Positions 1 through 64,000 of a stretch of 64,000 nucleotides of DNA are shown in pieces. Position 1 is the first letter of the stretch, and the number at the start of each line of letters is the position of its first letter. The DNA comes from an uncultured Gemmatimonadales bacterium. GTDB taxonomy: Bacteria > Gemmatimonadota > Gemmatimonadetes > Gemmatimonadales > GWC2-71-9. The stretch spans positions 416,001-480,000 of the forward strand of contig CAWCFX010000006.1 of NCBI GenBank assembly GCA_963795085.1, read 5' to 3'. The notes beneath the pieces were generated by a model that worked only from the letters and a program-made list of their open reading frames with translations, made no database searches and was not told where the DNA came from. A program made the position numbers and the translations under genes.

Positions 1-1
1 G

Positions 2-445
2 GCCAACTATCTCTTTATCGGATTCCCAACCAAGAGGGCCAAGGTAAGTCCGTCCATCAAGAATGTTTCGCCGGACCTTGTCAGGCATATCGGCTCAGGG
101 GCGAAAGACGGCCAATATCCACTTATTGGCCGCAATCCGCTCACACATGTCGCAATTGGCTTTGATCAACAAGCATCCATAACTGAGCAGGGCATTCGCC
201 CCATTCCTAGTCCCGGCGGCGCAAGTGGTACTGGATTATGGCGTGTCACGATAAGGCCAGCTTTGCTGGGTGGCCCCTCGGCATGGTTGGTTGCGATCTT
301 TACCGACCACCTTGAGCAGGAGAATCTACTGGTTGGCACGCGAATCATCTATCATTTTGCACTAATTCGTGATCGCTGGCCAGATTTCCGTTCAATTGTG
401 CCTTCGATTCCCTATGGCATACGTTTCCAAGTACCAAACCCGTAA
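2..445 (+). CDS. 5'-partial low-GC ORF, probable trypsin-like serine peptidase domain (cassette cargo)
   Basis: Frame 2 is open from the window start to TAA 445: ...YLFIGFP...PSPGGASGTGLW...LVAIFT...LVGTRI. G-x-S-G-x-G resembles the trypsin-fold nucleophile motif. An attC-like site follows immediately. Confidence 0.55.
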   Translation, partial: ANYLFIGFPTKRAKVSPSIKNVSPDLVRHIGSGAKDGQYPLIGRNPLTHVAIGFDQQASITEQGIRPIPSPGGASGTGLWRVTIRPALLGGPSAWLVAIFTDHLEQENLLVGTRIIYHFALIRDRWPDFRSIVPSIPYGIRFQVPNP

Positions 446-452
446 GGTGGTG

Positions 453-551
453 GCCCAACACGCGCTTGGAGTGGCCATTCGCGCCCGGCTAACCGAGGGT
501 CGCCACCATACGCTGAGCGCGGGTTGCCGCTCAAGCGCAAACCGTTCGGGT
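453..551 (+). mobile_element. integron attC-like recombination site
   Basis: GCCCAAC (R'') ... GCGCTTGGAGTGGC pairs with GCCGCTCAAGCGC, leaving one extra G, ... GTTCGGG (imperfect R'). About 98 bp imperfect palindrome directly after a stop codon. Confidence 0.7.
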
Positions 552-609
552 GCAACCGGCCGCTCCAGCTGACCTTGCGAGCAGGCAAGGCTTTTCCCAC
601 CTTTGACCC

Positions 610-841
610 ATGCCGACCCAACCACCGTTCGATTATCATGAGCTCTATGTTGCTGAGCGATCGGAAACTTGTCGAGGACCTCTGGGATTCGATAGCCCAG
701 GATGCTGAGCTCGACACCGTTCCCCTAGGTGAGGATGACAAGCGGCTTCTGGACGAACGGTTGGCCGAGCATGAGCGAGATCCCGATCGCGGCTCGACCT
801 GGGAAGAGGTAAAAGCTCGTATCCTGAAACGCGGCACTTGA
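610..841 (+). pseudogene. addiction-module antitoxin (TIGR02574-like), +1 frameshift near 663
   Basis: ATG610 gives MPTQPPFDYHELYVAER; the next frame gives KLVEDLWDSIA...LLDERLAEHERDPDRGSTWEEVKARI, typical of this family. Confidence 0.7.
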
Positions 842-993
842 TGTCGCGTTTTTAGTGTCTATAAGGATGTTCGCCGAGCTCGTGTCCGGCGCTTCCCTAC
901 GCCGTCTTCTACTTTACACGTGAGGACCTTACCAACGTCATCGCTAGCACACATGTCCGTCGTCACCCCACGCGCTGGGAATCGCGTCGCTAG
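841..993 (+). pseudogene. RelE/ParE-family toxin remnant
   Basis: DVRRARVRRF(P), frameshift, then YAVFYFTREDLTNVIASTHVRRHPTRWESRR*. N-terminal half is missing; it lies directly after the antitoxin. Confidence 0.65.
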
Positions 994-1058
994 GACAGGC
1001 TGAAGCCTGCGAGGCATCGGCGACTTTTGAGGTCTGGCATCGGCGACCTTTGAGGTCT
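991..1058. repeat. REP-like palindrome TAGGACAGGC-TGAA-GCCTGC plus 2x23 bp direct repeat
   Basis: Same palindrome as at 15176-15192 and 38775-38794 (reverse orientation). GGCATCGGCGAC(T/C)TTTGAGGTCT occurs at 1013 and 1036. Confidence 0.7.
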
Positions 1059-1275
1059 GGGAGTCGCTGCCGCGGTAAGTACCAGCTAGCCGTAAGCAGT
1101 CGGCCGGATGTGGCGCCCTGGAGCCCCTGCCCCCGGTTGGGACCAAACGGCATCGCCTGGTACAAGCCTGACCGCCCATCTATCCAATTGCCGCCGGGAG
1201 GCGGCCACGCTGGAAACCACCGGCTGGTGCCCTCCGTCCTGCCACTCCATGACCCCTGCCCCATCGCACCACCCA

Positions 1276-2475
1276 ATGACTGACACGGCCCGTCGGCCTG
1301 CCCTCGCCGCCCTGCTGGCGTGTCTTGCCCTGATACCCGGCACCCTGCCGGCGCAGTCCGCGTTCCCATTCAAGGCGCCTTTCGGTCCCTACACCCCGGG
1401 CTTTGCGGCGGCGACGCTGGACGATTCGACGCGGACGTTCGGCGTCCCGCCCACTGATGCAGCCGCTGTGAGCGTCGGCCCGGCCGTGCGGCGGCTGCAG
1501 GTGAGCACCTGGTATCCGGGCGCGGGCCAGGGTGGCTCAGCGATGCGGTATCGCGACTATGCCGGGCTGTTCGTGGCACCCAACCATGTGCCGAGCGGGG
1601 CCGCAGCCGACGCCGATGTGGCGACCCGGGCCTTCGTGGCGACGATGGGGCCCAGCGTCAACCTCGCCGACCCGCGAGTGCAGCGCGAACTCGATGCACC
1701 GGTGCGCGCGCGCCGAGGGGCGCCGCACGCTTCCGGCCGGTTCCCCGTCATCGTCTATGCGCCCAGCTTCAACCAGCCGGGCTTCGAGAACGACGTGCTC
1801 TTCGAGTATCTGGCGAGCGTCGGCTATGTCGTGCTGGCCAGTCCGTCGTTCGGGGCCGCCGGTGGGATGACGGCCGACCTGGCCGGCCTCGAGGCCCAGG
1901 CCGCCGACATCGAAGCGCTGATGGCCTATGCCCGGACCCTCGCCTTCGCGGACCCTTCCCGCATGGCCGTGATGGGCGCCAGCTGGGGCGGCATGGCGAA
2001 CGTGCTGGCGGCCGCCCGCCACCCGGCCATCGGCGCCGTCATCTGCCTCGAAGGATCCATCGGCTATTTCTACGGGCCGCTGCTGAGTACCGTGCCGTCG
2101 TTCGATGTGACGGCCTACCGGACCCCCAGCCTCTTCTTCTCCCAGGTGCGCGACGCCGTGAGCCCCGGCGAGGACTCCACCTTCGCGTTCTTCGACGCCC
2201 TCGGCCCGGTCCCGGCCTACGACATCACGATCCCCGTGCTCCGCCACATGAACTACGGGGCCCAGTTCAACCGCCTGTTCCCCCGGGCGGCGAGACCGTT
2301 CAATGCCGACCGCGCGGCGGTGGGACCGGCCTACGAGCTGATGGCCGGCTACGTGCGCACGTTTCTCGACGCATATCTCCGACAGAACCCGGCTGCCCAC
2401 GCCGCGATCGCGCAGTGGCCCGCGGTGCACGGTCAGCCCGGCGACGGCGTGATCATCCGGCGGAAAGGGATGTAG
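1276..2475 (+). CDS. secreted alpha/beta hydrolase (dienelactone hydrolase / PAF-acetylhydrolase-like)
   Basis: Signal peptide, RLQVSTWYP, GRFPVIVYAP, nucleophile elbow GASWGG, late His in RHMNY. Confidence 0.8.
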   Translation: MTDTARRPALAALLACLALIPGTLPAQSAFPFKAPFGPYTPGFAAATLDDSTRTFGVPPTDAAAVSVGPAVRRLQVSTWYPGAGQGGSAMRYRDYAGLFVAPNHVPSGAAADADVATRAFVATMGPSVNLADPRVQRELDAPVRARRGAPHASGRFPVIVYAPSFNQPGFENDVLFEYLASVGYVVLASPSFGAAGGMTADLAGLEAQAADIEALMAYARTLAFADPSRMAVMGASWGGMANVLAAARHPAIGAVICLEGSIGYFYGPLLSTVPSFDVTAYRTPSLFFSQVRDAVSPGEDSTFAFFDALGPVPAYDITIPVLRHMNYGAQFNRLFPRAARPFNADRAAVGPAYELMAGYVRTFLDAYLRQNPAAHAAIAQWPAVHGQPGDGVIIRRKGM

Positions 2476-2493
2476 GGGACACTTTCACCGAGC

Positions 2494-3432
2494 TTACCGC
2501 CCTATCCCACCGCCCTCTTCTCCCGTGCTCACATACCGCAATCCCGAATCCACGGCCAGCGTGGCAACCATCGCTCCGGGGCCCTGCTCGGCCGCGACGC
2601 GGAGCGCCGCCACGACGTTGGCTCCGGTCGAGGGTCCCGCGAAGATGCCTTCCTCCCGCGCCAGCCGGCGGGTCATTGCCCTGGCCTCCGCCGTGGATAC
2701 GCCCTCGATCCGGGTGACAAGATCCGGCTGCCAGAGCGGCGGCACGAACCCGACGCCGATGCCCTCGATCTGGTGTCCGCCCGGCGGGCCGCCGGAGAGC
2801 ACCGCCGATTCGGCCGGCTCCACCGCGGCGATGGCGATCCCGCGATCGTGCCGCCAGAGCACCTCGGTCACCCCGTGAATGGAGTGGCCGGTGCTGACCG
2901 ACTGCACGAAGGCCGTCACCTTGCCGGCGGTCGCTTCCCAGATCTCCTCGCCCAGGGGGTGGTAGCCGGCGATGGCGTCCCGGTTGTTCAGCTGGTCGCA
3001 GTACCAGTGCCCGGGCGCCCGGGCGATCTCCCGGGCGTGGCCGAGCATCTCGCGAACCAGTTCCCGGGTGATCTGCTGCCGGTCGCTCGGCACCTCGGTG
3101 ACGACCGCGCCGAAGGCTTCCATCATGTGCCGCTTCTCGCGGGCAAAGGCGTCGGAGTACACGATGCGGATGGTATGGCCCAGCGCGGCGGCCACGAAGG
3201 CGAGCGAGATCCCGGTGGTGCCCATGGTCGCCTCGACCACGGTGCCACCCGGCGGCAGCCGCCCGTCGCGCACGGCCGCCTGCACGGCGGCCAGCGCCAT
3301 CCGGTCCTTCATGCTGCCGGTCGGGTTGGCCGATTCCAGCTTCACCACCATCCGGGCCGAGCCGGCGGGCACCACGCGGTGCAACTCCACCAGGGGCGTG
3401 CGGCCAATAGCGGACAGGATGTCGAGGGACAT
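2494..3432 (-). CDS. PLP-dependent cysteine synthase family protein
   Basis: IGRTPLV, KLESANPTGSMKDR (PLP Lys), AVEP, HQIEGIG, REEGIFAGPSTGAN, DSGLRY. Confidence 0.9.
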   Translation of the reverse strand: MSLDILSAIGRTPLVELHRVVPAGSARMVVKLESANPTGSMKDRMALAAVQAAVRDGRLPPGGTVVEATMGTTGISLAFVAAALGHTIRIVYSDAFAREKRHMMEAFGAVVTEVPSDRQQITRELVREMLGHAREIARAPGHWYCDQLNNRDAIAGYHPLGEEIWEATAGKVTAFVQSVSTGHSIHGVTEVLWRHDRGIAIAAVEPAESAVLSGGPPGGHQIEGIGVGFVPPLWQPDLVTRIEGVSTAEARAMTRRLAREEGIFAGPSTGANVVAALRVAAEQGPGAMVATLAVDSGLRYVSTGEEGGGIGR

Positions 3433-3498
3433 GCCGAAAATGTAGCCGGGAGCCCTGCCCCGGGCCCCCTCCTCCAGGGGGAAACCACGAGACTTTAT

Positions 3499-3546
3499 CT
3501 ACCGCCTTATTCTACCGTCTTGTCCTACCGCCCTGTCTTACCGCCC
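3499..3546. repeat. short ~13 bp tandem repeat cluster (CTACCGCCCTGTC family)
   Basis: Four degenerate (C/T)TACCG(C/T)C units. The family recurs at 2493, 7525, 38845, 47442, 48801, 48914, 55781 and 58551. Confidence 0.8.
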
Positions 3547-4368
3547 GGCTAGATCTCCCACCCGGATCCCTCTCCGCATCCCCATCTCCACGTGCACCAT
3601 CCCCGACCCCGGGTCGGTGATCAGGCAGTAGAGCACATAATCTCCCGCCACCAAATCCACCGGCAGGTACGCCGTCTGCCCCGGGCTCATCCGCGCCACC
3701 CCGGCTATCGCCTTCGCGATCTTGCCTGGCTTCTCCGCCTCCACCCAGTCCTCCATGGTGCGGCCCGGCTCGAGCCGGGCGAGCACAAGGTGATGCAGCT
3801 GGGCCCCCACGTTCTCCACCCGCACCAGCTGCGGCCCGGCCGGCCACGTCGCCGGTCCGGCGAACGCGAAGTCCGCCAGCCGCACCTGGGCGCCGGTGGT
3901 ATCGGGTCCCGAGTCTCCGGCGGCATCGGCCGCCCGCACCACCACTCGCTTCACCTCGCCGGTGAAGGCGTGCCGATGACCATCGGCTCCCCGCCGGACG
4001 CAGGCAAGCAGGTGCTCGCCCGGGTCCAGCCGCAGCACGACCGCTCCCGTGTCCCCCACCTCGGGTCCGCCCAGCGCCGGCGCCGTCGTCGTGGGGGCGG
4101 TGTCCAGCTCGGCGAGGAACCCGTCGAGGCCACTCCCCGCGCCAGAAGGAGGGAGCCGGAAGAGGACCAGGATGTGCCCCGCCCCGTCTTCCAGGACCTC
4201 AAGCCGGGTCCATCCCGCGGCCACGCTATCGGGCGCGCTCACCGTGCCGCCCCCGACCGTGGCCACCAGCCGCGGCATCGCCGGCCGATCGGGGGCGTCA
4301 CGCGCATCGCAGCCGGCCAGCAGGATCACCACGAGGAGAGATCGAGGCCGGAGAATCGTTTCGATCAT
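3538..4368 (-). CDS. lipoprotein with two cupredoxin-like domains
   Basis: Lipobox LAGC; motifs LLACVRRGADGHRHAFTGE and VLYCLITDPGSGMVHVEMGM; paralogue of 37306-38208. Confidence 0.7.
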   Translation of the reverse strand: MIETILRPRSLLVVILLAGCDARDAPDRPAMPRLVATVGGGTVSAPDSVAAGWTRLEVLEDGAGHILVLFRLPPSGAGSGLDGFLAELDTAPTTTAPALGGPEVGDTGAVVLRLDPGEHLLACVRRGADGHRHAFTGEVKRVVVRAADAAGDSGPDTTGAQVRLADFAFAGPATWPAGPQLVRVENVGAQLHHLVLARLEPGRTMEDWVEAEKPGKIAKAIAGVARMSPGQTAYLPVDLVAGDYVLYCLITDPGSGMVHVEMGMRRGIRVGDLAGR

Positions 4369-4811
4369 GGGAATGGGCTCGAGCTGTCGGGCTGCATCCG
4401 GGAGAAGGGGAACCCGTTGCACCCGGTCCGCGGCGTGTCCGGTCGGGCAACGCTCGCCGACTCGGCGGCCTCGGCGCTCTCCGCCTGGTAGGCGCTGTAG
4501 CAGTAGGCCCACTGCCAGGGCAGCATCCCGTCGAGCGGTATCCAGTCTATCCGGGTCCAGAGCCCGCCATCGGCCGGGTTCGCCGGATCGTTCATCGCCA
4601 CGAGGAAACGCCGAACCGGATCCCAGAGCACAATGTGGTAGCGCGTGTTCGGATGCTGGACCCACTCGGCGGCCGTGATCGTGTAGCGGTTCCCGTAGTC
4701 GTCGGCAAAGGTGCCCAGCAGGGCGGAGGGCGGAGCGGCTCCGGGCACGGGCGACCGGGCAGCACAGCCGAGGACGGCCAGCGCCAGGAGGAGTAGCGAG
4801 TAGCGGAGCAT
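4365..4811 (-). CDS. hypothetical lipoprotein
   Basis: MLRYSLLLLALAVLGC lipobox; 4 nt overlap with the downstream gene; ends GCNGFPFSRM. Confidence 0.75.
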   Translation of the reverse strand: MLRYSLLLLALAVLGCAARSPVPGAAPPSALLGTFADDYGNRYTITAAEWVQHPNTRYHIVLWDPVRRFLVAMNDPANPADGGLWTRIDWIPLDGMLPWQWAYCYSAYQAESAEAAESASVARPDTPRTGCNGFPFSRMQPDSSSPFP

Positions 4812-4862
4812 ACCGGAATCTAGCGTGAGCCCGTTTCGAGGGCGCATCCCAAGTGCCAGCCC

Positions 4863-5217
4863 CACGGTGGGGCGCTCCCATTGACTCACCTCGAGCTTCG
4901 AGGCGAATTAGCGCACACGGTGGGGCATTACCAATCACCTCAACTCGAGCTTCGAGGCGCTTTAACGCACACGGTGGGGCATTACCATCACATCACCTCG
5001 AGCTTCGAGGCGCTTTAACGCAGAGAGCGCCGAGTGGAACTACAAGTCCGCAGAAACAAGGATCGTTTCAGTACTCTTAGAATGAGATTGCTTCCGCGGT
5101 TCTCGCTGTTGCTTCTGCGCTCTCTGCGTTAAAGCGCCTCGGAACGTGCGTCCACGGCAATCCCAACGCCCAACCAAGCGCCTCGGAGTGCGAATCCAAG
5201 ACCATCACAACGCCCAG
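4863..5217. repeat. MITE/REP-like palindromic element copy 1, with left end triplicated (53-54 bp units)
   Basis: Perfect 25 bp inverted repeat 5006-5030 / 5117-5141 (CGAGGCGCTTTAACGCAGAGAGCGC). CACGGTGGGG units at 4863, 4916, 4970. Homologous to 9066-9315 and 13815-14010. Confidence 0.85.
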
Positions 5218-5386
5218 TCAGGATGCCTGGGACCCCGGGTCAGGAAACCCCTGACAGGGTCTTGATCCCCTTCCCCGATTGGTTCAGTTCCTTGAGGACA
5301 TGTCGAGACCGGGACCCCTGGTTCGACGTGGATTGTGGGAGCCGGAAAGGCCGGCCCCATGTACCCTGTTCCGAAGGAGCGACATC

Positions 5387-5815
5387 ATGCGAGTCATGGT
5401 CTTGGTGAAGGCCGACCAGAATATCGAGGCGGGCGGGCTGCCCGACCAGAAGATGCTGGCCGATATGAACCGGTACAACGAGGAGCTGGTGAAGGCGGGA
5501 ATCATGCTGGATGGCGAAGGACTCCAACCGAGTTCCAAGGGCAAGCGGGTCCGGTTTTCCAAGTCGGGCACGACCGTCACGGACGGCCCCTTCGCCGAGA
5601 CCAAGGAGCTGGTGGCCGGGTTCTGGATGTGGCGGGTCAAGTCGATGGAGGAGGCGGTGAACTGGCTCAAGCGCGCTCCGTTCAGCGACGGCGCCGAGCT
5701 GGAGATCCGGCCCGTCTTCGAGGCCGATGATTTCGGCGCCGAGTTCACCCCCGAACTCAGGGAGCAGGAGGACCGGATCCGGGCCGGGGCCGAGGCGCTC
5801 AAGCACGCGACCTGA
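5387..5815 (+). CDS. YciI family (DGPF domain) protein
   Basis: AAGGAG RBS; YNEELVKAG, GEGLQPSSKGKRV, TDGPFAETKELVAGFW. Confidence 0.9.
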   Translation: MRVMVLVKADQNIEAGGLPDQKMLADMNRYNEELVKAGIMLDGEGLQPSSKGKRVRFSKSGTTVTDGPFAETKELVAGFWMWRVKSMEEAVNWLKRAPFSDGAELEIRPVFEADDFGAEFTPELREQEDRIRAGAEALKHAT

Positions 5816-5954
5816 TCCCACCATCTGACCCATGCCATCCCGGCGGGTTTCCCCGGGCGCCCGCCATTGCCGGCGGGCCCCGTGGCTGGCTCCCGCCCAG
5901 TCCTGCCGCCCAGCCTTGTCTTAGCGCCTGGCTCTATCGACCTTTGAGCCCCAC

Positions 5955-7547
5955 GTGCCCGATACCCGCCTGATTCTCCCGCCCGCCGGCAGCTCCTCGC
6001 CGCCCACCGGCGGACGGGTACGCGAGATCCCCGAAGACCTGCTCCGGGAAGCCGCCAACCGGCTCCGGCTGAGCGCCCTGATCGGCGTGGTGCTCTGGCT
6101 GGTCGGCCTGACCCTCGACCATCTCGCCCGCCAGGCGCTGGAGCCGGACAACCCGGCCTGGCGGCAGCTCCACGCGGGCGACGCGGTAGCGGCGGTCGGG
6201 ATCCTCACCTCGCTCGGTTTCTATCTCTACGCCCGGTACTCCCGCCGGCCCCCGCGGTTCATGCTGGACCTGGGGCTGGTCTATCTCGTCCTGACCTCGT
6301 TCTCGCTGGCGATTATCGCCCACGTGGGGTCCGGCGTGCATACCGCGACGATCCAGCCCACCTTCAGCTGGGTCGCCTCCCTGGTGCTGATCTTCGCCGC
6401 GATCATTCCCAACCCGCCCGGGAAGACCCTGGTGGCCGGCCTCATCGCCGTCTCCATGAACCCGGTGGCCATGCTCATTGCCCGGGCCCAGGGCGCGTGG
6501 GACTTCGAGCCGGGCAGCCACGCCTTCCTGATGCACTATCCCGACTACATCATGGTGGGCGTGTCGGTCGTCATCTCCCGGGTGGTGACCCGGCTGGGCC
6601 AGCAGGTGGGCAAGGCGCGCGAGCTGGGGAGTTACCGGGTGGGCGAACTGCTCGGCAAGGGAGGCATGGGCGAGGTCTATCACGCGACTCACCGGATGCT
6701 GGCCCGGCCCGCGGCCATCAAGCTGATCCGGGCCGGGATGCTCGGCGGCGGCGACCCCGAAGCGCTGCGACTCGCCCTCCGGCGGTTTCGCCGGGAGGCC
6801 GAGGTGGCGGCGAGCCTCCGGTCTCCCCACACGGTCGAGCTGTATGACTTCGGCGCGACCGAAGACCAGAGCCTCTACTACGTCATGGAGTTGCTCGACG
6901 GGCTGGACCTGGAGGCGCTGGTCCGGATGCACGGCGCCCAGCCCGCCAACCGGGTCGTCCACATCCTGCGCCAGGCCTGCGAATCGCTGGAAGAGGCGCA
7001 CGCCCGCGGCCTGGTGCATCGCGACATCAAGCCGGCCAACATCCACCTGGGCCGAATGGGGCTGCGGCACGACTTCGTCAAGGTGCTCGACTTCGGACTG
7101 GTGAAATCCATCGCGGACGCCGCGGCGGGTGGCGACCAGGAGCACTCGCTGGGGACGGGGATGGGACAGGCGGCGGGCACCCCCGCCTACATGGCGCCGG
7201 AGACCGCGCTGGGTGAAGCGGTGGATGCCCGGACCGATCTCTACGCCCTCGGCTGCGTCGCCTATTACCTGCTCACCGGCACGGTGGTCTTCGAGGCCGC
7301 GACCTCGCTGCAGGCGGTGGCCCGGCATATCAACGACCCGCCGGTCCCACCCTCCGAGCGGCTGGGTGCCCCGCTCCCGGCCGGCCTGGATGCGCTCGTC
7401 CTGGCCCTCCTGGCCAAGCGCCCGGAGAACCGGCCCGGCGACGCGGCCGAGGTGGCGCGACGGCTGGAGGCGGTGGAGGTGGAGCGATGGGGGGAGACCC
7501 AGGCGGCCGCCTGGTGGACAGAACTTGGCGGTAAAACGGGGCGGTAG
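5955..7547 (+). CDS. membrane-anchored Hanks-type Ser/Thr protein kinase
   Basis: Several N-terminal TM helices; GKGGMG, AAIK, HRDIKPAN, DFG, GTPAYMAPE. Confidence 0.92.
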   Translation: MPDTRLILPPAGSSSPPTGGRVREIPEDLLREAANRLRLSALIGVVLWLVGLTLDHLARQALEPDNPAWRQLHAGDAVAAVGILTSLGFYLYARYSRRPPRFMLDLGLVYLVLTSFSLAIIAHVGSGVHTATIQPTFSWVASLVLIFAAIIPNPPGKTLVAGLIAVSMNPVAMLIARAQGAWDFEPGSHAFLMHYPDYIMVGVSVVISRVVTRLGQQVGKARELGSYRVGELLGKGGMGEVYHATHRMLARPAAIKLIRAGMLGGGDPEALRLALRRFRREAEVAASLRSPHTVELYDFGATEDQSLYYVMELLDGLDLEALVRMHGAQPANRVVHILRQACESLEEAHARGLVHRDIKPANIHLGRMGLRHDFVKVLDFGLVKSIADAAAGGDQEHSLGTGMGQAAGTPAYMAPETALGEAVDARTDLYALGCVAYYLLTGTVVFEAATSLQAVARHINDPPVPPSERLGAPLPAGLDALVLALLAKRPENRPGDAAEVARRLEAVEVERWGETQAAAWWTELGGKTGR

Positions 7548-7576
7548 GACTGGGCGGTAGTGACTGGGCGGTAGGG
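7525..7576. repeat. GGGCGGTAG(G/A)ACT short tandem repeat cluster
   Basis: Four units; the second supplies the kinase stop codon (TAG 7545-7547). Confidence 0.8.
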
Positions 7577-7610
7577 CTGGACCACGCACATTCGGAAAGG
7601 TGTAGAGCGC

Positions 7611-7988
7611 ATGCGACTCAAGACCATCTTCACCCTCGCCGCCATCTACCTGGCGGTCCTCGGACTCGGCTTCATGCTGGTCCCCCGGCAGATCGGGGTC
7701 GGCGCCGTGCCTCTGGATCCCTCCCCGGCGCTGGTTGCCTATCTCCGGCTGTTCGGCGGACCCTTCCTCGGTATCGCGGTGTTGAACTGGCTGGCCCGGA
7801 GGGAAGCCCCCTCCACCGCGCTCACCGCCATCGTGCTGGCCAACGCGGTCGGGTTCGGGTGCGTGGCGGCCATGGACGTCTGGGGCGTCTTCGGCGGCAC
7901 CGCGCGCCCGATCGCGAAAGTGTTCCTGGTGATCCACGCGGGTCTTGCTGCCGCGTTCATCCTGGCATGGCGGAGTCGGCGGGCATAG
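7611..7988 (+). CDS. 4-TM hypothetical membrane protein
   Basis: Hydrophobic 125 aa ORF with GC3-rich codons. Confidence 0.75.
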   Translation: MRLKTIFTLAAIYLAVLGLGFMLVPRQIGVGAVPLDPSPALVAYLRLFGGPFLGIAVLNWLARREAPSTALTAIVLANAVGFGCVAAMDVWGVFGGTARPIAKVFLVIHAGLAAAFILAWRSRRA

Positions 7989-8130
7989 AGGGCGGGCAGA
8001 AAGGGACAGGCGTACCAGGCGGGCGGGAGGAGCGAGTTGTTGTCCGCCCCGTTCGTCCGCCTTTTTCGTCCGCCCTGTATGCCCGCCCCTTTCGCCCGCG
8101 CTTCATACCCGCGCAATCAAAAGGTCTATC

Positions 8131-8562
8131 ATGGCACTGCTGGTCGGCGTACTGCTTGGCGTGGCGGTCGGGCTCCTGGGGACCGTGAGCGGCATGGACC
8201 GGGACCGGGCGTTCTACCCCGTCGCCACGATCGTCATCGCGTCCTACTACGCGCTCTTCGCGGTGATGGGCGGAACCTCGCGGGCGCTCGCGGTGGAGAT
8301 GCTGATCGGCCTGGTCTTCCTGGTTGCCGCGGTCTGGGGCTTCAAGTCCTCCCTCTGGATCGTGGTGGCGGCCATGGCGGGGCATGGTCTCATGGATGCC
8401 GTGCACGGCAGCCTCGTGGCCAATGACGGCGTCCCGGTTTGGTGGCCGCTGTTCTGCGGGTCTATCGATATCACCCTCGCGGCTTACCTCGGCGTGGTAC
8501 TCTGGAGACAGAGGCACCGGGCAGCGGGACCAGGCGGTATGAGTTCCGTTCCCACCGGCTGA
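8131..8562 (+). CDS. hypothetical membrane protein
   Basis: DRDRAFYP..IVIASYY, HGLMDAVH, GVPVWWPLFCGSID; several TM helices. Confidence 0.8.
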   Translation: MALLVGVLLGVAVGLLGTVSGMDRDRAFYPVATIVIASYYALFAVMGGTSRALAVEMLIGLVFLVAAVWGFKSSLWIVVAAMAGHGLMDAVHGSLVANDGVPVWWPLFCGSIDITLAAYLGVVLWRQRHRAAGPGGMSSVPTG

Positions 8563-8566
8563 CGGC

Positions 8567-8962
8567 ATGCACACCGCCGCCCGGCTCGTCGTGGTGCTCG
8601 TCGGTTGTTATCTCCTCGCCCTGGGGCTCGTGGCGTGGATGGCGCCGGCACGGGCCGAGCGATTTCTCGGCGGATTCGCCGGGTCGGCACGTGCGCACTA
8701 CCTGGAGCTGTCGCTCCGCCTCGTCGCCGGCTGGGCCGTCCTCGCCTCCGCTCCCCACATGCTGTTCCCCGGGTTCTTTACTCTCTTCGGCTGGGTGCTC
8801 CTCCTCACCACCGCCGGACTCTTCGCCATACCGTGGCGGCTGCACCGGCGCTTCGCCGAGTGGGGTGTCCCCCGGGCCATGCGACACCTGAAGCTGGTGG
8901 CGGTTGCTTCGTTCGCGCTTGGGGGGTTGATCATCGCGTGCCTCGTTGCCGGCAGGGGCTGA
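8567..8962 (+). CDS. hypothetical membrane protein
   Basis: FLGGFAGSARAHYLELSLR...IPWRLHRRFA; starts 4 nt after the previous gene. Confidence 0.75.
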   Translation: MHTAARLVVVLVGCYLLALGLVAWMAPARAERFLGGFAGSARAHYLELSLRLVAGWAVLASAPHMLFPGFFTLFGWVLLLTTAGLFAIPWRLHRRFAEWGVPRAMRHLKLVAVASFALGGLIIACLVAGRG

Positions 8963-9065
8963 AGTACCGCCTCCCCTGGCAAGCCGGCCGGCCATGTCCC
9001 TCAGCGGAGTCTAGTCCATGGGCGTCAAGGGAACCCACCTCCATCTTGGCGGCCAGGCAGATGCG

Positions 9066-9315
9066 CACATGGGGCGTTCCCATTGCCTCACCTCGACCTT
9101 CGAGGCGCATTAACGCAGAGAGCACCGAGTGTAACTACGAGTCCGCAGAAACTGGGATCGTTTCAGTTCATTATGACTTTGTTTCCGCGTCCTCTTGGTC
9201 CTTCTGCGCCCTCTGCGTTAAAGCGCCTCGGAACGCGAATCCACGACAATCCCAGCGCCCGCCAGAGCGTTACAGCGCCCCGAGCCCGAATCCACGACCA
9301 TTTCAACGCCCACGC
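9066..9315. repeat. MITE/REP-like palindromic element copy 2
   Basis: Inverted repeat 9101-9120 / 9211-9230 (one mismatch); internal and flanking sequence similar to copy 1. Confidence 0.85.
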
Positions 9316-9344
9316 CAAGCCTTACAGCGCCCTCGAGCCGGACC

Positions 9345-9760
9345 TTCAACCCTTCTGTCCCCAGGCTCTACCCTGATGTGACACCGTTCCAAGGTGTCCT
9401 CCTTTTGATTCAGTCCCGGCTGCCGCGGGGGTGAACCCCATTGCCGGCCGCTCCAAGGTGACTGGCCGCCCGGATCGAGCCTCCTCTACCCCGCGTACAA
9501 CCCGCCTGCCGGGAGCTTCAACCCGATTGTCCGGCGAGTCCAAACTTCCTGCCGGGGGGTCCGAGCCTCCTGGCCGGGTGCTTCGAGCCGGCCACCCCAC
9601 CTTCCAACCCTGCATGCCGGCTGGTTCGACCCTGTTGTCCCGGGGGTTCCACCTGCCTGCCGGGTGGTTCCACCCACGTGAGGGCCGGTTCCACCCTGCT
9701 GACTCACCACTTCCACCCTGCTGCCGGGTGGTCCAACCCGACTCGATGCGTCCTCCAACG
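9345..9760. repeat. degenerate tandem array, ~20 units, period 21-22 bp, consensus ~GGTTCCACCC(T/G)NCTGCCGGG
   Basis: Core positions about 9346, 9367, 9388, 9410, 9432, 9452, 9475, 9497, 9518, 9539, 9560, 9582, 9603, 9625, 9647, 9668, 9689, 9711, 9732, 9754. Confidence 0.8.
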
Positions 9761-9832
9761 GGAGCGCCTGTGTCCTCCCGTGGGGATGGTTCGCTGTCCG
9801 TGCGGCCGGGCCGCGGGGTGCGATGAAACCGT

Positions 9833-9860
9833 TTGCACTGCCCTCCCCTGGACGCATGAT
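9833..9860 (+). promoter_or_regulatory. candidate sigma70 promoter for the 10006 gene
   Basis: TTGCAC-N16-CATGAT. Confidence 0.35.
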
Positions 9861-10005
9861 ATCTCGCGGCCGCGCAACTGGTTGAGCGCGGGTGCTGAGC
9901 ATCGGGCCGCGGGCCTCGGCCGGGAGGCTCGAGTGGTCTGGCACGCCGGTTCCGTTGGGGGGCATCCATCGCGGGATTCATCATGACCACTCACAGGAGC
10001 GTCGT

Positions 10006-10854
10006 ATGAAGCGCATCGTTCGTCGTAAACTGGAGATGGTGAGCCGGGTGCGGGAGTTCTGCCGGAGTCATCCGATCGATATCGACGGCTACATCGAGGC
10101 GATGGCCCGGCTGGAGGACCGGATGGCGCGGGCGGAGGCGCTGGCGGTGCTGCAGGGGACCGGGTTCCTTCACCAGAGCGGCAGCACCCGGTCCAAGGCG
10201 GTGATCCGGGAGGAGATCCGGGAGCGGCACCTGCGCCACCTGGTGCGGATCGCCCGCGGCGCGGCGGGCGACGTCATGGCGATCACCTGCCGGTTCCGCC
10301 TGCCGAAGAAGGGCATCAACGGGCAAGCCTTCGCCTCCGAAGCCCGGGCGATGCTGGGCCAGGCGGCGGAGTACCGGGCGCTGTTCATCAAGGACGGCAT
10401 GCCGCCGACGTTCATCGAAGACATCCATAAGCTGCTGGCCGAGTACGAGGGAGCGGTGACGGGGCAGTATGAAGGGACGGCGTGGCACGTGGGAGCGGTG
10501 GCGGAGCTGCCTGCCCTGGCGCGGGAGCTGTGCCAGCTGGTGAAACGGCTGGACGCGATCAACCAGATGCGGTTCCAGCACGACGCGGGACTCCTGGGGG
10601 CCTGGGACGCGGCTCGGCGGGTGTCGTGGCCGGGGGCGGGGGCGAAGGCGGTGGTGGAGGTGGCGGCGGAGGAGGCAGGAGAGGTGATGGAGGTGGCGGG
10701 AGAGGTAATGGAGGTGGCGGGAGAGGTGGTGGAGGGAGAGGGTCTGGGGCTGGTGGCGTTGGGGGGGCTGGCGGAGTTCCTATCCAGGGGCATACTGGTA
10801 GGGCAACGGCGACTCGTGAGCAATCCCTCGTTGGTCAGAAACCTTACATCTTAG
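10006..10854 (+). CDS. uncharacterised predicted all-alpha protein with acidic heptad-repeat tail
   Basis: AGGAG RBS; RKLEMVSRVREF...RFRLP...GMPPTFIEDI...LDAINQMRFQHDAGLLGAWDAAR; 21 bp coding repeats EVMEVAG at ~10680-10735. Confidence 0.85.
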   Translation: MKRIVRRKLEMVSRVREFCRSHPIDIDGYIEAMARLEDRMARAEALAVLQGTGFLHQSGSTRSKAVIREEIRERHLRHLVRIARGAAGDVMAITCRFRLPKKGINGQAFASEARAMLGQAAEYRALFIKDGMPPTFIEDIHKLLAEYEGAVTGQYEGTAWHVGAVAELPALARELCQLVKRLDAINQMRFQHDAGLLGAWDAARRVSWPGAGAKAVVEVAAEEAGEVMEVAGEVMEVAGEVVEGEGLGLVALGGLAEFLSRGILVGQRRLVSNPSLVRNLTS

Positions 10855-10865
10855 CGGGGGTTACA

Positions 10866-11462
10866 ATGCGTGCCCTGGGGATCACCCTGCTGCTGAGTTC
10901 ATTGTCTTCTCTTCTGGCGGCGCAAACCACATCGAGCGCACGCGAGTTCAAGCCCAGCTCCTGCGCCGCCGCCGATAGCGCCCTGGGACGGCCGATCTCC
11001 AAGCCCCGCCAACCGATCCAGGGGATGTATTCCCGGGCAACCGGAGAGTCCATGGTGTTCTCAGCCGACCCCTGGGCCTACAATGCCTCGCGTCCCCTCC
11101 GTGCGGTCTGGGTAACCACGAAGTTCGCCGGTGACGGGCCGGAGGCAATGCCCATCCTGGGCTTCCAGGTGCGCCTTGAGGATACGTTGCTGAGGGTCGG
11201 CCCGGATGCCCGGCTGAGCCTCCAGTTCGACAGTGCCGCCGCCCAGGTCATCGGGGAAATGCAGGGACAGCGCTTTGGTTCTGGGCGCAAGATCGACCAG
11301 GTGCTGACGATCGGGCTCACCGGGCCGGAGTCACGGCAACTGGCCGCTGCGTACCGGGTCCGGGGCATGATCGGGGAACTCGCTTTCGAGGTTCCTGAAC
11401 GGGCCCTGGAGGGCATTCGGGCCGTCTACGTCGCGGGGGCATGTGGAGTAAGGCTCCGGTAG
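10866..11462 (+). CDS. hypothetical secreted protein
   Basis: Signal peptide MRALGITLLLSSLSSLLAAQ; N- and C-terminal Cys. Confidence 0.65.
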   Translation: MRALGITLLLSSLSSLLAAQTTSSAREFKPSSCAAADSALGRPISKPRQPIQGMYSRATGESMVFSADPWAYNASRPLRAVWVTTKFAGDGPEAMPILGFQVRLEDTLLRVGPDARLSLQFDSAAAQVIGEMQGQRFGSGRKIDQVLTIGLTGPESRQLAAAYRVRGMIGELAFEVPERALEGIRAVYVAGACGVRLR

Positions 11463-11497
11463 CATTCTGCCGCCTGGCACGACGATCGATCATGATC

Positions 11498-11515
11498 AGC
11501 GCGGTTGCCGCTCAA
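11498..11515 (+). mobile_element. attC-like right-arm remnant
   Basis: AGCGCGGTTGCCGCTCAA is nearly identical to the right arm of 453-551; it lies just after a stop codon. Confidence 0.45.
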
Positions 11516-11577
11516 ACAAGCTTTCCGACACTCGCATCGATCGACCGCTGGCAAGTGGACACGACTAGTGAGATTCT

Positions 11578-11964
11578 ATGAGATACCGCAGACCGTCTTC
11601 CACACATCCCGCCTTGCTCCTGTTCGCCATGCTGACGCTACTCAATTGCTCGGGAGGCACCGCTGACCCAACCAATGATCCCCTGCTGGATCCGGTACTC
11701 AATGGTGCCTGGGTGGATGGCATACAGTCCGGCCCGGTAAAGATTTACATAACCGAGTTCACGTTCAGCAACGGGCGTTTCGAGTGGACGTTTGACGGCG
11801 ACCTCCAGCAGAGAGGCGAGTATGACACTCGCGATGGGATTCTCACGGTTACCATTCACAATAACTACGGCTCACCGCAACGCACGCTGGGCGACTACAG
11901 CAGACCTTACGCCATTACCGGCCATACTCTCACGTGGGGCGGGTGGCAGTTCACAAAGCATTAG
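11578..11964 (+). CDS. hypothetical lipoprotein (lipocalin-like), lower GC
   Basis: LLNC lipobox-like; LNGAW; flanked by attC-like sequences. Confidence 0.65.
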   Translation: MRYRRPSSTHPALLLFAMLTLLNCSGGTADPTNDPLLDPVLNGAWVDGIQSGPVKIYITEFTFSNGRFEWTFDGDLQQRGEYDTRDGILTVTIHNNYGSPQRTLGDYSRPYAITGHTLTWGGWQFTKH

Positions 11965-12059
11965 CTGATCTCCAAAAAGCAATCAACGCGTTCGGCTACC
12001 CGGTGAACGCCACCCGCGTGCTGAGCGTGGATTATCGCACGGGCGCAAACCGTTATGAC
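11965..12059 (+). mobile_element. degenerate attC-like site
   Basis: AATCAACGCGTTCGGC pairs imperfectly with GCTGAGCGTGGATT; ends GCGCAAACCGTTATGAC, like 453-551. Confidence 0.55.
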
Positions 12060-12085
12060 GCGCCTTCACAGTCTTCAAGTAACCT

Positions 12086-12310
12086 ATGGCTCCCGACACG
12101 ACCTGGCAGCAGGGTATCCTGTGGGCCATAGGCGCCGTGATTCTTGTGGCGGCCTGGCTCATGATGGAAGGTGCCGGCGATATTGCGGAAGAGATCGCGA
12201 ACCCTTCAAGGGATGACACACCGTGGTCGACGGTCAGGCCACGAGTGATCCTGGCATACTTTCTCGTCGCCGCGGTCGGGGTCGGCATTTTCCTTCTGCC
12301 CGGTGGTTGA
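12086..12310 (+). CDS. small 2-TM hypothetical protein
   Basis: Two hydrophobic segments; starts 27 nt after the attC-like GTT box. Confidence 0.55.
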   Translation: MAPDTTWQQGILWAIGAVILVAAWLMMEGAGDIAEEIANPSRDDTPWSTVRPRVILAYFLVAAVGVGIFLLPGG

Positions 12311-12451
12311 TGTCAGGTCCCAGCTAGTCCCACGGCTGGGGTTGAGCCGGCGGGTCTATCCGGAAACGGCCGGGGGAGGCATACTGGGGTGGACCGTCAA
12401 GAACCGATACGGCCATGCGCTCGCCAGGCCACTACTACGGGTGTCGCTGTC

Positions 12452-12928
12452 ATGCCGGAGTTGCGGAGTCCACTCTCGCCGGACGAATGCTCCCGCCGCC
12501 TGGTGGCCCGGGCGGGCGAGGCCCAGTTGTACCGGGGGGAAGTTCTGCCGCATGACACTCGGATGCTGGCCCGGGTATCTGGCCGTCGGTTCCAATTATG
12601 GCGTTACGCGGGGCTGCGGAATGCGTTCGGCTATCGCTTCCATGGTCACCTGGTTCCGGTCAACGGTGCCACCGCGATCCGCGGGACCGTTCGTCTCGGC
12701 CTGAGTGCGATACTGCTGCTCGCACTCCTCCCGGCGTGGGTCATCGGCCTGTCAAGCCGGAGTCCGCAGCTTCGTTCGATTGAACTCGTGGAACTTCGCG
12801 TGGCCCTGCTCTGGGGGATTGGTGTCGTCCTGATTGGAACGGTGCAAGCCATCGCCGCCCATCGGTTCGCGGATCCCTTCCTGGCCTTTTTGAGGAATAC
12901 GCTCGAGGCGACGGTCACGCACCGGTAG
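12452..12928 (+). CDS. hypothetical membrane protein
   Basis: LRSPLSPDECSRRL...RNAFGYRFHG plus two C-terminal TM helices. Confidence 0.65.
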   Translation: MPELRSPLSPDECSRRLVARAGEAQLYRGEVLPHDTRMLARVSGRRFQLWRYAGLRNAFGYRFHGHLVPVNGATAIRGTVRLGLSAILLLALLPAWVIGLSSRSPQLRSIELVELRVALLWGIGVVLIGTVQAIAAHRFADPFLAFLRNTLEATVTHR

Positions 12929-13005
12929 CAGCCGGACATCGATTGAAGTAGTACACAGTCACCAGCCACCCGAGCATTCCCGCGGTCATTCGCCCTTTGG
13001 TTCTC

Positions 13006-13317
13006 ATGCCGCACAGCGTACATGCACGGTCTCTCGGAACCCGGGTCATGCAGGGGTTGGGCCTCGCCCTGCTCCTGGTGGTGTTCCGCATGGGCGCGGG
13101 TCTGCTTGCCGCGTCCATTCGCTGGAACGAGGTGATAATGGTGGGAGCCGCCGCCTCACTGGGCGGAGTCCTGGGTGGCGCAACGTTCTACGCGACCGAC
13201 GGCTGGCGAATCGCGGGAGGATGGCGCCGGACGCTGGCCAACGTCCTTTCGCTGCTGGCCTACTGCGCCGGTGCAGGCGGCGCCATTCTTCTTCTCCCGC
13301 CACCAGAGAGCTTGTGA
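13006..13317 (+). CDS. small 3-TM hypothetical protein
   Basis: Hydrophobic ORF. Confidence 0.55.
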   Translation: MPHSVHARSLGTRVMQGLGLALLLVVFRMGAGLLAASIRWNEVIMVGAAASLGGVLGGATFYATDGWRIAGGWRRTLANVLSLLAYCAGAGGAILLLPPPESL

Positions 13318-13806
13318 GCGCTCGGCAATGGAGCGCATGGGTGCTGGCCGCTTCCCTGGGCTGTTTCGGGTGCGGCATCGGCCGCACGGACGCCTGCCGA
13401 GCCCATCTACCGCTACATCAACGTCCTGGACGGCACCGAGATCCGCCTGGGTGAACCGTTCGACCATCGCGCGCTGGCCAAGGCTCTCGATGATACGAGC
13501 TATACCCTCATGCCGGGCACCTTTAGCGGCGGGGGAACGGTCTCGATCGTCGTCCGCACGGACACCGCCTCCGTCGTCCGGTCCATGACTTTCATCTACG
13601 ACGGCTCCGAGACGGTGGACACGAAGGTCGCCAGCTACACTGCCAGCCTGGGAAGGCCGGCGACGGAGCGGGACGACCGCTCCGGCCGGTCCACGTATGT
13701 CTGGGAGGATTCGACCACGCGGTTCGAGCTGGTCTCCTCGCCTCTGAGCACGCCCGGCCTGTGGTCCCGTCTCCTGGACCGGCCCGGCCGGGGAGAACAG
13801 TTCTGA
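13314..13806 (+). pseudogene. frameshifted hypothetical lipoprotein
   Basis: GTG13314 gives signal SAWVLAASLGCFGC. The mature region (PAEPIYRYINVLDGTEIRLG...YVWEDSTTRFEL) is in the +1 frame from ~13390. Confidence 0.55.
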
Positions 13807-13814
13807 CGCGGGTG

Positions 13815-14010
13815 GTGTGCGGGCGGCAGAATCCCTTCACCCACGGCATCGAGGCGCATTAACGCAGAGGGCACAGGTAACGCACCAGGTCCTGTCTGAT
13901 GAGGTGAAAAGTGCTTTTACAACAACCAGCTGTTTCTGCGGTCTCGTGGTTCACTTCCGCGTTCTCTGCGTTAATGCGCCTCGGTGCCGACACCCACGAC
14001 TATGCCCACG
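13815..14010. repeat. MITE/REP-like palindromic element copy 3 (diverged interior)
   Basis: Perfect 20 bp inverted repeat 13850-13869 / 13964-13983. Confidence 0.8.
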
Positions 14011-14090
14011 CCCACAACTCTTCACCGGAGGTCGTGAGCCCCGAGTCGCCGGGTTGCGGCGGTTTCACCAGACACGGGAGAACCCCAGGA

Positions 14091-14476
14091 ATGACGCTAC
14101 GCCTCCTCCTCCTCCTCACCCTCGGACTGGCCGGCACCATTGCCGGCCCACTCCAGAGTCAGCAGTTGCGGCCCCAGCCGCCGAGCCTGCCCGGCTTGTC
14201 CCTGCCCCTCGCGCTCGGACTCGGGGATGCCGTTTGGGTGGCGCCGGTGCCCCGGTGGAGAATCACCGCGCTCGGCGCGCTCCTGGCGGCGGCGCCGGCC
14301 CGGGACAGCGCTGACGTCGCCTGCCCGATGCCGGTGCAGCGGCTCCGGCCCTCGATTGACGACGGCATGCCCGTCCTCAAAGGCGACTCGACCACTGCCC
14401 CCGCGGCGACTCGGTCGCTGGCGATGCCGTCCTGTGACAATCCCCTCTTCGAACGAAGGGCAGCCCCACCCCATGA
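14091..14476 (+). CDS. small secreted hypothetical protein; stop apparently lost or frameshifted (frame runs on to 14930)
   Basis: Signal peptide MTLRLLLLLTLGLAG; CPMPV...MPV...CDNPLF; the remainder overlaps the next gene in low-complexity sequence. End coordinate is inferred. Confidence 0.45.
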
Positions 14477-15111
14477 GCCTCCTCTCCCGACTCCCCCGCG
14501 TCCTGGTCCTCGGCCTGCTGGGAGTGCCGGTTTCCCTGTCGGCGCAGACCCGGATAGACATCGGACCCAGCGTCGGGCTCTACCTGCCCCTCCGCTCGTA
14601 CGTCGGCCCGGGGTCCTCGTTTTTCCCTCCCTTCAGCGAGAGCAGCGAGTGGACCCAACGGAACGCCCTCGCCGTGGGGGCCCATGCCGCCATGTGGCTG
14701 GGCCGCCGGTGGGGCGTCGCCGCGAGCTACAATTACGCCGGAAGCGACGTGAGCAACCCCGCCGCGGGCGGCATGCCGGGCGGCCGGCTGGACGGCTCGG
14801 TCCAGGTCCTGACCGCCGAGCTGCAGGCCCGCCTCGGAAACACCGATCGCCCCTTTCAGCTGGTCTTCACCGGCGGGGCCGCCTATATCACCCGGAGTGG
14901 AGACGCCTTCGCCCAGGTGGATGGCCATGACGCGGTAGGCGCCGTCCTCGGCCTGGCGTCGCGGCGGGAGCTGGGATCCCGCTGGGTGGCCACCGGGAGC
15001 GTCCGGGTGCTGATCTACTCCCTGGAGTTGCGCGACGAGGCCATGACCTACGAGGCGTCCACCCAGGCCGACATGCTGGGACAGGTCACCATCGCCTACC
15101 GAGTCTTTTAG
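14473..15111 (+). CDS. outer-membrane beta-barrel-like protein
   Basis: Signal peptide, alternating amphipathic strands, C-terminal VTIAYRVF. Confidence 0.7.
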   Translation: MSLLSRLPRVLVLGLLGVPVSLSAQTRIDIGPSVGLYLPLRSYVGPGSSFFPPFSESSEWTQRNALAVGAHAAMWLGRRWGVAASYNYAGSDVSNPAAGGMPGGRLDGSVQVLTAELQARLGNTDRPFQLVFTGGAAYITRSGDAFAQVDGHDAVGAVLGLASRRELGSRWVATGSVRVLIYSLELRDEAMTYEASTQADMLGQVTIAYRVF

Positions 15112-15146
15112 GTGGCCGGCCGGTTTCCGCCCTGATCTCCCATCCC

Positions 15147-15192
15147 GTCGCTTCAGCGACCGTCCTGCCGAGGGCAGGCTTCAGCCTGTCCT
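15147..15192. repeat. REP-like double hairpin (GTCGC-TTCA-GCGAC and CAGGC-TTCA-GCCTG)
   Basis: Homologous to modules of the 38262-38794 array. Confidence 0.75.
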
Positions 15193-15360
15193 CTCGCGCG
15201 ATCCCAGGGCTGAGCGGACAGTGGACCCTGGGTGGCGGAGCGGCATGGACGGTAGGGACCAGGCGGAACGGGGATGAAACGTCATCCCAGGTGGCACCGA
15301 TGGACGGCGGTATGCCGGTAGCCTGGAGTCAGCCCTTCCCCGGTTTCGTTGAGAGGTGAC

Positions 15361-15687
15361 ATGAGAGCTGTACTCATCATCCTGGCCGTTATCTGGATTG
15401 TCTATCTCGTGGTGAGCCGGACCAGGCCTGGTCCTCCCGGCTCCCCTGGGGAACTGCGACGTATTGAGGAGAGGATGGCTGCGGTCCAGCAACGGGTAAA
15501 GAGCATCCAGGAGAATGATCTGACCACTCCAGATGCCCTCCGCCGTAAACTGGAGGACATGAAGGTATTGAAACGAGTGTTCGAGGAAGATCCCGCGGCC
15601 TTTGCCGAACATCCGGACGTACTCAAGCGATTCGAGGATGACTTCGCCCGGTTGCAAGCGACCGTTGATTCACACAATGGTGCCTGA
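15361..15687 (+). CDS. hypothetical protein, N-terminal TM and coiled coil
   Basis: GAGGTG RBS; hydrophobic N-terminus. Confidence 0.7.
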   Translation: MRAVLIILAVIWIVYLVVSRTRPGPPGSPGELRRIEERMAAVQQRVKSIQENDLTTPDALRRKLEDMKVLKRVFEEDPAAFAEHPDVLKRFEDDFARLQATVDSHNGA

Positions 15688-16099
15688 CACGCGCCTGGAA
15701 CGGGCAACCGTCGGCGCGCAACCAGGGACCGGGTTGCGAGCACGCCCTTGGCTCGGGACCGTTTGCTGCCTTGCGTTGGTACTGAGTGCCTGTGCGGGTC
15801 AACCGCTCACGGTCCCGATCCCTCCGGCGGGCGCACATGCGGCGAGGCAGGACCTCGAGGTCTGGCAAGGGGCGCGGGCGACTACCCTCCACGGGGTAGT
15901 CGTGACGTCGGACAGCTTGAGCGGAGTGCCGGTCAGACAGCCTCCCTCATGCGATTCGTGCCGCATACCCATTCCCCTGGCGGCGATTGACTCGGTTCGC
16001 GAGGTAAGCATTGACAGGGCCGCGCTCGGCACCATGGGTCTGGTGGCAGGCTTTGCCGCCCTGACGCTCCTGGCCTGGCACGCGAGCGCGGGCGATTGA
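15677..16099 (+). CDS. hypothetical lipoprotein
   Basis: LVLSAC lipobox; DSLSGVP..CDSCR..IPLAAIDSVR. Confidence 0.65.
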   Translation: MVPDTRLERATVGAQPGTGLRARPWLGTVCCLALVLSACAGQPLTVPIPPAGAHAARQDLEVWQGARATTLHGVVVTSDSLSGVPVRQPPSCDSCRIPIPLAAIDSVREVSIDRAALGTMGLVAGFAALTLLAWHASAGD

Positions 16100-16193
16100 C
16101 CTCTGCACGCGTGTGGGGCGGCCCTGCGCGCCGGGCCATCCGCTGGACGCCGGTTATGCTGAGCGCGGTTGCCGCTCACGTCCTCCGTTCAGG
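16100..16193 (+). mobile_element. degenerate attC-like site
   Basis: Left arm ACGCGTGTGGGGCGGCCCTGCGCGCCGGGC and right arm GCTGAGCGCGGTTGCCGCTCA...CCGTTCAGG are both homologous to 453-551; lies between a stop and the next start. Confidence 0.6.
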
Positions 16194-16218
16194 TGGCTTT
16201 CTCACTCCCCGCACACTG

Positions 16219-16605
16219 GTGTCGAAGACACCGATCATCTTCAGCACTACCCACCGCGTCCAGTTCTCGGAACTCGATCCCTATAACCACGTCGGCACGG
16301 GGCGATTTGCCACGTACTTCGTCGACCACCGCATGAAGGGGCTCAGCCAGCACATCGGCTGGGATGCCGCCACTCTCATCAATCTCCCGTTCGCGGTGTG
16401 GGTTCGCCGGCTGGAGATCGATTTCGTCCGGCCGGTCTCCGCCGACCGGGAGTTTACGATAACCTCCTTCGTGCGTGAGTTTCGGGGGCCGGACGCCTTC
16501 ATCGAGTGCACCATGACGGACACGACGGGCAAGACGCTGTCCCGCGCCCTGATGATCGTGGCATGCGTCCGACAAGGCTACCAACCGCGCCATGGAGTGG
16601 CCGGG
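16219..16605 (+). pseudogene. acyl-CoA thioesterase (4HBT/FcbC hot-dog fold), C-terminal frameshift or truncation
   Basis: HRVQFSELDPYNHV, RRLEIDFVRP. After ACV the expected DKATNRAMEWP is in the +1 frame, followed by unrelated sequence. Confidence 0.7.
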
Positions 16606-16793
16606 GCGGTACCTCCAGGAGCGCGCCGGCCGGCATTCGCCTCGATCACGGCCGGCGTCGCCCTCGGCATGCTCTCGGCCCTGACCCCGGGCAATGCCCT
16701 TGGCGTCCCGGTGGGAACTCCCCAGGTTCATCGCGCACTCCCACCCGTCCTTCCCGGCGCTCCGAAACTCATCAGACAGCGATCGCGTAGGCG

Positions 16794-18240
16794 ATGACAC
16801 CTTTCCGGGGTTCACCGAGGAGACGAGTTTCGCTTCTCACGCTTGGCTGCCTTTGCCTCACGGCCTGCGGGCCGGCTTCGCTGGGCGCCCAGGACGCCGG
16901 GACGCGGGACACGACGATCCGGGTTCACTCCCGCGCGCTGGGAGAAGAGCGGGTCGTGGACATCGCATTGCCCCGGCACTACGCCTCAGGCACCGAGCGC
17001 TATCCGGTGATCGTGGTGCTCGACGCAGAGTTCCAGCACGACATCGCCGCCGCCGCGGCCCGGTTCTACGCCTCCGCGTCCATGGTGCCATCCGCCATCG
17101 TGGTCGGCGTGCGCAACACCCAGCGCATGCGCGACCTGGCGCCGGTGCCGGGCTTCACGCCACCTCCGCAAATCGCCGGGGCGAACGGCGGCGCCGACCG
17201 GTTGATCGCCTTTCTCGCCGACGAGCTGCTCCTCCGGATCGACTGCGCGTACCGGACCGTGCCCATGCGGGTGCTGATCGGCCACTCGCTGGGCGGCTTG
17301 TTCGCGCTCCACGCCCTGGCCACCCGGCCAGCCCTCTTCACCGGGTACGTCGTCATGGAGCCGGCCATCTGGTGGAACCAGGAGCGGGAGTGGCGCACCG
17401 CCCGCGAGGCCCTGGGCCAGCCCGACGCGCGGCGCGCGCGGGTCATGCTGGTGAACACGCCGCGCATGGCCGTGGACACGACGCGCTAAGGGCGGAGACG
17501 CACCCATGGTGCGGCTCCTGGCGGTAACCGGCGAGACGCACGAGAGCATGGCGGCTCCGGGGATGCTGCTGGCCTTGCGCACGCTGTTCGCCGATTTCCG
17601 CCCCTCCGACTGGAAACCGGGGACCCGGCCGGTCGCGATGCTGGAACGCTACGATTCGCTGGCGGGACGCGTGGGGTACGCCGTGCCGATCCCCCTCCCC
17701 GCGTACGAGGCAACGATTCGCATGTCGATCCACGCCCGTCACTTCGACGACGCCGAGCGCATGCTGCCGAGGATGGAGCGCGCCTTCGGGGTGGCGGCCG
17801 GGCGGGAGTTGCGTGAGCTGCTGGCGGCGGAGCGCGCCACCCCGCTGTCGCCGGCGTTCGTCGCGCTGGAGATTCCCGCGAGGCGGCCCACGGCGGCGCA
17901 GGCGGCCCCGTTCCTCGGCCGCTGGCAGAAGACCGGCTCCGGCGGCGGGCACGAGATCGTGGTTCGTCCCTCGGGCGACACGATCGTGGTGCACAGCCGC
18001 GTCCAGCTGCCGGACGGGAGCTGGGACGAGGGTGACCAGTATGTCATCCAGGTGACGCCGGCGGGAAAGCTGGAGTGGGGACTGCCCTGGTTCCGCGGCC
18101 TGGCCGCGTTGCTGGTCCAGGTCGGGGAGATGCTCCCCGACGGGACCATGCGGGTTACCCGCCAGCCGCGGGGCTGGGTCCCACGCGGGCCCGGGGGCGA
18201 GACGAACAGCACGGAGACCTTTCGCCGGGTCGAGGGCTGA
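16794..18240 (+). pseudogene. secreted alpha/beta-hydrolase esterase (IroE/Fes-like), split by a frameshift at ~17488
   Basis: HSRALGEER, RYPVIVVLDA, GGADRLIAFLADEL, GHSLGG in 16794-17489; continuation GETHESM... in 17506-18240. Confidence 0.75.
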
Positions 18241-18448
18241 TCATCCCCAGCCGGCGCAGCCGCGCCCGTCGCTCGACCGGGACCCCGCGGGGCTCTCGCC
18301 GGTCCAGTTCCTTACCGCGTGCAGCAGGCTGGAGGTCGGCTCGGCAGCTGGCCATCTGCCGTGCCGTCTGCCCCACCCGCCCCGGCGTCATCCCCATTCG
18401 TCCCGCCGTCGTTGTCGCCAGCCCCCGGCGACCCCTATGCTGCCCGGC

Positions 18449-19687
18449 ATGAAAACACTCACCGTTCTCCTCGCCGCCCTCCTCGCCGCTTTCCTCGTTG
18501 GCCTGTTCGGCGCCCGCCTGTTCGGCGCCGGCCCGAGCGCCGTGGAACCGCGCCACCATGAAGACGCCGTGTCGGCCATCTTGCGGGTGCTCGACTCGGT
18601 CCCCCTGGTCGCCATCATGGAAGACCACCTGCTGGCCGAGGAAGGCGAGCTGTACCAGCGCCTGCTGCGCGATCCCCGGGCGCCGGGGCGGATCAACGAT
18701 GTGATTGTCGAACTGGGGAATCAGCTGCACCAGCCGCTGGCCGACCGCTCCGTGGGCTGGACGGCCGGGCCGCCGGTGCCGGCAGATTCCCTGGGCATGA
18801 TCTGGGAGGACAACACCCAGGCCGGGCTGGTGACGATGTACGCCCCCATGTACCCGGCGATTCTCGACGCGGTGCGCGAGGCGAACGCGCGGGTGCCGCC
18901 GGCCCGGCGTATGCGCGTGCTGCTGGGCGATCCCCCGGTGAACTGGCGCACGGTCACCCGTGATCAGCTCTGGGACGCGCACAAGCAGAGGGGGAACTTC
19001 ATGCGCGCGCTGGCGCGGGACTCGGTAGTGGCACGCGGTCGGCGCGGCGTGCTCATCGCGGGCGGGTCGCACCTGATGCGCAGCCCTCACACGGCTCACC
19101 CACCCGGCTCCCGCCGCGATGCGCAGTGGGGATCGCTCGGGGATAGCGTCTTTGTGGTCGACGTCCACGTGGGCTTCGGCGCCCCGCTGGCTGCCCTCGA
19201 ACCGTTCATGGACTCGCTGCCTCGGTTCGCACTGCTGCGAAGCGCCGGCCCGATTCTCCGGGACCTCCTCGTCAACGACGTCCTGGCGGCCACCCCCGCG
19301 AGCGACGGAAGTGTTCCCCCGTCGGCGACACCGCCGGCGGCAATGCGGTTGCGGGATGAGGGCGTACGGTTGTCAGAGGTGATAGACGGCTATGTCTACC
19401 TGGGCCCGTTCCGCTCGCTGACCATGTCCCGGCCCGACGTGCAGCGCCTGCGCCGCGAGCCGGCCCGCCTGCGCGAGTTCCAGAGAAGGATGTGCCTGAT
19501 CACCGGGCGTCCGGTCGACACCACCCGGGTCTTCGCCGCCGATACCACTCGTCTCTTCTTTCCCACCGGCGGGCGCCCCAGCCGGGTCGCGTTTGTGCCC
19601 ATCCGGGAGGCGCAGCGGGACGAGCGGGCCCCGCCGCCACCCCTTCCGCCGGAACTGCCCGAACCCTGTCGCTCTCTGCTTCACTAG
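18449..19687 (+). CDS. hypothetical exported protein (ChaN/EreA-like fold possible)
   Basis: VAIMEDH, DVIVELGN, RVLLGDPPVNW, LIAGGSHL, DGYVYLGP. Confidence 0.7.
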   Translation: MKTLTVLLAALLAAFLVGLFGARLFGAGPSAVEPRHHEDAVSAILRVLDSVPLVAIMEDHLLAEEGELYQRLLRDPRAPGRINDVIVELGNQLHQPLADRSVGWTAGPPVPADSLGMIWEDNTQAGLVTMYAPMYPAILDAVREANARVPPARRMRVLLGDPPVNWRTVTRDQLWDAHKQRGNFMRALARDSVVARGRRGVLIAGGSHLMRSPHTAHPPGSRRDAQWGSLGDSVFVVDVHVGFGAPLAALEPFMDSLPRFALLRSAGPILRDLLVNDVLAATPASDGSVPPSATPPAAMRLRDEGVRLSEVIDGYVYLGPFRSLTMSRPDVQRLRREPARLREFQRRMCLITGRPVDTTRVFAADTTRLFFPTGGRPSRVAFVPIREAQRDERAPPPPLPPELPEPCRSLLH

Positions 19688-19785
19688 CGGGAAGGCGGTC
19701 GGCGCGGGACCAGATCTGATCCTACGGGGCATCAATCCACCCTCCGTGTGCCGCACCGAGCGGTATAGCACGCCAGGCCGCCGAG

Positions 19786-20138
19786 GTGTACGACCACTGG
19801 TCACCGGATGCGGTCTGGTTCCTCCGCACGGGGCTGGGCAGACACGATTGGGGTCGACACGCCCACTACGGTCGCTTTCTGGAGCTCGTAGCGAATGACC
19901 GTCTCAGATGACCTGGCTGACCGGCTCGCCTGGCACCTACGGTGACGAGACAGTCGTTGAGGTAGAGCTTCGCCCGGGGGACGGCGGCACCTTCCTTCGA
20001 CTCACCCACCCGGGCTTCAGCACCGAGCAAGCGTGCAAGGGCCACGAGACCAACTGGCCCGCCGCGTTGGAGGCGCTGGACGCGGCTCTGAGGAATAGGG
20101 CATGGGCCCGCTGCGGTGGCAGGTGGGGTCGGAGCTGA
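19786..20138 (+). pseudogene. SRPBCC/AHSA1 domain remnant
   Basis: RHAHYGRFLELVANDRL, frameshift, then MTWLTG...GDETVVEVEL...GTFLRLTHPGF...HETNWPAALEAL. No intact start; start coordinate approximate. Confidence 0.7.
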
Positions 20139-20311
20139 CCGGCAGGGGGCGGGCTGCCTGTCGGGACGGCTGTTCCGCTCCCGACGGAGCCTCATGGGCG
20201 TTGCGCGCGGCCGCGTTCGCCCGGTCCCGCGGGAACGTTGACCATCACGAAGACTGTTCGTCGCGTCGAACGCTGATCCTCCGCGCTCCACCGCACCGTC
20301 CCGGTCCACCC

Positions 20312-22969
20312 CTACCCCGTGTTCCGCATCCCCGCCGCAATCCCGTTCACCGTCACCAGGAAGGCATCGCGCAGGCCCGGGTCGTCCCCATCCTGCCGCA
20401 GCCGCGCCAGCAATTCGACCTGGACCAGGTTGATCGGGTCCACGTACGGGTTCCGGACCTCGATCGACCGGCGCAGGACCGGGTTGTCGGCCAGCAGGTG
20501 CGCCGCCTCCATCACCTCCAGCACGGCGCCGATCGTGTCCTCCAGGCTGGCGCGCAGCGCGTCTCCCAGTCCCCGCAACTCCGCCGGCACCAGCTCGGCG
20601 TCGTAGTGGGCCGCGATCTCCGGCGAGGCCTTCGCCAGGACCATCGTCACCAGGTCCAGCGTGGAACGGAAGAACGGCCACTCCCGGTACATCGTCCGCA
20701 GCTCCTCCAGCTCGCCGCGCGCCATGGCGGACCGTAACGCGTCGCCCACGCCGAGCCAGGCGGGCAGCATCAGCCGGGTCTGGGTCCACGCGAAGATCCA
20801 GGGAATGGCCCGGAGCGACTCGACCCCGGTGCCGGGGCGGCGGCGCGCCGGCCGGCTGCCGATCTTGAGCTGGCCCAGCTCCACCTCCGGGGTGGCCAGC
20901 CGGAAGTACTCGAGGAACTCGGGCGACTCGTAGACCATTCGCCGGTAGGCGGTCCGCGATTCGTCCGCCAGGGTGTCCATCAGCGTCCGCCAGCGCGGCG
21001 CGGCGGGCACCCCCGGCAGGAGGGTGGCCTCGAGCACCGCGGTGGTGTACAGCTCCAGCGTCCGCTCCGCGATGGCCGGCAGGCTGAACTTGGAGTCGAT
21101 CATCTCGCCCTGCTCGGTGACCCGGAGCGCGCCGTCCACCGAGCCGGGCGGCTGCGACTGGATCGCCAGGTGGGTCGGCCCGCCCCCCCGCCCCACCGAT
21201 CCACCCCGCCCGTGGAACAAGGTCACCCGCACGCCATGCGCCTGGCACACCGCGACCACCCGCTCCTGCGCGGTGTACAGCGCCCATGCCGCCGCCAGCC
21301 GGCCGCCGTCCTTGGCCGAGTCGGAGTAGCCGATCATCACCTCCTGGTGATCGCCGATGCGGCGGCGGTACCAGGGGATCCGGAACAGCCGGTCCAGGCA
21401 GTCGGCGGCACCCTGCAGGTCGGCCACGGTCTCGAACAGCGGTACCACCCGGCAGCGAGGCTCTACCTCCGCGGCCGCCTGGAGCAGCTCCACGGCCAGG
21501 ATATCGGAAGGCTCGCTGGCCATGGAGATGACGTAGGCGCCGAGCGAGCCCGGGGGAAGCCCGGCGGCGACCCGCATCGTCTCGAGCACGTCGGCCACCT
21601 CCCCGTCCCACCCGTCTGTCCTGGCCATGGCCCCGCGGGCCAGCGGGGCATCCCCTTCCAGCTCCTCGAGGATGAACGCCTGCCGCTCCTCTTCTGGAAG
21701 ATCGTCATATGAGCGCCCGGCGCGTCGGGCGATCGCCTCGAGCGCCGCGGTGTGCCGACCGGCTTCCTGTCGCAGGTCGAGGCGGGCCAGCGTCAGTCCA
21801 AAACAGGGAATTCGGCGCAGCAGGTCCAGCAGCCTGCCCCGCGCCAGGATCCCCGCTCCCGTCTCCTCCAGCGAGCGGAAACAGAGCCGGAGCGGTTCCG
21901 CCAGCTCCTCCGGGTCGGTATAGATCTGGTCACTCGGCTGGAGCGGAGCGGGACGATCCAGCAACCCCTCGATATGGAGACGGGTGCGCTCCAGCCGGTC
22001 GGCGACGCCCCGCAGCAGGGCCCGGTAGGGCTCGGCCGCATTCCCGACCCGGGACATAAGCTCCGGGCTCGCCGTGCTCATGGACAGCTCGGCGCGAAGT
22101 TCGGCCACTTCCCGGTGGTAGAGATCGGCCGCCATCCAGCGAGCGAGGAGCACGGCGCGGAAGGTGATGTCCGGCGTGACATTGGGGTTCCCGTCGCGGT
22201 CGCCGCCCATCCAGGAGCCAAAGCGAATCGGGGCGATGCCCTCGGGCAACCGCTGGCCGGTGGCGGCATGCAGCGCGGCGTCCAGGGCGCGCAGGTGGCG
22301 CGGAATCGCGTCCCACAGGGTCTGCTCGAACGCGACCATGCTGGCGCGGACCTCGTCGAGCGGCGAGGGCTGCTCGTGCTGGACTTCATCGGTCAGCCAG
22401 ATCGCAGCGATCTCCTCCTCCAGGCGGCGGGTCAGCTCCTCCCGCTCCGGCCCCGTGAGATCGGGCCGGTCGCCCAGCGCCAGCAGGTCGGCGATACTGC
22501 GCTGCTTCTGCCGCAGGGTGCGGCGGACCACCTCGGTGGGATGGGCGGTCAGGACCAGCTCGATGCGCTGGTTGACGACCCGTTCCACGAGGGTGGCGGG
22601 CGGGATGCCTGCCGCGCGGAGCCGGGCGAGGCTGTCGGCAAAGGAGGCGCGCTGGGGCGGTGCCTCGGGATCGCGCTGGTAGTCGCGGCGCCGGCGGATC
22701 CGGTGGTGCTGTTCCGCGATGTTCGCCAGGCCCAGGAAGTGGGCGAAGGCGCGGGCCACCGTCATGGCCTGGTCGGTGGAAAGCGCTTCCAGCGCCCGGC
22801 GCAGGGTGTCAAAGCGGGCCTCGCCGCCCCGCACCTGCTTCGACAGCGCGCGGATGCGTTCGACCGCGTCGAACAGGTCATCGCCTTCCTGGCGCCGGAG
22901 GGTGTCGCCCAGCAGCGCGCCGAGCACGCGCACGTCATCCTGGAGGGGCTGGTGGGGATCCGAGGGCAT
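20312..22969 (-). CDS. ppc: phosphoenolpyruvate carboxylase
   Basis: VLTAHPTE, SWMGGDRDGNP, QEVMIGYSDSAKDGG, FHGRGGSVGRGGGP, LRAIPWIF, GIAAGMRNTG. Confidence 0.98.
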   Translation of the reverse strand: MPSDPHQPLQDDVRVLGALLGDTLRRQEGDDLFDAVERIRALSKQVRGGEARFDTLRRALEALSTDQAMTVARAFAHFLGLANIAEQHHRIRRRRDYQRDPEAPPQRASFADSLARLRAAGIPPATLVERVVNQRIELVLTAHPTEVVRRTLRQKQRSIADLLALGDRPDLTGPEREELTRRLEEEIAAIWLTDEVQHEQPSPLDEVRASMVAFEQTLWDAIPRHLRALDAALHAATGQRLPEGIAPIRFGSWMGGDRDGNPNVTPDITFRAVLLARWMAADLYHREVAELRAELSMSTASPELMSRVGNAAEPYRALLRGVADRLERTRLHIEGLLDRPAPLQPSDQIYTDPEELAEPLRLCFRSLEETGAGILARGRLLDLLRRIPCFGLTLARLDLRQEAGRHTAALEAIARRAGRSYDDLPEEERQAFILEELEGDAPLARGAMARTDGWDGEVADVLETMRVAAGLPPGSLGAYVISMASEPSDILAVELLQAAAEVEPRCRVVPLFETVADLQGAADCLDRLFRIPWYRRRIGDHQEVMIGYSDSAKDGGRLAAAWALYTAQERVVAVCQAHGVRVTLFHGRGGSVGRGGGPTHLAIQSQPPGSVDGALRVTEQGEMIDSKFSLPAIAERTLELYTTAVLEATLLPGVPAAPRWRTLMDTLADESRTAYRRMVYESPEFLEYFRLATPEVELGQLKIGSRPARRRPGTGVESLRAIPWIFAWTQTRLMLPAWLGVGDALRSAMARGELEELRTMYREWPFFRSTLDLVTMVLAKASPEIAAHYDAELVPAELRGLGDALRASLEDTIGAVLEVMEAAHLLADNPVLRRSIEVRNPYVDPINLVQVELLARLRQDGDDPGLRDAFLVTVNGIAAGMRNTG

Positions 22970-23241
22970 GGGCTCAATATATGGCCACAGCAAAGGAAGT
23001 AAGGTGGAGTCTGGTCACCGACGCCCGGCCAGCCACACCTGGTGGCGATGCCAACGGGACCTGGAATCCGTGCCAGCGGCGGGATTATCCGGAGAGTCGT
23101 GGCACTCCCCCAGGAACGCCTGCAGTCGGTGATGCCCCGCCGCGGCGATGCCCTACACATCGTGCTCGGGACACGTCGCTAAACCCCAGCCCGGCGACCG
23201 GCATCATATCGTCGAGCGAACGTAACCTGGAGGTTTGATCG

Positions 23242-24129
23242 ATGCTCAACAGAATCCGGATATGTATTCTCGGCCTGACCATCGTGGGGGCCCTGTTGCC
23301 GGCGACACGGGCGATGGCCCATCCCGGCTCGGCAATCGTCGTCGACCGACTGGGCCAGGTCTGGTTCCTCGATACCGGCGCGGGCCTCTGGAAGATCGAC
23401 ACGCACGGCGTGCTGACCCATGTCGGAGGCGATCGCTTCCATTGGATGGCGCTCGACCAGGACAATCGTTTCCGTGGTGCCACCCTGCCCCGCGACATCA
23501 CGCTGGTGGGAACGAGTCCATCCCTGCTCATCGCCAGCGATTACCCGGTCGCGATGGGCCGGGATGGCAGCCTGTATTATCCCTCGCGCGCGCCGGACGG
23601 CCGCGTGCGGATCATGCGGACGCTGCCGGCCGGACGGCCGGCGGTGGTCGCCACGCTGCCGGCCACGACGGCCGGTGGCACACCGCTCCAGTGGCTCAAC
23701 GGCCTCACCGGCGGCGCCGATGGGCATCTGTATTTCACGGAGAACAACGCCATTCGGCGGGTCACGATGGACGGCCGGGTGCAGACCGTCGTGAGCGACC
23801 TCAAGGTCCCGGGCTGCGCCGCCATTCCGGGGAATACACCGAAGGACGGTCTCTTTCTCCGGGGCTTGAGCGTGGACTCGGCGGGCGTGATCTACGTGGC
23901 GGCGAGCGGCTGCGGTGCCGTGCTCACGATCACGCCGGAAGGGCGCGTAACCACCCTCGTCCAGCTCGAGGCCCCCTGGAGTCCGACCGCCCTCGCGCGC
24001 TTCGGTTCGGATATCTACGTGCTCGAATACCTGCATACCGAGAAGGAAGACCGGCGGGCGTGGATACCGCGGGTGAGAAGAGTCTCAGGGGATGGCACGT
24101 CGGTCGTGATTGCGCGAGTCGCCCGATAG
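23242..24129 (+). CDS. secreted NHL/beta-propeller protein
   Basis: GGAGG RBS, signal peptide, repeated strand motifs (GLSVDSAGVIYVA, WSPTALA). Confidence 0.8.
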   Translation: MLNRIRICILGLTIVGALLPATRAMAHPGSAIVVDRLGQVWFLDTGAGLWKIDTHGVLTHVGGDRFHWMALDQDNRFRGATLPRDITLVGTSPSLLIASDYPVAMGRDGSLYYPSRAPDGRVRIMRTLPAGRPAVVATLPATTAGGTPLQWLNGLTGGADGHLYFTENNAIRRVTMDGRVQTVVSDLKVPGCAAIPGNTPKDGLFLRGLSVDSAGVIYVAASGCGAVLTITPEGRVTTLVQLEAPWSPTALARFGSDIYVLEYLHTEKEDRRAWIPRVRRVSGDGTSVVIARVAR

Positions 24130-24328
24130 GCCTCCGGCGGGTTGCCCCGGCATACCCCCGCGCCCGCCGCGAACGCACTGATCGTCAGGCGGCCCTTCGT
24201 CGTGGAGCCCTCCACCTTCGACGCCCTCCACATTCGACTCGTCCCCACCAGTCGCTTGAGAATGCGGGCCCACCGAGGTACCATCTGGTAGCATCCACTC
24301 TTAAGCCAGTCACCCGTCCGGAGGTCCC

Positions 24329-24670
24329 ATGCCCCGAATCGCAGGCATGCTCACTGACAAGGAGCGCGCCGCCCTGGCACCCAAGCCGCGCGCGTACCTG
24401 GCAGACGCCGAGCGACGCGCGCGTACGGCCGCATCCCTGTTCGACCTTGGCATCGCCCGCGGGCTGTTGCTCGCGCTGGTCAAGGAGGGGGTGATTACCA
24501 CCTCGGCGTATGATCGCATGTTCAAGCGCATCTTCGCCAAGGTGAAGCCGCGGCTGCGAGAGGAGATCCGGTCGGTGCCCAAGGCGCGCCTTACCGGGGC
24601 CCTGACCGTCCCCGCGGCGCCGCGCACGCGCCGGAGACAGCGGCGCAAGGCGAAGGCGAAACGCGCCTAG
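24329..24670 (+). CDS. small very basic hypothetical protein
   Basis: GGAGGT RBS; Arg/Lys tail RTRRRQRRKAKAKRA. Confidence 0.7.
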   Translation: MPRIAGMLTDKERAALAPKPRAYLADAERRARTAASLFDLGIARGLLLALVKEGVITTSAYDRMFKRIFAKVKPRLREEIRSVPKARLTGALTVPAAPRTRRRQRRKAKAKRA

Positions 24671-24740
24671 CGCGTTCATGGCGGCCTGGCCGGTCGGGTT
24701 CCCGGCCGCCGCGCCCGCAGGTTCATGCGCACAGTTGAAC
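24665..24740 (+). mobile_element. possible degenerate attC site (different subfamily)
   Basis: GCCTAGC overlapping the stop (near RYYYAAC) ... CCGCGCCCGCAGGTTCATGCGCACA-GTTGAAC (GTTRRRY). Confidence 0.35.
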
Positions 24741-24825
24741 CCGGAAAGACATTTCTCCCGGCAGGAACGACAGGGGCTGCCCGCCACGCGCGTGGAGCGG
24801 TCAACCGCGCCCAGAACAGGAGAGT

Positions 24826-25274
24826 ATGCGTCCCTATCGCGTCATGGCCGGTCTGCTTGCCGCAGGCCTGACTGGGGGTGTGGTGACTCGACCGGCCCGA
24901 CCGTCCCAACACTGGGTGACCTGCTGGGAACCTGGGACCTTACCGCCCTCGTCCTGACCACCCACGAACCGACCCCACGCACCCGCGATCGCGTCGCTGA
25001 TGGCACCCAAACTCAGGTGCTGACCGTTACCGCAGGCGGCCACTTTGATCTCTATGCGTGCGTTCCCGATGTGCTTTGTGCTCATCTGCCCGGGACCCTG
25101 ACCATTGCCGGGGATAGTATCCATTTTGCCTATACACACGAGGGACCCTTTACTGAACGAGTCCGCCTCAGCGGCGCCAAGCTGACGCTCGATAGTGAAG
25201 GTCCTGGATATTTCCTGGCTACGGATGCCACTACTCAGCTGCTCTCGACCCGGCGGGTGTTTACAAGGCAGTAG
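24826..25274 (+). pseudogene. lipocalin-like lipoprotein frameshifted in a G5 run at ~24874
   Basis: AGGAGA RBS plus MRPYRVMAGLLAAGLTG, then CGDSTGP...LLGTWDLT in another frame. Confidence 0.65.
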
Positions 25275-25279
25275 CAGGC

Positions 25280-25360
25280 AGCGGACAACCGCGCCCGGTG
25301 ACCCGCGGAACACCGCCACGTGCTGAGCGCGGTCGCCGCGCAAGCGCACAACCGTTAGAC
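25280..25360 (+). mobile_element. attC-like site, left end eroded
   Basis: GCGGACAACCGCGCCCGG pairs with CTGAGCGCGGTCGCCGC; then CAAGCGCACAACC-GTTAGAC (perfect GTTRRRY); next ATG 18 nt downstream. Confidence 0.65.
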
Positions 25361-25377
25361 CTGCACCCGAGGCCCCT

Positions 25378-25890
25378 ATGCATTTGCCAATCTGGGTGAT
25401 CGCAGCCGTGCTGGTTCTCTTTGGTGTCATGGCTGCGTGGCTTGGCCTCATTCTCGCCGGCCGCAATCCCCTGCCTTTTCCGGACGTCGGCTCGCGCATC
25501 TTTACCGCCGCGACACCGGCCGCCAAGGACACCATCGTCGCCCTCCTCGCCCAGTACGGCGTTCGCGAGCGCTTTCAGATGAACACGACTGGCGTGCTGC
25601 GATCGCTCATGTATGACGGCACCATTATTAATTGTCCGGACCCGGAAGTGACCCGACGCCTCGGGTCGCCGAAAGCGAGCATTGGCCTCGTGTCGCCGGA
25701 CCCTGCGACGAGCGCCGCGCAGGCCGCGGAGTTCCTGCGGCAACACGGCCTGGAAGCCGAGGTAGTGCTCGACGCCGAACCGGACTTGCCGATCGCGTTC
25801 GTGACGACGAACGCCTTTACCGGCACGGTATTGAATTTCCGCAAGCACGCCATTCACATGCCGCGGCCCGCGGGAGCGGGTGGAAAGTAG
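25378..25890 (+). CDS. hypothetical protein with N-terminal TM
   Basis: GAGG RBS; 170 aa ORF directly after the attC-like site. Confidence 0.7.
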   Translation: MHLPIWVIAAVLVLFGVMAAWLGLILAGRNPLPFPDVGSRIFTAATPAAKDTIVALLAQYGVRERFQMNTTGVLRSLMYDGTIINCPDPEVTRRLGSPKASIGLVSPDPATSAAQAAEFLRQHGLEAEVVLDAEPDLPIAFVTTNAFTGTVLNFRKHAIHMPRPAGAGGK

Positions 25891-25971
25891 AGTTCTTCAA
25901 CGATCGTGATTTCCGTTCGGGCTGCCAGCGACGGGGCCGGCACGAACTTCGTTAGCCCACCCATGTAGCGA

Positions 25972-26008
25972 CTGCGGAACCCGCAGCCGCAGACTGCTGA
26001 ATCCGCAG
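25972..26008 (+). promoter_or_regulatory. two palindromic enhancer (bEBP UAS)-like sites
   Basis: CTGCGG-AAC-CCGCAG (25972) and CTGCTG-AAT-CCGCAG (25994), 22 bp apart, upstream of a sigma54 motif. Confidence 0.7.
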
Positions 26009-26060
26009 GCGGTCACCCCTCGTGGCCTGCCAAGATACTGTCATTAATGGCCTTGGGTCA

Positions 26061-26075
26061 TGGCACCCCCCTTGC
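26061..26075 (+). promoter_or_regulatory. sigma54 -24/-12 promoter
   Basis: TGGCAC-N5-TTGC with exact GG-N10-GC spacing; the operon encodes an NtrC-type activator. Confidence 0.85.
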
Positions 26076-26128
26076 CTTAACAGGAGTCGGCGCACCAACG
26101 GCCGACGACTCGATCAGGGGGCAAGGTC

Positions 26129-27409
26129 ATGAAACGGATCATTCTCGCAACCACAGCGCTCGGCATTGCGGCCGCGGCCGGATTCGGGTTTCTCGCCGGC
26201 GGCTCCGGCGGGGCGCTTACCTACCGTACCACTGCGATCACCCGCGGCAATGTCGAGAGCACCATCAGCACCACCGGCACTCTGGGCGCGGTCAACACCG
26301 TCCAGGTCGGCACCCAGATTTCGGGTCAGGTGTCCGGGCTCTATGCCGACTTCAACGATCGGGTGAAGAAGGGTCAGTTGCTGGCCCGGCTCGACCCCAC
26401 CCTGCTGCAACAGTCGGTGCAGCAGGCCCAGGCCGACGTGGAGCGATCCAGCGCCGAGGTACGCCAGCGGGAATACGCCATGGGCCAGGCTACCGCCCTG
26501 TACCAGATCCAGGGCATCACCGAGACCGAGTATCGCACGGGCGAGTACGATCTCGCGGTCTCAAGGGCTAACCTGAAGTCGGCCGAAAGTGGCCTCGAGC
26601 GGGCCCGGCAGAACCTGCAGTACACCTCCGTGCATTCCCCGGTGGACGGTGTGGTCATCGAACGCACCGTGTCGGTGGGGCAGACGGTGGCGGCGAGTCT
26701 CTCGGCACCGCAGCTGTTCCTCATCGCTGAGGACCTATCCCACATGGAGATCCTGGCCTCGGTGGACGAGAGTGACATCGGCCAGATCAAGGAAGGCCAG
26801 TCGGTGCGGTTCACGGTCCAGGCCTACGCCAACCGGACCTTTGCCGGCACCGTACGCCAGGTGCGGATGCAATCCGAGACCACGGAAGGCGTGGTGAACT
26901 ACACCGTGGTCATCGCGGTCGCGAACCCCGACGCCGCGCTGCTGCCCGGGATGACCGCGACGGTGAGCTTCGAGCTGGCACAGGCCATCGACGTCCTTCG
27001 GGTGCCCAACGCCGCGCTTCGCTTTCGTCCCACCGACGCCATGCTTGCGGCGGTGCCGCAGCCCGCCGGGGACTCGACCCCTCCGGCGACCGAGACGACC
27101 GATGCGACTGTGCGCGTGCGCCTGGCCAGCACCGGCGCAACGGGCGGTGCCCAGGCCGGCAGCCTGGCGCAAGGACGCGGGAGCGTCACCCAGCTCTGGT
27201 ACCTGGACGAACAGGGCGTGGCGCGGGTGGCCCGGGTTCGGGTGGGCCTGTCCGACGGTCAAATGACCCAGATCGCCGGCCCCGATCTTCGCGAAGGATT
27301 ACAGGTCATCACCAGTGTCACCACCGGCGCGGACGGCACCACGGCCACCGCGAGCCCGTTCTCGGGCGCCGCACCGTCGGGCGGTCCACCCGTTCCGGGA
27401 GGGTTCTAG
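26129..27409 (+). CDS. efflux periplasmic adaptor subunit (MacA/HlyD family)
   Basis: VQVGTQISGQV, VKKGQLLARLDP, SPVDGVVIER.VSVGQTVAASLSAP, VDESDIG, LLPGMTA. Confidence 0.92.
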   Translation: MKRIILATTALGIAAAAGFGFLAGGSGGALTYRTTAITRGNVESTISTTGTLGAVNTVQVGTQISGQVSGLYADFNDRVKKGQLLARLDPTLLQQSVQQAQADVERSSAEVRQREYAMGQATALYQIQGITETEYRTGEYDLAVSRANLKSAESGLERARQNLQYTSVHSPVDGVVIERTVSVGQTVAASLSAPQLFLIAEDLSHMEILASVDESDIGQIKEGQSVRFTVQAYANRTFAGTVRQVRMQSETTEGVVNYTVVIAVANPDAALLPGMTATVSFELAQAIDVLRVPNAALRFRPTDAMLAAVPQPAGDSTPPATETTDATVRVRLASTGATGGAQAGSLAQGRGSVTQLWYLDEQGVARVARVRVGLSDGQMTQIAGPDLREGLQVITSVTTGADGTTATASPFSGAAPSGGPPVPGGF

Positions 27410-27410
27410 G

Positions 27411-28166
<756 letters not shown>

Positions 28167-28168
28167 CC

Positions 28169-29386
28169 ATGAAAGCGACTCGACTGATCGATATCGCCAC
28201 CCGGAGCATCCTGAAGAACAAGCTGCGGGCACTGCTCACCATGCTCGGGATCATCATCGGCGTGGGCGCGGTGGTGGTGATGGTGGCCATCGGCCAGGGC
28301 GCCAGCGCCCAGATCCAGCAACAGATCGACAACCTGGGCTCCAACATGATCGTGATCGTCCCGGGCGCCTCCAGTGCCGGGGGAGTGAGCCAGGGTGCGG
28401 GGACGGCCAACCGGCTGACCCTGGAGGACGCCGAGACGCTCGACCGGGAGAGTGTGCTGCTCACTGCCGTCTCGCCGGTCATCGCCACCTTCAGCCAGGT
28501 CGTGGGTGGCCAGGGCAACTGGCGGAGCCAGATCTACGGGGTTTCCACCGACTACACCACCATCAGGGACTGGGGCGTCAGTTCCGGCCGATTCTTCGAC
28601 GATGCCGATCTCCGATCGATGCGCAAGGTCGCCGTCCTCGGCAAGACCGTGGCCGACAACCTGTTTCCCGACCAGGACCCGGTCGGGGCGCAGGTTCGGA
28701 TTCGCAACGTGCCCTTCGACGTGATCGGAGTCCTGGCGGGAAAGGGGCAGACGGCGCAAGGCGCCGATCAGGACGACGTCATCCTGGCCCCGTATACCAC
28801 GGTCCAGACCCGTCTGTCCGGCCGGAGCTTCATCCCCCAGATCCTGGGCAGCACCGCGGCACCCGAGGATATCGCCGCGGCGCAGGACGAGGCCCGGGCC
28901 ATCCTGCGGGAGACCCACAAGCTGCCCAGCTACGAGGCCGACGACTTCACGGTGAAGAACCAGAACGACCTGGCCGACGCCGCGCAGGGCAGCACGGAGG
29001 TCATGACCCTGCTCCTGGCGGCGATCGCCTCGATTTCGCTGCTGGTGGGCGGCATCGGGATCATGAACATCATGCTGGTGTCGGTCACCGAGCGGACCCG
29101 GGAGATCGGGATCCGCATGGCCATCGGCGCGCGCGGGTCCGACGTGCTGGTCCAGTTCCTGGTCGAGAGCATCGTGCTGAGCGCGATCGGCGGCGCGCTG
29201 GGAGTGGGACTGGGCTACGCGTCGGCCGCGGTAGTCCAGCGGCTTACCGGCTGGAGTACCGCCATCGCGCCCGGGGTGGTGGCGATCGCTATCGGGTTCG
29301 CCGCGGTGGTGGGAATCTTCTTCGGGTTCTACCCGGCGCGAAGAGCTGCGGCGCTGGATCCCATCCAGGCGCTCCGGTACGAGTAG
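28169..29386 (+). CDS. ABC transporter permease (MacB/FtsX type)
   Basis: LTMLGIIIGV, GGIGIMNIMLVSVTERTREIGIRMAIGA, PARRAAALDPIQALRYE. Confidence 0.95.
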   Translation: MKATRLIDIATRSILKNKLRALLTMLGIIIGVGAVVVMVAIGQGASAQIQQQIDNLGSNMIVIVPGASSAGGVSQGAGTANRLTLEDAETLDRESVLLTAVSPVIATFSQVVGGQGNWRSQIYGVSTDYTTIRDWGVSSGRFFDDADLRSMRKVAVLGKTVADNLFPDQDPVGAQVRIRNVPFDVIGVLAGKGQTAQGADQDDVILAPYTTVQTRLSGRSFIPQILGSTAAPEDIAAAQDEARAILRETHKLPSYEADDFTVKNQNDLADAAQGSTEVMTLLLAAIASISLLVGGIGIMNIMLVSVTERTREIGIRMAIGARGSDVLVQFLVESIVLSAIGGALGVGLGYASAAVVQRLTGWSTAIAPGVVAIAIGFAAVVGIFFGFYPARRAAALDPIQALRYE

Positions 29387-29388
29387 CC

Positions 29389-30672
29389 ATGCCGGCCTTA
29401 TATTCGCTCATGCCGTCTCGCCGCTACCGCTGGGCCCGATGGGGCTGGCTGGCCACGACCGTTGCGCTGGGCGCGGCCCTCGTGATCTCGGCCTGGATCG
29501 CCCGTGAGCGAGCCGCGGGTGCGGCCGATACCCTGAACCGGGGTCAGGCCGGGGTCTGGCTCGAGTCGGTGCGCCACGTGCTGCGCGAAGCGGAGATGCC
29601 CGTGGGTTCGGGAGCGCTCGATTCGCTGTTCGGCGCGTTGCGTGACGCCGGCGTCGAAGGGATCTCGCTCTTCGATTCTTCCGGAGCCCTGGCGGTGCAG
29701 GCCGGCATCCCGGTCGTGGCCCCGCGATCGGTGCCGGACAGCACCGGGCCGGGGCCGGTGACGATGGTGGACCAGGGCAACCGCATCACGCTGGTGGGCC
29801 CCGCCCTGGGAGGCCGGCCTGGTGACGAGGAGGGTGGCCGCAGCCGGCGTCGTCCGTTCCTGGTCGTCATGGAGTTCACGCCGGTCGCCGCGCACCAGCT
29901 GGTGGAGGACGCCACTCGCCGGTTCTGGCTGTCCTCGCTGGTCGCCGCAGCCTTGTTAGGTGCCGCCCTGGTGTTCTGGCGCCTCATCACGCTCCATGAA
30001 GTTGCCGAACGCCGCTACCGCCAGCAGGAGCAACTCAGCAAGCTGGGCGAGATGTCGGCGGTGCTGGCTCACGAGATCCGCAATCCACTCGCATCACTCA
30101 AGGGCCACGCCCAATTGCTCACGGAACGGCTGGGAGACGGCAGTGCCGAGGGCAACAAGGCGCGGCTGGTGGTGCGAGAAGCCGAGCGCCTGGAGGCGAT
30201 CACCAACGACCTGCTGGGGTTCGCCCGATCCGGTCCAATCGCGATCGAGCCTGCCGACCCGATGACGCTGCTGCGGTCGTGCGCGGATGAGGTGGCGCCC
30301 GGTGGGTTCATCCTGCCGGAGGGCGGGGCGCCGGATACATGGCCCCTCGATTCCCACCGCATGCGGCGGGCGCTGGTCAACATTCTGCGCAACGCCCGCC
30401 AGGCCTCGCCGGAACACACCCGGCCGGAAGCGTCGGTACGAATCGAGCACGGCCGCCTGGTGTTCGCCGTTCGGGACTACGGTCCGGGGATTCCCGCCGG
30501 AGATGAGCGGCGCATCTTCGAGCCGTTCTACACCACCCGGACCTCCGGGACCGGGCTGGGCCTCGCCGTCGCCGCGCGGGTGGCGGAGATGCACGACGGA
30601 GAGGTCCGGGTCCGGAATCATCCCGAGGGCGGCGCGGTGTTCTCCATCGCGATCCCCAGGGGCCTGGGCTGA
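29389..30672 (+). CDS. membrane sensor histidine kinase
   Basis: Two TM helices; LAHEIRNPL; NILRNA, DYGPGI, FEPFYTT, GTGLGL. Confidence 0.93.
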   Translation: MPALYSLMPSRRYRWARWGWLATTVALGAALVISAWIARERAAGAADTLNRGQAGVWLESVRHVLREAEMPVGSGALDSLFGALRDAGVEGISLFDSSGALAVQAGIPVVAPRSVPDSTGPGPVTMVDQGNRITLVGPALGGRPGDEEGGRSRRRPFLVVMEFTPVAAHQLVEDATRRFWLSSLVAAALLGAALVFWRLITLHEVAERRYRQQEQLSKLGEMSAVLAHEIRNPLASLKGHAQLLTERLGDGSAEGNKARLVVREAERLEAITNDLLGFARSGPIAIEPADPMTLLRSCADEVAPGGFILPEGGAPDTWPLDSHRMRRALVNILRNARQASPEHTRPEASVRIEHGRLVFAVRDYGPGIPAGDERRIFEPFYTTRTSGTGLGLAVAARVAEMHDGEVRVRNHPEGGAVFSIAIPRGLG

Positions 30673-30678
30673 GCTCCC

Positions 30679-31959
30679 ATGGCACGAGTCCTGGTGGTGG
30701 ACGACGAAGTCGGGCTGCGGACGTTCATCGCCGAGGCCCTCGAGGGCGACGGCCACGTCGTGTCGCAGGCGGCTGACGGCGCCGAGGCGCTGAGCCAGCT
30801 CGCGCAGGCGGCCTTCGACCTGTTGATCACCGACCTCCGGATGCCCAACGTCGATGGCATGATCCTCCTCCGGCAAGCCCGGGCCGAGCAGCCCGGGATG
30901 GAAGCGATCGTCATGACGGCGCACGGCTCCGTGGATTCTGCGGTCGAAGCGATGAAACTCGGCGCCATCGACTATCTGGAGAAGCCGGTCAAGAGCCCGG
31001 CGGCCCTGCGGGCATTGGTCGCGCGGTCGCTGGAGCGCCAGGGAACCGAAACCCGGGGGGACATGGGGCCCGGCCGAGCCGCGACGGTCTCCCCGGCGGG
31101 GGCCTTCCGGCAATTCACCGCCGCCCTGGCAGACCGGTACGTCATTCAGCGCGAAATCGGCCAGGGTGGGACGGCCACCGTCTACCTGGCTTGGGACCCG
31201 CGCCACGGACGCCAGGTGGCCATCAAGGTCCCCCGCCCTGAACTCGCCGGGATGCTGGGGATCGAGCGGTTCCTGCGCGAGATCGCGATCGTGGCGCGCC
31301 TCACGCATCCGCATATCCTGCCGCTGGTGGATTCCGGCGAGGCGGCGGGTACCTTGTACTATATTATGCCCTATGCCGGCGGCGGGTCGCTACGGGAGTG
31401 GCTGGGCCGACACGCGGTTCCACCGATTCACGTGGCACTGCGACTTGCCAGTCAGGTTGGTGCGGCGCTGGACTACGCCCACCGGCAGGGCTTCGTCCAT
31501 CGAGACATCAAGCCGGAAAACATCCTGTTCACCGATGGCTGGCCCCTCGTCGCGGATTTCGGCATCGCCCGCGCCATCACGATGGCGGCAGGCGATTCCC
31601 TGACGGCCATCGGCGTGACCCTGGGAACCCCGGAATACATGAGTCCTGAGCAGGTGGCCGGTGATCGCTCACTGGATGGCCGGAGCGACGAATACAGCCT
31701 GGCCGTGGTCGTGTTCGAAATGCTTACCGGCGCCGTGCCGTTCGCGGGCGTCAGTGCCCGCGCCACCATGGGACGGCACCTGACGGAGGCTCCGCCGCGG
31801 CTCGGGACCCGCCGGCCGGATATCCCCGAAGTGCTCGAGCAAACGATGAGCCGGGCGCTGGCCAAGAACCCGGCGGATCGCTTTCCGACGATGGCGGCAT
31901 TCGTCGACGCCCTGGGCGCCACATCCGCGATTTCCCTCGCCACCTCCGGGTCGTCCTAG
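30679..31959 (+). CDS. receiver (REC) domain fused to Hanks-type Ser/Thr kinase
   Basis: REC: VDDE, TDLRMP (D52), T80, EKP. Kinase: [30 protein letters not shown]. Confidence 0.92.
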
Positions 31960-31963
31960 AACG

Positions 31964-33292
31964 ATGGCGACAATCCTGGTGGCCGAGGACGAACCCGGAC
32001 TGCGGGCGTTCATCGCTGAAGCGCTCGAGGGCGACGGCCACCGGGTGTCGCAGGCGGCCGACGGGGCCGAGGCGCTGAGGCAACTGGCGGGGGCCGCCTT
32101 CGATCTGCTGATCACCGATCTCCGGATGCCCAACCTCGACGGGATGGCGTTGCTCCGGCGATCCCGGGCCGAGCAGCCGGAGATGGAAGTGATCGTCCTG
32201 ACCGCCCACGGTTCGGTGGACTCGGCGGTAGAAGCCATGAGGCTCGGCGCCTTCGACTACCTGGAGAAGCCGATCGGGAGCCCGGCCGAACTCCGGCTGA
32301 TCGCGATGCGGGCGCTGGAACGGCGGTCGCTCCTGGCGGTGAAGGACCGGGCTGCCAGGGAGGTCCCGGCGCTACCGCCCCTTTCGTTCGGTGATCCCGC
32401 GATGGTCCCGGTGCTGGAGGCTCTCCGGAAGGTGGCCCGGACCAATGCCACGGTGTTGCTGACCGGCGAGAGCGGGGTCGGCAAGGAGATCGCCGCGCGC
32501 ACGCTGCACGCCTGGAGCGACCGGGCGGATGGGCCGTTCGTGGCGCTCAACTGCGCGGCCATCGCCGATTCCCTGCTGGAAAGCGAGCTGTTCGGCCATG
32601 AGAAGGGTGCGTTTACCGGCGCGACCTCGGCCCGTCGGGGGCGGATCGAGCTGGCGGACGGCGGGACCTTCTTCCTGGACGAGATCGCCGAGATGAAGCT
32701 CGAGCTCCAGGCCAAGTTGCTCCGGGTGCTGGAACAGCGCCGGTACGAGCGGGTGGGCGGGTCACGCACCCTCGATGCCGACGTGCGCTGGGTGGCGGCC
32801 ACCAACCGCCAACTCGGCCAGTTGCGGGCGTCGGGCGATTTCCGGGAAGACCTGTATCACCGGCTTGCCGTCTTTCCGATTCACCTGCCGCCTCTGCGGG
32901 AGCGACGGTCGGATATCCTGCCCATCGCGGAGTCGCTGCTGATCCGGCTGGCCTCGGAGCTGGGTCGCGGCCGGCTGACGCTGTCTGACCCGGTCCGACG
33001 CCGACTGGTCGAGGCGCCGTGGCCGGGTAATGTGCGCGAACTGGCCAATGCGCTGGAGCGGGCCGCCATCATCGCCGATGGGGCCGAGATCAGGGCCGAG
33101 CATCTCTCGGTTCCCACGGTGTTCCCGGAGGGGGTCGCCGGCCCCAGCGACGAGTCGCTGGCCGCCATCGAGCGGGCCGCGATCGAGAACGCCATCGCCC
33201 GCGCGCAGGGCAACCGTAACGAAGCGGCGCGGATGCTCGGCATCGGGGTGCGGACGCTGTACGACAAGCTCAGGAAATACCGCGACGCATGA
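31964..33292 (+). CDS. sigma54-dependent response regulator (NtrC/AtoC family)
   Basis: [39 protein letters not shown], Fis-type HTH. Confidence 0.96.
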
Positions 33293-33497
33293 TCCGGAGG
33301 TCCCGGTTGGCCATCCCGGACGCGCCCGGTTCCACGAACACCCTGTTTCATGTGACGGCCGAGGGGTTGCCCACGGCTGACGGTCATCCCATAGAACGCC
33401 TCGCCTGGCAGGCGCAGGCGGCATCGGCACCCACCTACCCCTATGCCGCCCGATTCATGGTCGAAGGGCGAGGACCAGACGCCGGAGGAGGTATCCC

Positions 33498-34553
33498 ATG
33501 TCCGTGTCACACAGCGCACCCTTCGCAGCCATCGCACTCGTCCTGGCGGGTTGCGGATCGAACAGGAATCAACCCGCGGTCGTCCACCCGGATTTCGACC
33601 TGGCCGCCTTCGCCGGGCGCTTCGAGCCAGGCTCGATTGTCGGAGCGCCGCGGATCGTGGCATGCACCCTGTCGGAGGGAGCCTCGACCTCGTGCGTCAC
33701 GGTGACGTTGCCCGCGAGTCCGGCGGCATTCACCATGGGCCCATGGTGCCCGACCAACACCAGGGATGGGGCGGATCGGGGCGGCATCTGGCCCGAGAGG
33801 GGAGTGGTGCACGACGTGGACGGCCCATTCATCATGAACCTGTCGCGCTTCTATAACGACTCCACCTGGGGCATGTACGACCCGGCGACCGGGGCCGTGA
33901 ACGTCACGGATACGCCCGAGGCCTGCGCGGCCGCGGCGCGCCCCGACGTGGACCCTCGGTACACCAACTACTGCGTCCAGTGCCTTGCGGCCTACATCGA
34001 GGATGGACTCACCAGCACCTACGTCATTCCCATCGCGCCGGTGGCCGCGAGCGCCCTCGCGCCGCGGGTGGGACACGACGGTGTGGGGATCGCCTACAGC
34101 GGCGTCCGGCTCGACGCCCCGGCTCCCACGGACGATATTCTGAGCGCCTACACCATTGCCCCGTTCGACGATTGTGGGGGCCATGTGAACCCGAACGTCG
34201 GATACCATATCCATGCCGTGACCGACTGCCTGCGCCAGCGGCCCGCGGCGGGCGCGCATGCGGCCGAGCTCGGTATCGCGATGGACGGCTACCCGCTCTA
34301 CGCCCGGGTGACCCTCGATGGAGTGATGCCCCAGGACCTGGACGCATGCCACGGCCACACGACCCTGGCCGAAGGCTACCACTACCACGTCGGTGCGGCC
34401 GGATCGAACGAGATCCTCGGCTGCCACGCGGGCCAGACGGGGTGCGTGCTGACGGATCCCGACGCGCCATGCGACGCCAGCCTGGCGGCACCCCCGGGCG
34501 GGGGCCCTCCAGGCAGAGGACCGCCGGCGGGACGCCCCCCACGGGGAGGGTAG
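33498..34553 (+). CDS. YHYH domain lipoprotein
   Basis: GGAGGT RBS, LAGC, DDCGGH...YHIH, GIAMDGYPLY, LDACHGH, YHYHV. Confidence 0.88.
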   Translation: MSVSHSAPFAAIALVLAGCGSNRNQPAVVHPDFDLAAFAGRFEPGSIVGAPRIVACTLSEGASTSCVTVTLPASPAAFTMGPWCPTNTRDGADRGGIWPERGVVHDVDGPFIMNLSRFYNDSTWGMYDPATGAVNVTDTPEACAAAARPDVDPRYTNYCVQCLAAYIEDGLTSTYVIPIAPVAASALAPRVGHDGVGIAYSGVRLDAPAPTDDILSAYTIAPFDDCGGHVNPNVGYHIHAVTDCLRQRPAAGAHAAELGIAMDGYPLYARVTLDGVMPQDLDACHGHTTLAEGYHYHVGAAGSNEILGCHAGQTGCVLTDPDAPCDASLAAPPGGGPPGRGPPAGRPPRGG

Positions 34554-34826
34554 CGGTCCATACGGCCCGTGGCCTGCCGCTCGCGCCTCGGCACTGACCG
34601 GCTTGGAGGAGATTCTCTCCCTGACCGCGGACCCCAACGGGGCCGGGCTCTGCTTTCTCCATGGAGCGGCACTCCCCGACCCCGGAGGGATCCTGCTGGG
34701 CTCAGGGAATCAGACCCGGTTCATCCGCCTGCCGGTCGGCGGCGGGCGGGCGGGTCGTCATGATCCTCTTGTGCAACCCCGCAGCGCGGCATCGTCTGAC
34801 TGGCACTTCCCCGCAGGAGCATTCCC

Positions 34827-35264
34827 ATGCGCCACCTCACTGCCGGTGTCCTTCTCGCCACGCTGGTTTCATGTTCGAACGATCCCCTGGCCAGCGTCGA
34901 GGGCGGCCTCCGCATCTATCCGTCCACGCCGGTGGCCCGCCCAGGCGATCCCTTGACGGTGCATCTGCTGAACTGGTCGGGCCAGGTGCTCCAGGAGAAC
35001 CTGTGCCAGATGGCGCTGCAGCAGCGGCAGGGTGTCCAGTGGGTGTCGGTGTACACCGAACCTGGCGACGGCGGCGTCTGCCCGGCCTACCTCAATCTGT
35101 TCCGTTCGGGCCAGGTCCTTGCCCGCCCCGTGAGCCTCCCGGCGGACCTGGCCGAAGGGCGCTACCGAATAGTGTTTGAGGGGATCTCGCTGGACGACAG
35201 GCACCTTCCGGAAGAGCTCCGGGCATCGACGGCCTTTGAGGTCCGGGAGTCGTTGCCGCTGTAG
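34827..35264 (+). CDS. hypothetical lipoprotein (Ig-like)
   Basis: AGGAG RBS, LVSC lipobox, LPADLAEGRYRI, STAFEV. Confidence 0.75.
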   Translation: MRHLTAGVLLATLVSCSNDPLASVEGGLRIYPSTPVARPGDPLTVHLLNWSGQVLQENLCQMALQQRQGVQWVSVYTEPGDGGVCPAYLNLFRSGQVLARPVSLPADLAEGRYRIVFEGISLDDRHLPEELRASTAFEVRESLPL

Positions 35265-35277
35265 GCGGCAGCGTGGC

Positions 35278-36093
35278 TTAACGAACGGGGACGAGCACCT
35301 CGGTGAGCAGGTCAGCCGGCGGCGTTCCCTCCGGCGGCGTGAGATAGATCTCGACGCACGGGGCGGTGCGCATGGATCGCCCTTCCCGGGGCATGAAGTC
35401 GCGCGCCAGCCAGGCATAGGTCTCGGCCAGCCGTTCGAACGGACCCCGATGGACCGCCGTCGCGTACTCCCCGCCGCAGACCTCCGTCACGCCGATGTCT
35501 CCTTCCCCGCGCACGGTCGCGGGCACCTCGATGCAGCAGTCGAAGCGGAGCTGCGCGGCCGCGGTGATCCCCGGGTCGTCGTGCGCGAGACCGAGGAACA
35601 GCGGCTGGATGGTCGAGCCACGCGCGGCGGCCCAGCCGGCCAGCCGCTCGAACACCGGGCGGACCTGGTCGTACGGGCCGACATGCCGGATGAACGCGAC
35701 TCGCAGCGGATTCACCGTTTCAATCCGGCCCAGCAGGCCCGGCTGCTCGACGACGGGCGCGATCCAGCGCCCCCGCTCGCGCGCGCGGAAGAGACCCGGA
35801 GCGCAGCCGAACCGCTCGCCGAACGCGCGGGTGAACGCGCTCTGGCTGCCGTACCCGGCCTCCCGCCCGATATCGGCGACGGCGCGGTCGCTGGTCGCCA
35901 GCTCATGCGCCGCGCGCTCCAGCCGCAGCCGCCGGACATACTCGGCGGGCGGCTCGCCGACGATCGCCGTGAAGAGCCGATGAAAGTGAAACGGGGAGAG
36001 GCAGGCATGACTGGCCAGCGCGGGCAGCGAGAGCGTGGCATCGAGGTCGCGTTCGACGGCGACCACCGCGCGCAGCACCCGCTCGACGCTCAC
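35278..36093 (-). CDS. AraC family regulator with GyrI-like effector domain
   Basis: LSPFHFHRLF, RRLRLERAA, GYGSQSAFTRAF, RHVGPY, HRGPF, EIYL. Confidence 0.9.
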   Translation of the reverse strand: MSVERVLRAVVAVERDLDATLSLPALASHACLSPFHFHRLFTAIVGEPPAEYVRRLRLERAAHELATSDRAVADIGREAGYGSQSAFTRAFGERFGCAPGLFRARERGRWIAPVVEQPGLLGRIETVNPLRVAFIRHVGPYDQVRPVFERLAGWAAARGSTIQPLFLGLAHDDPGITAAAQLRFDCCIEVPATVRGEGDIGVTEVCGGEYATAVHRGPFERLAETYAWLARDFMPREGRSMRTAPCVEIYLTPPEGTPPADLLTEVLVPVR

Positions 36094-36461
36094 CGCCGCG
36101 CCGCCAGCAGGCCGGCCAGCACGCCGGCAAGGACTTTCCCCGCCCAGGAGGCCCCGAAGAGGGGGATGAACCTCGCCCCCGACGCGATGATGAGCCCGGC
36201 ATCGAGCAGCGCGACCGCCACGCCGACGAGCGCGCCGTGGAGGAGCGGACGACCGGTCCCCCGGGCGGCCAGAAAACCAAAGCCCAAGGTGGCGATGGCG
36301 CCCACGATCGGACCGAGCCAGAGGCCGACCCGTTCCGCGAAGGCCTGGCGCGCCTCGGGGTCCACACCCCTGGTCTCGTAAACGAGGACGACCACGACGA
36401 GCAGCAGGATGGGGGTGAGCTCGCCGGCGATCGTCGCCAGCGCGATACGGCCGAACCGCAT
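36090..36461 (-). CDS. small membrane protein
   Basis: Four hydrophobic segments; GTGA overlap with the AraC gene. Confidence 0.7.
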   Translation of the reverse strand: MRFGRIALATIAGELTPILLLVVVVLVYETRGVDPEARQAFAERVGLWLGPIVGAIATLGFGFLAARGTGRPLLHGALVGVAVALLDAGLIIASGARFIPLFGASWAGKVLAGVLAGLLAARR

Positions 36462-36731
36462 TCCACCTGTGTCGGACACGCGCGGCTCCGTTGGAGAGTT
36501 GGCGCGAAGATATCGCGGGAAAGGCCTGCGCGGGAGAGCGACCGGCCAACTCCGCAAGGATTGTCAAAGGGGGTTTATTGTCTCGCCGAGCGGGTCGGGT
36601 TCGAGCAGACGGCCTCCACCGGCCCGCCGCCTTGCCCTTGACCACCCCGGATCCGGAGGCAAGTTCAGGCAGGCCGGTGGGAGGGTTCGCCCGCCACACA
36701 GACTACCCTGCAACTGTCCCAAGGAACGTCT

Positions 36732-37142
36732 ATGGCAGAGCCCAGGACGAGACCGACCACGGCGAGTGTCGCGGCCTTCATCAGCGCGATTCCCCAGCCG
36801 GAGCGCCGGCGCGACGCCCGCACCGTGGCCGCCATGATGCGCGCGGCGACCGGAGCGCGGGCCACCATGTGGGGTCCCACGATTATCGGCTTTGGACGCC
36901 AGCCGATCACCGACGCCCGGGGCCGTGCCACCGACTGGCCGGTCGCCGCCTTCGCCCCCCGCTCCACCGGCCTGGTGCTCTACTTCTCGGAGGACGTCCT
37001 CGCCCATCACCCGCTCCTCTCGCACCTCGGCAAGCACCAGGTGGGGAAGAGCTGCCTCTACATCCGGCGTCTGGCGGACGTGGATCTCCCGACCCTGCGC
37101 CGGTTGGTCTCGTCGTCCGTCCGCGCCGAGCGGGCCCGGTGA
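36732..37142 (+). CDS. DUF1801 domain protein
   Basis: TRPTTASVAAF, MWGPTIIGFG, AFAPR, LGKH..GKSCLYIRRLADVD. Confidence 0.88.
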   Translation: MAEPRTRPTTASVAAFISAIPQPERRRDARTVAAMMRAATGARATMWGPTIIGFGRQPITDARGRATDWPVAAFAPRSTGLVLYFSEDVLAHHPLLSHLGKHQVGKSCLYIRRLADVDLPTLRRLVSSSVRAERAR

Positions 37143-37305
37143 CCTTGACCGGATCCCCGTCCACCTGGTGGGGCCCGGCCCTCGATCGGGCCGGGCTGGC
37201 ACAACCGGCCGGCTGACCCTAGCATTCCCAGACCCGCGCGGCTTCCCAGGTGATGCCACGCTCGCCCCAACAGCCAAGCCCCCTACTCAACGTGAGGTTG
37301 CTCCT

Positions 37306-38208
37306 GTGAAGACCATGGCCGTAGCGGTTCTCGGGGTCGCGTTCGTCGTTGTCGTCGCCGCCTGTGGGTCGGATGACCGGCCGACGCCGGAGCCGCCGGC
37401 CATGGCGACACCACAAATGGTCCCCCTCTCCACCACCGAGTACGCCTTTCAGGCCCCCGACACGGTCTCCGCAGGCTGGACCACTCTCCGCCTGGCGAAT
37501 CTCGGCCAGGAGCTCCACTACGCCCACATCGTCCGGCTGGACTCGGGGCGGACCGTCCAGGAGCTGGTGGACGCGTACGCGGAGGCGATTCGTACCTCCG
37601 GGCCGCGGCCGAAGTGGGTCACCCGGTTCGGCGGCCCAGGCGGAACTGCCCCGGGCGATTCCTCGAGCGTGACCCAGTTCCTCGAGCCGGGAAGCTACGT
37701 GTGGATATGCCCCGTCGAGGACCAGGCCGGGAATCCCCATTTCGGCCGGGGAGAGTTCAAGACCTTTATCGTCTCCCCGGCGGGGCCGGCCGTGGCCAAC
37801 CGGGAGGCCGCGCCTGACGCGGGGGTAGTGATCCGTCTGCTGGACTTTTCGTTCGCCCTCGGTGACACGCTCCGCGCCGGCCGGCACACGGTCCGCGTCG
37901 AAAATGCCGGGGTGGAGCCGCACGACCTCGTGGTGATGAAACTCGAACCCGGGAAGACGGTCCAGGACATCATGACATGGTTGAATCCGGAGCGCGCGCG
38001 GCGACCGGGGCAGGCGGAGGAACCGCCCCCGCCGCTGGAGAGCCTGGGGTCGCCGGCCGGCGGCATCGCGGCGATCGCGCCGGGGATGGCCGTGTTCTTT
38101 GAACGGGACTATGCGCCGGGCGAGTACGTGTTGATGTGCATGGCGACCGCGCCCGATGGCCGGTCGCACATCGAGCACGGGATGATCCAGCAGGTCAGTA
38201 TCCGCTGA
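37306..38208 (+). CDS. lipoprotein with two cupredoxin-like domains
   Basis: VAAC lipobox; EYAF.APDTV.AGW; NLGQELH; YVWICPVEDQAGNPHFGRGE; NAGVEPH; YVLMCMATAPDGRSHIEHGM. Confidence 0.8.
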   Translation: MKTMAVAVLGVAFVVVVAACGSDDRPTPEPPAMATPQMVPLSTTEYAFQAPDTVSAGWTTLRLANLGQELHYAHIVRLDSGRTVQELVDAYAEAIRTSGPRPKWVTRFGGPGGTAPGDSSSVTQFLEPGSYVWICPVEDQAGNPHFGRGEFKTFIVSPAGPAVANREAAPDAGVVIRLLDFSFALGDTLRAGRHTVRVENAGVEPHDLVVMKLEPGKTVQDIMTWLNPERARRPGQAEEPPPPLESLGSPAGGIAAIAPGMAVFFERDYAPGEYVLMCMATAPDGRSHIEHGMIQQVSIR

Positions 38209-38261
38209 TGGCCGGGTCGGGATAGCCGCCGAACGGTTCGGCCCCCGCTTCTAGTGTGATA

Positions 38262-38794
38262 ACAGGCTAAAGCCTTCGACCGCAGGAAGTCCTCCAGGGC
38301 CCTCGGCGAGCACGGTCGCTCAAGCGACCTCATTTCGAGATCGGCGCGTGTCGTCCCTTCAGGGACAGTATGGCCGAGGGCAGGCGCGAGAAGACAGGCT
38401 AAAGCCTGCGACCGCAGGAAGTCCTCCAGGGCCCTCGGCGAGCACGGTCGCTCAAGCGACCTTATTTCGAGATCGGCGCGTGTCGTCCCTTCAGGGACAG
38501 TATGGCCGAGGGCAGGCGCGAGAAGACAGGCTAAAGCCTTCGACCGCAGGAAGTCCTTCGGGCTCTCGGCGAGCACGGTCGCTCAAGCGACCTTATTTCG
38601 AGATCGGCGCGTGTCGTCCCTTCAGGGACAGTATGGCCGAGGGCAGGCGCGAGAAGACAGGCTAAAGCCTTCGACCGCAGGAAGTCCTTTCGGGCTCTCG
38701 GCGAGCACTGTCGCTAAAGCGACCTTATTTCGAGATCGGCGCGTGTCGTCCCTTCAGGGACAGTATGGCCGAGGGCAGGCTTCAGCCTGTCCTA
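38262..38794. repeat. 4x131-132 bp near-identical tandem repeat of REP-like multi-hairpin units
   Basis: Units start at 38262, 38394, 38526 and 38657; array is capped by GCAGGC-TTCA-GCCTGTCCTA. Confidence 0.95.
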
Positions 38795-38957
38795 TACCAC
38801 GGAGGCAAGCCACCGCGGTCGGCGCATTCTTATCTCCTCCCGGTCCTACCGCCCGGTCTTACCGCCCCGTCCTACCGCCCTCGTTCCAGGGAGGGTCTGG
38901 CGGAAACGCTCCCCGGGGGCATACTAGGAACCCTGCCTCCCAAATGAATGGAGATCC

Positions 38958-39365
38958 ATGCGAACCCGGACCTGGATCGCGGCCCTCACCGCCCCCGTTA
39001 TCGGCATCACGGCGGGGTTTGTCGCCCTGGCCGTGGCGGCGTGGGAACCCGTGTCAGCCCGGTCACTCGAGTGGTTCGGCTGGTTTCTTCTCTGGGGAGT
39101 CCCGGTGGCGCTCCTGGTGGAGGCCGTCGTGGGGATTCCGCTCTATCGGGTGATGCACCGGCGCAATGCGGTGAGGATCGCTCCCGTGTTGATCGCGGGG
39201 GTGGCGGCGGGCATTCTCACCGTGATGCTGCCCTTGGGGTTCTTCGGTGGGGACGGAGCCACGGCGCTCGGCCTGGCCGCCCTCACCGGAGGCATTGGCG
39301 GGTTCTTCGCGGCAACCTGGTTCTGGTTCGTCAGCGGTTGGGGCCGCGCCATCCCGGCTGCGTGA
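38958..39365 (+). CDS. 4-TM hypothetical membrane protein
   Basis: GGAG RBS; hydrophobic. Confidence 0.7.
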   Translation: MRTRTWIAALTAPVIGITAGFVALAVAAWEPVSARSLEWFGWFLLWGVPVALLVEAVVGIPLYRVMHRRNAVRIAPVLIAGVAAGILTVMLPLGFFGGDGATALGLAALTGGIGGFFAATWFWFVSGWGRAIPAA

Positions 39366-39406
39366 TGTTGCTTTGCTCCGAACGACCCGCCCGCCGGCCT
39401 GATGAA

Positions 39407-39910
39407 ATGGCCATGCGATGCATCGTGCCTCGTCTCGCGACTCGACTTGCGATGGGCGCCGCGCTGGCCTGCGCCCCCGCCGCGGATATCCCGTCAGCGG
39501 ACGCCGCGGCCACCGCGCGGCAGGAGGTCCGCCTGGCGCTCGCGGCCTACATGGTAGCCGCGCGGGCCGTCAATCCCGACTCCATTGCCGCCTTTTTCAC
39601 ACCGGCCGGGGTGCTCTTCGAACCCGGTATCAGGCCGATCCAGGGCCCCGATTCGATTCGCGCCTTCATCCGCCGGTTCCCGGGTGTTCGGGTGGACTCC
39701 GCCACCGCGGTGCCCGATACGATCGAGATCTTCGGTACGACCGCGTTCGTGTGGGGCTCCTATTTCGAGCGCCTGGCGTTCCCCGGCCAGCCGGTGAGCG
39801 AGCAAGACGGCCGGTTCGTGATGGAATGGATCAGGCAGGGTGATGGGCGCTGGCTGATCAACCGGTACTACCGCGTCCCGCTTCCGTCCGCCCCGTCGGC
39901 CGCGCCGTGA
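39407..39910 (+). CDS. NTF2/SnoaL-like (DUF4440) lipoprotein
   Basis: AALAC; IAAFFTP.GVLF, IQGPDSIRAF, GRFVMEWIRQGDGRWLI. Confidence 0.8.
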   Translation: MAMRCIVPRLATRLAMGAALACAPAADIPSADAAATARQEVRLALAAYMVAARAVNPDSIAAFFTPAGVLFEPGIRPIQGPDSIRAFIRRFPGVRVDSATAVPDTIEIFGTTAFVWGSYFERLAFPGQPVSEQDGRFVMEWIRQGDGRWLINRYYRVPLPSAPSAAP

Positions 39911-39924
39911 TCCGGGGAGGATGC

Positions 39925-40278
39925 ATGCGTCTTGCCCGCTCACTCACATGCCTGGCCTCCGGGGCCGGCCTGGCCGCTCTCCCTGGCTGCGGCGACGCGG
40001 TCGTCGCTCCCCGGGCCGCCGTCTACTTCGTGCTCGATGCCCCGCTCTGCAGTTCGCGTCTCCCGGTGCAGTTCTTTATTGACAACGTCCAGGTCGGCTC
40101 CGACACATTCAGCATTAACCTGGCTCCGGAACACTCCACCTCGGGTCGCTTCGACGTCAGCAGCGGAGTCCACACCCTGGGTGCCCGGGTGGTGAACGGG
40201 TACGCGTGGAGTGACCGTACCGTGCGCCTGGCCGCCGGCGAAGTCCACTATGACTCCCTGCCCTTCTACTGTTCCTAG
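39925..40278 (+). CDS. hypothetical lipoprotein
   Basis: GGAGG RBS; LPGC; beta-rich. Confidence 0.7.
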   Translation: MRLARSLTCLASGAGLAALPGCGDAVVAPRAAVYFVLDAPLCSSRLPVQFFIDNVQVGSDTFSINLAPEHSTSGRFDVSSGVHTLGARVVNGYAWSDRTVRLAAGEVHYDSLPFYCS

Positions 40279-40342
40279 GCCCCGCCACGACCCCCTGGAT
40301 TCCAGGAGCCGCCGGGGCCTGGCCTCCCGGGTTGCGTCATGG

Positions 40343-41521
40343 ATGTCGTCCACGGGCGTGGTGAGTGTGCTGGCCACCCTGCTCCTCGCCGTGCCGCTGG
40401 CGGCGCAGGCGGACCCCAGGGTGGTTCCGAAGCGCCCCCGGCTCCAGGCGCCAGCCGATACCAACAGCGCCGTGGAGTACTACTGGTTCGGGGTGAGCAA
40501 GCTGGTGGACGACCCGCAGAGAGCGGCCGCGGCGTTCTACTGGGCCAGCCGGCTGGACCCGGGGTGGGCGGAGCCGGTCTATGGGCGGCAGGTCGCCCTC
40601 GTGCTGGCGAACCCGTACCTGCTGGACGGCTACATCCGGCGCGCGCGGGGTGCCCGCCGCAACGACCGGCTGGACGCGATTGATTCCCTGGAGGCGGTGG
40701 CCCTGTACCGGAATCCATGGATCAGCCGCCGGATGGGAGGGGCCATCCTGTCCACCTGGATTCGCCAGCAGGTCCAGGACAGTCGCGTGGCGCAGTACAT
40801 CCGGGAGGATTACCCGGCCCTGGGTGCCTGGATGTCCTACATGGAGGGCAAGTTCGAGCAGTCGGCGGCCGAGTATGCCACGGCCGTGCGGAGGGATCCC
40901 GGCGCTCACGACCTGCAGTACCTGCGCGCGCTGCCGTTCGTCGCACTGGGCCAGTACGACAGCGCCGTGACGGCGGTGCGGGCCGCGCTCACCGCCACCC
41001 GGCGGTCCACGGTGGATAGTCTCTCCTTCGGCTACATCGGCTATCCCTTCCTCGAATACAGCCTCGGCCTGCTCTTCATCCGCGCCCAGCAGCCTGATTC
41101 GGCGCAGGCCGCCTACGAGCGCGCCCTGGTGGACGATATCCGGTTCGCGCCAGCCCACTTCGCGCTGGGGCGGATCCTGCTGGCCCGTTCGGATACGGCC
41201 CGGGCGCTGGCTGAGTGGAACCAGGCCGTAGCCCTGGACCCCGGCGAACCGCAATGGCTCTACGAGCTGGCGGTGCTGTCCCTCGCCGCGCAGCAGCCTG
41301 ATTCGGCGTTAACGATGCTCCAGCGGGCGATCGACGCAGAACCCTACTTCGCCCCGCCGCGTTTCGTGCTGGCCCGCCTGTACGACATCAGCGACTACCG
41401 GCGGGAGGCCATCGGCGCCTACCAGGGCTTTCTCCGGCTCGCGCCGCGGACGCCGTCGGCCCAGCTCGACGTGGCGCGGACCCGCCTGGCCGCGCTGGGT
41501 GGGTCTGATACAGCGCCATAG
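40343..41521 (+). CDS. exported tetratricopeptide repeat protein
   Basis: Signal peptide; repeated TPR-like helices (AHFALG, AVALDP, AYQGFLRLAP). Confidence 0.85.
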   Translation: MSSTGVVSVLATLLLAVPLAAQADPRVVPKRPRLQAPADTNSAVEYYWFGVSKLVDDPQRAAAAFYWASRLDPGWAEPVYGRQVALVLANPYLLDGYIRRARGARRNDRLDAIDSLEAVALYRNPWISRRMGGAILSTWIRQQVQDSRVAQYIREDYPALGAWMSYMEGKFEQSAAEYATAVRRDPGAHDLQYLRALPFVALGQYDSAVTAVRAALTATRRSTVDSLSFGYIGYPFLEYSLGLLFIRAQQPDSAQAAYERALVDDIRFAPAHFALGRILLARSDTARALAEWNQAVALDPGEPQWLYELAVLSLAAQQPDSALTMLQRAIDAEPYFAPPRFVLARLYDISDYRREAIGAYQGFLRLAPRTPSAQLDVARTRLAALGGSDTAP

Positions 41522-41530
41522 GAACAACAT

Positions 41531-43116
41531 GTGTCGGAGTTGACCACCCCGCCGATTATCTCAGGGCAGGTGGAGGCGCCGGTCCACGGCACTGCCGGCA
41601 TGCACACCGCCCATCGGAGACGCCCCTGACTCTTCGCGCCTGGTCCACCCGCCTCCTGCGCCAGCTCCGCGGCACCAATCCCTTCGTCGGAGCTTGGACG
41701 CCGACCCGCGTCCCCCTGTTCCGGTTCGGCCGGCCCAGCCTGCCGTTTCCCCACCCGGGAAACTACCGGGAGCCGCTCCGCATTCTCGACACCTTCTTCT
41801 GGGACGCCGAGCGGGAACCCGGGTCAGGAAAGCACAACCGCTACCTCGTCGTGCCCGGCCTCCCCTGGGTGATCGTCACCCGCGAACCGGCGGTGATCCG
41901 GGCGGTGCTCTCCGCCACCGGGGATAAGCCGGGGCAGTTCGACCGGGACACGGCGCCAACCGCGGGGATCGCCCGCGCCACCGGCAAGGATTCCCTGCTC
42001 TATGCCAACGGGCCTCTCTGGCGGCGGCAGAAACAGCTGGCCGCGCCCTCCTTCAGCCGGTCCAACCTGTTCCAGCCGGAAAAGTTCCACGATTTCGAAC
42101 AGACCTTCCGGAAGACGGTGGCCACCCGCCTGGACGTGCTGCGGTCCCGCCAGCAGGCCACCGGGCAGCGGACCACCCGGATCGCACTGGAGGCGGAGAT
42201 CGCGGCGGTGATGCTCGAGATGCTGGTCAACAACTTCTTCGGCGGCAGCGTCCCCTACGAGGACCTTCGCGAGCGGTACGTTCCCTCGCTGACCCGGTGC
42301 ATTGACGCCATGGTCCGGGACACGGTCGCCCGCCGGGTGCGCATCCCCTTCGATTACCTCACCGGGCGCACCCGGTCGCTGGCCCGCGCCCGCGACGATT
42401 TCGAAGCGCTGACTGATATCGCGCTGTCCGGTCGGGCCGAGGGACGGGGGCTCTGGGCCGAGTTCAAGTCGGAGGCATCCGATGAGGCGCTCCGCAGCAA
42501 CATCCGGGTGTTCCTGGCCGGCGCGCTGGAAGCGACCACCTCCTTTGCCAGCTGGACCCTGTCCCACCTTTCGCGGGCCCCCGAGGTGCAGGACCGGGTG
42601 TATGAAGAAGTGAAGGGGATCGACGTGTATGACCCGGAGAACCTGGAACAGGCGGTGACCCTCAACCGGGTGCTGGAAGAGACCCTGCGGCTCACCCCCT
42701 CGCTCTACTTCCTCCCCCGCTGGACCACCGCGGATACCTGGATCGAGGCAGCCGACGGCCGCCGGATGTTCATCCCGGTGCACACGCACGTGGTCCTCGA
42801 CGTGTGGCACGCCAACCGGTGCGAGGACTTCTGGGGCCAGGCCCTCACCGGGTATCCGGCGGAGACTTTTGCCCCCGACCGGTGGGAGGTGCTTGCCAAC
42901 CAGGGGAAATCCGCCAAGGACATTCTGCACTTCGGCTTCGGGCACGGGCCCCGGGTATGTCCCGGCAAGTTCCTCGGTCTCCTGGAAGTCGGTCTCGTCG
43001 TGGGCGCCTTCGTGAAGATCTTCCGGTTCACGGCGGTGAACCCGGAGACCCCGTCCCGCGCCGGGGTCTCCACCAAGCCGGCCGATGGGACGCTGGTGGA
43101 CCTGGAGCTGCGATAG
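41531..43116 (+). CDS. cytochrome P450 (N-terminal frameshift near 41610 inferred)
   Basis: EETLR, PDRW, heme motif FGFGHGPRVCPG. The frame is open well upstream of GTG41851 without a start; RBS plus GTG41531 lies in another frame. Confidence 0.88.
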
Positions 43117-43141
43117 GCTGACGACCCCGGGCAGGCGCGGC

Positions 43142-44482
43142 TCACCGCGCGGTGACGCCCCAGAGCCTCGCAATGCGGCGCCGGATGGGATTGTTCACAC
43201 CGCTGATGTTCGAGAGGACCACCACGATCACGCCGCTCGGCTCGAGTATTTCGAGATCGGCGTCGGTGCCGGGAAGGTCTCCGGCATGTCCCCAGATCCG
43301 GGGCGATCGCCAGAGCATGATGCCGTATCCATATGGCGTGCTGGACGTGTTGTGCGAGGTGCGCATCGAGTCGATCACCGGCGTCGGTAGCAGCGAGCCG
43401 TCGCGGAGGGCCTCGCCCACGCGCGCCAGGTCGTGGGCGGTCGAGAAGAGCGCGCCGGCGGTGTTGCCGGGCAGCGTGTGCAGCAGCGGATTGGCGACCA
43501 GCACCGGCCCGCTGTCGGTGAACTGCGGCACGTATCCCATCGCCAGGTAGTCGACCGGCCGGGTCAGCACGGGCCGCCCGGTGTGCGCCATCCCGGCCGC
43601 CCGGAAGATGTGTTCCGCGAAGTAGTCCTCCCAGCGCTCGCCGCTTGCCCGTTCGAGGATCTCGCCGAGCAGCACGAAATCGAGGTTCGAGTAGAAGAAG
43701 GTCGTGCCCGGCGCCGTGGCCAGGGCGGTGCGCGAGTCGTGGATCCCCGAGGTGTGGGACAGCACCTGGCCCAGCCTGACGCCGCGCAGCGCCGGCCCGA
43801 TGCCCGAGTCGGGATAGAACGTTCCAAGAGTATCGTCGAGGGAGAGGACACGCCGGGCCACCAGCTGCATGATCGACGCGGCGGTGAAGAGCTTTCCCAC
43901 CGAGGCAATGTTGATCCGGGAGTCGAGCCCGATCGGCCTGCCGTCAGGCCTCCGTTCGACGCCCGCAGAATCGGCGAACAGGGTGCGGCCGTTCCGGCGA
44001 ACGAGCACCGCGCCGGAGAACACCCCTGCTTCCCGCAGCCTGCTCAGGTATCGGCGCAGCGCGGCCGTGCGGGCCGCATCGCTGACGGTGTCCGCGGCGG
44101 CCACCGGCACCCGCACCCCGGTCCACACGCCTAGCCCCTGCACCCGCGGCCCCTCGAAGCGGAACGTCAGCGAATCGGTTTCCTGTGACAGCGTGTTGGC
44201 GGCCAGCACATAGGCCGAGGTGGGGGAGTCACCGCAGACGGCGGCGACCATCCAGCCCCGGCTCTTCCAGTACTCCACCCCCAGTTGCAAGAGTGTCCGC
44301 GACAGCACACCGGCGGAGGTGTCGGCGCCGAGCCAGTGGGTCCGGGCCGCGGTTCGGATCGCCTGGGGGTCACCGGTGTTCGTCGCGGCGATCAGCTGGT
44401 GAATCGCGGCCTCTTGCCCCGGGGTCGGCGGGGCACAGGGGTTCCGGATGGTGACCAGCGCGATCAGCAGGATAGTGTGCAT
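43142..44482 (-). CDS. serine hydrolase (beta-lactamase class C/PBP-like family)
   Basis: FSGAVLV, ASVGK (SxxK), LSHTSG, YSN, WGHAG. Confidence 0.9.
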   Translation of the reverse strand: MHTILLIALVTIRNPCAPPTPGQEAAIHQLIAATNTGDPQAIRTAARTHWLGADTSAGVLSRTLLQLGVEYWKSRGWMVAAVCGDSPTSAYVLAANTLSQETDSLTFRFEGPRVQGLGVWTGVRVPVAAADTVSDAARTAALRRYLSRLREAGVFSGAVLVRRNGRTLFADSAGVERRPDGRPIGLDSRINIASVGKLFTAASIMQLVARRVLSLDDTLGTFYPDSGIGPALRGVRLGQVLSHTSGIHDSRTALATAPGTTFFYSNLDFVLLGEILERASGERWEDYFAEHIFRAAGMAHTGRPVLTRPVDYLAMGYVPQFTDSGPVLVANPLLHTLPGNTAGALFSTAHDLARVGEALRDGSLLPTPVIDSMRTSHNTSSTPYGYGIMLWRSPRIWGHAGDLPGTDADLEILEPSGVIVVVLSNISGVNNPIRRRIARLWGVTAR

Positions 44483-44544
44483 GTCGGGCCCTTGAGTGGA
44501 TGGAGATCGGAGTCAGTCAGGGCGCAACATACCCGCTGGCGATT

Positions 44545-45339
44545 CTATGATCTTGTAATTTTCTGCCCTTGTACGTAGGCGCCCGGGGTCTGGCCCACGA
44601 AGGTGGTGAACTGGTGGGTGAGGTGGCTCTGGTCGGCGAATCCCGTTTCGGCGGCCACCGTCGCGACTGGCCGGCGGGAACGGAGGAGCTGTTTGGCGCG
44701 GGCGATCCGGTGCTGAACCTGGTATGCGTGCGGTGGGAGGCCGTAGTGCGAGGAGAAGCTCCGCGCCAGGTGGGCGGCACTTACCCCGACGGAGCGCGCC
44801 ATCACGGGCCAGCGCAGCCGCTCGTGGCAGCGCTCCCGCAGGGTGTGCGCCACGGCGCGGAGTTCGTCGCGTATGGAATGGGTCGTTGGCTGGCGCGGGA
44901 TCGCGTCGAGGACGGAGGAGAGCACCGCCACCGCGTCCCCAGTGAGGGCCGGTGAGGCGGCCGCCTCCAGCAGATGGTGCAGCTCGAGCAGGCGACGCGC
45001 CAGCATCCGGTGGTGCAGCACGTGATCGCGCAGCCGCCGGGGGTCGGAGCAGCGCGCCCGGTCCGCCTGGAGGTAGAATCCGCGGTAGCACACGCCGCCG
45101 GCGCCGATCGGCGCGTTCCGGTGAGCGCACTCCGGCTCGAACACAACGATCGAGCCCGCCTGCGCCAGCTGTTCAGTACCTCGGGCCGATACCGTTTCCG
45201 CCCCGTCCACGATGACGGCCACGACGATCTCCGCGTGGAAATGCAGGGGGAACGAGTGCCTGACCCTGCAGTGGGACAATTCCAGGCTGGAGTCGTGCGA
45301 CCATATGCGAGCGGCATGCGCGGAGGGTGGGCGGTACAC
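44545..45339 (-). CDS. AraC family regulator (cupin plus HTH)
   Basis: FPLHFH, GLPPHAY, GFADQSHLT; GGAG upstream of GTG45339. Confidence 0.85.
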   Translation of the reverse strand: MYRPPSAHAARIWSHDSSLELSHCRVRHSFPLHFHAEIVVAVIVDGAETVSARGTEQLAQAGSIVVFEPECAHRNAPIGAGGVCYRGFYLQADRARCSDPRRLRDHVLHHRMLARRLLELHHLLEAAASPALTGDAVAVLSSVLDAIPRQPTTHSIRDELRAVAHTLRERCHERLRWPVMARSVGVSAAHLARSFSSHYGLPPHAYQVQHRIARAKQLLRSRRPVATVAAETGFADQSHLTHQFTTFVGQTPGAYVQGQKITRS

Positions 45340-45701
45340 TAGGACTCCGGTAGAGGATGAACGTTCGATAGTGCCGGCAGCCGGATGGTTGCGGCCGAAG
45401 GTCGGAAACGTTCCCCCATGCGCCGCCGTCTTGATACGGTGCGCCACTCGCTGGCCAGGGTCCCGCCAACCTTGGAGCATGTGGCCGTGCCCAAAGGGAA
45501 TCGCGGCGGCTGGAAAACCTGTTCTCGCGGCCACAAGTACCGTGGCCCCGGCGGTTGCCCCACCTGATGGAAAGGCACCCGGCGCACCTTCGTGCGCCGC
45601 GCCGGCCCAAGCGGCAATCTCCGCCCAGGGACGCGTGACGCGCTCGCCCGTCCAGGGGATGCTCTGCGCACCCGGCCGCCGGTGCCCAGTATCTTTTCCG
45701 C

Positions 45702-46226
45702 ATGACCCAACCCCGCATCGTGATCGTGACGGGCGCCTCAGGCGCCGGGAAGACCACCCTGGTGCAGGCGCTCGACCAGCGCCGGCTGGATGGCGTCCTT
45801 TGCTACTACTTCGACTCGATCGGAGTTCCCGCTTCCGGGGAGATGACGGCCCGCTTCGGGTCGCCCGGCGCGTGGCAGGAAGCCATGACCCGTCAGTGGA
45901 TCGGCCGGCTGGTGGCCAATGCGGACGGGGCCAGGGTGACCATCCTCGACGGACAGGTACGCCCCTCGTTCGTGCGTTCGGCGATGGCCGAGGCGGGAGT
46001 GCACCGGGGGCAGGTAGTCCTGGTGGATTGCGCGCACGAGGTGCGCGACCGCCGCCTCCACGGTGCGAGGAACCAGCCCGAGCTGGCCTCGCGCGACATG
46101 GCCGCCTGGGCGGCGTACCTCCGCGGGCAGGCGGATGCCCTGGGGCTGCCGATCGTGGACACCACGACCGCCAGCATCGCGGAGGCCGCTGAGGCCCTGT
46201 ACCAGTGCGTCACGGCTGTCGGCTGA
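45702..46226 (+). CDS. P-loop nucleotide kinase-like protein
   Basis: GASGAGKT, ILDGQ. Confidence 0.8.
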   Translation: MTQPRIVIVTGASGAGKTTLVQALDQRRLDGVLCYYFDSIGVPASGEMTARFGSPGAWQEAMTRQWIGRLVANADGARVTILDGQVRPSFVRSAMAEAGVHRGQVVLVDCAHEVRDRRLHGARNQPELASRDMAAWAAYLRGQADALGLPIVDTTTASIAEAAEALYQCVTAVG

Positions 46227-46343
46227 CCACCCGCAGCGAACGTCGAACAGGACTGACCCCCGGGAACCGATTCTGTTGAGGCCCAGCGGTCGGGGCGATC
46301 CGGCCCCGCGCCCAGGTGCTCCAGCCTGGCGGACCCAAGGGGA

Positions 46344-46604
46344 CTACGCTTTTGCCTTGCCCGACATCCCCTCGGCTATGCCGATCAGCAGCACCGCGGC
46401 GACGATAGCCACGATCGAGCCCAGGACGTTGAGTTCCATTATGTCGCCGGTGCCGAGCAGGCCGGCCACGACGCCCCCGATGATCGAGCCCACCACCCCG
46501 AGCAGGAGGGTGGCGAGGAGGCTCAGGTTCTGCCGGCCCGGCTTGATGAGGCGGGCGAGAGCGCCGACGACCAGGCCGAAGACGAGAAAGCCGATAATGC
46601 CCAT
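46344..46604 (-). CDS. GlsB/YeaQ/YmgE (transglycosylase-associated) membrane protein
   Basis: GLVVGALARLIKPG...LLGVVGSIIGG. Confidence 0.88.
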   Translation of the reverse strand: MGIIGFLVFGLVVGALARLIKPGRQNLSLLATLLLGVVGSIIGGVVAGLLGTGDIMELNVLGSIVAIVAAVLLIGIAEGMSGKAKA

Positions 46605-46994
46605 GATGAGACTCCCAGCTTGCGAGTGATGCCGCTCCTCTGTGCGACAGAGGTCGAAAGGGCAACGTAACCCCGGGAAAACCTGCCCGCCATGTCCTGC
46701 CGGCGGTGTGGGACTGAGGGGACGGCGCTCGGTCGGGCGGGTTGGCTGGATGCGCGGGTCAGGCCGCTCCCCTTCCGGGATGGCTCCTGATAGTGTATAT
46801 TCCCCGTTGCGACAGTCGCGCCGTTGGCGCGATGCTATTCCAAGGAGCTGCAAGGGTCCCGGAAGTCACGCCGGGGCCCTTTCTGTTTCTCCCTAAGCGG
46901 CCGCAGCCCATCGTGAGGTACAGTCACGAGCCCTTGTAATCGGTCGGTACGGCTCTGCCCTCCCCCGGATACAGGAACACACCAAGGAGTAAGA

Positions 46995-47207
46995 ATGCGT
47001 ACCACCGGTACAGTAAAATGGTTCAACGACGCCAAAGGCTTCGGCTTCATCACCCCCGAGGGGGGAGAGAAGGACTGCTTCGTCCACCATTCGGCGATTC
47101 AGGCCGATGGCTTCAAGAGCCTGGCCGAGGGCGAGCGTGTCGAGTTCGACGTCGTCCAGGGCCAGAAGGGCCCCGCGGCAGAGAACGTCACGAAGGTCGC
47201 CGGCTAA
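46995..47207 (+). CDS. cspA: cold-shock protein (CspA family)
   Basis: [41 protein letters not shown]. Confidence 0.95.
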
Positions 47208-47281
47208 CCAGCAAGGCTTACGTGGCCTGCGGGTCCCAGGGCACATGGCAGCCTGGGTGATCAAACCTGCCACGACGACGT

Positions 47282-47315
47282 CCCGGCCGAGCCTAGCTCG
47301 GCCGGGCGTTTTGTT
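47282..47315 (+). terminator. Rho-independent terminator
   Basis: CCCGGCCGAGC-CTA-GCTCGGCCGGG followed by CGTTTTGTT. Confidence 0.85.
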
Positions 47316-47372
47316 CTCCGTGATATGCGCCCTGCTTCGCCCGCTTTGCTGACACGGCTGGCTTACGGACAG

Positions 47373-47410
47373 CCTCACCCCCGCCCCCTCTCCACTTCGT
47401 GGAGAGGGGT
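47373..47410. repeat. CCTCACCCC..CCCCTCTCCA-CTTCG-TGGAGAGGGG hairpin (REP-like)
   Basis: 10 bp perfect stem; single copy in this window. Confidence 0.5.
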
Positions 47411-47520
47411 GCCTGCTCCGCCAGGGACCGGAGGCCTACTTCTACCGCCCTGTTCGCCCTGAGCGTCCCCTTGCATTATGCTTCAGCACCCCCGCCCATC
47501 CGTACCGCACTGGAGTCCCG

Positions 47521-48075
47521 ATGCAGGCCCCGCTCAGCCACTCGTACCTGCGAGGGTTTTTCGACAACCTGAGCACCGGTGTGCTGATCGCCGATGATTC
47601 CGCCCGCTACGTGGACGCCAACCGGGTGGCGTGCGAGCTGCTCGGCCGGCCGCTGGCCAGTGTCGTGGGTCTGCATGTCAGCGACGTCGTCGCGCCCGGG
47701 CGGGCGGCCGAAGTGAACCTGCAGTGGCAGGCCTTTCTCCGGGACGGTTCGCAGAGTGGGATCTTCACCCTGGCCCTGGCCGACGGTTCCCCCCGGGAGA
47801 TCCAATTCGAAGCGCACGCCCATTTTCTGCCTGGTCTCCATTTCTCCATCATCCGGCCGATGACCGCGGCGCACCCGGACCCGGCACCCGGAACCGATGC
47901 AGGGCTGCTGACACTCTGCGCCTGGACCAAGCGGGTGTACTACAAGGGGGAGTGGATAACCATCGAGGATTACCTTCACCAGGGCCACGGCCTCCGGGTC
48001 ACCCATAGCATCAGCCCCCAGGCATTCTCGAAGGAACTGAGCGCCATGCGCTCGCCCCCGGATCCCCTGCCCTGA
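47521..48075 (+). CDS. PAS domain protein with C-terminal CAW-type small domain
   Basis: GGAG RBS; YVDANRVACELLG, LADGS; tail LCAWTKRV...W...EDYL...THSISP. Confidence 0.8.
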   Translation: MQAPLSHSYLRGFFDNLSTGVLIADDSARYVDANRVACELLGRPLASVVGLHVSDVVAPGRAAEVNLQWQAFLRDGSQSGIFTLALADGSPREIQFEAHAHFLPGLHFSIIRPMTAAHPDPAPGTDAGLLTLCAWTKRVYYKGEWITIEDYLHQGHGLRVTHSISPQAFSKELSAMRSPPDPLP

Positions 48076-48298
48076 TCCACGGTAGGTACGGGGCGCTGCG
48101 CCGACCTCCGGCCCTCGGCCTCCGGTTCCTCAACATTCAGCAACCGCCCCAACCCAGGCGTGCCCCGGCCGCTGGCTGTGGTTCGGCCATTTACCTGCTG
48201 CTCCCAAGGGCCTTTGTCCCGGCCTCCCGGCCTTCACAGCATCGCCTACATTTCCTGCCGGGTGCGTGGCCAGCGGACGACCGAACAGGAGAATCGTG

Positions 48299-48796
48299 AT
48301 GAGCGAAGCAAAGCATGTCCTGAGCGCCGCGCTGGTGGGCCTCGGCGCCACGGCGCTGATCGACCTGTGGTCGCTGATTCTCAAGCGCGGGTTCAATATC
48401 CCGTCGCTGAATTACTGCCTGCTGGGCCGCTGGATCCTGCACATGCCCGGCGGGACTTTGGTACACCGGAGCATCGCGGCGACTGCCCGGAAGCCGGGCG
48501 AGTGCGCCACCGGATGGGTGGCGCACTACGGCATCGGCACCGGCTTCGCCCTGCTGTTCGTACTCCTGGTCTCCGGCCGCTGGCTCGAGCGGCCGACGCT
48601 CTGGCCGGCCCTGGCCTTCGGCGTCGTCACCACCGCGGTCCCGTTTTTCATCATGCAGCCATCGCTGGGGATGGGCATTGCATCCTCCCGGGCTCCCAAT
48701 CCCACCCAGGCCCGGCTCAAGAGCCTGGCGACCCACACGATCTTCGGCCTGGGCCTGTATCTGGGGGCGCTGGTAGTGAGTCGGCTGATCTTCTAG
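48299..48796 (+). CDS. DUF2938 membrane protein
   Basis: GATALIDLW, LLGRW, GWVAHYGIG, PFFIMQPSLGMG, SLATHTIFG. Confidence 0.88.
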   Translation: MSEAKHVLSAALVGLGATALIDLWSLILKRGFNIPSLNYCLLGRWILHMPGGTLVHRSIAATARKPGECATGWVAHYGIGTGFALLFVLLVSGRWLERPTLWPALAFGVVTTAVPFFIMQPSLGMGIASSRAPNPTQARLKSLATHTIFGLGLYLGALVVSRLIF

Positions 48797-48800
48797 AAAC

Positions 48801-48863
48801 AGGGCGGGAGAACTGGGGCGGTAAAAGTGGGCGGTAGAACTCGGCGGGAGAAAGTAGGCGGGA
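48801..48863. repeat. GGGCGG(T/G)AGAACT short tandem repeat cluster
   Basis: About five degenerate units between convergent genes. Confidence 0.75.
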
Positions 48864-48928
48864 GGAAATAGACGCCAAGAATCGGCGGGACAATGGGCAT
48901 CTTGTTAGCCAATCTTACCGCCCTGTCC

Positions 48929-49748
48929 TCACGGCAGGTACGCCACGATCCGGAGCGGCCCGCCGCTGCCGCCCTTGATCTTCATCGGCAGGGCCACGAC
49001 GTAGCTGCCCGTCGCAGGAAGCCGCTCCAGGTGTGCGACGTTCTCGAAGCCGGGGATGTTCGCGCCATAGAGGATCACGTGGGCCCGGAAGTCGGTCGAT
49101 TGCCCGCGGTCCACGCTCGGCGTGTCGAGCCCGAAGGCCCGGGGCTTCCGGTTGGACACCAGCCACTCGGCCGCCTCGGCGCCGAGCGCCGGGAAGTGCA
49201 GCTGCGGACACTGCGGCGGGGCCGGTCGCGGCGGTGCCGAGATACGCCATCCGGTCGTGGTAGCGCTCGCCCCAGCCGGTGCGCAGCAGCACGATCGCCT
49301 GGTCGGGGATCCGGCCGTGGATGGCCTCCCACGCCGTGAAGTCCTCGACGGTCGCGAGATAGTCGGCGTCGGCTTTTGCCGAGACGTCGATCACCACCGC
49401 CGGGCCGATCAACGCGGTGAGCGGGATCTCGTCCGCGGCATCCTTCCCCTCGGCAAAGTGAATGGGCGCGTCGAGGTGCGTGCCGCCATGCTCGTTGGCG
49501 CTGTAGCGGAAGGAGGAGTAGAAGAAGCCCGCCGGGGTCGGCCCGTACGCCACGGTATCGTGGCGGAAGCCGGCGGTGTCGGTCGGCCAGTAGATGGTGG
49601 AATCGGAGAACGACCAGGTGAGGTCCACCCATCGTCCGGAGCCACCGAAGACGTCGGCGACCCCGCGGCCCGGCTCCGCCCCGGGGGCGCAGCCGAGACA
49701 GGCCATCGTGGCGAGAATGATGGAAGCGGGCAGGCGGTGGATCGGCAT
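48929..49748 (-). pseudogene. cyclase / kynurenine formamidase-family lipoprotein, frameshift at ~49210
   Basis: NEHGGTHLDAPIHF, LLRTGW; continuation PQLHFP...GLDTPSVD...ENV...LPMKIKGGSGGPLR lies in another frame. Confidence 0.85.
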
Positions 49749-49776
49749 CGGACAACTCCGGTGAGAGGAAGCCTTG

Positions 49777-49903
49777 ACGGTGAACGGTGAACGGTGAACG
49801 GTGAACGGGACCGGAGTTGAGAGCAGTCCGAAGTCCTCAGTCCTCAGTAGCCTCAGTACTCAGCACTCAGCACTCTGCACTCTGCACTCTGCCCTCAGTA
49901 CTC
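49777..49903. repeat. two adjacent heptamer microsatellites
   Basis: (ACGGTGA)x4.5 at 49777-49808; ~10x (A/T)G(T/C)(A/C)CTC at 49832-49903. Confidence 0.9.
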
Positions 49904-49966
49904 CGTGTGGAATGCGATTACATTCGACGTCGCGGCTCTTCCACTTGCGCCGGAGTGCACCGTCGC

Positions 49967-50554
49967 ATGACCCTGGTCATCATTTTCGGCCCGCCCGCCG
50001 TAGGCAAGATGACCGTCGGCCTCGAGCTGGAGCGCCTGACAGGCCTGCGGCTGTTCCACAACCACTTGACGGTGGACCCGGTGCTGCGGTTCTTTCCCTT
50101 CGGGTCGCCGCCGTACAGCCGGCTGGTCGGGGAGTTTCGCCGGCGGCTCTTCGAAGAGGTGGCCGCCAGCGACCTGCCGGGGCTGATCTTTACCTACGTG
50201 TGGGCCCTCGATGATCCCCGGGACCGGGCGGCGATTGACGATCTGACGGCGGTCTTCGCGACCCGGGGCGCCCCGGTCCACTACGTCGAGTTGCAGGCGG
50301 CCCGGGACGTGCGCCTCCACCGCAACGAGACCCCGCTGCGCCTGGCCGAGAAGAAGCCCAAGCGGGACATCGCGCGGTCCCGGGCCCACCTGCTCGAGAC
50401 CGACGCGCGCTACCAGCTCAACACCCGTGGCAGGTTCTTCTATCCCGACCAGCATCTCATGGTCGACAACACCGACCTTGCCCCCGACGCGGTGGCGCGG
50501 ATGGTCATCGCCCGCTTCGGCCTGGCCGGGCAATCCCGCCCGGGCTTCGATTGA
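49967..50554 (+). CDS. P-loop shikimate-kinase-like AAA family protein
   Basis: GPPAVGKMT, LFHNH, GLIFTYVW, VEL.A...RLHRN. Confidence 0.85.
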   Translation: MTLVIIFGPPAVGKMTVGLELERLTGLRLFHNHLTVDPVLRFFPFGSPPYSRLVGEFRRRLFEEVAASDLPGLIFTYVWALDDPRDRAAIDDLTAVFATRGAPVHYVELQAARDVRLHRNETPLRLAEKKPKRDIARSRAHLLETDARYQLNTRGRFFYPDQHLMVDNTDLAPDAVARMVIARFGLAGQSRPGFD

Positions 50555-50600
50555 GCCGGTCATCGGCCCGGCGCCAGCACTATGTCCTCGGCAATCGGCA

Positions 50601-51200
50601 ATGACCATCAATCCCTTCCCCGAGCTCGAGACCCTTGTTGCGCGAGACGCGGAGCTGCGGACGCGCCTGGCGGAGAGTGGCGAGCTGTTCGGGCACTATC
50701 ACCCGGCGGTGGCCGAGCTGCACCGGGAGAATGCCCGGCGGCTCCGGGAGATCCTGGCGGACCATGGCTGGCCCGACCGGGCGCGCCATGGTGAGGCAGC
50801 GGTGGAAGCGGCCTGGCTCATCGTGCAGCACGCCATCGGGGAGCCGGAGTTCCAGCGCTCCATGCTCCCGCTGCTCGAGGAGCAGGCCCGGCTCGGCCGG
50901 ATCCGGCCGGCGCTGGTCGCGATGCTGGAGGACCGGATCCGGGCCTTCGAGGGCCGGCCCCAACTCTACGGGACCCAGATGGACTGGGACGAGCGCGGTG
51001 AGCTGTCGCCCTGGCCGGCGGTGGGTGACCCGGAGGATGTAGACCGGCGGCGGGCTTCGGTGGGACTGCCGCCGCTGGCGGAGAATATCCGGCGGCTCCG
51101 GGACGAGGCCCGGCAGTCGGGGGAACGGCCGCCGGCGGACCTCGCGGGGTATCGCGAGGCCGCCCAGGCCTGGGCCCGCTCGGTGGGATGGCACTCATGA
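50601..51200 (+). CDS. DUF6624-like protein
   Basis: ENARRLREIL..HGWP, AAWLIVQHA, LEDRI, PQLYGTQ, VDRRRASVGLPPL. Confidence 0.8.
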   Translation: MTINPFPELETLVARDAELRTRLAESGELFGHYHPAVAELHRENARRLREILADHGWPDRARHGEAAVEAAWLIVQHAIGEPEFQRSMLPLLEEQARLGRIRPALVAMLEDRIRAFEGRPQLYGTQMDWDERGELSPWPAVGDPEDVDRRRASVGLPPLAENIRRLRDEARQSGERPPADLAGYREAAQAWARSVGWHS

Positions 51201-51733
51201 CGGAATCAATGCGCTCCTTCGATCTTCAGCCGACCCTCAAGGGCAGCCTGGTCGAGCTCCGGCCGCTCCGCCCGGACGACTTCGATGCCCTCTACGCCGT
51301 CGCGGCCGATCCGCTGGTCTGGGAACAGCATCCCGCCCGGAACCGGTATCAGTCGGAGATCTTCCAGGCGCTCTTCGCGGAGAGCCTGGCCTCGGGCGGG
51401 GCGCTGGTTGCCACGGACGCTCTGACCGGGCAGGTCATCGGCTCGTCCCGCTACTGGGGATATGACCCGGAGCGGAGCGAGATCGAGATTGGGTGGACCT
51501 TCCTCGCCCGCTCCCACTGGGGCGGGAGATACAACGGCGACATGAAGGACCTCATGCTGCGGCACGCGTTCCGGTTCGTGGACTCGGTGGTGTTTCTCAT
51601 CGGCGCGGAAAACCTTCGGTCGCGACGCGCGGTGGAGAAGATCGGCGCGGTGCTGCTGGAATCCAGGCCCGACCCGGAGGGACGGGACCGGGTGGTCTAT
51701 CGGATCACCTCAGAGGGGTTTTCAGGGCGATGA
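51197..51733 (+). CDS. GNAT family N-acetyltransferase (RimJ/RimL-like)
   Basis: DPLVWEQHP, EIGWTFLARSHWG, NLRSRRAVEKIG. Confidence 0.9.
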   Translation: MTESMRSFDLQPTLKGSLVELRPLRPDDFDALYAVAADPLVWEQHPARNRYQSEIFQALFAESLASGGALVATDALTGQVIGSSRYWGYDPERSEIEIGWTFLARSHWGGRYNGDMKDLMLRHAFRFVDSVVFLIGAENLRSRRAVEKIGAVLLESRPDPEGRDRVVYRITSEGFSGR

Positions 51734-52359
51734 CCACTCCCCCGATCGACCTCGAGGCCCAGTTCGGGCCGATCGACATCTACCTGTTCGACCAGCTGCT
51801 CCGGGGCCGGATTCTGCCCGGCATGCGCATCCTGGACGCGGGGTGCGGTCACGGGCGGAACCTGGTGTACCTGCTGCGGGGCGGCTACGAAGTGATGGCC
51901 GCGGACACCGACCCGGCGAGCGTCGCCAGTGTCCGCCAGCTCGCCGCCCGGCTGGCGCCGCGACTCCCGCCGGAGAACTTCCGGGTGGAACCAGTGGACG
52001 CGCTGTCGTTTCCCGACGCGTCGATGGACGTGGTGGTGTGCATCGCGGTGCTCCACTTCGCGCGGGACCCGGCGCACTGGGACGCGATGGTCACGGAAAC
52101 CTGGCGGGTGCTCAAGCCCGGCGGCCTCTACCTGGCGCGACTGGCCACTACCATCGGGATCGCCGACCGGGTCCGGCGGCTGGAGGGAAACCGGTACCTC
52201 CTGCCGGACGGGAGCGAGCGCTACCTGGTGAATGCGGCCGCCCTGGTCGAGACGACCCACCGGCTGGGTGGGACGCTGGCCGACCCGCTCAAGACGACGC
52301 TGGTGCAGGACCAGCGGGCGATGACGACGTGGGTGATGAGGAAGGCCTCGTCGGCCTGA
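51730..52359 (+). CDS. class I SAM-dependent methyltransferase
   Basis: ILDAGCGHGRN, AVLHFA, WRVLKPGG. Confidence 0.9.
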   Translation: MTTPPIDLEAQFGPIDIYLFDQLLRGRILPGMRILDAGCGHGRNLVYLLRGGYEVMAADTDPASVASVRQLAARLAPRLPPENFRVEPVDALSFPDASMDVVVCIAVLHFARDPAHWDAMVTETWRVLKPGGLYLARLATTIGIADRVRRLEGNRYLLPDGSERYLVNAAALVETTHRLGGTLADPLKTTLVQDQRAMTTWVMRKASSA

Positions 52360-52478
52360 GGCGGCGGACCGCCCAGGGATCGATGGGTGGATGGGAGACG
52401 GGAACCAGCGCTGGCAGGACGTCGGGAGCGGAGGACGCCAGGCGGTCATCACCCTCAGGTGCAAGCAGGGCTGGCCAC

Positions 52479-52518
52479 CGGCGGGACCGGTCGTCCCGCG
52501 GCTGGCCCCGGTCATCCC
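52479..52518 (+). promoter_or_regulatory. putative LytTR binding direct repeat
   Basis: CCGGTCGTCCC (52487) and CCGGTCATCCC (52508); the ~40 bp block is nearly duplicated at 54519-54558. Confidence 0.65.
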
Positions 52519-52582
52519 TGCAACGGTCCAATTCCCTTCCTCCAACCTATCGGTGTGGCGCCAATCGAGCGATCTTGGCAGC

Positions 52583-53716
52583 ATGACGATGACCGCCGTG
52601 CCCGCCCCTGCTCTGCCCCACCGGTGGCGCCCGGAGTGGGCGGTGTACACCCTGGTGGCGCTGGTGCTGGCGCTCTCGACCCTGGCTCCCATGGTGCGCC
52701 TGGCCAATGGCGGCCCGCGTCTCACTCCGGGCGACCTCGTGTCCACCGTGGTGTCGCTGGCCGCCTGGTTGCCCTTCGTGGGCGCCCTGGTCTGGTTGCA
52801 GCGCCAGCGCGCCCGGCCCACCGCGACCCTCTGGGCGGCCCACCTCGCCCTGCTGCTGCTGGCACCGCCCCTCCACGCGGCGGGGTTCCTGATTCTTGAC
52901 GCGCTGCTCCGGGGCGTACCGGCCGCCGCCGGGCTCGCGGGACCCGGCTTCCCGGTGGTCACCGGGCTGGGCGTGCTGCAGTATGCCATCATCCTGGCAA
53001 CGCTGCAGGCACTGCAGGCCTCCGGGGCCGCCGACCGAAGCCGCGCGCACGCCGCCGAGTTTGCCCTGGCCCGGGAGCAGTTGGAGTCGCAACTGGCCCG
53101 CGCTCGCAGCGACGCGATCCGGGCCAGGCTGCAGCCGCATTTCCTCTTCAATACGCTGAACTCCATCTCGGTGATGGCCGCTGCCGACGCCGCGGGCGCC
53201 CAGCTGATGATCCGGCGGCTGAGCGAACTGCTGCGCGCGGTGCTGGTGGACGACGAGCACCCGACCGTCCCGCTGCGACGGGAGTTGGAACTGGTCGACG
53301 CCTACCTGGCCATCCAGCGGGTCCGGTTCGGCGACCGGCTCCGCACCACGCTGGACGCCGATCCCGCCGTGCTCGACGCCAATGTCCCCACCTTCCTGCT
53401 GCAGCCGCTGGTCGAGAACGCCATTCACCATGCTGTGGCCGCGCGGGACGAGGGCGGCGCCGTGGCGATCACGGCGGGCCTGGTGGGTGACCGGATGCGG
53501 CTGATCGTGCGGGACGACGGTGCCAGTGCCGCCCCGCCAGGCCAGCAGCGCGATGGGCTGGGCCTCCGCAATACCCGGGAGCGGCTCGCCCAGATGTACG
53601 GGCCGGAGGCACGGTTCGAGATCGAGGCCCCGCAAGGAGGCGGGTGGGAGGTTCGGCTGGAGCTGCCCGTCTCCCGGCCGCCGAGCCCGGGATCCGTCGG
53701 CGAGGTCGGCCGGTGA
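52583..53716 (+). CDS. LytS/YehU-type sensor histidine kinase
   Basis: TM region; LQPHFLFNTLNSI, LQPLVENAI.H, GLGLRN.RERL. Confidence 0.92.
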   Translation: MTMTAVPAPALPHRWRPEWAVYTLVALVLALSTLAPMVRLANGGPRLTPGDLVSTVVSLAAWLPFVGALVWLQRQRARPTATLWAAHLALLLLAPPLHAAGFLILDALLRGVPAAAGLAGPGFPVVTGLGVLQYAIILATLQALQASGAADRSRAHAAEFALAREQLESQLARARSDAIRARLQPHFLFNTLNSISVMAAADAAGAQLMIRRLSELLRAVLVDDEHPTVPLRRELELVDAYLAIQRVRFGDRLRTTLDADPAVLDANVPTFLLQPLVENAIHHAVAARDEGGAVAITAGLVGDRMRLIVRDDGASAAPPGQQRDGLGLRNTRERLAQMYGPEARFEIEAPQGGGWEVRLELPVSRPPSPGSVGEVGR

Positions 53717-54501
53717 CCGGGACCGAGGCGCTCGACGTCCTGGTCGTCGACGATGAGCCGCTCGCCCGGCGCGGCATCCGCGACCTGTTCGGCACGGTCC
53801 CCGGGCCCGCCACCATCCGCGAGGCCAGTTCAGGCGGCGAAGGGGTGCGGATGATCCGCGAGCAGCGGCCCGACCTGGTGCTGCTCGACGTGCAGATGCC
53901 GCGGATGGACGGGTTCGGCGTGATCGAGACGATCGGTGCCGCGGAGATGCCTCCGGTGGTCTTTGTCACCGCCCACGACGAGCACGCCCTCCGGGCCTTC
54001 GAAGTGCACGCGGTGGACTACCTGCTGAAGCCGGTCGATCCGGAGCGCTTCCGGGACGCGATCGACCGGGCTCGCCATGCCATCGACCGGGACCAGGCGG
54101 CCGGCCTCCGAGGCGCGCTGGCCTCCGCCAGGGCGCACTGGCAGCAGGCTCGCTCCACCCCTGCTCCGGCGGAGCCCCCGCGCCGGCTGGCGGTGCGCCA
54201 GGACGACCGGATCGTGTTCGTCGAGCCCGGCGCCATCGAGTGGGTAGAGGCGCAGGGCAATTACGCGGTGCTGCATCTCCGCGATGGCGTGCTGCGCCAC
54301 CGGTCAACCATGGAGGAAATGGAGACGCTGCTGGGCCCCTCCTTCGTGCGGATCCGCCGCTCCGTCCTGCTGCGCACCGATGCCGTCCGCTACTGCGAGC
54401 CGTGGGGCAAAGGCAGTTACGTCTTCGTGCTGCGCGACCAGACCCGGCTCACCTCCAGCCGCTATTTCCGCCACCGGCTCCGGCCGCTCCTCGGCAACTG
54501 A
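53713..54501 (+). CDS. LytTR family response regulator
   Basis: VDDEPLAR, LDVQMP, FVTAHD, DYLLKP, IEWVEAQGNY, FVRIRRS. Confidence 0.93.
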   Translation: MTGTEALDVLVVDDEPLARRGIRDLFGTVPGPATIREASSGGEGVRMIREQRPDLVLLDVQMPRMDGFGVIETIGAAEMPPVVFVTAHDEHALRAFEVHAVDYLLKPVDPERFRDAIDRARHAIDRDQAAGLRGALASARAHWQQARSTPAPAEPPRRLAVRQDDRIVFVEPGAIEWVEAQGNYAVLHLRDGVLRHRSTMEEMETLLGPSFVRIRRSVLLRTDAVRYCEPWGKGSYVFVLRDQTRLTSSRYFRHRLRPLLGN

Positions 54502-54518
54502 CCGGCGCGGCCTCGCGG

Positions 54519-54558
54519 CGGCGGGACCGGTCGCCCCGCGGGCCGCCCCGGATATCCC
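54519..54558 (+). promoter_or_regulatory. putative LytTR binding direct repeat upstream of the S41 peptidase
   Basis: GCGGGACCGGTCGCCCCGCG matches 52481-52500 at 19/20; second half-site CCGGATATCCC 21 bp later. Confidence 0.65.
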
Positions 54559-54685
54559 CGGGCCGTGGACCCGCGCGCACCCCGGCGCCATCCTTGCGCG
54601 TCGTCCCCGCGGGACCTCGCCCGGGAAGCGTTGCACCGGTTCGGCCCCGCCCACCACCGACCCAACCATGAGCACCGGAGATCCC

Positions 54686-55705
54686 ATGTCCTTCGCTCCC
54701 GCCAGCGCGATCCTCCTCTCCCTGCTGGCTTTCGTCCCCCCAGCCGCAGCACAGACACCCATCTCGCTCGACGCCCCGCTGCGCGATACCGTGATCGACG
54801 CCGCCCGGCGAACCCGGCTGATCGATACACTGATCCAGCGGCTGGAAGCGACCTACGTATTTCCCGAGAAGGTACCCGCCTTCGCGGCGGCCCTCCGCGC
54901 CCGGGCCGCCCGGGGCGGGTACGACGGCATCACCAGCGCGGTGGCATTCGCCGAGACGCTGACGGCGAACCTGCAGGAGGTGGCCAGCGACCGCCACCTC
55001 CGGGTTCGCTATACCGATGCCGTGCTTCCGCGCACCCGGCCTCAGCCGGGACCGCCGACCGCCGCGCAGGTCCAGCGGAACCGGGACCAGGCCCGCGAGG
55101 AGTCCTATGGGCTGGGACGCTCCGAAGTCCTGCCCGGCAACATCGGCTACCTCGAAGTCCGCTCGTTCGGCTATCCCCCCGAGGACATCGCGGAGGGAGT
55201 GGCGGCGGCCATGACCCCCCTGGCGAATACCGACGCCCTGATCATCGATATCCGCGTCAACGGCGGCGGCACACCGTACGCCGTGGCCCATCTCGCCAGC
55301 TACCTGTTCGGCCCCGATTCAGTTCACCTCAATTCCATCTACTGGCGGCCTGAGGATTCGACGATGCATTTCTGGACCAGCCGGGAGGTACCGGGCCGCC
55401 GTTTTGGTCCCACCAAGCCGGTCTATGTACTGGTCAGCAACCGTACTTTCTCCGCCGCCGAGGAATTCGCGTACAACCTGCAAGCGCGGAAGCGGGCTAC
55501 GATCGTGGGTGCGGCGACCCGGGGCGGCGCCCACCCCGGGCAGGGGGAACGGCTCGATGACCACTTCTTTGTTTTCGTACCGAGCGGCCGGGCGATCAAC
55601 CCCGTGACCGGGCAGAACTGGGAGGGAGTGGGGGTGATTCCTGAGGTCCGGGTGGCCCCGGACAGCGCATTGGCCGCGGCGCTCCGCCTGGCTCGGCGAC
55701 ACTGA
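54686..55705 (+). CDS. S41 family peptidase (IRBP-like), secreted
   Basis: YVFPE, DRHL, GNIGYL, LIIDIR.NGGG, TFSAAEEF, WEGVGVIP. Confidence 0.92.
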   Translation: MSFAPASAILLSLLAFVPPAAAQTPISLDAPLRDTVIDAARRTRLIDTLIQRLEATYVFPEKVPAFAAALRARAARGGYDGITSAVAFAETLTANLQEVASDRHLRVRYTDAVLPRTRPQPGPPTAAQVQRNRDQAREESYGLGRSEVLPGNIGYLEVRSFGYPPEDIAEGVAAAMTPLANTDALIIDIRVNGGGTPYAVAHLASYLFGPDSVHLNSIYWRPEDSTMHFWTSREVPGRRFGPTKPVYVLVSNRTFSAAEEFAYNLQARKRATIVGAATRGGAHPGQGERLDDHFFVFVPSGRAINPVTGQNWEGVGVIPEVRVAPDSALAAALRLARRH

Positions 55706-55872
55706 GCCTTCGGGCCGATTGACATCCACCGGTTCGCCCGGCTGCTGCGGGCCGGGTTCTGCCACCGGCCTGCGCTCCGGAAGGGTAAGACCGGACGGTA
55801 AGCGCTTGGCCGGGGCAGACGGCCGGTCTGGCCTTTACGCCTGTCCCCAAACCTGCCACCATTCCCCTCCCC

Positions 55873-56319
55873 ATGGGGAAACACGTCCTTCTCTTCGGCC
55901 TGCTCGCCGGCCTCCTGATCGCCGCGCTCCGGCTCATCGAATATCGCTGGCTGGTGATCGAGCATTCCGTCGAAATCTACGGCGGGCTGGTGGCCGCCGT
56001 CTTCGCCGGCCTGGGCATCTGGCTCGGCCTCCGTCTGACCCGGGGGCGCGAGACCGTTGTCGTGCGGGAGGTCATGGTCCCCACCCCGGCCAGCTTCATC
56101 CGCGACCAGGGCAAGGTCGAGTCCCTCGGCATCACCCCCCGGGAATTTGAGATCCTGGAGCTGATCGCGCAGGGCCTCAGCAACCGAGAGATCGCCGGCC
56201 GGGTGCACGTCAGCGAGAACACCGTCAAGACCCACTCCAGCCGCATCTTCGACAAGCTGGGGGCCCGGCGCCGGACCCAGGCCGTCCAGCTGGCCCGGGA
56301 GCTTCGGCTCATTCCCTAG
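55873..56319 (+). CDS. membrane-anchored LuxR-type HTH regulator
   Basis: Two TM helices then ITPREFEILELIAQGLSNREIA...SENTVKTH. Confidence 0.9.
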   Translation: MGKHVLLFGLLAGLLIAALRLIEYRWLVIEHSVEIYGGLVAAVFAGLGIWLGLRLTRGRETVVVREVMVPTPASFIRDQGKVESLGITPREFEILELIAQGLSNREIAGRVHVSENTVKTHSSRIFDKLGARRRTQAVQLARELRLIP

Positions 56320-56376
56320 CCCCCGGGACGGGTAGAGGCCACACTTTCGGATGATCTTGCCCCCAATCTCCTAAAA

Positions 56377-56392
56377 TCACCCGTTTGGGTGA
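56377..56392. promoter_or_regulatory. palindromic operator TCACCC-N4-GGGTGA
   Basis: Between the LuxR-type gene and DUF4199; weaker copy at 56339-56354; TAGAAT -10 at 56415. Confidence 0.6.
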
Positions 56393-56448
56393 CGCGCCAC
56401 GCGCGGGCGGCGGCTAGAATCGGCCGTCCTCAACCACCCGGAGCTCCC

Positions 56449-56988
56449 ATGCGCAGGATCGTGCTCACTTTTGGACTGATCGCCGGCGGCCTCCTGGCGG
56501 CCATGATGTTCTTCACCCTGCCCTTCCAGGAGCAGATCGGCTTCGAGAAGGGCGAGATCATCGGCTATGCGACGATGGTGCTCGCCTTCCTGATGGTGTT
56601 CTTCGGCATCCGGTCCTACCGCGACAACGTCGCGAAAGGAAGCATCACCTTCGGCAGGGCCTTCAAGGTGGGCCTGCTGATCACCCTGGTCGCCACCGCC
56701 TGCTACGTCGCCGCCTGGCAACTCGTCTACTACAAACTGGCGCCCGATTTCACCGCGAACTACGCCGCCTACGCCATCGAGAAGGCGCGGGAATCGGGGG
56801 CGACGGAATCCGAGGTGGCGGAGAAGACCCGGAAAATGGAGGAGTTCCAGGCCATGTACCGGAATCCGCTGGTCAACGTCGCCATCACCGCGCTGGAGCC
56901 GCTCCCGGTCGGCATCCTGTTCACGCTGGTTGCTGCTGGCGTGCTGAGCCGGAAGCGCAGGGCCCCGGACCCGGCGGCCGCTCGCTGA
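56449..56988 (+). CDS. DUF4199 family membrane protein
   Basis: [19 protein letters not shown]...[21 protein letters not shown]. Confidence 0.88.
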
Positions 56989-57025
56989 TCGCGCACCTCC
57001 GCCTACTCCCACAAGGACGGCTCCC

Positions 57026-57397
57026 ATGCAGCTCGGCGCCTTTTCCATCAGCCTCGCGGTCCGCGATCTCCAGGCTTCGAAAGCCTTTTACGAGAAGCTC
57101 GGGTTTTCCGAGTTCGCGGGAAACGCCGCCCAGAACTGGCTCATCCTCCGCAACGGTGACACCGTGATCGGGATCTTCCAGGGAATGTTCGAGAAGAACA
57201 TGCTGACCTTCAACCCGGGCTGGGACGGCAATGCCCAGACGCTGCCCTCCTTCACCGATATCCGCGAGCTGCAGCGGCGGCTCAAGGCCAGCGGGGTGAC
57301 GCTGCTCAAGGAGGCGGACGAGACCTCATCCGGTCCGGCCAGCCTCCTGGCGCTGGATCCCGACGGGAACCCGGTCCTGCTGGACCAGCACGTGTGA
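57026..57397 (+). CDS. VOC/glyoxalase family protein
   Basis: [24 protein letters not shown]. Confidence 0.92.
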
Positions 57398-57462
57398 GCG
57401 ATGAATTCGCGCCGCTGGGGAATTCACGGTAAATTTCCATCCCCTGTCACCCCGGCCGGTCC

Positions 57463-58560
57463 ATGACCGTTCCCATCACCCTGCTCCTGTTGCTCCAGGT
57501 TTCCGGCGCTCCGGTCCCGGTGGAATTCACCGCGCCCCCCGGATGGGTTGCGGTCGAAGCCCCGCCGCTCCGGGCCTTTACGCCCACGGACCTGGCGCCG
57601 GGGCAGGCGCTCCTGGTGGCCGTGTGGCCCACCGAGCGGATCAACCTGAACGTCTTTCCCAACTGGTTCGAGACCAGGCTCAATGGCCCGGGCGAGACGG
57701 TGCTGCAGCAGGGCCCGACCGAGCGGCGCCCGCGGAACGGGCTCGAGGTCCTGACCGCGACGCAGCGGGTCGCGCTGCCGCAGCTCGGACCGGTGGTACG
57801 GGTGCTCTACGCCATAGGCGCCGGTGACCGGGTGGCCCTGGCGATGCTGACCGCCAACCAGGACGAGCTGGTGACCCGGTACGCCGAGCCGGTGCGCGCG
57901 TTCTTCGAGTCCCTGCGGTTTTCCGGCGCGACGGCAACATCCAGCTCAGCCCGGGAAGGCGGACGTACCCCCATACCCGCCGCGGGGTTCGAAGGGAGCC
58001 AGCCGCGCGGTCTCTTCTACCGGCTTCGTTCCGGCGGGAGCAGCCGGATGGAGACCCAGACGCGGCTCTTCCTGCCCCCCAACCGGATCCTTCTCGTCAG
58101 CCCGATGGGCAGCGGGGAGCGGATCGACCTCGCCCGGTGCAGCCCCGATACCTGCGGCACCTACACGGTCGCCGGAGGCTTCCTCATGGTCCGGTGGGAC
58201 AACAACGCGACGCAGCGGCTGAGATTTGTCCGCTCCGCCGACGGCTTCACCCTGGACGGGGACACCTTTCAGCCGGCGCGACCCGTGGCCGCCGCGGAGA
58301 TCGTGGGCAGCTGGGGCGACCCGTCCAACGCCGGCAGCAGCGCCTCCGGCCTCAAGTTCAGCGTGGACGAACGCTTCGAGTGGGGAGCGGGCAGCCGGGA
58401 GACCACCCTCCGCGGCCGCTACGAGCTCAAGGGGATGACGCTGACGCTCAACTTTACGGATGGGACAACCAAAGACTACGCCTTGTTTGCCGCCGGGCGG
58501 ACCCGGCCCGCGGGGCTGCTGAGCCTGGACGGGACGGTGTTTTCGAGAACGGGGCGGTAA
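57463..58560 (+). CDS. hypothetical secreted protein
   Basis: Signal-like N-terminus; beta-rich; stop supplied by a GGGCGGTAA repeat. Confidence 0.7.
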   Translation: MTVPITLLLLLQVSGAPVPVEFTAPPGWVAVEAPPLRAFTPTDLAPGQALLVAVWPTERINLNVFPNWFETRLNGPGETVLQQGPTERRPRNGLEVLTATQRVALPQLGPVVRVLYAIGAGDRVALAMLTANQDELVTRYAEPVRAFFESLRFSGATATSSSAREGGRTPIPAAGFEGSQPRGLFYRLRSGGSSRMETQTRLFLPPNRILLVSPMGSGERIDLARCSPDTCGTYTVAGGFLMVRWDNNATQRLRFVRSADGFTLDGDTFQPARPVAAAEIVGSWGDPSNAGSSASGLKFSVDERFEWGAGSRETTLRGRYELKGMTLTLNFTDGTTKDYALFAAGRTRPAGLLSLDGTVFSRTGR

Positions 58561-58606
58561 TACTGGGCGGTAGAACAAGGCGGTAGGACTGGGCGGTAAG
58601 ACTGGC
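58551..58606. repeat. GGGCGGTA(A/G)(G/T)ACT 13 bp tandem repeat cluster
   Basis: Four units. Confidence 0.85.
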
Positions 58607-58649
58607 CCGCCGGTTCCTTCAGCCCGCCAACTCGCAACAGGAATACATA

Positions 58650-59987
58650 TTGAACGCATCCCTCATTCAGCTGAAATCATTGTCGCACCGCGTCCTGGTC
58701 TGCCTCGTCGTGGTGTCAGGTCTGACCGCATCCCCGGCCCGGGCCCAGGTTGAGGTGGAAAGCTTTGACGGCTCCTTCCGCCTGCAGACGGGAGAGATCA
58801 TCACCGGCGGCTACTTCGTCGAGGGCGGCGTGGGGCGGTTTCTGTACATGGACACCGAGCGGCTCACCCGGGGCGGGCTCTTCGAGCGCGCGGGAGCCCG
58901 GCTGCTCCGCTCGGTTTTCCCGCCCGGGAGCGTGGAAATCGAGTTCCGGGCGGAGCCGGGCGGCCGGGTCAACTCGCTCGTATGGCGCGAACCAGGGCGG
59001 GACCCGGTCCGGGGAGAACGCATCTACCCCCATCGCTCCCGCGAGGTCCGCTTCGCCTCGGCGGATGGAACCATGCTGCACGGCCGGCTCCTCGTTCCCG
59101 GTTGCGGAAGACCCCACCCGGTCGTCGTGTCGGTCCACGGCTCCGGCCCGGTGGACCGCTACGGTGGACCCTACCACACCTGGTTCCTGCAGCGAGGCAT
59201 CGCAGTGCTCGCGTATGACAAGCGTGGCTACACCACGGGCACGGAGGCATGGCGCGAACCCGACCTCGCGGACCTGGCTGCCGACGCGGCGGCTGCCGTC
59301 CGTTTCGCCGCGGCGCAGCCCGGCCTGGACCGCGAGCGGGTCGGGATTTTCGGGAGCAGCCAGGCGGGGTGGGTCGTTCCGCGCGCCGCTGTCGAGGCAC
59401 CGGAGACGGCCTTCATCATTCTGCGTGCCGGCGCCGCCGTGAGCGAGGCCGAGACCAATCTCCACGAAGTGCGACAGGAACTGCGCGCCGAGGGACTCTC
59501 CGGGCTGGCGCTGGACAATGCCGTGCAGTTGCGGCGGGACATTTACGCGACCGCGATGAGGGGGGAGCCCATCTCGGCCACCGATGTTCTGGTCGCGCCC
59601 TACCTCGCCGAGCCGTGGTACCGGACCGCCTTTGGGGAGGGACCGGTCAGCGGGCGGTGGTCCGCCCGGTGGTGGGAGTGGGCGCAGCGCAACCTGGCCG
59701 TAACCGCAACCCCCTACCTCGAGCAGTTCCAGGGACCCGTGCTCTGGTTTCTCGCCGGAGCCGATGAGAACGTCCCGCTGGTCTCCACCCGCGCCGCCCT
59801 GGAACGGGCGTTCTCGGCCTCTCCCGGCCGCGACCAGGAAATCGTCGTTCTCGACCGCGCGCTTCACTCTTTTCTCCTCCCTTCCCCGGACGGGCCGCCC
59901 CGCTTTTCCCCGGGATTCTTCAATCGGATGGGAGAATGGTTGCAGGGTCGCGGGCTGACCGGGGCCGGCTGCCGGGGCGGGACCTGA
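58650..59987 (+). CDS. secreted alpha/beta hydrolase (S9/S15-like)
   Basis: VHGSGP, YDKRG, GSSQAGW, DENVP, late His; start uncertain (TTG). Confidence 0.82.
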   Translation: MNASLIQLKSLSHRVLVCLVVVSGLTASPARAQVEVESFDGSFRLQTGEIITGGYFVEGGVGRFLYMDTERLTRGGLFERAGARLLRSVFPPGSVEIEFRAEPGGRVNSLVWREPGRDPVRGERIYPHRSREVRFASADGTMLHGRLLVPGCGRPHPVVVSVHGSGPVDRYGGPYHTWFLQRGIAVLAYDKRGYTTGTEAWREPDLADLAADAAAAVRFAAAQPGLDRERVGIFGSSQAGWVVPRAAVEAPETAFIILRAGAAVSEAETNLHEVRQELRAEGLSGLALDNAVQLRRDIYATAMRGEPISATDVLVAPYLAEPWYRTAFGEGPVSGRWSARWWEWAQRNLAVTATPYLEQFQGPVLWFLAGADENVPLVSTRAALERAFSASPGRDQEIVVLDRALHSFLLPSPDGPPRFSPGFFNRMGEWLQGRGLTGAGCRGGT

Positions 59988-60097
59988 ACCTCGGAAGCTC
60001 GCCGGGTTCGCCCGCACGTTGACCTCCCGCCCAAACCTCGCCAAGATTCCAGCCCACACCGCGCCACTCGTTCCTCCAGACCAGGGGCCGTCCCGCC

Positions 60098-61663
60098 ATG
60101 TCCCGCAAGAAATTCACCCGCCGCCAGTTTGTCTCCAGTTCCAGCGCCATGGCCCTGGGAGCCACCATTCTTCCCCGCCGGGTCCTGGGCGGTCCGGGGT
60201 ACCAGGCTCCCAGTGACACGGTCAACTTCGCCGTGGTCGGGTTTGGCGGCATGGGCGCCGAGAATGCCATGGAGCTGGTCAAGACGGAGAACATGGTGGC
60301 GGTGTGCGACGTGGATTTTGGCTACGCGGACCGGAAGATCACCGACCGGCTCAAGACCGGCGAGGGGCAGGACCGGCCCGAGGGACTCAAGCTGCAGGAG
60401 CACTACCGGAAGGCGAAGCGCTACGACGACTTCCGGGAGATGCTGCAGACGGAGAAGGGGATCGACGCCGTGGTGGTCGCGACCCCGGACCATCTGCACG
60501 GGGTGGTGGCCAAGGCGGCGATGGACATGGGCAAGCACGTCTATGTGCAGAAACCGCTGACCTGGTCGGTGCACGAGGCCCGCGTTCTCCGGCAGACGGC
60601 GATGGCCAACCCGAAGATCGTCACCCAGATGGGCAACCAGGGCCACTCGCGCGAGTCGGCGCTTTTCATCAACGAATGGATCCAGGCCGGGGTGATCGGT
60701 CCGGTGCACGAGGTGCACTCCTGGACCAACCGGCCCACCGCCTACTGGCCGCAGGGTCTTCCCCGCCCCATCGGGGGGGCCATTCCCGAGGTGAACAGCC
60801 CCTACGGCCAGCCCTGGAACTACCGGCACGTGCAGAACGTGCTCGGCGCCGCGATGGGCGGCGGCTCGGCGCCGCCGCCCGGGCTGCACTGGGATCTCTA
60901 CCTCGGCCCGGTGGCGGAGGACATTCCGTTCCATCCGATCTACCACCCGTTCAACTGGCGCGGCTGGGTGGATTTCGGGGTCGGTGCGCTGGGGGACATG
61001 GGAGCCCACCTGATTGACCACCCCTACTGGGCGCTGGGCCTCACCTATCCGACCAGCATCGAGGCGACGTCCACCCCCTGGGGTACCATGCGGCTACCGC
61101 CGGAAGACCCCAACGCCCCGGCCAACACCCCCGCCGGGCGGCCCCGCTCAAAGCCCGTGTCGTATCCTGTCGCCACCCGGGTGAACTACCAGTTCCCGGC
61201 CCGCGGGACCATGCCACCCGTCAAGCTCTTCTGGACCGATGGCGGCCTCTTCCCGCCCCGGCCCGATGCCTTGCCGGACACCGTGGAGTTGAAGGGGGAG
61301 GGCGGGGTGATCTACATCGGGGAGAAGGGGATCCTGATGCACGACACCTACGGCGAGAATCCCCAGCTTTACCCCGAGTCCCTGAAAGAGGCGGCGGCCC
61401 GGGTGCCGAAGTCGATGCCGCGGATCACGTGGAGCCACGAACTCAACTGGGCCAAGGCGATCAAGGGCCAGGATGGCGCCCGGGCCAGCTCACCCTTCGA
61501 CTACGCCGCCCGGCTCACCGAAACGATGTTGCTGGGCCTGGTGGCGCTCCGCACCGGGCAGGGCAAGCATATCCTCTATGACGGCAATGCGGGGACAGTG
61601 ACCAACCGGCCGGAGGCGAACCAGTACCTGAGCCGGGAATACCGGGCGGGCTGGGCGATCTGA
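60098..61663 (+). CDS. Tat-exported Gfo/Idh/MocA oxidoreductase
   Basis: [47 protein letters not shown]. Confidence 0.93.
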
Positions 61664-61873
61664 GGGGAAACTTGGCAAAGGTCAGAGAATCCGGGCGCCT
61701 CCGATCTGGCGGTAAGCTGCCACAGCCGAACTGCAAAGGTTGAAGAAAAAGGAAGATTACGAAATGCTGTTTATGCCTGTTCGGGGCCATTCGATTGTTT
61801 CGTGCTTTGGCGTTTGGCTGTTTGCACTTGGGACTTAGATGATCTTCACTCCCTTTCTCTCTCGTTGAGAACA

Positions 61874-62572
61874 ATGCGCTCACACCTCCTTTCTCTCCTG
61901 GTTATTCTGCCTTTTTCCTTTGCCTGCAACCGCCCCGCGCCCCCGCGGGAGGAGGCCGCGATGACACCGGATACCACCTGGGTCTCGCTCTTTGACGGAA
62001 CCACCATGGCCGCCTGGCGCGGCTACCAGGCGGACTCGATGCCCGCCGGCTGGCACCTCGCCGACGGGACGCTTCGAAAGGACAACCCGACCGGGGACAT
62101 CGTCACCCGGGCACAGTTTGGTGATTTCGAGCTGGAACTGGAATGGCAGCTGGCGGCAGGCGGAAATGCCGGGATCTTCTACCGCGGCACCGAGGAGTAC
62201 GAGAAGATCTACTGGAGCGCGCCCGAGTACCAGCTGCTGGACGACGCGACCGCGCCTCCCGGCGAGACCCGGCTCACTTCGGCGGGGGCCGCCTACGGAC
62301 TTTACCCCTCGCCGGAAGGGGTCCTCAAGCCGGCGGGCCAGTGGAACGCGGCGCGGATCATGGTGCGCGGCAGCCACGTGGAGCACTGGATGAATGGGCA
62401 GAAGCTGCTGGAGTACGAACTGGGAGGCCCCGACTGGCTGGCCAGGGTGAAAGGCAGCAAGTTCGCCGAGTGGCCCAACTACGGGCTTGCCCGGCAGGGG
62501 TACATCGCCATCCAGGGCGATCACGAGGGGACCCTCTCCCTTCGAAACATCCGGATCCGGAAGCTGAGCTAG
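61874..62572 (+). CDS. DUF1080 (3-keto-glycoside hydratase-like) lipoprotein
   Basis: WVSLFDG, FGDFELELEW, GNAGIFY, PEYQLLD, GQWN, VEHWMNG, IAIQGDH, RNIRIRKL. Confidence 0.92.
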   Translation: MRSHLLSLLVILPFSFACNRPAPPREEAAMTPDTTWVSLFDGTTMAAWRGYQADSMPAGWHLADGTLRKDNPTGDIVTRAQFGDFELELEWQLAAGGNAGIFYRGTEEYEKIYWSAPEYQLLDDATAPPGETRLTSAGAAYGLYPSPEGVLKPAGQWNAARIMVRGSHVEHWMNGQKLLEYELGGPDWLARVKGSKFAEWPNYGLARQGYIAIQGDHEGTLSLRNIRIRKLS

Positions 62573-63999
62573 GTCACCAGGAACGAAAGCAACTCCCCGG
62601 GCCGGGCGGTGAACCGGACCGCCTGGTCCTCGATCGCCAGGCTGCCGCCCTCCAGCGGCGACTCGTCGGCGCGCACCCGCTGCACCGCCGCCGGCACGAA
62701 GCCGAACCGCAGCGTACCCGCGGCGTCCGTCTCCCCGATATTGTAGCACCGCAGCACCATCCCGCGGCCGGCTTCCGCCGGCTTGAGGATGGAGTGCATC
62801 AACCCCGCACCGTCCAGCTCGATACTCCCCGCCGGAGCCATCTCCCCGTTCCAATCCCGGAACCAGGCGGCCCGAAGGGGAAGGCAGGCGTCCTCCCATT
62901 GCTCGTGCAGCATGACCGGGTCTCCCCACCGGCCACCTCCCAGGGCGAAGGCAAAGTGCAGTTGCTCCGGGCCGGGACACTGAGCCAGCGGCGTGGGAGT
63001 CGGCCACCCGGCGTGGCCGGGCCGGTCCGCCAGGTCGCCGCGCGACAACTGGCCCACCGCCCGCAGCACGGTGAACCAGAGGTCGCCGCCGGTCCCCAGT
63101 TCATACTCGAAGAACCCGGGGGCGAACAAGGCGAATCCCGGCTCCCCCGCAATGCCGACAAAGCGGTGCGCCGGTGCCGTGGTCACCGGTGTCTCGCTGA
63201 CATGAGGCCGGTCAATCACCGGCCCGCGCACGGTGCTCCCGAACTGGGCGCCGGCCCGGGCCGGCCGCCCCGGATACCCCACCGGGAACCGGACGCGAAG
63301 CCGGTGATCCTGCGCCTGGTTGGCGAGGTCGAGGGTACAGCGGACCACCCGGTCGTCGCGGCAGAGGCTGAGGGTCATCGTCGCGCGAATGATGCCGCCA
63401 CCCCCGCCCTGCTTCCTCGGCACCCGGATCTCGCCGGCGATCTCCAGCGCGGCCACCAGCGGCCCCGCCGCCAGCACCCGCACCTGGACCGGCCGCCGCA
63501 TCCGCCAGAGGCGCGGCCGGCGGGACCCCGCAAAGGTGTAAGTGTCACCCCCGTCCGGCTCTGCCTCCAGCCGGAGCATACCGCTTCGAGACACGCCGGT
63601 TTCCCGGTCCCGCACCGTCAGGGTCCCGTCGCTCGCGACGGTGATCGCCACGTGCTCGTTGGACAGGCGGCGGCCGTTCGCCTCCGCGCCGCCGAAGGCC
63701 GGCATCGGCTCCCCGGCCACCAGGGTCAGCAGGGCCGTTCCCAGCCCCGCCACCGGCGGCGTCTCGAAGGCTACCCGCACCACGTCCACTTCGTCCTGGT
63801 CCGGGTAGTGTGCGTGGGCGTCGAGTCGCTCCAGCGCCCGCTGGGTGCTGAGCACCTGGACCCGGGATATTTCCCCGCCTTCCGCCTGCAGCGCGAAGGT
63901 CTCACCCTCCGGCGCGGACCGCGGCACCCGGTTGCCCGGCGGACCCACCAGCACGTCCCGCCGGAACCGGGTTATCGCGGCGAAGGTGATTCCTTCCCG
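62569..63999 (-). CDS. 5'-partial GH38 alpha-mannosidase-like protein (C-terminal part)
   Basis: GDTY, DHRLRVRFP, EYE, TVLRAVGQLSRGDL..RPGHAG..TPTPLAQC, LKPAE, VLRCYN; frame is open to the window end. Confidence 0.85.
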   Translation of the reverse strand, partial: REGITFAAITRFRRDVLVGPPGNRVPRSAPEGETFALQAEGGEISRVQVLSTQRALERLDAHAHYPDQDEVDVVRVAFETPPVAGLGTALLTLVAGEPMPAFGGAEANGRRLSNEHVAITVASDGTLTVRDRETGVSRSGMLRLEAEPDGGDTYTFAGSRRPRLWRMRRPVQVRVLAAGPLVAALEIAGEIRVPRKQGGGGGIIRATMTLSLCRDDRVVRCTLDLANQAQDHRLRVRFPVGYPGRPARAGAQFGSTVRGPVIDRPHVSETPVTTAPAHRFVGIAGEPGFALFAPGFFEYELGTGGDLWFTVLRAVGQLSRGDLADRPGHAGWPTPTPLAQCPGPEQLHFAFALGGGRWGDPVMLHEQWEDACLPLRAAWFRDWNGEMAPAGSIELDGAGLMHSILKPAEAGRGMVLRCYNIGETDAAGTLRFGFVPAAVQRVRADESPLEGGSLAIEDQAVRFTARPGELLSFLVT

Positions 64000-64000
64000 C

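Follow-up and report, generated by a model that had tools for sequence, protein, structure and literature searches.

The window, that is, the whole 64-kb stretch of DNA analysed here, contains a 1-kb non-coding gap (8963-10005) in which a phased array of short direct repeats (9302..9775, forward strand) lies ahead of an open reading frame for a 282-amino-acid protein, P0001 (10006..10854, forward strand). The array comprises 19 detected units on about 22 register positions, at steps of 21-22 bp. Units were located with an iterated 15-column weight matrix at a lenient threshold, which gave 233 matches in the 64-kb window, 19 of them inside 9340-9770. Their spacings are 21 bp (eight times), 22 bp (five times), 20 bp and 23 bp (once each) and 43 or 44 bp (three times, each corresponding to a skipped unit), with a mean of 21.5 bp. 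Within 9345-9760 the autocorrelation of bases has maxima at lags 21 (0.428), 22 (0.411), 43 (0.472) and 64/65 (0.449/0.464), and again at lags 86 (0.485), 108 (0.494) and 151 (0.509); in 1000 mononucleotide shuffles, evaluated over lags 5-69, the per-shuffle maximum averaged 0.340 and its top value was 0.381. The preliminary description of this DNA, which reported about 20 degenerate units at 21-22 bp with a mean near 21.5 bp, is thus borne out far above the shuffled background, and the unit cores that it named are present along with CCGGG, the best-kept positions of the units being TTCNANCC and CCGGG. The spectral period of the array is likewise 21.5 bp, accompanied by a strong 10.75-bp harmonic. 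With default settings TRF recovered only fragments of the array, and with lenient settings 11.6 copies of a 21-bp unit with 59% matches.

Across the array the sense strand of the gene is C-rich (GC skew -0.15 to -0.27) and the GC content is 0.65-0.70, an AT-rich unwinding stretch being absent. An independent short contig covering 9357-9567, which may share the same sample, aligns to the window without gaps, and no copy-number variants of the array were seen in short low-depth contigs from four DNA runs, which left most of the array (9568-9886) uncovered. Judged by eye, the array units make poor sigma-54-like sites, their GG-to-GC spacing being one base short, and this assignment was rejected. 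Several smaller features accompany the array. A 52-bp tandem repeat of 2.4 copies (9215..9339; TRF, 81% matches) adjoins it distally in the same 1-kb gap, and the distal array contains a terminator-like hairpin with a 6-bp stem and a T-rich tail (9380..9398, forward strand), a class of structure found once here against 1.1 expected in shuffles. At the promoter-proximal end two GTCCTCC motifs were noticed by eye (9750-9756 and 9772-9778, forward strand), as was a third at 9396-9402; at the corresponding place relatives carry a GTCCTC-N4-6-GAGGAC palindrome, again by eye. Closer to the gene, and on the same forward strand, lie a GCCGGGAGG box (9919..9927), which is kept as G(T/C)CGGGAG in the leaders of relatives, and a Shine-Dalgarno sequence, AGGAG (9995..9999), 6 nt before the ATG.

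The preliminary description had pointed to a well-initiated 282-amino-acid reading frame without recognisable domain; the AGGAG element agrees with this, and P0001 belongs to no Pfam, PHROG, NCBIfam or PADLOC family. The protein consists of a family domain (residues 1-216), predicted to be a basic, elongated helical bundle, and of an acidic extension specific to this copy (residues 217-282), which replaces the ...PAA end usual in the family. Within the extension, a coding 21-bp tandem repeat of 3.2 copies specifies EVAGEVM heptads (10668..10735, forward strand; TRF, 89% matches). The predicted structure has a pLDDT above 90 for residues 1-205, with helices at 3-21, 27-86, 106-129, 136-189 and 194-204. 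The family is large, with 5,299 representative sequences, and unnamed, being represented by neither a Pfam nor an NCBIfam model; a typical member has about 225 amino acids, and the pI of the members has a median of 9.5. In P0001 a net charge of +6 resides on the N-terminal helix. Of 160 full-length members, 117 end in AA, 70 of these in PAA, while P0001 ends in ...NLTS and has lost this tail. Degrons of the ClpXP type have a free C-terminal -AA, as in the ssrA tag, and lead to turnover by protease; the tmRNA tag encoded by the source genome reads ANSELAMAA. Since the -AA end of the family thus resembles the end of the cell's own degradation tag, family proteins that carry it are presumably short-lived.

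Searches for distant relatives of the family gave little that could be named. Foldseek found no match in the PDB at E values up to 0.001, and a wider fold search returned generic helical bundles only, headed by the McpS sensor domain, whose Z of 10.6 (rmsd 4.0, 181 residues) falls short of the approximately 13 advised for helical bundles. The HBM (helical bimodular) sensor domain (PF16591), which comprises two stacked helical modules, gave sub-threshold matches in three of 26 members, with a best E value of 0.0014 and a cut-off of 29.8 bits. PspA/IM30 (PF04012), with its ESCRT-III-like hairpin fold, had no Pfam match in the 26 members and is absent among the fold-search matches listed. A sequence profile search of the PDB with the family yielded nothing meaningful, and the ESM Atlas held unnamed clusters only; PADLOC gave two single-member matches at chance level, PHROGs one family in two of 26 members, and the NCBIfam 'PQLLE family' matched two of 26 members at 1e-5. 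In the predicted model of the family protein no known DNA-binding fold was recognisable. The protein is helical in the structure prediction, as the preliminary description supposed, and its best structural matches fall below the level considered meaningful for helical proteins. The suggestion that similar proteins occur in several phyla fared less well: a single Atlas cluster label (Acidobacteriota) hints in that direction, but the search of 401 genomes of the phylum confined the family to two families of one order, with 76 genomes carrying it.

What is new here is a predicted sigma-54-type -24/-12 promoter that separates the array from the gene. The sigma-54 consensus is TGGCACG-N4-TTGCW, with GG at -24, GC at -12 and a fixed 10-bp spacing between them. 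Of 38 family loci, 26 have the motif TGGC[AC][CT]-N5-N[TC]GC at 40-220 bp ahead of the ATG, against about 0.014 expected per region searched; most of the remaining loci have near-variants, and the motif is invariant across a leader alignment of 13 sequences. At the window locus the strict motif is absent. Alignment with the leaders of six relatives places the orthologous site at 9879..9895 (TGGTTG...TGC, forward strand), where the GG-to-GC spacing is 2 bp too long, and the promoter element of this copy is probably degenerate. An alternative sigma-54-like site, TGGCACG-N4-TTCC (9939..9953, forward strand), lies 67 bp before the ATG; it has a good -24 element, but TTCC in place of TTGC leaves its -12 element without GC, and similar TTCC or ATCC variants are found at loci L031, L024 and L009. 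With its degenerate promoter, its lost -AA tail and its unit identity of 59%, the window copy looks partly decayed. The preliminary description placed an unspecified candidate promoter after the array; we found no sigma-70-type promoter in 8900-11000. The genome encodes rpoN (PF04552 matches at C2:375987-376463) and about 12 enhancer-binding proteins (12 strong matches to PF00158), and one of these PF00158 matches falls inside the window (32393-32884). Sigma-54 is described as recognising -24/-12 elements, and its known enhancers as lying 100-150 bp upstream and working by looping (PMC7057263). On their proximal side the arrays end at a median of about -150 relative to the ATG, immediately upstream of the -24 element and within looping distance.

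The link between array and gene is real and extends well beyond this locus. Each of the five full-length paralogues of the source genome is preceded, at a distance of 150-900 bp, by its own array of 21-22 bp steps, and the unit sequence differs from one paralogue to the next; those at C4:7042 and C6:744903 encode canonical family proteins. In a genome-wide periodicity test, 44 of 155,356 windows passed, among which 11 are clear non-coding 21-22 bp arrays; five of the 11 precede the five family genes, and the other six are orphans, with neither a family gene nor a convincing sigma-54-like site alongside. These orphans are old collinear copies with 63-66% identity to gene-linked arrays. The idea that orphans are 'inverted' when compared with gene-linked arrays of other contigs was discarded, as contigs are oriented arbitrarily. 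Among other Gemmatimonadales genomes, the upstream periodicity score reaches at least 0.15 at 22 of 31 homologue loci, compared with none of 30 downstream regions and one of 33 gene bodies; a second, partly overlapping set of homologues has an array upstream in eight of 20 cases and downstream in none of 19. TRF agrees, in that scores of at least 100 in the 21-bp period class are found upstream in 26 of 52 cases and downstream in none of 49, and other periods show no upstream bias (8/52 versus 6/49). The pairing of the array with a protein family, first suggested from one locus, is hereby generalised, and the notion that homologues lack adjacent arrays is contradicted by the 22 of 31 and eight of 20 positive loci. 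A third to half of the homologue loci have no array detectable by the measures used. One such locus is L062, where a neighbouring gene reaches to -160 and the promoter is still kept, which indicates that the array is dispensable for at least some copies. No neighbour genes are conserved in the 1.5-kb flanks of 38 loci. Intergenic tandem repeats of other kinds abound in the source genome as well, 19 regions being of a heptamer type. No phased array precedes its small gene with an fn3 domain.

Across loci, geometry is conserved and sequence is private. The median spectral period of 43 arrays is 21.1 bp (10th-90th percentile 20.7-21.6), and exact 21-bp periods are found in many relatives, yet no 5-mer recurs in phase in more than two of the 43, so that no shared core motif emerges. 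In 36 of the 43 it is the sense strand that is rich in C. Median power at harmonics 1-4 is 3.2, 3.0, 3.1 and 2.9, and a preferential 10.5-bp harmonic, the signature of curvature, is therefore not general over the 43 arrays; the 10.75-bp harmonic is strongest in the window array (power 9.6 for four bases and 10.4 for A/T versus G/C). Most arrays are degenerate, with about 50-70% matches between units, and others are highly regular, such as those at L033 (89% matches) and L042 (70% matches). Gene and leader are 76% identical between the paralogous loci ownB and ownC, whose arrays cannot be aligned and are phased nonetheless. Among arrays of at least 245 bp, seven of 23 have stops in all six frames, and no gene-like GC3 was seen. 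It is because each locus has its own unit sequence that the idea of a lattice for the adjacent protein stays alive. The degeneracy and the old collinear orphans fit slow decay and function equally.

We tentatively favour, at a little under an even chance, the reading that the array is a same-face protein-docking lattice of a self-contained sigma-54 module. The cassette runs from the array through one or more short palindromes, the sigma-54-type -24/-12 promoter and a conserved leader to a single gene and is present in multiple copies in Gemmatimonadales, the array being its far-upstream part. The array would most likely act as double-stranded DNA, its roughly 20 weak sites, two helical turns apart, presenting a single face of the helix; on this docking lattice a protein may assemble cooperatively beside the promoter, thereby tuning enhancer-dependent activation. 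What the data show directly is the array with its phasing, its lack of coding capacity, where it lies and how it is oriented with respect to the promoter, and its recurrence in the family; we infer both that some protein binds the array and which protein this may be. The cassette's own protein is the most economical candidate reader, since it is the only locus-specific gene product and the arrays have no common core; within the whole, we regard it as possible, if doubtful, that this protein reads the array as an autoregulatory lattice. Counting against the lattice are the loci without a detectable array, the orphans that have neither gene nor sigma-54-like site, the degeneracy of the units, the non-canonical promoter of the window copy and the lack of a recognisable DNA-binding fold in the protein. 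A bolder version, which we hold to be unlikely, is a private nucleoprotein switch in which the elongated, basic, short-lived protein would polymerise head-to-tail on the array of its own cassette with one protomer per 21 bp, the filament would gate its own sigma-54 promoter, and protein and array would co-diversify. With such a switch, up to seven or more paralogous cassettes could coexist in one cell without cross-talk, and the orphan arrays would offer these proteins additional places to land.

The docking lattice has to be weighed against readings in which the adjacent protein plays no part. The array could be an enhancer-like platform for a common trans-factor, either a bacterial enhancer-binding protein or a nucleoid-associated protein, which would cover it in phase with the helix and supply the sigma-54 promoter with activator, and the adjacent protein would be no more than cargo. 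The DNA-binding domains of enhancer-binding proteins are Fis-like helix-turn-helices. The position of gene-linked arrays upstream of a sigma-54-type promoter, the presence of rpoN and about 12 enhancer-binding proteins in the genome, and the existence of enhancers with several sites, such as the three of NorR (PMC2831303), all speak for such a platform. We nevertheless consider it improbable, as the arrays share no regulon-like site, the palindromes that resemble ordinary activator sites stand apart from the array in the interval before the promoter (by eye), and the orphan arrays have no sigma-54 site. Moreover, to our knowledge no described enhancer approaches twenty sites over 400-500 bp. 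A dedicated reader would be superfluous if the array were a sequence-independent structural element, in which phased anisotropic bending, as given by any sequence of 21-bp period, produces curved or wrappable DNA that aids looping or pins supercoils. Conservation of the period rather than of the sequence, and the strength of the 10.75-bp harmonic in the window array, are in keeping with this; as the 10.5-bp harmonic is no stronger than the others across the 43 arrays, and the strand bias would be left unexplained, we think it distinctly improbable. Only a slim chance is likewise given to a functionless minisatellite that arose by slippage in an ancestral upstream spacer, was copied at duplications and is now decaying. 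Low unit identity, the loci without a detectable array, the descent of the orphans as collinear copies and the abundance of heptamer-type repeats would all be expected of it. However, arrays built of unrelated units agree in period, side, orientation bias and promoter distance, fresh regular arrays keep arising at the same place, as at L033 and L042, the arrays of ownB and ownC have remained phased while becoming unalignable, and the 21-bp period is missing from all 49 downstream regions.

Three further readings fare worse, two of which were raised in the preliminary description. Transcription of the array as a repeat non-coding RNA, for example as a sponge that would titrate an RNA-binding protein, which might be the adjacent one, is suggested by the basic nature of that protein and by the resemblance of some 20 units in about 430 nt to sponge RNAs of the CsrB type, which are of similar size and unit number. 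There is, however, no Rfam match at E values up to 1; the fold energy of the window array has z values of -0.5 and +0.7 against dinucleotide shuffles, with |z| below 2 in nine of ten strand-by-array tests; the conserved promoter lies downstream of the array, with no sigma-70-type promoter found; and the arrays have no common motif, all of which makes such an RNA very improbable. The likeness to a plasmid-type iteron origin or a partition centromere is confined to unit length and phasing, iterons of R6K and pPS10 being 22-bp repeats. An iteron origin would be expected beside a Rep initiator gene such as Rep_3, with an AT-rich unwinding element and DnaA boxes, and at one locus per replicon; a repeat-type centromere would be expected beside genes for a partition NTPase and an adaptor. 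The likeness is set against the lack of a Rep, ParA, ParM or TubZ gene, of partition NTPase domains by Pfam in neighbouring ORFs, of conserved neighbours and of an AT-rich unwinding stretch at this GC content, against a chromosomal copy number of at least five (11 arrays and five cassettes in the source genome) and against the context of sigma-54-type promoters downstream; an origin or centromere thus has hardly any probability left. Least probable of all, to the point of being negligible, is a minus-strand heptad-repeat coding sequence spoiled by indel errors. A 214-aa minus-strand ORF (9346-9990) is indeed open through the array, and many relatives have an exact 21-bp period, but open frames are to be expected at 68% GC, four of the six being open in this array, and the ORF has no Pfam family. 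The 20-, 22- and 23-bp steps would break any repeated peptide, in accordance with the array having been called non-coding from the outset, and the indel-error alternative is contradicted by the six-frame stops in long arrays of relatives and by the gapless independent contig, possibly of the same sample.

The bacterial paradigm of enhancer-dependent transcription is the sigma-54 promoter, whose described enhancers are short. A docking lattice of about 20 phased sites, private to each paralogue and with a single gene as cargo, would extend the sigma-54 enhancer model, and the module would indicate either long cooperative lattices or a structural role for periodic DNA. Should the private switch prove true, it would add a class of DNA-binding proteins and a logic of sigma-54 control that are both new. 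The cassette also offers a first handle on a large unnamed family that is abundant in soil Gemmatimonadales, in the form of a predicted regulator (sigma-54), a predicted instability signal (the -AA end) and a testable DNA partner. At a more practical level, the arrays generate spurious long ORFs in GC-rich genomes, e.g. 'long forms' of 466 and 343 aa, and their recognition improves genome annotation. Arrays are often seen at contig ends in fragmented assemblies, which suggests that they break assembly.

The layout of an array before a sigma-54-type promoter is apparently undescribed, as a search of the literature for arrays of phased 21-bp units, whether at sigma-54 promoters or from Gemmatimonadetes, gave nothing relevant among the papers listed. 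The closest parallels are the sigma-54 enhancers themselves. At glnAp2 the NtrC sites are upstream activating sequences for sigma-54, and known enhancers of this kind have one to five sites, usually palindromes, with a sequence common to the regulon. Those of NtrC at glnAp2 and the three of NorR at norVW (the latter in PMC2831303) likewise lie upstream of a -24/-12 promoter and are double-stranded protein-binding DNA, as the array presumably is, and several sites can aid oligomerisation of the activator. Here, in contrast, about 20 direct repeats extend over 400-500 bp and reach 700-900 bp upstream, they are private to each locus, and short palindromes separate from the array occupy the normal enhancer position. 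In-register sites on one face of the DNA are also known from the 22-bp Pho boxes and from the phased Fis sites upstream of stable-RNA promoters. These resemble the array in being head-to-tail or in register, one or two helical turns apart, upstream of a promoter; they differ in comprising two to nine sites with a common consensus at sigma-70 promoters, whereas the present arrays are far longer and have no consensus. The iterons of the R6K gamma origin, pPS10 and RK2, and parC of R1, consist of directly repeated units of about 20-22 bp that keep helical register. They too adjoin the gene of the presumed binder and comprise four to ten or more units, but here there is no Rep or Par protein, origin feature or plasmid, and a sigma-54 promoter stands between array and gene. 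MIRU-type mycobacterial VNTRs are degenerate tandem intergenic repeats of tens of bp that vary between loci, without a fixed two-turn period and unlinked to one gene family or promoter type. For the gene and its product, the nearest counterpart is the psp system, in which, according to PMC7057263, a sigma-54 promoter drives the helical protein PspA (about 220 aa), and PspA in turn exerts feedback on PspF, its activator. A sigma-54-type promoter, a single all-helical protein of about 220 aa and, in the model favoured here, feedback by the product are common to both; psp, however, has no repeat array, our family has no PspA/IM30 sequence match and is predicted to fold as a closed bundle, and PspA acts on the activator rather than on the DNA.

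Arrays of degenerate direct repeats with a 21-22 bp spacing stand upstream of genes of one protein family, and this pairing is real and general, extending to about half to two thirds of loci. In the window, the non-coding gap of about 1 kb between an ORF end at 8962 and the ATG at 10006 holds such an array, with a C-rich plus strand. Base-level autocorrelation over 9345-9760 peaked at lags of 21 (0.428), 22 (0.411) and 43 (0.472), with further peaks at 64/65, 86, 108 and 151 and a maximum of 0.509; the best lag of 1000 shuffled controls averaged 0.340 and never exceeded 0.381. Starting from the clearest examples, an iterated weight matrix resolved 19 units over 9302-9775, separated by steps of 21 bp (eight), 22 bp (five), 20 and 23 bp (one each) and double steps of 43/44 bp (three), with a mean of 21.5 bp, and the preliminary description of about 20 degenerate units at a mean of about 21.5 bp was therefore accurate. 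A separate 52-bp tandem repeat lies directly distal to the array (9215-9339; 2.4 copies, 81% matches by TRF), and the ORF at 5955-7547 carries, by eye, Ser/Thr protein kinase motifs preceded by a membrane region.

The genome of the window contains five full-length paralogues plus fragments, and all five have an array 150-900 bp upstream with a period of 21-22 bp (or 42-44 or 63-65 bp), the unit sequence differing at each. Scanning this genome in 155,356 windows flagged 44 regions, which we sorted on inspection into 19 heptamer repeats, 11 apparent coding heptads, three doubtful cases and 11 clear non-coding 21-22 bp arrays; five of the latter precede the five family genes and six are orphans, with no family gene beside them. 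No array precedes the small fn3 gene of this genome. Heptamer tandem arrays, common in this genome (e.g. contig positions C6:51901, C3:112926 and C1:428801), have to be filtered out of autocorrelation scans, where they pass for a 21-bp signal. Across the phylum, the family was found in 76 of 401 sampled genomes, a tally that takes in G099, a genome flagged as unpublished, and it was confined to two families of one order (66/165 and 9/94, against 0/141 in ten other families); many genomes are multi-copy, with up to seven copies, seven being the number scored per genome. Where enough upstream DNA was available, the periodicity score reached at least 0.15 upstream of 22 of 31 loci, compared with 0/30 downstream and 1/33 gene bodies, and in a second, partly overlapping set of Gemmatimonadales MAGs the figures were 8/20 upstream and 0/19 downstream. 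TRF arrays of the 21 class scoring at least 100 were likewise upstream at 26/52 loci and downstream at 0/49, and the other TRF periods had no upstream bias (8/52 versus 6/49). Arrays are thus present beside homologues, where their absence would have spoken against the pairing proposed from the window alone. Loci outside the pairing have very degenerate arrays (L054) or none; at L062 the neighbouring gene extends to -160. In fragmented assemblies, the start of a family gene is often no more than about 100 bp from a contig end (G110:C40:11-691, G097:C24:50-730, G346:C89:39-737), which would be expected were the upstream array to interrupt short-read assembly. Gene calling has also run on through arrays and produced spuriously long ORFs, among them P0026 (466 aa) and P0085 (343 aa).

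The window's family member, P0001, is encoded on the plus strand at 10006-10854 behind a good ribosome-binding site and, in agreement with the view of a well-initiated 282-aa ORF with no recognisable domain, no family model in Pfam, PHROG, NCBIfam or PADLOC matched it. The family is large and unnamed: a word-indexed search returned only 22 relatives. Profile searching against 1.84 billion representative sequences gave 5,299 matches at E up to 0.001, 616 of them at 1e-30 or below; members are usually 220-235 aa long. AlphaFold2 with the family alignment predicts, confidently for residues 1-205 (pLDDT above 90), an elongated helical bundle with long antiparallel helices (27-86 and 136-189) on which shorter ones (3-21, 106-129 and 194-204) are packed. 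Fold searches returned only generic helical bundles, headed by the McpS sensor domain with a Z of 10.6, below the level advised for helical proteins; HBM-domain matches were sub-threshold in 3 of 26 members, and this resemblance is a lead only. Family members are basic, with a median pI of 9.5, and in P0001 the N-terminal helix carries a net charge of +6. The last two residues are -AA in 117 of 160 full-length members, 70 of which finish in -PAA; the tmRNA tag of the genome is ANSELAMAA. ClpX recognises the ssrA tag by its free -AA terminus, and by analogy we infer that the family's -AA end may be a degradation signal. P0001 is an atypical member, lacking the -AA end: after residue 216 it continues into a 65-residue acidic extension ending in ...NLTS, and within this copy-specific segment (residues 217-282) lies a coding 21-bp repeat of EVAGEVM heptads (10668-10735). 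The ORF is intact, and another source has a 98%-identical 282-aa protein.

The usual order of the cassette is array, short palindrome, sigma-54-type -24/-12 element, G(T/C)CGGGAG box, hairpin GGCACG...CGTGCC and ribosome-binding site. The motif TGGC[AC][CT]-N5-N[TC]GC was present 40-220 bp before the ATG at 26 of 38 loci, against 0.014 expected per such interval from the genome-wide rate, and most other loci have near-variants. Its TGG and GC positions are invariant in the 13-sequence alignment of one subfamily (L033, L026, L023, L029, L030, L034, L032, L058, L061, L062, L059, L063 and L057), in which the leader after the promoter is strongly conserved, with the box GTCGGGAG and, immediately ahead of the ribosome-binding site, the hairpin GGCACG-(CCGAC-containing loop)-CGTGCC. 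The stem is invariant and therefore provides no covariation to judge by; the hairpin may be a second, post-transcriptional control point. By eye, short palindromes occupy the place of an ordinary activator site. In one subfamily they read GTCCTC-N4-6-GAGGAC and lie about 55 bp ahead of the -24 element; two paralogues in the window's genome have GCACTC-N9-GAGTGC (C4:6727-6750, C6:744228-744250 and C6:744486-744508). No gene is conserved in the 1.5-kb flanks of 38 loci, and the cassette is therefore self-contained. The genome carries rpoN together with genes for about 12 enhancer-binding proteins; the window holds one such gene (PF00158 match, 32393-32884), 22 kb downstream of the array and with no evident tie to the cassette. 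In the window itself, the counterpart of the relatives' promoter in the alignment (9879-9895) is spaced 2 bp too widely, and an alternative (9939-9953) combines a perfect -24 half with TTCC at -12. The candidate promoter first noted after the array thus fared less well, no sigma-70-type promoter being predicted in the locus and the sigma-54-type site being non-canonical. With this promoter, the lost -AA tail and a unit identity of 59%, the window copy looks partly decayed, a somewhat degenerate example.

That the array encodes protein is a reading with almost nothing left to it. Four of six frames are open across it, including a 214-aa minus-strand ORF, as expected at 68% GC; a repeated peptide could not survive the mixed steps of 20-23 bp, no Pfam family was matched in these ORFs, and among 23 relatives' arrays of at least 245 bp seven have stops in all six frames and none has gene-like third-position GC. 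A public-run contig spanning 9357-9567 gap-free argues weakly, as it is possibly from the source sample, against assembly error as the origin of the 22-bp steps. The earlier judgement that no reading frame is kept therefore stands; its suggestion of a repeat ncRNA finds no support, and we regard that as very unlikely: no Rfam match was found at E up to 1, the fold energy was no better than that of dinucleotide shuffles (z -0.5 and +0.7 on the two strands), and among the genome's five arrays only one strand of one array reached a z of -4.3. Purely structural DNA is improbable; the 10.5-bp harmonic, which would give intrinsic curvature, is the strongest in the window array, but over 43 arrays it is not preferentially strong (median power of harmonics 1-4: 3.2, 3.0, 3.1 and 2.9). 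A functionless minisatellite in decay we consider equally improbable. Very degenerate arrays coexist with regular, presumably young ones (L033, 89% matches; L042, 70%), and in two paralogues with 76% identical leader and gene the arrays are unalignable yet phased; over the 43 arrays the median spectral period is 21.1 bp (20.7-21.6 from the 10th to the 90th percentile), two turns of B-DNA, the sense strand is C-rich in 36 and the proximal end lies near -150.

Because the geometry is conserved, the side and distance to an enhancer-dependent promoter are fixed and the character is double-stranded, we tentatively favour, at close to an even chance, a putative same-face docking lattice, along which proteins would dock on one DNA face within the promoter's control region. 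A common factor coating the arrays is a less likely account, and a single sequence-specific one is unlikely since each cassette has units of its own, with no core in common and no in-phase 5-mer recurring in more than 2 of 43 arrays. As the sole locus-specific product, the cassette's own basic protein is the most economical candidate reader, as first proposed, although the protein has no known DNA-binding fold, and arrays without genes and genes without arrays both occur. The orphans, 63% identical to the window array over 282 bp and 66% to the C4 array over 639 bp, are old collinear copies of gene-linked arrays; no convincing sigma-54-like site adjoins the six. At C2:14950-15460 and C2:15534-16520, the orphan array that shares the window array's unit type lies between genes for, by eye, an AraC-type regulator and a tyrosine-recombinase-like protein. 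Another orphan (C1:531480-532080) is a higher-order repeat of about 172 bp in about 3.5 copies, whose units, the GCACT...AGTGC palindrome included, resemble those of the C4 and C6:744k arrays. Inverted arrays sharing one 22-bp unit type (C3:379550-379960 and, at the contig end, C3:395990-396436) surround a 16-kb segment of GC 0.58-0.64 versus 0.67, with few ORFs of gene-like GC3, which may be an acquired island with arrays at its borders.

The cassette is a real and recurrent regulatory layout, apparently undescribed; no account of such arrays turned up among the papers listed by literature searches. New here are the arrays' link to one large, defined protein family, the anatomy of the cassette, private units with a conserved period, the -AA tail and the controls. 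Plasmid iterons have a similar unit length and phasing, but none of their defining context is present at the array, leaving the proposed iteron or centromere barely credible. The psp system, as outlined in PMC7057263, offers a parallel to the proposed cassette: a single helical protein of about 220 aa, expressed from a sigma-54 promoter, feeds back. There is no array in psp and no sequence match to the family. The nearest known counterpart of the array is the sigma-54 enhancer, which the same account places 100-150 bp upstream and describes as working through DNA looping; described enhancers have few sites, common to a regulon, with three for NorR (PMC2831303). We class the layout as a new variety of sigma-54 upstream control.

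Follow-up and report, generated by a model that had tools for sequence, protein, structure and literature searches.

Two-component systems and Hanks-type Ser/Thr kinases are usually viewed as separate layers of signalling, which meet only through cross-phosphorylation. Response regulators (RR) with enzymatic outputs are well known, and CheB, PleD and the REC-PP2C phosphatases such as RsbY are examples in which a receiver domain (REC) controls an enzyme. In the REC-PP2C proteins the two-component input is connected with Ser/Thr phospho-signalling through a phosphatase. A receiver is also carried by the fungal Rim15 kinases, as stated in a passage of PMC8510515. Triads of one histidine kinase (HK) and two RR have been recognised as well; in the portion of PMC3018481 that deals with them, triads make up about 4-5% of two-component genes, and 55.5% of the triads with both HK and RR carry two RRs. 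A passage of PMC12051241 calls the Roc system of Pseudomonas a branched one. In a 2018 review of bacterial Hanks kinases the word 'receiver' was absent by term search (PMC6213207), and no experimental study of a bacterial REC-Hanks kinase was found in the open-access literature. The pair of Response_reg and Pkinase domains is already labelled in databases, with JGI names such as 'FixJ family two-component response regulator'. The architecture is in this sense catalogued, and what is apparently new in the locus described here is a REC-kinase as the paralogous second arm of a sigma54 two-component operon, together with an apparently repeated origin.

In the present study, a REC-kinase gene was analysed in its window, by which we mean the whole 64-kb stretch of DNA, and was compared with these systems. 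The host genome (3.9 Mb) is assembled in six contigs, and the gene lies on a contig of 844 kb. The carrier is a soil-type Gemmatimonadota bacterium, and the names of its nearest protein relatives are also Gemmatimonadota. The gene belongs to a run of six genes in the order macA, macB (ATPase), macB (permease), HK, REC-STK and ntrC, with overlaps or gaps of 6 nt or less (Table 1). As judged from its reading frame, its motifs and its substitution pattern, the REC-kinase is a real, intact and selected gene for which a function is plausible.

Table 1. Features of the six-gene cluster and domains of the REC-kinase, in positions of the window
Feature	Positions	Strand	Basis or remark
Tandem pair of 20-nt boxes, both with a TGC-N7-GCA palindrome	25970..26011	+	Repeat and inverted-repeat search
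sigma54-type element TGGCAC-N5-TTGC	26061..26075	+	53 nt between its end and the macA ATG
macA-like periplasmic adaptor (HlyD family)	26129..27409	+	Pfam HlyD_D23, HlyD_3
macB-like ABC ATPase	27408..28166	+	Pfam ABC_tran, 110 bits; start is the ATG overlapping the macA stop
macB-like permease	28169..29386	+	Pfam MacB_PCD and FtsX
Sensor histidine kinase	29389..30672	+	Pfam HisKA and HATPase_c; start taken as ATG 29389
REC-kinase, 426 aa	30679..31959	+	ORF; Pfam Response_reg and Pkinase
Receiver domain, residues 1-125	30679..31053	+	Pfam; D8, D9, D52, T80, K102; AF2
Linker, residues 126-147	31054..31119	+	AF2; length differs among relatives
Ser/Thr kinase domain of Hanks type (residues 148-415) with the short tail and the stop	31120..31959	+	Pfam; motifs
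NtrC-type sigma54 activator	31964..33292	+	Pfam Response_reg, Sigma54_activat (223.5 bits), AAA_lid_14 and HTH_8

The initial annotation of this DNA had read the gene order HK, REC-kinase, REC-AAA-HTH with gaps of 4-6 nt, and the ORF list agrees, giving 6 nt between the HK and the REC-kinase and 4 nt between the REC-kinase and the NtrC-type gene, all on the + strand. The permease is followed by the HK after 2 nt. Neither a sigma70-like promoter nor a terminator-like site was detected by scan between the HK, the REC-kinase and the NtrC-type gene; over the whole operon the scan gave one promoter-like match (27946-27973) and one terminator-like match (29297-29313), both inside the macB genes and at chance level. 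One HK gene and two receiver genes on the same strand at such short distances is the arrangement expected for co-transcription in a branched pathway.

Upstream of macA, the sigma54-type element was the only + strand match to a relaxed -24/-12 regular expression in the 64-kb window, which gave 2 matches over both strands. The two tandem boxes in front of it have the sequences TGCGGAACCCGCA and TGCTGAATCCGCA with a start-to-start spacing of 22 nt, and they are probably binding sites of the NtrC-type activator. Paired boxes 21-23 nt apart, with a GG-N10-GC element 64-67 nt downstream, were found in all six macA upstream regions examined (the window, L086, L087, L089, L091 and L006), by a regular expression that was composed after the sequences had been viewed. 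In addition, rpoN is encoded in the genome. Because the sigma54 promoter is conserved and is preceded by the two tandem palindromic boxes, we consider that the six genes probably form one sigma54 operon, which is activated by its own NtrC-type product and is in this way self-induced.

The two regulatory neighbours of the REC-kinase were examined by motif and profile. By hydropathy and motif, the HK has hydrophobic segments at about 19-39 and 178-203, a periplasmic part at about 40-177 and an H-box His228. The NtrC-type protein has a Walker A motif GESGVGKE at 168, GAFTGA at 215, a lid and a Fis-type HTH. By its sequence this protein has the properties of an NtrC-type activator, namely a REC, an AAA+ domain with GAFTGA and an HTH, with rpoN in the genome and a -24/-12 promoter with upstream sites. 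The NtrC/AtoC/ZraR activators with AtoS/ZraS-like sensors are the best models for this pair, and the nearest NCBIfam models of the HK were AtoS and ZraS, both below cut-off. Since all the scores stay under the equivalog cut-offs, neither neighbour is a named orthologue. The REC of the kinase derives from the same NtrC lineage, whereas the REC-kinase itself has no AAA+ domain and no HTH.

Both domains of the REC-kinase were detected well above the Pfam cut-offs: Response_reg at residues 4-111 with 97.5 bits (cut-off 30.2), and Pkinase at residues 154-404 with 153.6 bits (cut-off 31.7). The retention of D52, T80 and K102 in the receiver had been noticed before; they are present together with D8 and D9, and none of the five varies among the 16 aligned REC-kinases, which come from several lineages. 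The kinase motifs that had been called intact were all located, with VAIK at 180-183, HRD at 274-276, DFG at 293-295 and SPE at 322-324. The full Hanks set is present, comprising the Gly loop, the VAIK Lys, the alphaC Glu, HRD, Asn, DFG, SPE/APE, the Asp of subdomain IX and the Arg of XI, and the residues G161, G163, K183, E201, H274-R275-D276, N281, D293, G295, T317, E324, D337 and R401 are invariant in the same 16 sequences. Both receivers and the kinase retain every catalytic residue.

A structure of the protein was modelled with AF2 from the 16-sequence alignment (mean pLDDT 85, pTM 0.64). In this prediction two confident domains are seen: a (beta-alpha)5 receiver at 3-125, mostly with pLDDT above 90, is followed by a stretch with pLDDT below 50 at 126-137 and by a helix at 139-149 ahead of the kinase; the kinase itself occupies 155-423, and confidence is low in its activation loop (303-314). 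The REC-kinase showed no membrane helix, and its sole hydrophobic window (340-358) sits inside a helix of the kinase core (334-350 in the model). The protein stops 11 residues past the end of the kinase alignment (residue 415 of 426). Since it ends so soon and has no membrane helix, there is no sensor tail, as had also been stated at first. In all details that were checked, the initial observation proved right.

The bacterial Hanks kinases of the PknB/Stk1 type share with this protein the catalytic fold and all of the motifs, and the best NCBIfam model was NF033483 with 256 bits, over the kinase part only. This score lies under the cut-off of 450, so that the protein does not belong to the Stk1/PknB PASTA kinases; it has no membrane helix, PASTA domain or other sensor, and an N-terminal receiver stands in the place of the input. 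In CheB, PleD, the REC-PP2C proteins and Rim15 a receiver likewise controls an enzyme, but in the window the output is a bacterial Hanks kinase itself.

We lean slightly toward the reading that the REC-kinase is a response regulator with a Hanks-type Ser/Thr kinase as its output and serves as one arm of a branched two-component pathway. The membrane HK would sense a periplasmic or envelope cue and would phosphorylate D52 of both receivers. The NtrC-type protein would then turn on the sigma54 promoter, and the exporter and the three signalling genes would be expressed under positive feedback. On the other arm, the phosphorylated REC, carried on a flexible linker of about 13-22 residues, would activate the soluble kinase, and the His-Asp signal would be converted into Ser/Thr phosphorylation of cytoplasmic targets. 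The activation likely would proceed by release of an inhibitory contact or by REC-driven dimerisation, followed by autophosphorylation of the activation loop; since the modelled arrangement of the two domains is uncertain (pTM 0.64), this step is a guess from other kinases and receivers. The branched systems and triads described so far likewise have one HK gene and two receiver genes per cluster. The present locus differs from them in that the second regulator has a Hanks kinase as output and that its REC is a 78% copy of the first.

The two receivers of the operon were compared directly. Over the first 121-125 positions, the REC of the kinase and the REC of the NtrC-type protein share 94 identical residues in a gap-free alignment (78%). 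An earlier hand count of 94/120 was right within one position, as the computed value is 94 over 121. The second most similar REC of this genome reaches 40% identity, so the likeness of the pair is far above the paralogue background, and by this comparison the two are each other's closest paralogues by far. The pair has a dN of 0.155 and a dS of 0.54, and the dN/dS check that had been suggested for it gave a ratio of 0.29, by which the receivers are under purifying selection. Furthermore, the longest identical nucleotide run between them is 18 nt, and synonymous differences are seen at 30 of the 94 identical codon positions.

It might be supposed that recent gene conversion, and not descent with selection, keeps the two receivers alike. 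The genes are tandem paralogues 1.3 kb apart on one strand and would be good substrates for it, and of 36 NtrC RECs the neighbour's is the one most like the REC of the kinase. However, the dS, the short identical run and the share of synonymous codon differences exclude a recent duplication or conversion, and recent conversion was rejected on the dS and the run length. In the related loci L001 and L012, moreover, the neighbour is not the closest NtrC REC (rank 15 of 36 and rank 5 of 36, respectively). We therefore regard conversion as a very improbable cause of the likeness, and prefer descent under selection.

The 27 differences between the receivers are not spread evenly. In helix alpha5, on the output side, 9 of 18 positions are different, compared with 18 of 103 in the rest of the domain (Fisher p = 0.005, for a region chosen post hoc). 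Helix alpha1, the main HK-contact helix, differs at 2 of 12 positions against 25 of 109 elsewhere (p = 1.0); with 10 of 12 identical it is no better than the domain average, and a stronger conservation of this helix was unsupported. Because alpha1 is no better conserved, a shared HK specificity is suggested only by the overall likeness and the position of the genes. In helix alpha4 and strand beta5 the receivers differ at only 2 positions, 93 and 97. Both elements are part of the usual dimer face in NtrC-class receivers, and so is alpha5.

The synteny search that had been proposed for this gene arrangement found an HK and an NtrC-type gene or remnant in the cluster at 7 of 7 REC-kinase loci with context (the window, L001, L012 and L081-L084). 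L001 and L012 have the order HK, REC-kinase, NtrC with the tight spacing of the window. L082-L084, from genomes G057, G381 and G489, carry a different HK/NtrC family, and all three show the order REC-kinase, NtrC, HK by tblastn; in L083 and L084 the contiguity of the three genes was confirmed by ORFs. In L081 (genome G123), an HK and an intact REC-kinase are followed by an NtrC remnant (residues 323-439, split by a frameshift) and then by macA and macB genes. At a further locus, L008, a receiver of 125 aa stands alone; it shares 76% identity with the NtrC REC behind it and is sister to that REC in the tree (99/92). As read from these loci and from the receiver tree, this NtrC lineage has repeatedly given rise to extra receiver copies.

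These loci bear on what the second receiver might do. It could serve as a phosphate sink or competitor, in which the extra receiver would drain phosphoryl groups from the HK and would tune or sharpen the NtrC response, the kinase being secondary or a scaffold. Near-copy receivers beside a single HK gene, co-induced from one promoter, would suit such a role, and the stand-alone receiver of L008 is the classic form of a sink. However, the catalytic residues of the kinase are invariant in 16/16 REC-kinases, which would be needless for a mere sink, and the intact REC-kinase beside a dead NtrC gene in L081 is a mild argument against a pure sink. We hold this explanation to be quite unlikely, though the receiver may act as a sink in addition to its kinase output. 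Both functions proposed in the initial annotation, a single HK that could serve transcription and Ser/Thr phosphorylation or a phosphate sink, would fit the anatomy.

The kinase arm may also be turned inward, with cross-regulation inside the system by REC-REC heterodimers with the NtrC-type protein, or by Ser/Thr phosphorylation of NtrC, HK or MacB. The near identity of alpha4 and beta5 on the dimer face would allow for this, and the REC-kinase stands beside an NtrC-type gene or its remnant at every one of the seven loci. In addition, an FHA, PP2C or other evident substrate or partner gene was absent among the 27 ORFs scanned in the 64-kb window, which also counts against the branched pathway. 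But alpha5, which belongs to the same dimer face, is the most diverged part, and L081 keeps its kinase without a working NtrC; cross-regulation is to our judgment rather unlikely, if still worth a minor share of belief.

The origin of the fusion was examined with one tree for each domain. The receiver tree included 55 receivers over the 121-residue domain and is weak at depth. In this tree, the kinase RECs of the window and of the metagenome clusters P0002-P0005 form one group (98/93), and this group is nested, together with the NtrC RECs of the window, L091, L086, L006 and L087, in a clade supported at 98/98. A place beside the NtrC REC of the window received 90/75, and an arrangement in which the five NtrC RECs are held together without the kinase RECs was not rejected (p = 0.51). 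In the tree of the kinase domain, the sister of the window group (itself supported at 100) is a set of Gemmatimonadota kinase-TPR proteins about 745 aa long, such as P0019, with SH-aLRT values of 94 (100 rows) and 98 (41 rows). One of them, with 746 aa, is 65% identical over its residues 10-277 to residues 148-415 of the window protein, and the alignment has no gaps. In these proteins an N-terminal kinase is followed by a TPR tail of about 470 aa; the window protein lacks such a tail and begins with a receiver instead.

Since the REC falls among the NtrC RECs of its operon family and the kinase beside the kinase-TPR proteins, the two trees point to a joining of a receiver to a Hanks kinase. 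The supported reading of them is that a receiver from the cognate NtrC lineage became fused to a Gemmatimonadota kinase of the kinase-TPR family, and that this kinase shed its tail. The joining is old and not a fresh local duplication, because of the dS and the run length of the receiver pair and because full-length relatives stand at 63-68% identity. The initial annotation had proposed that a local duplication grafted the cognate receiver onto a Hanks kinase, and had called for a REC phylogeny. In this phylogeny the lineage of the receiver was borne out, and the idea holds in the main, with the correction that the joining is old.

Other REC-kinases were placed elsewhere in both trees. A single clade of all 18 REC-kinases was rejected with a p-AU of 3.7e-86 for the kinase, on a 41-row subset hand-picked from 100 rows, and with a p-AU of 3.4e-7 for the receiver; the groups in these AU tests were partly post hoc. 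When the window group was joined with the group of L001, L012 and L081, the kinase rejected the union (p = 4.5e-4, for a group named post hoc), while the receiver did not (p = 0.21). Because a single origin is rejected by both trees, the data call for two or three independent joinings at the least, or for kinase swaps at a later stage. We tentatively suggest, with somewhat less than even confidence, that Gemmatimonadota may have built REC-Hanks fusions several times independently, from an NtrC-lineage REC and a different kinase each time and always within an HK/NtrC triad. Such fusions would amount to a convergent motif, with a sigma54 arm and a Ser/Thr arm driven together by one sensor, and the kinase arm would have outlived the transcriptional one in at least one lineage (L081).

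A kinase as the output of a response regulator would be a direct and genetically compact link between the two signalling layers, beside a paralogous transcription factor and a sensor. The pair of 78% identical receivers offers a natural experiment on how one sensor may serve two outputs and how a REC may be re-fitted to a new output, as the divergence of alpha5 suggests. The apparent repeated origin in one phylum suggests a selectively useful design. The system is small enough to be reconstituted in vitro, with three soluble parts and one promoter.

The distribution of the gene was examined in protein, genome and read collections. In a search of 5.8 billion proteins, four metagenome clusters (P0002-P0005) matched the complete fusion, with 63-68% identity across 97-100% of its length. 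Their proteins have 427-431 aa with a colinear receiver, linker and kinase, and the clusters hold 2, 5, 1 and 7 member sequences (15 in total). The exact window protein formed a cluster of 2 members on 1 contig, from this genome only. The suspicion that the fusion is a misassembly, or a decaying and functionless by-product of duplication, would find some ground in this narrow occurrence, and in two soil DNA runs (9-10% of the sampled words) which gave 11 short pieces of 20-225 nt with none across the junction at 31040-31110, and which are evidence in neither direction; no RNA run was listed beside them. Against it, the reading frame runs uninterrupted through 426 codons and all motifs are present, the same architecture recurs in the four other clusters, the dN/dS ratio is as given above and the gene lies on a long contig. 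A relic or an artefact is hardly credible on these grounds.

Fusions that resemble the window protein across the junction are rare. With residues 1-207 as a single query against samples of genomes, junction-spanning matches were found in 2 of 200 other genomes of the family sample (G123 and G057), a sample that includes four genomes flagged as unpublished, all negative. In the phylum sample they were found in 3 of 400 other genomes (G057, G381 and G489), with E <= 1e-28. A profile search of 1.84 billion representatives returned mostly multi-kinase proteins among its best 150, and 6 of these 150 matched REC and kinase together. The kinase peptide patterns HRD[VI]KPEN and GTPEYMSP hit at least 73 loci in the genome collection, with a best identity of 58% and a REC in front at 0 of the 73 listed. 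Among at least 80 metagenome loci chosen through REC peptides, no relative at the level of 63-68% was present among the matches listed.

The operon as a whole was also sought in close relatives. Three genomes of the same genus (94, 81 and 79% complete) were without an NtrC-type orthologue, their best NtrC-family match being 45% identical; as the operon was not found in these three, its role is accessory. Among the matches listed, the closest orthologous operons come from two other families of the order and from one metagenome contig (L006), with identities of 70-73% for NtrC, 54-58% for the HK and 71-73% for the MacB permease, and in them the HK is directly followed by NtrC. This order, HK and then immediately the NtrC orthologue with nothing between, was seen at at least 18 loci, and a REC-kinase is inserted in at least 4 (the window, L001, L012 and L081). 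Remoter REC-kinases were found at 43-47% identity in the search of 5.8 billion proteins, and a further row of the family sample, G130, aligned with residues 3-183 of the query at 38% identity.

In the present analysis, an intact gene for the fusion of a receiver domain with a Hanks Ser/Thr kinase (REC-kinase) was found in the related locus L081, directly followed by a remnant of the NtrC-type gene and then by macA and macB genes. Only the terminal ~117 codons of this activator (residues 323-439) are retained, and these are broken by a frameshift near residue 366. It looks, from the sequence, as if a deletion has taken the activator's REC and AAA+ domains and left the kinase whole.

An extra receiver was also found as a stand-alone gene in another related locus, L008. 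It shares 76% identity with the receiver of the adjacent NtrC-type protein, the first 22 residues being the same, and the two are sisters in the tree of 55 receivers (support 99/92). Here, then, the NtrC-type regulator lineage that supplied the kinase's receiver has been copied into an additional receiver of a second kind.

Features in the window, in the related loci and elsewhere in the genome
Feature	Location	Strand	Remarks
Second Ser/Thr kinase gene	window 5955-7547	+	530 aa; kinase domain at residues 227-495
YHYH-family protein gene	window 33498-34553	+	205 nt downstream of NtrC-type gene
NtrC-type gene remnant	L081:5785-6133 (genome G123)	minus	directly behind intact REC-kinase gene
Stand-alone receiver	L008:138-512		125 aa
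NtrC-type gene	L008:517-1836		starts 4 nt past stand-alone receiver
Kinase-domain matches (n=13)	own genome, contig C4, about 462,000-497,100	all on one strand	outside window

The whole operon that holds the REC-kinase (26129-33292) seems to be missing in G065, G171 and G127, the three genomes of the same genus that were searched (best NtrC-family match 45%); within the order, two other families carry its closest orthologues (70-73%). Since this distribution is patchy, transfer of the operon within the phylum is possible. With a GC content of 0.68-0.69, the region does not stand out within the window.

The YHYH-family protein has a Pro/Gly-rich C-terminus, and the stretch between its gene and the NtrC-type gene showed no sigma54-like element. 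In the second window kinase, the domain scan recognised no domain within the first 226 residues. Outside the window, the contig C4 matches lie 2-4.5 kb apart in open reading frames about 600-1030 aa long, with internal stop codons in one of the 13; they are paralogous Ser/Thr kinase genes arranged in tandem. In the kinase tree, 10 of these 13 kinases form one clade.
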